A DNA stretch of 23,851 bases from assembly GCA_965649115.1 (NCBI GenBank), contig CBFGJN010000025.1, positions 1 to 23,851 on the forward strand, read 5' to 3'. Shown here one piece after another: positions 1 to 23,851 of the stretch (position 1 is its first letter; the number at the start of each line of letters is the position of its first letter). The DNA is from a candidate division WOR-3 bacterium. Lineage in GTDB: Bacteria > Hydrothermota > Hydrothermia > LBFQ01 > DSFT01. The notes under the pieces were generated by a model. It worked only from the letters and a program-made list of their open reading frames with translations, searched no databases and had not been told where the DNA came from. A program made the translations under genes and the position numbers.

Positions 1-98
1 TAGCCGAAAAATGGGTATTTATAAGGCGAAGCCTTATTCATAGGGTGGGTGGGGAAAATATAGAAATAATCATATTTTTAGAATTACTAGACAAAGCA
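1..98 (+). mobile_element. Right half of the ~200-bp TIR/hairpin MITE-like repeat (copy A), inserted in cas5
   Basis: Colinear with 11718-11815. Contains hairpin ATAAGGC-GAA-GCCTTAT and GGGTGGGTGGGG, and ends in the right TIR TTACTAGACAAAGCA. Confidence 0.9.
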
Positions 99-649
99 AT
101 TTCAGTTTCTTTTAAATCTATAAAATTTAGTTTTTCAATAAAAATCCAATCTTCTGCTCTTCCAAGATGTAGTGGATAAATTCTGTTTTGAGGGTTTTCA
201 ATTGAATTTTTAATGTTTTCTAAAAAACTCCTATCTTCATGATAAAGATAAATCCACAGTTTGACATCGTTTAGGATATCAATTGAGACAGGTATTTGTC
301 CTCCAATATGCTCAATATGACCTGAAACACTTCTGTTTTCAGGATAGCCAAATCTTGAATTATGTGATTCTTTATTTAAATTTCTAAACCAAATGAATTC
401 CGTAGTTTTACTTTCAAATGTTCCACATATAGAAATTTTTATTTTTTTAAGCTTGTGATAATCGCAATTACAATTTTGATTTTCGCAAGGTTCTCCATCA
501 TTTTTATAATTTCTTATTCCAAGAACATTACATAAAAGTCCAATTACAGTTGAATATGGTGGGATTGGATAAGTGTGTCTTCTTTGATATGTAAATGGAA
601 TTCTATAATGGGCTTGTGGTTGATAGATTTTGAGTTTTAAAACTTTCAT
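38..649 (-). CDS. cas5: Type I-B CRISPR-associated Cas5, C-terminus replaced by repeat-derived sequence (probably disrupted)
   Basis: N-terminal AHYRIP..TYPIPPYSTVIGLL motif and LHLGRAED glycine loop. SD GGAGG upstream. The last ~19 codons (ALSSNSK...PPTL) are read from the repeat. Confidence 0.9.
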   Translation of the reverse strand: MKVLKLKIYQPQAHYRIPFTYQRRHTYPIPPYSTVIGLLCNVLGIRNYKNDGEPCENQNCNCDYHKLKKIKISICGTFESKTTEFIWFRNLNKESHNSRFGYPENRSVSGHIEHIGGQIPVSIDILNDVKLWIYLYHEDRSFLENIKNSIENPQNRIYPLHLGRAEDWIFIEKLNFIDLKETEIALSSNSKNMIISIFSPPTL

Positions 650-669
650 ATCAAATCCTCCCTAGCTCT

Positions 670-1194
670 TTAATAAATTCCCACCCATTCTCTTTTAACC
701 TTTTCAATAATTTCAAGTGTCTTATCATCAAGAGAAGGATAATCTTCAATAGATAAAATCGCTCCAAGATAAATTTCAAAACTTTGACTGGGAAACTTTT
801 TCTCAAAGTCCCTTTTTACCTTTTCTTTTTTCCATCTGTATTTTTCATACAGGAAAGAAAAGTCAATTACATCTTTTGGCTCAATTCTTCTGCCAGATGC
901 ATAAATTTTATTCAGGAAAATATCATAATCAGAATCAATTTTTATACCTTCAAAATTTTCAATTGGATTTATGTTTTTGAACGGAAAGAGAATAAAGGAA
1001 ACTTTTACATCTTCCTTCTGGACATCAAAAATTTTTCTTACTTTTGCTGATAGCCGTGTAAAAGAAAATTCTTTTTGTGAGAAAAAGTCAAGGTCTTCAC
1101 TTTTCCTGTGATTGTATTTGAACATCAGAGCGGTTCCACCAGTAAGATAAAAATTTTTAAAATGTTTTTGAATTTCTTTTGCAAGTTTTTTCAT
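670..1194 (-). CDS. abiEii: AbiEii-like nucleotidyltransferase (type IV TA toxin-like), copy 2
   Basis: FYLTGGTAL...HRKSEDLDFF and K..A...R...KD..D motifs. Start placed at ATG 1194 because it overlaps the upstream stop as ATGA; the ORF track extends it to 1230. Confidence 0.8.
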   Translation of the reverse strand: MKKLAKEIQKHFKNFYLTGGTALMFKYNHRKSEDLDFFSQKEFSFTRLSAKVRKIFDVQKEDVKVSFILFPFKNINPIENFEGIKIDSDYDIFLNKIYASGRRIEPKDVIDFSFLYEKYRWKKEKVKRDFEKKFPSQSFEIYLGAILSIEDYPSLDDKTLEIIEKVKREWVGIY

Positions 1195-1472
1195 TCTTTC
1201 AAACCTTTCTCTTTCCATAGCTTTATCCAAAATTTTACACCTCTTTTTATTTCAGGGTAAGTGAAAACAACATAATATGTTTCAGATGGAAATTTCTTAT
1301 AAAGCCATTTTATCTCTTCAAAGTTTCCATATTGTAAAATTCTCAAAATGAACTTTTCAAGATATGTTTTTCCATTAGGACAGTCCCAAAAGTAAATTTT
1401 TAATTTTTTGGGGATTTTAATTTCTTCTAAATAAATCGGCTTTATTCGTTTTGTTTGACCTTTTATTTTCAT
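1191..1472 (-). CDS. Small DUF6922-like protein, putative antitoxin partner of AbiEii copy 2
   Basis: YFWD...FILRILQYGNFEEIKWL pattern and final FW motif. Lies directly upstream of, and coupled to, the nucleotidyltransferase. ATG at 1472 is 1 nt after the previous stop. Confidence 0.65.
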   Translation of the reverse strand: MKIKGQTKRIKPIYLEEIKIPKKLKIYFWDCPNGKTYLEKFILRILQYGNFEEIKWLYKKFPSETYYVVFTYPEIKRGVKFWIKLWKEKGLKE

Positions 1473-1473
1473 C

Positions 1474-2053
1474 TTAATCAAACTTTCCGAAGTTTTTTAT
1501 AAAAAATTTTTTTATTTCGTTCCAGCTTATCTGCTTTATCATTTTTAGTTCTCCTTCTTTGTCAGCATCCTCAAAAAAGGTAAAAGCTTTGTGTATAATA
1601 AGTGAATTTATTTTTCCGTATTTTTTTGAGAACAATTCAATCAACTGCTGGGGTTTTATTTTCAGTTCGTTCATAATAAAATAAGCATCTACAAAATCCT
1701 TTTTACTTCCTCTTTGAATGATTACAAGAGTTTTCATACACAGAATATCTTCAAGTGAAGCAATTTTTATTATGTCAAAAACTGATAGTGGTTTTAAAAG
1801 TTCATAAGGATAATAAAAGAACGAAAATTTTATTTCATCAATTTCAAGATGTATAGTATCTCTTGAAAGGAAAAGAATTTTAAAGTTCTCAAAAATTTTT
1901 TTGAAATCTCTAAAATCAAAACTTTTTTTGGTGAAAAAATCAAGATCTATTGATTCTCTATGTTTGAGATAATAATAAACAGCTGTTCCTCCTGCTAGAT
2001 AAAATTCACCCTCATCTATGAAATTTTTTATTTTTTCAATTGCTGATTTATGC

Positions 2054-2070
<17 letters not shown>
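1474..2070 (-). CDS. abiEii: AbiEii-like nucleotidyltransferase (type IV TA toxin-like), copy 1
   Basis: FYLAGGTAV...HRESIDLDFF and MK...I.QRG.KKDFVD motifs. Confidence 0.85.
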
Positions 2071-3941
<1,871 letters not shown>

Positions 3942-3951
<10 letters not shown>

Positions 3952-4169
3952 GTTAAAACCTCCTTTTTAGTTTTTTCATTTATTAAAGTGTAAAGTCTAA
4001 AAGCTTTTTGAGAATATGAAACTAAATTCCTTTTGTTCCTTTCAAGTTTTATATTTTCATTTATGAAATCTTTCTCGTGTTTCCCCCTTTCATTTTTTGA
4101 TTTTATTGCTATTCTAAAAATTCTTTCTGAAAACTCCAAAATTTCTTTAAATTTTCCATCAAGAACCAT
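3942..4169 (-). pseudogene. Orphan duplicate of the cas8 3' end (75 codons)
   Basis: MVLDGKF.EIL.F.ER.FRIAIK.KNERGKHEKDFINEN.KL aligns with the last 73 aa of 5922-7070. Confidence 0.88.
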
Positions 4170-4175
4170 ATTTAA
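3955..4175. repeat. Diverged direct repeat (~220 bp) flanking the R-M cassette, copy at lower coordinates
   Basis: Shares blocks such as AATTTTCCATCAAGAACCATATTTAA and ATTTTCATTTATGAAATCTTT with 5929-6149. Confidence 0.9.
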
Positions 4176-5071
4176 CCCTCAATTTTTAATAGTAGATCTT
4201 GCTCTCCACTCATGATTTTATCTCCCTTCTTCGGTTCGAAGTTTAGTACTAATGCTTCTATTATTGGATGCCTATTTATTTCTCTACCACCGACATAGTA
4301 GAAATGATTTCTTGTAATTATATTAAATTCTCTCCAAAACCTTTTGAGATATAGATTTTCTCTGTATTTATTTTTGTACCAAGTGGAGAGAATAAATTTA
4401 CCATCAAATCGGGAAAGCAATTTATATAGGTCATATTCGTCATTTTCTGTCCAAATATCAAAATAGTTAGTATGTCTCCCTATGTAAGGTGGGTCGCAGT
4501 AAAGAACATCGTATTGTTTCGCTTCCGTTATGGTTTTTCTGAAATCCTGTGTGATAAATATCCAATAATATCTGTTTATACATTCTTCTAAATATCTAAC
4601 TTGATTGACTATTTTTGTTATGTATGCTTTCTTGAATCTATCTGGTTTCTTTCCAAATGGTGTATTAAATTCTCCTTTGCTATTGAACCTTATTATACCA
4701 TTGAAACAAGATCTATTAAGAAAAAGAAAATCTAATGGGTCTTGGTACTTATTAAATCTATCTCTGACTTCATAATAATACTCTTCTCCTTTTTTGAGTA
4801 AATTTTGCCCCTCAACCTTCAAAAACATTTCCACTTTTTTAGAATTAATTTCTTTTCTTTTAATGGCATTGTAGAAATTAATTATATGCGGGTTTTTGTC
4901 TGCAAAAATTGCTCGTTTAGGTCGGAGGTTAAATCCAACTACTCCTGAACCCATAAACGGCTCTATCCAATTTCCTTTTATTTCAAAATTTATTTGCTCT
5001 ATAATCCACTCCACCAACTTTGTTTTTATTCCTTGAATTTTTATCGGTGGAACAAATATCCTTTTTTTCAT
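4172..5071 (-). CDS. Dam/D12-class N6-adenine DNA methyltransferase, M.EcoRV-like
   Basis: VPPIKIQGIKTKLV, EPFMGSGVV (motif I), LFLNRSCFNG and YCDPPY (motif IV) closely resemble M.EcoRV. ATG overlaps the endonuclease stop (TGATG). Confidence 0.93.
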   Translation of the reverse strand: MKKRIFVPPIKIQGIKTKLVEWIIEQINFEIKGNWIEPFMGSGVVGFNLRPKRAIFADKNPHIINFYNAIKRKEINSKKVEMFLKVEGQNLLKKGEEYYYEVRDRFNKYQDPLDFLFLNRSCFNGIIRFNSKGEFNTPFGKKPDRFKKAYITKIVNQVRYLEECINRYYWIFITQDFRKTITEAKQYDVLYCDPPYIGRHTNYFDIWTENDEYDLYKLLSRFDGKFILSTWYKNKYRENLYLKRFWREFNIITRNHFYYVGGREINRHPIIEALVLNFEPKKGDKIMSGEQDLLLKIEG

Positions 5072-5925
5072 CAAACCTTCTTCCTTTTTATTTTATTAAT
5101 ATCTACACCTTTAAATCTCAAAAATTCCTCTAAAGAAGCTATTTTCTTCGTTTTACCTTTATTATCTTTTATTTTAATTTTGCCATAGTTCATCCAATAC
5201 TCATCAAACCATTTTTCACCGTTTTCTCCAAAATATTGCCAAAATATACCTTTACCTTCCAACAATTCTTTAATTCTTTTTACACTGCCTATATTTGCAG
5301 TATTTCCACTTCCTCTTGTATCGCTAGCAATTCTCCACTTTTCCTGAGCAAAGAATATAAAATTTTTAATTACCGATGGTATGTTCTCTAACTCTTTAAG
5401 TTTATACTTTTTATAAGTTTCCGTATTGTAGTTCCTTTCGTATAAGACTCCCAACACATAATGTCCCAGATATTCGTTATAAGGAAACTGTATGTTCTTT
5501 TTACTTTGTCTGTCTATGAAGTATGTCCCGTGAGAACCAAGAGTAAAACCATTACATTCATAAGGCTTTCCGTTTTTGTATTCTGTAATGTAGGTTGTTT
5601 TCAGATCCACAGCGAATTTTATTTGCTCATCTTTTTTAGAGACGAATGTTATGTCAGGATACCAATTTTGCTTATCTACAAGAATCATTTTGTATCCATG
5701 CTTATCAGCAAATTCCAAAAACTTATGTAATAGATGAATTTCTATAACCTTTGAAATAAGCTTTGTATCGTTAGTAATAGTATAAATGTTTTGAAAAACG
5801 TCAATAAAGCCTTTTATAACCCATTGATTATCTTGTGTAGAAACATATTTATTTAAATTCTTAGCAAACAATTGAAGTTGTTCTAAAAATTTCTTTTTTA
5901 ACTTCTCTTTATTCTTAATGTTCAT
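5071..5925 (-). CDS. Type II restriction endonuclease, EcoRV-like (predicted GATATC)
   Basis: DTK.IS...E, YPD...AVDLKTTY (PD-D/ExK), FTLG, KNI.FPY and GSGNTANIGS, which matches the EcoRV recognition loop GSGNTTNIGS. Confidence 0.92.
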   Translation of the reverse strand: MNIKNKEKLKKKFLEQLQLFAKNLNKYVSTQDNQWVIKGFIDVFQNIYTITNDTKLISKVIEIHLLHKFLEFADKHGYKMILVDKQNWYPDITFVSKKDEQIKFAVDLKTTYITEYKNGKPYECNGFTLGSHGTYFIDRQSKKNIQFPYNEYLGHYVLGVLYERNYNTETYKKYKLKELENIPSVIKNFIFFAQEKWRIASDTRGSGNTANIGSVKRIKELLEGKGIFWQYFGENGEKWFDEYWMNYGKIKIKDNKGKTKKIASLEEFLRFKGVDINKIKRKKV

Positions 5926-7070
5926 ATCAAAACCTTCATTTTTACTTTCTCCTCAATCAAAGCATAAAGTTTAAAGAGCTTTTGAGAAAAAGAAATTAAA
6001 TCTTCTTTATTCTTTTTAAGTTTTACATTTTCATTTATGAAATCTTTTTCGTGTTTTCCCCTTTCATTTTTTAATTTTATTGCTATTCTAAAAACTCTTT
6101 CCCCAAATTTCAAAATCTCATTGAATTTTCCATCAAGAACCATATTTAAAATTTTAAGCTCCCCAATTTCATTCAATAAAGAAGCAATATTTCTATCAGA
6201 TAGAACATCTATAACTTCATAGGGCAGTGAAAAGAAATCAATTTTATCTTTATATTTCACAATAACTTCTATATTCATTTTTGTCCAATTTGACAGTTGA
6301 GGTTGAAGACGAGAAGATATTTCAATTAGAGATATTCCAAGAATTTCTCTTATTTCCTTCGTTTTTTGTTTTCCATATAGAGTTCTTGCATATTTGTTAA
6401 GATACCACATAATTTTGAAAGAAGGGGCATTTATGAAAATTTCGGAATTGTCGGAGAGTTTAATTAAACCAAGATGATAATTTAGTAATATAAAAGAGCA
6501 GAAATCACATATATTTAAACTTGAAGAATTACCTAAATTCCAAAATGAATTTGGAACTTCGCCAAATGAAGCACCAATAATTTTATTGTGTTCTGATGTA
6601 AATTTGTTTTTATGAGAAAAATTATAATTTGATGTTAAGCAAAAGGAACACTTTATAAAAGAATTTTGATTAGAATTTAACATATTTTTTATAAAATTTG
6701 AGAATTGTTCAATAAGAGCAGGACTTTTTTTGCTTGGTTGAAATAGATAAACAGTATTAGCATTAAAAAATCCTCTGTAATATGTATTAAATAATTTACC
6801 CCAAACTTTCTTAATTTTTTCTTCATCAGAATTTGCTTTTTCACTAACAATTTCATTAAAATTAAAAATCAAATAATTATGAGCCAATTTTAAAATTTCG
6901 TAATTATTTACCTTATTAACTTCACTTAAAAATTTTTTGCTAAAATCAATAATATTCACACTTCCATCATCTTTCAAAAAATTCTCAACATTTTCCCCAG
7001 CACTTTCCAAAACTCTTAAAAATCCAATAACACCAGCATTATAAAGCCAATTAGAAGGATACAAAATCAT
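5922..7070 (-). CDS. cas8b: Type I-B large subunit Cas8 (Cst1, CXXC-CXXC family)
   Basis: N-terminal LYPSNWLYNAGVIGFLRVL and two CxxC motifs (CSFC, CDFC) around PNSFWN. First gene of the cas7/cas5 operon. Confidence 0.85.
   Translation of the reverse strand: MILYPSNWLYNAGVIGFLRVLESAGENVENFLKDDGSVNIIDFSKKFLSEVNKVNNYEILKLAHNYLIFNFNEIVSEKANSDEEKIKKVWGKLFNTYYRGFFNANTVYLFQPSKKSPALIEQFSNFIKNMLNSNQNSFIKCSFCLTSNYNFSHKNKFTSEHNKIIGASFGEVPNSFWNLGNSSSLNICDFCSFILLNYHLGLIKLSDNSEIFINAPSFKIMWYLNKYARTLYGKQKTKEIREILGISLIEISSRLQPQLSNWTKMNIEVIVKYKDKIDFFSLPYEVIDVLSDRNIASLLNEIGELKILNMVLDGKFNEILKFGERVFRIAIKLKNERGKHEKDFINENVKLKKNKEDLISFSQKLFKLYALIEEKVKMKVLI
5929..6149. repeat. Diverged direct repeat (~220 bp), the copy forming the 3' end of the intact cas8
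   Basis: Aligns with 3955-4175. Confidence 0.9.
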
Positions 7071-7072
7071 TT

Positions 7073-7091
7073 ACTTTAAAATTTTAAAGCT
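7073..7091. promoter_or_regulatory. Palindromic CTTTAAAATTTTAAAG, probable overlapping divergent -10 elements for cas8 and V-ATPase D
   Basis: Only 21 bp lie between two divergent ATGs. TAAAAT is present on both strands with no SD. The identical 21-mer CTTTAAAATTTTAAAGCTATG occurs at 18663-18683. Confidence 0.6.
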
Positions 7092-7730
7092 ATGCAACAG
7101 ATAAGTCCAACACGAATGAATCTTTTAAATTTAAGAAGGCAAATTCAGATGGCAATTCAAGGTGCTAATTTATTAAAAAATAAAAGAGATGCTCTTATGA
7201 ATGAATTTAGAAAACTTATTACAATTATTGTAAAGGAAAGAAAAGTTCTTGAAGAAGAATTAAGAAGAAGTATAAATATGTTAATAATAACAATAGGAAT
7301 TGACGGAAAGGAAGCACTTGAATCAATAGCTTTAAGTTCAGGTAGAAAACTTGAAATTGAAATGATTCCTAAAAAAGCTTGGGGTGTTAAAGTTACAGAA
7401 TTTAAATATGGTGATATTATTAAAAGTGCTTTAAAAAGGGGATTTTCTCCAATAAGTATTACTTCAAGAGTTCAATTAACTGCAAGCTCATTTGAAAGGA
7501 CTATAGATGGAATTTTAAAAGTTGTTCCATTAGAGTATAAATTAAGAAAGTTTGGAGAAGAAATAAGAAAAACGAATAGAAGAGTTAATGCTCTTGAACA
7601 AAAACTTATACCTGAGATGAGAGAACAAGCAAAATTTATAAGACAAGTTCTTGAAGATAGAGAAAGAGAAGATAAATTTAGATTGAAAATTTTAAAGAAG
7701 AAAGCTGAAAAGAAAAAAGAAGGTGAATGA
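7092..7730 (+). CDS. atpD: V/A-type ATP synthase subunit D
   Basis: PTRMNL...LLKNKRDALM and EIRKTNRRVNALEQ...P...LEDRERE motifs. Confidence 0.95.
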   Translation: MQQISPTRMNLLNLRRQIQMAIQGANLLKNKRDALMNEFRKLITIIVKERKVLEEELRRSINMLIITIGIDGKEALESIALSSGRKLEIEMIPKKAWGVKVTEFKYGDIIKSALKRGFSPISITSRVQLTASSFERTIDGILKVVPLEYKLRKFGEEIRKTNRRVNALEQKLIPEMREQAKFIRQVLEDREREDKFRLKILKKKAEKKKEGE

Positions 7731-8520
7731 TCTTATAATAACGAGAAAGTTTCATTTTTCAGCAAGTCATAGATATTATTTAAAAAATTTAACTTATGAA
7801 GAAAATTTAAAGCTATTTGGTAAGACAATTTTTGAACATGGTCATAATTACAACGTTTTTATATCAATTAAAGGGAAAATGAATGAAGAAACTCAAATGG
7901 TCATAAATATATCTCAAATAAAAGAAATTGTAAATGAAGTTATTGATGAGTTTTATGACCATAAAAATCTAAATTTAGATAACCCATTTTTTAAGGAAAA
8001 ATTGCCTTCAACTGAAAATATATCAATTTCTTTTTGGCACTTTTTAAATGATAAATTAAAACTATATCAAGTCAAAACATATGAAAATGAGGAGATTTTT
8101 AGTATATATAAAGGAGGTTCTAATGTGATACTTGGAAGAGTTTATAAGTTTTCCTGTGGTCATAAATTATACAATCCTAAACTTTCAAGAGAAGAAAATT
8201 TTAAGTTATATGGAAAGTGTTCAAATGAAAATGGACATGGTCATGAATATAAACTTGAAATTTATATTGAAGGTGAAGTTGATAAAGAGACAGGATTTGT
8301 AATGAATTTAAATGAGCTTGATAAAATCGTTCTTGAAGCTTTACAAGAGATTGACCATAAATTTTTAAATTATGATGTTGATTTCTTTAAAGATAAATTA
8401 CCCACAACAGAAAATTTATTATTATTTTTGAAAATGAAATTAAAACCAAAATTAAAAAATCTTAAAAAGTTAAGAATTTTTGAAACTGAAAATAATATAT
8501 TTGAAATTGAATGCGAATAA
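7723..8520 (+). CDS. queD: Tandem two-domain 6-pyruvoyl/6-carboxy-tetrahydropterin synthase (COG0720, QueD/PTPS)
   Basis: Two repeats of F...H.....HGH.Y...DHK.LN.D...P.TEN...ET. Confidence 0.85.
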   Translation: MNDLIITRKFHFSASHRYYLKNLTYEENLKLFGKTIFEHGHNYNVFISIKGKMNEETQMVINISQIKEIVNEVIDEFYDHKNLNLDNPFFKEKLPSTENISISFWHFLNDKLKLYQVKTYENEEIFSIYKGGSNVILGRVYKFSCGHKLYNPKLSREENFKLYGKCSNENGHGHEYKLEIYIEGEVDKETGFVMNLNELDKIVLEALQEIDHKFLNYDVDFFKDKLPTTENLLLFLKMKLKPKLKNLKKLRIFETENNIFEIECE

Positions 8521-8978
8521 TTGCTTTTGATATATCTATAAGAAATTTAGGAATTGCGATAACTGAAAACTTAAATTATATTTTCAGCACAACAATAAAA
8601 ACTAAAAATATTCAAACTTCAAAAAGATTAGTTTATTTATATGAAAAAAGCGAGGAAATTATTGATAAATTTAAGCCAAATTTAGCAATCCTTGAAAGTG
8701 TAGTTTATCATAGGAATGTTAAGACATTAATTTTATTATCAAGTGTTAAAGGTGTAATTCAGCTATTATTAGAAAAGAAAAATATAAAAATTTTTGAAAT
8801 TAGTCCAACTTCACTTAAATTGTCAATTTCAGGATTTGGAAAATCAAAAAAATATCAGGTTCAATTCATGACAAAAGCTATTTTCAAGCTAAATGATGAA
8901 TTAGATGAACATCAAAGTGATGCCCTTGCTTTAATTTGGACATTTTTTAATAAAAATGATTTGGGGATTAAAAGGTAA
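8511..8978 (+). CDS. ruvC: Holliday junction resolvase RuvC
   Basis: IIAFD, AILE, P..LK..ISGFGK..K.QV and DEHQSDALA motifs. Adjacent to ruvA. Confidence 0.9.
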   Translation: MRIIAFDISIRNLGIAITENLNYIFSTTIKTKNIQTSKRLVYLYEKSEEIIDKFKPNLAILESVVYHRNVKTLILLSSVKGVIQLLLEKKNIKIFEISPTSLKLSISGFGKSKKYQVQFMTKAIFKLNDELDEHQSDALALIWTFFNKNDLGIKR

Positions 8979-9528
8979 GGTTTATAAATTCTTTGGAAAT
9001 AGACTAATACTTGAAGTTTCAAATGTTTATTTAGAAATTATTGTTCCGTTTAAGTATAAAATTGAAGAAAATGCTGATATTTTTATTTGGACGCAAGTGA
9101 TATTTAATGAAAGTGGTTTTAGTTTATATGGTTTTTTGAGTGAAAGTGAAAAAATTTGGTTTAATGAATTAATTAAAATTTCAGGTATAGGACCTAATGT
9201 TGCTATTAATATAATTTCACAAATAGATTTAGATGAGTTTCAAGAGATTGTAATTAAGGAAGATTTAAAAAGTTTAACAAAACTTAAAGGTATAGGTAAA
9301 AAAATAGCAGAAAGAATAATTTTTGAAATGAAAGATAAAGTTCAGATGCTTCCATCGGAAACTTCAAAATTTACAGAGGATTTTATAACTGCTTTAAATG
9401 TTTTGTTAAGTCTTGGAGTTGATTATAATAATGCTAAAAGTTCTTTATTGTCTGTTCTAAAAGAAAAAGGAAATTTAAAAGCTGAAGAACTAATAAAGTT
9501 GGCATTAAATAAAATGAAGATAAAATAA
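8956..9528 (+). CDS. ruvA: Holliday junction branch migration protein RuvA
   Basis: LYGF...E...F..LIKISGIGP..A and L..LKGIGKK.AERI..E.KDK HhH motifs. Confidence 0.93.
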   Translation: MIWGLKGKVYKFFGNRLILEVSNVYLEIIVPFKYKIEENADIFIWTQVIFNESGFSLYGFLSESEKIWFNELIKISGIGPNVAINIISQIDLDEFQEIVIKEDLKSLTKLKGIGKKIAERIIFEMKDKVQMLPSETSKFTEDFITALNVLLSLGVDYNNAKSSLLSVLKEKGNLKAEELIKLALNKMKIK

Positions 9529-9538
9529 AATATTATAA

Positions 9539-9717
9539 GCCGGGCAAGAAATTCTAAATTACGAAATCATTAAGTTAAATTGTTGATGCCTTAATTTTAA
9601 GAGAATTATTGATTTAAAGGAGGATTTTTAAGGGTGCGTAGTTTTTAAGTTTTAGGCTTATATTCAGGGCAAGTAAAATAAGAAAAATAAATGATTTTAG
9701 AATTACTATACCTAGCA
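9539..9717 (+). repeat. Degenerate copy (B) of the ~200-bp repeat
   Basis: Contains TTTTAAGAGAATTATTGATTT, GGCTTATATTCAGGG and TTTTAGAATTACTA blocks. Ends are variant. Confidence 0.55.
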
Positions 9718-9728
9718 AACACTTTTTA

Positions 9729-9835
9729 CCTTGTCTAATAAATGGGGATCATAGGGAATTACAAGCCGAAGGCTTGATTTTAGGTTGGATGGGAAAAATA
9801 AGAAATAATCTTATTTTTGGACTCACTAACACACC
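9729..9835 (+). repeat. Internally deleted degenerate copy (C)
   Basis: Left end CCTTGTCTAATAAATGG, hairpin CAAGCC-GAA-GGCTTG, and TAGGTTGGATGGGAAAAATA. Confidence 0.65.
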
Positions 9836-9846
9836 AGGAAAATTGT

Positions 9847-10037
9847 GCTTTGTCCAATAAATGGTGTTAAATTATTGATTATCAACAACTTACAAAAATT
9901 TAAGAAAATTATAGTTTTTATGGGGGGTTTATTGCCCCCTTGCCGAAATATGGGAATTTTAAAGGCGTAGCCTTTATTCCAGGGTGGGTGGGGAAAATAT
10001 AATAAAATAATTACTTTCAGAATTATTGGACAAAGTA
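9847..10037 (+). mobile_element. Complete MITE-like element (copy D) with 10-bp target duplication GGAAAATTGT
   Basis: TIRs GCTTTGTCCAATAA / TTATTGGACAAAGT. Direct repeats at 9837-9846 and 10038-10047. Confidence 0.9.
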
Positions 10038-10095
10038 GGAAAATTGTGCTTTAAAATTTCATTCTGTTTTAGATTACGGAAAAAGGAGGTGGATA

Positions 10096-10506
10096 ATGGT
10101 AGGTTTGGAATTAGAAAAACTTAAAATAGAAAAAAATGGAAAAGGTTATGTTAAGAATTTTATTCCTTTAACTTATTTAGATCTTCCTGTTGAATTAGTT
10201 TCGGAGGATGGAAGTATTTATATGTTATGGATAAACGATTTAGAAGATAAGGAGCTTTGGTACATAGTCTTTATAAATCCAACTCAAATTCTAAAATACT
10301 TAAGAGGTGAAATATCCGTAAGAGATATAATTGAAAATGGTGAAACTTTCGTTGGAGAAAGAAACTACGAAAACTACTTTGAAATTAGAAACCTAATAGA
10401 ACTTGATTTTGCAATAAAAAATAAATTAGTTAATAAGCTACCAACTTATCAAGCTAAAATAAAATTGGATAAAACTCTCTATAATGAAATAGAATACTTA
10501 TTATGA
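10096..10506 (+). CDS. DUF6575-like protein (putative antitoxin/immunity)
   Basis: SD AGGAGGT. The Y.D.P...Y..W.....W......I..YL.G.IS.R pattern is recalled from DUF6575; not verified by search. Confidence 0.5.
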   Translation: MVGLELEKLKIEKNGKGYVKNFIPLTYLDLPVELVSEDGSIYMLWINDLEDKELWYIVFINPTQILKYLRGEISVRDIIENGETFVGERNYENYFEIRNLIELDFAIKNKLVNKLPTYQAKIKLDKTLYNEIEYLL

Positions 10507-10570
10507 ATGATTTGAAAGATATTAAAAAATTCAACAAAATAAATTTTACCTATTCAGAAAATAGTTCTAT

Positions 10571-11029
10571 TTGTTTAGCCGTTTAGTTGATAGTATAGAA
10601 AAACAGTCAATATATCTTATTAAGTTGGATTTTCTGGCAAAAGAGGAAGTCATTTTTATATCAATAGATAAAATTGATTTAGATTATGACCTTAAAATTG
10701 AAATTAGCTACATTAAGGAAACCAAAGATGATAATAAAAATTTTATAATTGTTTCTTTGGATTACAATTTTTTAGAACAAGTTTTTTGGAAGAAAAGAAG
10801 AAAGCAATTATTAAAAATAAATATCATCTATAAGTTAAATCTTTTCTTAAGTTTAGATGGTAAATCACAAAGTTTATTTTATGATGAGGAGGTTATACGA
10901 AGCTATGCTAACAGTAGTGGTTTATTGACTGTATTCCCTTACATAAGGCATTTATCTGACCATATTCATAAAGAATTAAGACTTGGATTAGAACCTTACC
11001 CTCCAATGAAAATAAAATTAGATGTGTGA
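10571..11029 (+). CDS. SecB-like chaperone (may really start at ATG 10503 across a 1-nt frameshift)
   Basis: C-terminal YANSSGLLTVFPYIRHLSDHI...L...PPM fits the SecB-family 'lfPY.R..i.....g..p..lP' pattern, preceded by beta-strand-like segments. Confidence 0.6.
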   Translation: MFSRLVDSIEKQSIYLIKLDFLAKEEVIFISIDKIDLDYDLKIEISYIKETKDDNKNFIIVSLDYNFLEQVFWKKRRKQLLKINIIYKLNLFLSLDGKSQSLFYDEEVIRSYANSSGLLTVFPYIRHLSDHIHKELRLGLEPYPPMKIKLDV

Positions 11030-11474
11030 TGGTAAGACTTATTATTATAAAAAACTGATAAATCAAATAAAGGATAAAAATGTAAGAGAGACGGTTCAAA
11101 AAATTGAAAGTACTTGTCCAGATAAGATACTTCAAAATTTTCAGGAATTGAAAGAAGAAAGAGAAATTTACCGTTTTATAAGAGGTAGTTTTGATAAGTA
11201 TCCACACTTCTTATATAAACCTAATGTATTTAAGAACAAAGCTTCAAATGAAATTTCTATTTGTCAAATGTGTGGTCTTTCTGTTTTTTTAGATTTAGAA
11301 GACTTGGTCAATACTATTAAAAATAAATTTCCTGATGCTTGTCCAATTATTGTTAAAGGATTATTTAATGTTAATTGTGGAAAATTATATAAAACTGATA
11401 GAACAGGAGGAAGTCATTGTACATTTTTCCCATATGAAAACTTTGACCATGATAAATTTTTTAAAAAGATTTGA
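11022..11474 (+). CDS. Putative ADP-ribosyltransferase-fold toxin
   Basis: CP...IYR...F...C..CGLSVF...G....T.....H.TF. The YR and LS strands resemble R-S class ART cores. Overlaps the upstream gene. Confidence 0.45.
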   Translation: MCDGKTYYYKKLINQIKDKNVRETVQKIESTCPDKILQNFQELKEEREIYRFIRGSFDKYPHFLYKPNVFKNKASNEISICQMCGLSVFLDLEDLVNTIKNKFPDACPIIVKGLFNVNCGKLYKTDRTGGSHCTFFPYENFDHDKFFKKI

Positions 11475-11833
11475 AACGACTTAAAAAAATTCCAATGAAA
11501 CTGTTGATTTTAAGGGGGATTTTATAGTGGGCTTAGTCCCCCTATGCCGAAAAGCGGGCATTTATAAGCCGAAGGCTTATCTTTTGCCTTGGAAAATTTT
11601 TTATATTACTAAGCTTTGTCTAGTAAATAGTGTTAAGTAATTGATTATCAACGACTTACAAAAATTTTAAGAAAATTATTGATTTTATGGGGGATTATAG
11701 GGGGGCGAAGCCCCCCATAGCCGAAAAATGGGTATTTTAAAGCCAAAGGCTTAAATTTAGGGTGGGTGGGGAAAATATAGAAATAATCATATTTTTAGAA
11801 TTACTAGACAAAGCAATATTACTAAATAAAGCA
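11475..11833 (+). repeat. Older degenerate copy (E) of the repeat, interrupted near its right TIR by copy F
   Basis: AACGACTTA...TTGATTTTAAGGGGGATT, GCCGAAAAGCGGG and ATAAGCC-GAA-GGCTTAT. The reconstructed right end TTACTAAATAAAGCA resembles TTACTAGACAAAGCA. Confidence 0.7.
11613..11815 (+). mobile_element. Complete MITE-like element (copy F) with 10-bp target duplication ATATTACTAA
   Basis: Perfect 14-bp TIRs GCTTTGTCTAGTAA / TTACTAGACAAAGC. Direct repeats at 11603-11612 and 11816-11825. Confidence 0.92.
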
Positions 11834-11905
11834 CCTTTAAAATTTTAAATAAAACTCAAATTCTTTTTTAGTTTAATTAAAGAAGTCATAAAAATTAGAT
11901 TTAAT

Positions 11906-12808
11906 ATGAGAGAAGTAGAATTTAAAGTTCAAAAAATTGACGAAAATTTTTTCGTTTTAGGAAATGCATATGCTTATATTTATTTTATAAAAATTGATAA
12001 ATTAAATATCCTAATTGATACAGGAACAGCGTTTTTTGGAAATAAAGTAAAGGATTATTTGAAATCTGAAAATGTTGAAAAAATTGATTATTTACTTTTA
12101 ACCCATTCACATTATGACCATATTGGAGGTGTTCCTATTATTTTGAGAAACTTTAAAGTAGAAAATATATTTGCTCATAGTTATTTAAAAAGTGTTTTTA
12201 AAAGTCAAAAAGCTATTGGCATAATAAATAATTTAAATAAAATAGAACTTAGTGTTTTAGACCCATTTTTGAAATATGAATTTGAGCCTTTTGAAATTAC
12301 TAAGGAAGTTAAAGAAAATGATTTTTTAGATTTTGGAGAAATTAAAATTTTATTTTATGAAACACCTGGACATACCAAGGATTCAGTTTCTTATTATATA
12401 CTACCTTATAAAATTATTATTCCAGGTGAAGCAATTGGTGTTCCTAATAAGGACGATAGTTATATCCTACCCCAATTTTTATCAAGTTTTGAAAGTTATA
12501 TTGAAAGTATTAATAAAATAAAAAATTTAGATATTGAAATTATTGGTCTTCCTCATGAACATTTAATTTTTGGTAAAGAAAATGTTAAAAATTATATTGA
12601 AAATTCTCTAAAAACAACTTATGAATATGCTCAAATAATTGAAAATGCAATTATGGAATATAAGAGTTTTGATAAAATTTTAGATTATTTAACCGAAGAA
12701 ATTCACCAAAAGAAGAATATAAGACAACCAATTCATGCTTTTAGAGAAAATTTAAAAGCTCAAATAATAGCAATTTCAAGATTAAAGAATTTAGAAGTTA
12801 AATTTTAG
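11906..12808 (+). CDS. Metallo-beta-lactamase-fold hydrolase
   Basis: LIDTG, THSHYDHIGG, TPGHT and LPH motifs. Confidence 0.9.
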   Translation: MREVEFKVQKIDENFFVLGNAYAYIYFIKIDKLNILIDTGTAFFGNKVKDYLKSENVEKIDYLLLTHSHYDHIGGVPIILRNFKVENIFAHSYLKSVFKSQKAIGIINNLNKIELSVLDPFLKYEFEPFEITKEVKENDFLDFGEIKILFYETPGHTKDSVSYYILPYKIIIPGEAIGVPNKDDSYILPQFLSSFESYIESINKIKNLDIEIIGLPHEHLIFGKENVKNYIENSLKTTYEYAQIIENAIMEYKSFDKILDYLTEEIHQKKNIRQPIHAFRENLKAQIIAISRLKNLEVKF

Positions 12809-12825
12809 TTTATTTTAAAGCCATA

Positions 12826-13031
12826 GCTTTGTCCGATAAATAGTTTTAAGTCCTTGATTATCAATAATTTATGAAAATTTTAAGAGAATTATTGATTTTT
12901 CGGGGGGATTTTAGGGGGGGGTATGCCCCTCTCTGCCAAAAAATGGGAATTTTAAAGGCGAAGCCTTGGATATAGGGTGGGTGGGCAAAATATAGAAATG
13001 ATTATATTTTCCAGAATTTTTGGACAAAGCA
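12826..13031 (+). mobile_element. Complete MITE-like element (copy G) with 10-bp target duplication TAAAGCCATA
   Basis: TIRs GCTTTGTCCGATAA / TTTTTGGACAAAGC. Direct repeats at 12816-12825 and 13032-13041. Confidence 0.92.
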
Positions 13032-13056
13032 TAAAGCCATAGGTTTATCCAATAAT

Positions 13057-13262
13057 GCTTTGTCCAATAAATGATGTTAATTCCTTGATAATCAATAACT
13101 TATAAAATTTAAAGAAATTATTGAATTTATGGGGGGAATTTAAGGGGGGCGAAAGCCCCCCAAAGCAAAAGATGGGGTTTTTAAAGGCAGTGCCTTAATT
13201 TTAGGGTGGGTGGGAAAAATATAGAAATAATTGTATTTTTAGAATTATTAGGTGCACCCGGC
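13057..13262 (+). repeat. Near-complete copy (H) with a variant right end
   Basis: Left TIR GCTTTGTCCAATAA, hairpins GGGGGGC-GAAA-GCCCCCC and AAGGC-AGT-GCCTT, GGGTGGGTGGG. Ends TTATTAGGTGCACCCGGC instead of the usual TIR. Confidence 0.85.
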
Positions 13263-13269
13263 GTGTATT

Positions 13270-14187
13270 TTATTTATGAATTTTATTTATTAACTCCTTT
13301 AAGAATTCAACTTTTCTATTAGCAATTTCTCTTGGTAATAGTTCAAAATCACATGAACCTGAAATAATTATAAATTTTGGTTTTAATTCATTTAAAATTT
13401 TGTCCAAAACGATTTTTACATCTTCATAAGTTTCAATTATTGAATTTGTATTGTCTAAAATTCCTGCTAATATCCCAACATCTTTTCTATTGAAGTTTTT
13501 AGCAATTATCTCAATATCGTTAAATGTAAAATCTATACCAATTCCATCAATTTCAAATTTCAAAATTTCTCTTAAAAACTCTGATATATCTGAAAAATAT
13601 GTGTTCAATATAATTTTGCCATTAATCTCTTTTCTTACTATTTCAAAAAACCTCTTTAAATCTGAAATTAAATCATAATCCTTATAGAAAGCAAGAGAAG
13701 GTTCTTGAAAATAAAAATAATCATAACCTTTCTCTTCAAGTAATTTCAAAATTAATTTTAACATATTAGTTAATTTATCAAAAGAATAATTTTCTGAAAA
13801 GTACTTGAAAATTCCAAGTGATGGCAAGATTGCTAAATTTCCAAATTTAAAATAATTTCTAATCCAATTTTCAGGATTCTTTATTTCAAAATCATTAAAC
13901 TTTAAAACTCTGTAAAATGTATTTGTTTCAAAGTACCTTTTAAGTCCGTCAATTTCTACATTAACTAATTCTGAAAAAGGTCTTAATAAGTCTTGCCAAT
14001 TTAAAAGTCCATCTGATATTATTTTAAATCCTTTTTGTAGTTCTTTTATGCTTTCATAATCTTCTTCGTAGGCTAATAAGAGTTCTTCATATTTGATTCT
14101 GTTTCTTTCATAGTCTCTTGTTGCTTTTATAAGCTTTTCACTTCTTGGGTACTTTCCATTTAAGGATATTAATTTCTCCATTTCCAT
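13270..14187 (-). CDS. Cobalamin-independent methionine synthase N-terminal-half-like protein (split MetE type)
   Basis: G.YPRS, SDG.L.WQD, RYFETNTFYR, QEPSL, TYF and GIGIDF motifs. No H-x-C zinc motif of the catalytic half. Confidence 0.75.
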   Translation of the reverse strand: MEMEKLISLNGKYPRSEKLIKATRDYERNRIKYEELLLAYEEDYESIKELQKGFKIISDGLLNWQDLLRPFSELVNVEIDGLKRYFETNTFYRVLKFNDFEIKNPENWIRNYFKFGNLAILPSLGIFKYFSENYSFDKLTNMLKLILKLLEEKGYDYFYFQEPSLAFYKDYDLISDLKRFFEIVRKEINGKIILNTYFSDISEFLREILKFEIDGIGIDFTFNDIEIIAKNFNRKDVGILAGILDNTNSIIETYEDVKIVLDKILNELKPKFIIISGSCDFELLPREIANRKVEFLKELINKIHK

Positions 14188-15044
14188 GTCTCCTTTATTC
14201 TATGAACAGCATATGCTGCGACTTGTAAATTATTGTACATTACATGCTCAACATTTATACCTATATTTTCTATGTTTAAAAAGCATAATTCTTGAAATAA
14301 ACTTTCAATAATTTCAATGCTTCTCTTTTCAAGTTTCTTTTCATCTTCTAATAAATAATTTTCAATTTCCTTGGGAACATATACACCAAGCCATTTTAAA
14401 AATTCTAAATCTTTTCTTTGACTTACAGGAGAAAAACTGATGTAAATTTTTGATGGTTTTATATTTTCTTCCTCACATAATTTAAAATATTCATAAATAA
14501 CTTTTTTTGCATTTTCCAGTTCAAACACTATTTGTGAAATGAAAGCTTTCATTCCCGCTTTTGTTTTTTCAAGTAATTTTTTAGGTTCATCTTTTCTATG
14601 AAATATAGTAATTCCATAAATGTTTTTAAAGTAATTTTTTGCTATTAATGTGGCTGGAATTGGGTGATAACCTGGATATTTAATTTTTGAACTTTCTCCT
14701 CCAACAATTAATAAATAATTAAAGCTTTTTGAGTTTTCCTTAATCCAATTTTCAAATTCATCTTTTTCCATAATAACTGAAATTTTATTTACAATAATCT
14801 CAACGGAATTATCAAAGTTTTTAATCATTTTCCCAAATTCAGCATTATCAAACTTCATTTTGTAAGGAATTATTCTTTGTCCTCTACTTCTTTCTTCTAT
14901 GACTTCTGGAAGACTGATGAAATCAATATCAAGAATTTTCGTTATATTTGCTACTTCAAAAGCTTTTCTTTCAATTTTTGATATATCCCACTCTAAGGGT
15001 GGTGGAATTACCGTGAAAATTATTTCTAATTTATTACAATTCAT
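14169..15044 (-). CDS. Methylenetetrahydrofolate reductase-like protein (resembles the mycobacterial-type family)
   Basis: LPEVIEE..RG.R, VGGES, K..AG...FISQ.VF and FLKWLGV motifs. Co-transcribed with the MetE-like gene. Confidence 0.65.
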   Translation of the reverse strand: MNCNKLEIIFTVIPPPLEWDISKIERKAFEVANITKILDIDFISLPEVIEERSRGQRIIPYKMKFDNAEFGKMIKNFDNSVEIIVNKISVIMEKDEFENWIKENSKSFNYLLIVGGESSKIKYPGYHPIPATLIAKNYFKNIYGITIFHRKDEPKKLLEKTKAGMKAFISQIVFELENAKKVIYEYFKLCEEENIKPSKIYISFSPVSQRKDLEFLKWLGVYVPKEIENYLLEDEKKLEKRSIEIIESLFQELCFLNIENIGINVEHVMYNNLQVAAYAVHRIKETWKWRN

Positions 15045-15086
15045 AAAATGCTAAAATTTTAAAGGATTATGCTTTAAAATTTATTT

Positions 15087-15425
15087 ATGTTTTTCATTTT
15101 ACTTAATTTCAGCTTTGAGCTTGAACATCTTAAGAAGCAAATTTTTACATATAACGAGATGGGTCAAAACTTTGTTATCTCTATAAGTACAAAAGGAAAA
15201 ACTCTTATTCAAGTTATAACACTTAATCAAAATGGCATATATAATTATGATGAAGCCATCATAAGTAGTGATACTACTATATACTTAAAGCCCCAAAAGC
15301 CAATTTATTCAGATAATTTCCCTTATGTTTATACAAATGGTATTAAGTTTCCAAGTATAATAATTATTCAAAATCTTGAAAATAAGAAATTAAATATAGA
15401 TATAAAAGGAGTTGAAATAAGATGA
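15087..15425 (+). CDS. Hypothetical protein
   Basis: 112-aa ORF coupled to the next gene and preceded by the GCTTTAAAATTT motif. Confidence 0.55.
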   Translation: MFFILLNFSFELEHLKKQIFTYNEMGQNFVISISTKGKTLIQVITLNQNGIYNYDEAIISSDTTIYLKPQKPIYSDNFPYVYTNGIKFPSIIIIQNLENKKLNIDIKGVEIR

Positions 15426-16763
15426 TAATTTTATTATTAGATAATCCTCCTTTTTATCCAAATGTTAGAGTTTCAAATGATAACCAGCAAATTATAAATC
15501 AAGGTGAATCTTCATTTGTGGTTTATAGGGGACATGTTTATGCAATATGTAATATAGCTGAGAGATCAAATATTCCAGCAATACCATTTTCTCGTTCTGA
15601 CGACTTAGGTAATTCTTTTCCTATAAACTATAACTTTGTTGATAATACAACAGGTGTAATCTGGCATACTGACCCTGTAATTGGTATTGATGATTCAGGA
15701 TATATTCATATGATAGTTCAATTTTACACTTATTATATTAAACATTATCTTTCTAAGGATGGGGGTTTAATGGTCAGATACATCTTTTGTTACTGACCCT
15801 TCAACAGGAGGAGATGTTGATAAACCTTGGATGGTTGTTAGAGGTGATACAATTTATGTCTCTTGGCAGGAATTTGGTGGAACATCAAGTGGTATTAAAT
15901 TTGCACGTTCTTTTGATAGGGGTAAAACTTGGCAAAGGTTTGTTGTTGATCCTTCAAGAACTGGTATAACTGCTCTTACTGTTTCAAAAAGTGGAATTAT
16001 ATATCTTGCTTATGTTTCAGATAATATATATTTTACTAAGTCTTATAATAAAGGCCAAAATTGGACAACTCCTATTATTATTGATTATGTCTCTTATTCC
16101 TCAGGTTATGGAGATAGAGCACCTATAAATTCAATTTCAGTTTATAATGATAATGTTTTATTTATAACTTGGGTAGATAGTAGAAATGGTAATTGGGACA
16201 TTAGAGGTAGTTATAGTTATGATGGTGGAAATACTTGGTCTAATAGTTATATAGTAAATAAGCTTGTTTCAGGTGGTCAATGTAAATCTTGGGTTAGTTT
16301 TGATCCTTATGGAAATTTACACCTTATGTACTATCATACACCTTCCTGGCCAACGAGTAGTTCAAGTAAGTGGTCTATATATTATCAAGTTTCTAAGGAT
16401 TCAGGTAAAACTTGGAGTTCTCCTATAAGGGTAAGTGATACAACATTTCTTGATAAAGCACCTTCTTCTACAAATGGATTTATGGGAGATTATCATATGA
16501 TAGTTTCAGATAGTTATTTTGTATATGTTATATGGTCGGATGGTAGGGATGGTAATCAGAATCTTTATTTTTCAAAAGCACCTATAAATGTTGTAGTTAG
16601 TTATGAGAAAAATAGTTTGATTTCTTATAATGAAGAATTTAAAATTTATTCTGTTGATGGAAGGTTAATAGGCAAATCTAAAAATTTAAATGATATTAGA
16701 CTTAAAAAGGGTGTTTATATTATAAGATCCAAAAATTGGAGTTTTAAAAAGGTTCAATTTTGA
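15422..16763 (+). pseudogene. BNR/Asp-box (sialidase-like) beta-propeller protein with T9SS-like C-terminal tail, frameshifted at ~15770
   Basis: Repeated S.D.G.TW boxes. One box is split (SKDGGL|WSDTSF...DKPW) between ORFs 15422-15796 and 15831-16763. Tail is KIYSVDGRLI...KKGVYII. Confidence 0.8.
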
Positions 16764-16787
16764 TTTGTGCTGTAAAATTTTGAAAAA

Positions 16788-17588
16788 TTGTCTCATTATA
16801 ACTATAAAGAATTATTTAGGGCTTTTCGTTTAGGTTTAAGTATTAAAAAGTTAATAGTTCTTTATCCTTTATCAATTCTATTATTTTTTTTGTATTCAAA
16901 ATTCAACATTTTAATTCTTTTAATTTTTTTAATTTACTATTTCTTTTCAAAAATTGTTATATCAAAAATAACATATGAGCAAATTAAAGGGGACCATTTT
17001 TACGAAATAAAGAGAGCTTTAAGGTTTTCCATAAAAGCATTTCTAACTTTCATATATTTTCTTATTTTAATGATTTTTCTCCTTTTAATAACATTTTTAA
17101 TGTTTTATCTTTTAATTTTTCTTTCAAAAATAAATAAGTTTTTTTTATATTTCCTTTTTCCATTTGTCCTATTTTTTTCAATTCTTATATTTTATATATT
17201 AATTGGTCTTGTTGTTTCTGAAAGTGTAGGTATTAGTGCAATAAGTAGTCAAAACTATGATGCTTTTGATGTATTTTTTGAAAACTTTTCAGTTTTTAAT
17301 AGTCAGCTTTATAGATTTTTTGCATATAAAATTATTTCAATTTTTATATCAATTTTTGGAACAATTTTAATGCTTATTATTGTTTATGTTTTAGTAAAAT
17401 TTATAAATTATTTCTTGAAATTGAATGAACTTCATATTTTGTACTTTCTCGTTTATTTGATTGCAATTTCTTATGGATTTTCAGTTTATTTTGTAAGTGA
17501 TTTTATTAGTTATTTAATTTTTGTATATAAAAGAGATAATTTTGACCTTTCAAAGCTTGAGCCAGAAGTTCATTCACAACGAACATAA
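16788..17588 (+). CDS. Multi-pass membrane protein of unknown function
   Basis: About six long hydrophobic segments; TTG start. Confidence 0.65.
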   Translation: MSHYNYKELFRAFRLGLSIKKLIVLYPLSILLFFLYSKFNILILLIFLIYYFFSKIVISKITYEQIKGDHFYEIKRALRFSIKAFLTFIYFLILMIFLLLITFLMFYLLIFLSKINKFFLYFLFPFVLFFSILIFYILIGLVVSESVGISAISSQNYDAFDVFFENFSVFNSQLYRFFAYKIISIFISIFGTILMLIIVYVLVKFINYFLKLNELHILYFLVYLIAISYGFSVYFVSDFISYLIFVYKRDNFDLSKLEPEVHSQRT

Positions 17589-17962
17589 TATGTATTTAAA
17601 TAGTACCTTTTTGTTTCATTTGAGTTGTTCTTTATATAAACTGCATATTCTCCAGCTTCAAGAATATGAAATTTCCAATTAACTTCTTTAATATCATTAG
17701 AACAAGCAATAGGCCTTCCTATACCTTTTGAAATATAGATAGCACTTGCTAAACATATAAAATCAATTTTTTCACCTTCAACAGATTTTGCTATAACAAA
17801 TATACTATCATTTGCTTTTAAAAAAAATCTAACATTATAACCTGATTTAGGAACAAGTCTATATTCTGTTTCTTGGATTTTGTAAATTTTTCTTTCACAA
17901 TTTTCAGAACAGGATAAAAGAAAACTACTTACGAATATAGCTTGAATCAATCTTGAAAACAT
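17570..17962 (-). CDS. Putative lipoprotein
   Basis: Hydrophobic N-terminus with an LLSC lipobox-like motif. Confidence 0.55.
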   Translation of the reverse strand: MFSRLIQAIFVSSFLLSCSENCERKIYKIQETEYRLVPKSGYNVRFFLKANDSIFVIAKSVEGEKIDFICLASAIYISKGIGRPIACSNDIKEVNWKFHILEAGEYAVYIKNNSNETKRYYLNTYYVRCE

Positions 17963-18662
17963 CTAAATTACCCACCTCTTGGATTTGATAAACTTTTGAA
18001 AAATAGCTATAAACAAGGCTTGTATCGTTGTAGTACCTTATTTCAACGATATGAGGATAGCCTTTTATCTTTAAAATTTTTTCTAAATCTGATTTTTTAA
18101 CAATTTCACTCATTAATAGATTTACAAATGGATTGTTTGTTGAAAAAATTCCAAGTTTTTCAAGGATTCTTGTATCAAAGTTATTTTGAAGTTTTTTATT
18201 ATAATTTAAGAAAAATTCATTTATTTCTGAATTTATTGTAAATTCCTTATAACAAATTTTAGCAATTATACTATCACTTTCAAATAAAAATTTAAATTCA
18301 TAATTACAATCTTTTAAATCTCTCATTATTAATTTTCCCTTAATTTCCTTTTTAGTTTTAATTTCTTCTAATGGCCTAAAATAATTATCAATTTTATAAA
18401 CACTATAACTTTTTTGGTCATTATCAATTTTGTAGAAACTATCAATTTCTAAATCTATAATTATTGATTTATTACCTGCATAATACTTTTCCATAAATTT
18501 ACTTGTTAATTTTTCTTTTTTTAGTTCAAGTTTTGAATTAATTCTAAATTTATTTTTTGAAATGTACGTTTCTTGAATTCCAATTATATTCCCAATTTCT
18601 CTTATAAAAACATTTATACTTTCTGCCTTAAAGATAATTTGTGAAAAGAGTAAAATTGTCAT
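17925..18662 (-). CDS. Hypothetical, possibly exported protein
   Basis: Long ORF. Start reassigned to ATG 18662 because 18689 overlaps the divergent gene. Confidence 0.55.
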   Translation of the reverse strand: MTILLFSQIIFKAESINVFIREIGNIIGIQETYISKNKFRINSKLELKKEKLTSKFMEKYYAGNKSIIIDLEIDSFYKIDNDQKSYSVYKIDNYFRPLEEIKTKKEIKGKLIMRDLKDCNYEFKFLFESDSIIAKICYKEFTINSEINEFFLNYNKKLQNNFDTRILEKLGIFSTNNPFVNLLMSEIVKKSDLEKILKIKGYPHIVEIRYYNDTSLVYSYFSKVYQIQEVGNLDVFKIDSSYIRK

Positions 18663-18680
18663 CTTTAAAATTTTAAAGCT
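18663..18680. promoter_or_regulatory. Second copy of the palindromic bidirectional promoter-like motif
   Basis: CTTTAAAATTTTAAAGCT fills the entire 18-bp gap between divergent ATGs. Confidence 0.6.
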
Positions 18681-18941
18681 ATGGAACAAATTACTTTATC
18701 TATTGTTCTTTTTGTTCTTTCTCTTATTATAGGTTTTGAAGTAATAACAAAAGTTCCACCCATTTTACATACACCTCTCGTTGTAGCAAGCCATGCAATG
18801 GCTTCAATAATGGTTGTGTCTGCTATTGAATCTGCTGGTAGTGGTTCATTAATAGGTTTTATAGCACTTCTTATTGGAACAATTAATGTTGTTGGTGGTT
18901 ATTTTATAGCAGATAGAATGCTTTCTATGTTTAAAAAGTAA
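18681..18941 (+). CDS. pntA: NAD(P) transhydrogenase subunit alpha, membrane part (alpha-2)
   Basis: IGFEVITKVPPILHTPL and INVVGGY...DRML.MFKK motifs. Confidence 0.9.
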   Translation: MEQITLSIVLFVLSLIIGFEVITKVPPILHTPLVVASHAMASIMVVSAIESAGSGSLIGFIALLIGTINVVGGYFIADRMLSMFKK

Positions 18942-19612
18942 TGTTTATTATAATAAGTTCAGATTCAAAATTTAAATTAGATGGAGGTTATGTTATTTAT
19001 AATGTTGATGGACAAAACTATAAAGAAGAATTAATTCCTGCAAGTTTATTAAATTCAAAATTAGATTTTAAATATCTAAATCCTCTTCAAACGGTCTTTT
19101 ATAAATTTTATAATTCGGGTTCTGCTCTTATAGCAACACCAACTTCAAGTGGTAAAACAGTTTGTGCTCTTCATTTTATTCAGTCTCATAAAGGATTTAA
19201 AGTTTATACTACCCCTACAAAAGCACTTGCTAATGAAGTTTATAAATTTTTTAAGAAAGTTTTTCCAAATGTTGATTTAAGAACGGGCGATGTTATTGAA
19301 GAAGCTTATGAGATAAAATCAGATATTGTTGTTTGTACTTATGAAAGTTTGGTTCTTTCTTTGAGAAATAAAGGTTGGGGTTATTATGCAGATGCTGTTG
19401 TAGTAGATGAAATTCATTTTGTTTTTACTAATAGAGGAACAATAATTGAGGAAGTTGTTGCATTTATGAAGGATAGGGTTGATATACTTGGTCTTTCTGC
19501 CACACTTCCAAAGTATAAAGATATTGCTGAATGGATAAATGCTAAACTTGTAATAAAAAGTAATTTTAGACCTGTTCCTATTTTTAAAACTGACGAGGAT
19601 TTAAAAATATAA
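18941..19612 (+). CDS. Ski2/Hel308-like DExH helicase, first RecA domain only (truncated)
   Basis: TPTSSGKT, PTKALA, RTGD, TYE, DEIH, GLSAT and RPVP motifs, then stop. Motifs IV-VI are missing. Confidence 0.8.
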   Translation: MFIIISSDSKFKLDGGYVIYNVDGQNYKEELIPASLLNSKLDFKYLNPLQTVFYKFYNSGSALIATPTSSGKTVCALHFIQSHKGFKVYTTPTKALANEVYKFFKKVFPNVDLRTGDVIEEAYEIKSDIVVCTYESLVLSLRNKGWGYYADAVVVDEIHFVFTNRGTIIEEVVAFMKDRVDILGLSATLPKYKDIAEWINAKLVIKSNFRPVPIFKTDEDLKI

Positions 19613-20832
19613 TGGAAAAGGTACTAGAAATTTTAAATTCATTTATTAATTATGAGAAAATTGGTACAATTCCAAGGGATTTAGAAGTTTTTAAGGATTT
19701 TCTTAAAAAGATAGGTAGTCCTCATGAAAAATTAAAAAATGTTATTCATATTGTAGGGACAAAAGGTAAGGGTTCAGTTAGTTTTTACCTTTCAAGATTC
19801 TTGATAAATTCAGGATTTAAAGTTGGGACATATATATCTCCACATATATTAGATGTTAGAGAAAGAATAATGTTAAATTTGAAACCTATTTCTGAAAATG
19901 ATTTTGTAAGTTTATTTTATGAAGTTTATAATAATATGGATTATAAAAAAAAGCATTTTAGAACATATTTTGAGACATTAACTGCTATGGCATTTTTATA
20001 TTTTTATTATGAAAATTGTGATTATTGTGTAATTGAAGCAGGACTTGGTGGAAGACTTGATGCTACTAATGTTTTTAATAAGAGTAATGTAATAATTACA
20101 AAAATCCACTTTGACCATATGCATATTCTTGGTAATACTTTAAGCCAAATAGCTTTTGAAAAGGCAAGTGTAATAAAAGAAAATTCATTAGTTTTTACAA
20201 GTTATCAAGAAAGTGAAGCTTTTGAAGTTATAAAAAGAATTACAGAAGAAAGAAATTCAAAATTAATTTTTGTTGAATTTGAAGTTTTGGAAAATTCCTT
20301 AGAGGGTGTTAAATTTAAAATAGATAATAGAATTTTTAAAACGCCTTTAATAGGTAATTTTCAAGCTTATAATTGTGCTTTATCAATTAAGGCATTTGAG
20401 GAAATTACAAAAATCAAATTTAATCAGAGTTTATTTGAAGGCGTTAGAATTCCTTATAGGTTTGAAATTATTGAAATGAATAATAAAAAAATTATTCTTG
20501 ATGTTGCACATAATTACTTGTCAATCCTTGAAGTTATAAATAATGCGATAAAACTCTTTAAAAAAGAACCTATAATTATTTTTTCATTAGCAAAAGATAA
20601 GGATTTAGAAAATATATCAAAAATTATTGATCAATTTTTTGTTTTGCTTGTGGATATAGAAAATCCAAGATTATTTAAACCTTACGAAATTTCAAAATTT
20701 CTAAAAAACTATAAAATTTTTGAAAATATCAAATTGGCATTTGAATATGCATTAAATAGTCAATATGAAATTATTATTATTACAGGTTCAACTTATTTGG
20801 TTTCTGAATTTTTGAAAAAAGTAAAGGTATAG
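19612..20832 (+). CDS. folC: Folylpolyglutamate synthase/dihydrofolate synthase
   Basis: IHIVGTKGKGS, SPH...RERI, TYFE..T, EAGLGGRLDATN, DVAHN and TGS.YLV motifs. Confidence 0.95.
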   Translation: MEKVLEILNSFINYEKIGTIPRDLEVFKDFLKKIGSPHEKLKNVIHIVGTKGKGSVSFYLSRFLINSGFKVGTYISPHILDVRERIMLNLKPISENDFVSLFYEVYNNMDYKKKHFRTYFETLTAMAFLYFYYENCDYCVIEAGLGGRLDATNVFNKSNVIITKIHFDHMHILGNTLSQIAFEKASVIKENSLVFTSYQESEAFEVIKRITEERNSKLIFVEFEVLENSLEGVKFKIDNRIFKTPLIGNFQAYNCALSIKAFEEITKIKFNQSLFEGVRIPYRFEIIEMNNKKIILDVAHNYLSILEVINNAIKLFKKEPIIIFSLAKDKDLENISKIIDQFFVLLVDIENPRLFKPYEISKFLKNYKIFENIKLAFEYALNSQYEIIIITGSTYLVSEFLKKVKV

Positions 20833-20882
20833 CCTTATTTCGTCGGGCAACTATTGGTTTATTAGAATTATTGAACAATGCA
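20824..20882 (+). repeat. Short remnant (I) of the repeat's right end
   Basis: AAGGTATAGCCTT hairpin remnant and TTAGAATTATTGAACAATGCA, resembling TTAGAATTATTGGACAAAGCA. Confidence 0.5.
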
Positions 20883-20916
20883 AAATATAGAAAAATAAAT
20901 GCTTTAAAATTTTATT

Positions 20917-21297
20917 TTGTTAGTTAATGGAACACTTGTTTGGTATTATTATATATGTAAAAGACAGGTTTGGCTTCTTTCTCGTTCAATAAGCTCAGAC
21001 CAAGAAAACGAATTATTATTAATAGAATTAGAATTGATTTTTTAAAAGACAGAATTGTAGCTGAAATTAAAAAAAGTTCCAAGTTTATATTAGCTTCAAA
21101 AATGCAATTAGCATTTTATCTTTACTATCTTAAACATTTTAAAAATGTTTTATTGAGTGGTGAGTTAGTTTTTCCTGAGGAAATTAGAAAAAACAATTTC
21201 TGAAATTGAAAGTACTATTAAAGCTAATTTACCACCTAAACCTATTAAAATTGGATATTGTAAGAGGTGCGCTTTTAAGGAAATGTGTTGGAGTTGA
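20917..21297 (+). pseudogene. cas4: Cas4 with two frameshifting internal deletions
   Basis: Three frame segments: LVNGTLVWYYYICKRQVWL..., IRID...EIKKS...MQL.FYLYYLK...GEL.FPEE, and LPPKPIKIGYCKRCAFKEMCWS*. The stop abuts the cas1 ATG. Confidence 0.9.
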
Positions 21298-22272
21298 ATG
21301 AAAAGGACATTATATATTTTTTCTGATGGAAAAATTTATAGAAAAGAGAATACGATATTTTTAGAAACAAAAGATAGTAAAAAATCACTCCCTATAAATG
21401 CTATAACTGATATCCAAGTTTTTGGTGAGGTTGAGATAAATAAAAAATTGCTTGAATTTTTAACAAAAAATAAAGTTTGTGTTCATTTTTTTAATAGATA
21501 TGGCTATTATATTGGCTCTTATTATCCAAGAGAATTTTATAATTCGGGATTTATTATTTTAGAACAAGCAAAACATTATTTAGATATTGAAAAACGTTTA
21601 TTTTTAGCAAAACGTTTTGTTTTTGGAGCGATTTTAAATATCATTAAAAACTTAAAAGCTTATAATTTGAATAGTGAATTAAATGAAATTTCAAATAAAA
21701 TAGATGAATTAGAAAATTTAAAATCAATAGAAGAAGTAATGGCTTTTGAAGGTAATATAAGAAAAAATTATTATCAGGCTTTTAACAAGATAATTAAAAA
21801 TTCTGATTTTGAATTTGATGAAAGAGTTAAAGACCCACCAAATAATCCTATAAATGCCTTAATAAGTTTTGGGAATTCTTTGCTTTATATAACTGCTTTA
21901 AGCCAGATTTATAGAACTTATTTAGACCCAAGAATTGGTTATTTACACGAAACGAATTTTAGAAGCTTTTCTTTAAATCTTGATATTTCAGAAGTTTTTA
22001 AACCAATAATTGTTGATAGAGTGATATTTTCACTATTGAATAAAGGACAATTAAATCTAAATCATTTTTTAAGTGAGTTAAATGCTTGCTATTTAAATGA
22101 AGAAGGAGCAAAAATTTTTGTAAAATCATTTGAAGAGAAGCTAAATTCAACAATAGTTTATAAAAATATAGGAAAGGTAAGTTATAGAAGACTTATTAGG
22201 ATTGAATGTTATAAACTTTATAAACATTTTATAGGCGAAGAAATTTATCAACCTTTTGTAATAAAGGAGTAA
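21298..22272 (+). CDS. cas1: Type I-B Cas1
   Basis: LYIFSDG..RKENT, EGNIR..YY, PP.NPINALISFGNSLLY, LDPRIGYLH and LDISEVFKP motifs. Confidence 0.96.
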   Translation: MKRTLYIFSDGKIYRKENTIFLETKDSKKSLPINAITDIQVFGEVEINKKLLEFLTKNKVCVHFFNRYGYYIGSYYPREFYNSGFIILEQAKHYLDIEKRLFLAKRFVFGAILNIIKNLKAYNLNSELNEISNKIDELENLKSIEEVMAFEGNIRKNYYQAFNKIIKNSDFEFDERVKDPPNNPINALISFGNSLLYITALSQIYRTYLDPRIGYLHETNFRSFSLNLDISEVFKPIIVDRVIFSLLNKGQLNLNHFLSELNACYLNEEGAKIFVKSFEEKLNSTIVYKNIGKVSYRRLIRIECYKLYKHFIGEEIYQPFVIKE

Positions 22273-22538
22273 TGTTTGTAATTTTGGTTTATGATGTTAA
22301 TGAAAAGCGTGTTTATAAGGTTCATAAAATTTGCTCTAAGTACTTGACCTGGATACAAAATAGCGTTTTTGAAGGAGAAATAACCGAAGCACAATTAAGA
22401 ATATTAAAAGATGAATTAAAAGAAATCATTAATGAAAAAGAAGATTCAATAATTATTTATAAGTTTAGAACGAAGGCTTATTATGAAAGGGAAGATATAG
22501 GAGTTAAGAAACCCAAAAGTGATGATATTATTTTTTAA
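22272..22538 (+). CDS. cas2: Cas2
   Basis: ILVYDV...YL.WIQNSVFEGEIT...DSIIIY. Confidence 0.96.
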   Translation: MFVILVYDVNEKRVYKVHKICSKYLTWIQNSVFEGEITEAQLRILKDELKEIINEKEDSIIIYKFRTKAYYEREDIGVKKPKSDDIIF

Positions 22539-22969
22539 TTCATCAAATTCAATTTATCAAATTAAATTTAATAAATTATTCATTATCAATAACTTAAAAT
22601 TTTAATAGCTTTACCTCTATCGCTTTCTCAATAAAAATTCAATTTTTTGAAGTTTTAATTTGTCATTTTAATCTTATTTAAGTTGCTCATTTTCAATAAC
22701 TTAAATTTTTTGTTAAAATTTTAGGCTATCCTAAAGGTTTCTTATTTTGAAGGTGTTTTAATTTTTAAAAATTAAAGCAAAATATATTTAAAATTTCATC
22801 TTTATAATTTGTCTATTTACAAGAGTTTTTCAATATACTTTCATAATTTGTCAGGATAATAGAAATTAGTTATAGTCTTCAATGCCGACACCTATATGAA
22901 AGTTAATAAATACTTACCAAGTTTTAATTTGAATGAATTAAAGTTTTTGTAGATAGCATCTTTAATTGA

Positions 22970-23210
22970 TAGTGTTCGGAAACCCCCTTTCAAAAGTTAA
23001 AAAATTTAATAAGTTATTGATAGTCAATAATTTAGAGTTTTGGGGTATTTTTATAAGTTATTGATAATCAAGGATTTATAAAACATAATTTGGCTAATTA
23101 TGGATATAAAAATCTTCATTTGGAGAGGTGGGGGGTAGGTGTCCGAACATGGAGGTTGAAAAATTGAAAACTTATGTTTTAAAATTTTGAAGCTGGACTA
23201 CTTTGTTCGG
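22970..23210 (+). promoter_or_regulatory. CRISPR leader (approximate left boundary)
   Basis: Non-coding DNA between cas2 and the repeat. Inverted pair TGTTCGGA (~22974) / TCCGAACA (~23142) encloses IHF-like WATCAANNNNTTR boxes. Confidence 0.65.
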
Positions 23211-23241
23211 GTTTTTTATCGTCCCTATAAGGGATTGAAAC
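23211..23241 (+). CRISPR. Single type I-B-like CRISPR repeat, no array in the window
   Basis: GTTTTTTATCGTCCCTATAAGGGATTGAAAC has the ATTGAAAC 3' handle and a TCCCT/AGGGA stem. It lies downstream of cas1-cas2 and the leader. Confidence 0.8.
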
Positions 23242-23277
23242 CGAAAAAACTTGCAACTTTAAAATTTTCCTATAATT

Positions 23278-23851
23278 ATGACAAAATATAAATTCCTTGG
23301 TCAAGTTTGGACTCCAAGAGAAATAGTGGAATTTATGTTAGATAAAATAAATTTAAATTTTCCCAATTTAAGAATACTTGAACCTGCATGTGGTGAAGGG
23401 ATTTTTTTGGAAGTTTTGGTAAATAGGTTAAAAGGCAGAAGTTATGAAATCCATTGCGTTGATATAGATAAAAGGGCTTTGGAAATTGCACAAAGAAAGT
23501 TTTACAACAATCCGAATATCAAGTTCTTTTACATGGATTTCCTAAAAAAATTTAAAGGTTTTGGATATGACATCATAATATCAAATCCCCCATACATAAG
23601 GATACAAAATATACCGGACGGTTATAAGGACTTTTTGTTTAATAATTTTAAATTTTGCAGGGGTGATACCGATATATTTTATGCATTTATTGAGAAATCA
23701 CTAAGGATTTTAAACAATAAAGGGTATTTGGCATTTATAATACCCAATTCTTGGTTATGGTCAAAAGCAGGAGAACCGTTCAGAAATTTTTTAATGAAAA
23801 TGGAATACAATGTTGAGGTTTATGATTTTGATCACTTTCAAATTTTTAGTG
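23278..23851 (+). CDS. N6-adenine DNA methyltransferase, gamma class (TaqI/Eco57I-like), 3'-partial
   Basis: Translated by hand, absent from the ORF track: GQVWTP.EIV..M, ILEPACGEGIFL, DII.SNPPY, D.FYAFIE...L...G.LAFIIPNSW. Open to the window end. Confidence 0.92.
   Translation, partial: MTKYKFLGQVWTPREIVEFMLDKINLNFPNLRILEPACGEGIFLEVLVNRLKGRSYEIHCVDIDKRALEIAQRKFYNNPNIKFFYMDFLKKFKGFGYDIIISNPPYIRIQNIPDGYKDFLFNNFKFCRGDTDIFYAFIEKSLRILNNKGYLAFIIPNSWLWSKAGEPFRNFLMKMEYNVEVYDFDHFQIFS

Follow-up and report, generated by a model that had tools for sequence, protein, structure and literature searches.

The IS903 group of the IS5 family comprises ISs of ~1050 bp that encode one transposase, have inverted repeats of 15–27 bp and generate 9-bp target duplications. 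The interiors of MITEs are usually taken as inert filler. REP/BIME sequences, which go with RAYT (HUH) enzymes, are abundant intergenic GC-rich hairpins that form mosaic clusters and are not known to have terminal inverted repeats (TIRs) or target duplications. MITEs derived from the IS903 group include those of ISPam1, ISPko1 and ISPpa8 (part of PMC3281130). Insertion at promoters is known for TnGBS/ISLre2 and ISKra4, whose Mutator-like enzymes place the elements 15–17 bp before the -35 box (as described in excerpts of PMC3942029). Intergenic G/C triplex motifs with variable loops and local instability include BoxC/PIT/TM-ECO (part of PMC4666352) and HPGQ (part of PMC5100583). The stems of TM-ECO are 9 nt long and arranged in the order C-G-G (CCCTCNCCC...), and the repeat was not found with mobile elements according to the relevant part of PMC4666352, where the function of bacterial triplex/quadruplex repeats is treated as an open question. 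Finally, d(GCGAAGC)/GNA mini-hairpins are used at primase sites and in the promoters recognized by N4 vRNAP (parts of PMC13037366 and PMC3201870).

The window, i.e., the whole 23,851-nt stretch of DNA analyzed here, contains copies A to H of a repeat that combines features of several of these systems. The features of copy F and the positions of the other copies are given in Table 1.

Table 1. Copies of the repeat in the window and features of copy F and its flanks
Feature	Position	Strand	Remarks
Copy A	1..98	+	profile match; right part only, at contig start, inserted in cas5
Copy B	9593..9717	+	profile match; decayed remnant
Copy C	9751..9835	+	profile match; short and decayed derivative
Copy D	9846..10037	+	profile match; without left arm of hairpin 1
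Copy E	11472..11584	+	profile match; decayed remnant, upstream of F
Target duplication, left copy	11603..11611	+	9 bp (ATATTACTA)
Copy F	11612..11815	+	profile match; full-length MITE, ~205 bp, model positions 0-205
Left TIR	11612..11628	+	type common to left end of IS903-group IS
Two inverted matches to IHF consensus WATCAANNNNTTR	11634-11646; 11646-11658	-; +	predicted; model positions 22-46
G-run and hairpin 1	11689..11718	+	predicted type-1 purine intrastrand triplex motif
Hairpin 1	11700..11716	.	GGGGGGC-GAA-GCCCCCC; 7-bp G/C stem, loop in both orientations family-wide
Linker ending GGG	11720..11732	+	candidate first run of quadruplex with hairpin in loop
Hairpin 2	11740..11752	+	5-bp stem, d(GNA)-type family-wide; covarying pair 11743:11749
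G-tract	11760..11771	+	GGGYGGGYGGG
Right TIR	11799..11815	+	type common to right end of the IS; faces promoter-like motif
Target duplication, right copy	11816..11824	+	9 bp
Promoter-like motif	11835..11845	+	CTTTAAAATTT; host, outside element; core at +21 from right end
Copy G	12825..13031	+	full length; 9-bp duplication 12816-12824 / 13032-13040
Copy H	13056..13251	+	profile match; right end damaged

The MITE family, its ends and its partner IS

The profile (HMM) of the repeat had 734 matches in the genome of the host, a hot-spring bacterium of Ca. Hydrothermia (1.85 Mb, GC 27.6%), where it accounted for 5.2% of the bases, and none in the reversed genome. For two proteins encoded in the window, the members of their clusters carry the name Candidatus Hydrothermia. 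Both ends were present in 215 matches genome-wide, and 321 of the 323 genomic occurrences of GGGNGGGNGGG fell inside the repeat. Being short, non-coding, present in many copies and bounded by TIRs, the repeat had all the features of a MITE that were tested. The pattern of hairpin 2 and G-tract was found in 3/272 genomes of the phylum, all of one genus, and no second MITE family with the same ends was found in 110 other genomes of the phylum. Contigs from four other sequencing runs did not bridge copy F.

The ends of the family read TGCTTTGTCY...RGACAMAGCA. A 9-bp target duplication was exact in 89 of the 203 copies with both ends and flanks, compared to 0.5% in the control. At 10 contig ends the left end of the MITE, and at 16 its right end, continued into a different sequence, that of an IS known here from its assembled ends (126 and 125 bp), the middle being missing from this assembly. 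The N-terminal piece encoded at the IS left end had a 92% match to P0001 (300 aa), and the C-terminus of P0001 consisted of the letters encoded by the IS right-end piece. P0001 carries PF01609 and PF13737 and scored 245 bits with NF033579 (cut-off, 140). Because only the IS ends were assembled, profile searches of the genome with PF13737 and PF01609 found no match, and the 56-aa N-terminal piece alone had no Pfam match. The MITE is likely, as judged from the shared ends, to be mobilized in trans by an IS903-group transposase, and the 9-bp duplications together with this DDE partner indicate a double-stranded DDE reaction. The initial annotation had suggested looking for co-occurring HUH or DDE enzymes; the latter was found, while the HUH profile PF01797 had no match in the genome, which is 94.5% complete (positive controls matched in 6/14). 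A Mutator-like partner was rejected, given that the partner is IS5-type and that PF00872 had no match in the genome and NF033572 none in five genomes; these searches gave no ISKra4 match either.

An exact-pattern metagenome scan for the IS gave 0 matches. A scan of a genome collection with the 56-aa piece gave 4 weak loci (L026–L029) in one archaeal genome (Nanohalarchaeota), each with a transposase-like N-terminus at the end of a contig. A related IS, bounded by TGCTTTGTCC, was identified by 13 end matches (L084–L096) in G013, a genome of a different family within the order; neither a MITE expansion nor, by eye, a clear promoter motif was found there.

The neighborhood of the copies in the window has features of its own. 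At window positions 1–649, the cas5 gene of a type I-B CRISPR locus is interrupted by copy A; the profile match of cas5 ends at 151 of 217, and the insertion precedes an antisense copy of the promoter-like motif within the gene. The apparent rest of cas5 adjoins another MITE copy (contig C26, near 11116) with the same 9-bp duplication, so the split across two MITE copies is either a real rearrangement or a mis-join. Genome-wide, 52 of 215 left ends without a duplication of their own have a 9-mer that recurs at a right end elsewhere (6 expected by chance); many of them lie at contig ends and others are internal. Three ORFs without Pfam/NCBIfam match occupy 10096–11474 (+) between two MITE arrays, and a diverged version of them occurs in sequencing run X5. 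Between the cas genes (670–2338 and 4172–5925, both on the - strand) are two small-gene pairs without NCBIfam match, which we take to be nucleotidyltransferase-like toxin-antitoxin pairs, as well as a Dam-type methylase with a probable nuclease. The region past cas2 (22540–23230) matches the IHF consensus at four places; near 23177 it has a promoter-like motif and near 23215–23241 a probable single CRISPR repeat, letters similar to which are found at other contig ends.

Oriented insertion before a promoter-like motif

The copies land in a fixed orientation. Of 313 array right ends, 183 had the core TTTAAAATTT of the promoter-like motif at +20/+21, a further 53 had it at +12 to +14, and 53 lacked it; on the left, it was absent from 104/124 flanks. 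The core was present likewise at 12/16 right ends of the IS. An ATG followed closely in 347 of the 620 promoter-like motifs versus 11% in the background, and about a third of these motifs (197/620) had an element end upstream. In 3/5 relatives (G002, G003, and G004), the motif was kept before the orthologous gene without an intact element there, so the motif belongs to the host. From the motif and its spacing to the ATG, we infer that it is a promoter. Many genes seem leaderless, with the ATG mostly 4–9 nt past the TTTAAAATTT core, and the motif also precedes a tRNA-like sequence.

The copies form head-to-tail stacks in which 96 of 114 intact junctions had a spacer of 9 bp, and the last copy of an array, which is nearest to the promoter-like motif, was better kept than the first in 121/146 arrays. 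Local duplication as the source of the tandem copies was rejected, as neighbors were 75.5% alike and random pairs 75.3%. No polarity of the copies with respect to the replication strand was found (concordance 0.495). We found no report of promoter homing for the IS903 group in the literature searched, and promoter homing by an IS5-type enzyme would be a more surprising trait than the interior modules described below.

Hairpins and G-rich modules of the interior

The initial annotation claimed that the interior of the repeat was a conserved, covarying structure. One of its grounds, a flip of hairpin 2 between AAGGC/GCCTT (copies A, D, G, and H) and AAGCC/GGCTT (copies C, E, and F), was confirmed in the window. 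Among 123 near-full unique copies, the corresponding model pair 133:139 was complementary in 118 (96% vs. 53% expected) with an r2 of 0.87, compared to 0.01–0.02 for sites 4–5 nt away; the pair was C-G in 348 and G-C in 140 of 539 copies. It was also the sole pair to pass a tree-aware null, which was our own R-scape-like test with 40 replicates on a base alignment from the profile HMM rather than a covariance model. Compensated variants of three further pairs occurred in 11, 18, and 14 of the 539 copies, and each probably has one or few origins, given that each variant shares its flanking context. Thus, covariation holds for one pair of hairpin 2 and not as a general rule. For hairpin 1, the annotated letters were found as stated, and since the stem is invariant, it does not covary.

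Covariation of the TIRs within a copy had been proposed from copies D and F, in which the ends do match, while family-wide matching is weak. Complementarity was 67% for pair 11:194, against an expected 50% (p 0.0013), and 48% for pair 9:196, against 40% (p 0.06); both pairs were matched in 38/101 representatives, and the 14-bp TIR was perfect in 6/101. Copies whose duplications are exact showed closer matching (r2 0.18 and 0.11). Pair 9:196 was compensated in 5 of 13 hand-picked copies, several of which had been picked as best matches to F; an alignment row of the wrong strand (L052) was left out of this set.

The loops differ between the two hairpins. A C-GNA-G triloop was found in the top strand of hairpin 2 in 315 of 393 perfect stems, but in only 66/225 copies of hairpin 1. 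The remaining hairpin-2 loops included AAA (44/393), which is also the loop of copy F in place of GNA, and AGT in copy H. The closing pair of hairpin 2 is C-G in 446/539 copies, the next pair being the one that flips, and in the loop the G and the A rarely change whereas the middle base is freer, which is consistent with the d(GNA) mini-hairpin rules (given in parts of PMC3201870 and PMC13037366). The GCGAAAGC mini-hairpin is far weaker as RNA, as stated in part of PMC13037366. Of 225 copies, 108 had the purine-N-A loop of hairpin 1 on the top strand and 112 had it on the bottom strand. Such a loop in both orientations is expected of a DNA palindrome with an inverting spacer, and in one study template switching reportedly inverts the spacers of inverted repeats. 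G.T versus A.C mismatches in the stems stood at 46:51 and 93:100, with no G.T excess in either stem, and no pairing was found for linker positions 107:119 and 108:118. Copy F folded better than its shuffles (z -5.7 as DNA and -4.9 as RNA), much of it via the TIRs.

In addition to the hairpins, at least one match to the IHF consensus (as given in part of PMC3281130) was found in 117 of 125 near-full copies, and 535 of the 905 genomic matches lay inside the element. The two inverted matches were rejected as arms of a stem, as they showed no covariation. HU/IHF-family genes, which may encode either HU or IHF proper, are present in the genome, and the predicted pair of sites could be bound by another protein. 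Following the definition of ITxF type 1 in part of PMC4666352 (three stems of 6+ nt, loops of 1–6 nt, and ≤1 mismatch from 7 nt), a type-1 purine triplex motif was present in 70/125 copies, including F, and in 0/125 shuffles; any other triplex class or strand was found in 0/125 copies. The predicted triplex would provide a reason for keeping the first G-run, which is otherwise unpaired. Retention of the linker and the G-tract, also claimed initially, was confirmed in the window. All four G3 runs (GGG + GGGYGGGYGGG) were intact in 109/125 copies, in which a first loop of 27 nt holds hairpin 2, and the one-base loops of the G-tract were T or C in 122/125 and 125/125 copies.

These modules hardly vary among copied lineages. 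Among 101 representatives, 2 of the 37 G/C sites in modules were polymorphic, both with compensation, versus 11/15 other G/C sites (p 1.5e-6, with sites taken as independent though few founders may underlie the variation). Shared variants occurred at 0/17 sites of the non-palindromic G-runs, and since these are not palindromes, template switching alone should not be able to keep them. The first G-run, hairpin 1, and GGG were near-fixed in 50 copies from other assemblies, and the conservation of the G/C modules was seen in the sister species too. Rare private changes, on the other hand, numbered 1.0–1.4 per 100 cells in the modules versus 0.6 elsewhere, and in the oldest third of the copies ~21% of stem sites, 13–17% of G-run sites and 15% of other G/C sites (118 cells) were changed. 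Decay of stems as fast as that of unpaired positions had been named beforehand as evidence against a conserved structure; the stems do decay like other G/C sites in old copies, yet spreading copies have no shared variants in them.

Copies without modules nevertheless spread. A deletion of 145–169, which removes the G-tract, was found in 10 copies (7 with exact duplications), a deletion of 75–116, which removes hairpin 1, in 8 (3 with exact duplications), and deletions that fuse both hairpins in 8. A deletion of model positions 101–126 is very frequent in this genome, G002, and metagenome loci (27/90 metagenome copies); it drops the C-run and the linker, so that the G-run of hairpin 1 adjoins hairpin 2 and four G-runs are kept. 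The assembled IS ends contain neither an IHF match nor a hairpin. The gap in shared variants, the decay of old copies and the spreading deletions together suggest a constraint on copied lineages that is not absolute and lapses after insertion. Shared variation avoids the G/C modules while single copies decay, a pattern suggesting that selection acts on copying and not on the host. The ratio of module to background loss was 1.46 (CI 1.10–1.87) in promoter-proximal copies versus 2.29 (CI 1.80–2.91) in displaced copies, a comparison confounded by age.

The copies are mosaics. Linkage (r2) fell from 0.23 at 1–2 nt to 0.05 at 6–10 nt and was near background beyond 40 nt, with the same fall in copies with exact duplications and in the 50 copies from other assemblies. 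In 27 nearest-neighbor pairs, 163/194 differences consisted of one common allele in place of another, mostly over short stretches. The mosaicism is thus likely due to short-patch conversion between copies; an assembly artifact at the read level is a less likely cause, with parts of copies D and G recovered letter for letter in another sample. Missing mismatch repair was rejected as the cause because a MutL-family match is present. Template switching homogenizes short inverted repeats in bacteria (part of PMC5941160). Homogenization of TIRs across the 9-bp head-to-tail junction was rejected, given that the complementarity of facing TIRs at 84 junctions was below chance (33% vs. 48%, p 0.006, and 24% vs. 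32%, p 0.036). This shortfall looks as if near-perfect palindromes with a 9-nt spacer were unstable or avoided.

A similar module was found in a second repeat. A pattern with preset hairpin and spacing, used in a viral scan and a partial metagenome scan (11/64 parts), gave 138 matches, of which 115 belonged to the AT-rich family, 14 to loci of 46–54% GC, 8 to high-GC sequences resembling coding chance and 1 to an unrelated sequence. The majority of the 14 loci read GAGTTTTAG-AGGCGNAGCCT-NNNN-(GGGN)3GGG-AAGAAA, in which the TTTTA before and the A-run after the module were not imposed by the search pattern. Four G-runs in the canonical G3N1 x4 form were present in 14/14, an inverted C-tract upstream in 8/14 and the TIR motif of the MITE in 0/14, and, by eye, the module often stands before -35/-10-like pairs. 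The hosts, bacteria of ~50% GC, are probably Chloroflexota, as the top Atlas cluster of a flanking bL25, a weak indication, is mostly Chloroflexota. We found no paper linking the MITE module with the second repeat in the literature searched. The hairpin-2/G-tract module may be shared by either capture or convergence.

Explanations for the interior and comparison with known systems

The best reading, to which we assign about an even chance, is that the interior consists of optional DNA-level modules that raise the propagation of copies without being required, in a MITE moved by an IS903-group IS. The transposase of the IS would act in trans on the MITE, whose ends, ~200 bp apart, would need a sharp bend; binding of IHF/HU together with the extruded hairpins or triplex would supply the bend. 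Extrusion would occur in negatively supercoiled DNA behind the promoter, and a copy whose modules are intact would be propagated more frequently. Both the matching arms of hairpin 2 and the loop of hairpin 1 in its two orientations would arise by template switching at DNA palindromes and by short-patch conversion among copies, a few old events having spread widely, and a repeat in another group of bacteria would be either the source from which the hairpin-2/G-tract module was captured or the form on which it converged. The indifference of the hairpin-1 loop to strand, the lack of a G.T excess, the weaker GCGAAAGC hairpin as RNA and the report that purine triplexes do not form in RNA (part of PMC4666352) argue for DNA rather than RNA. 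Against optional modules that raise propagation stand their dispensability and the IS ends that lack them, and the slower module loss near promoters fits selection at the host level too.

It is possible, though we consider it doubtful, that the modules are neutral cargo, i.e., that a founder caught G-rich modules by chance and that few founders, template-switch repair, and gene conversion account for their conservation. Old copies that lose stem bases at least as fast as other G/C bases, the spread of deletion derivatives, module-free IS ends, sister copies that differ at already common alleles and minor compensated variants with one flanking context each, and so few origins, are all in line with such cargo. 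However, shared variants shun the non-palindromic G-runs as strictly as the stems in a genome of such low GC content, the same avoidance is found in sister species and other assemblies, and an unrelated repeat has this module as well.

A function at the host level is unlikely. The promoter-nearest copy would then act on transcription as an IHF-bent upstream element, a G4/triplex roadblock, or an insulator and be kept by the host, as suggested by the fixed orientation and distance at 197/620 promoter-like sites, the lower decay ratio of promoter-proximal copies and the position of the second-repeat module before -35/-10-like pairs. Yet this ratio is confounded with age and remains above 1, so that module G/C is still lost faster than background; the element also landed before the antisense motif inside cas5; and sister species keep the same promoter without the element. 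A role as terminator was rejected, with 3 terminator-like sites in the region versus 1.6 expected and none in copy F, and E. coli triplex repeats are reported without promoter or terminator activity in part of PMC4666352.

The initial proposal, in which the element would function in a folded, single-stranded form (a structured ncRNA, a REP-like site of an HUH enzyme, or an intermediate of single-stranded transposition), is very improbable, and its whole-element RNA and HUH versions are largely refuted: the better-than-shuffled folding of copy F, the top-strand GNA preference of hairpin 2 and the weak within-copy TIR matching, stronger with exact duplications, are outweighed by a single significant pair, no G-U tolerance, a strand-indifferent hairpin-1 loop, no match in Rfam or to PF01797, and 9-bp duplications with a partner that point to a double-stranded DDE reaction.

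More broadly, a GNA mini-hairpin with (GGGY)n downstream, in many cases next to a triplex motif, might be a portable cross-phylum non-B-DNA cassette that promotes copying or conversion of repeats in supercoiled DNA behind promoters and that was captured by the Hydrothermia MITE, a proposal that we rate as improbable. If it is true, a role of G4/triplex structures in bacterial transposition could be tested in a system whose enzyme is known and whose natural variants number in the hundreds. In this element, triplex/quadruplex motifs go together with a transposase and a target that are both defined and with deletion variants that arose naturally, which makes the question of their function testable.

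Among known systems, the partner IS resembles the IS903 group in its duplication, inverted repeats and transposase. In contrast to the MITEs known from this group, there are here ~700 non-coding copies with a fixed oriented landing before a promoter-like motif, and their interior is not contained in the assembled IS ends. The targeting of a putative promoter is shared with TnGBS/ISLre2 and ISKra4, whereas the enzyme here is IS5-type and the right end lies ~22 bp before a -10-like hexamer. The predicted triplex motif is like those of BoxC/PIT/TM-ECO and HPGQ, but, unlike in TM-ECO, its order is G-G-C with 6–7 triplets and it lies inside a MITE. Hairpin 2 has a stem of 5 bp closed by a C-G pair and a G-N-A loop, as in the GNA mini-hairpins, although no polymerase or primase partner is known here and hairpin 1 has no strand preference. 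Like REP/BIME sequences, the copies are abundant intergenic GC-rich hairpins in mosaic clusters, and unlike them, they have TIRs, 9-bp duplications, and a DDE partner; an HUH enzyme was not found.
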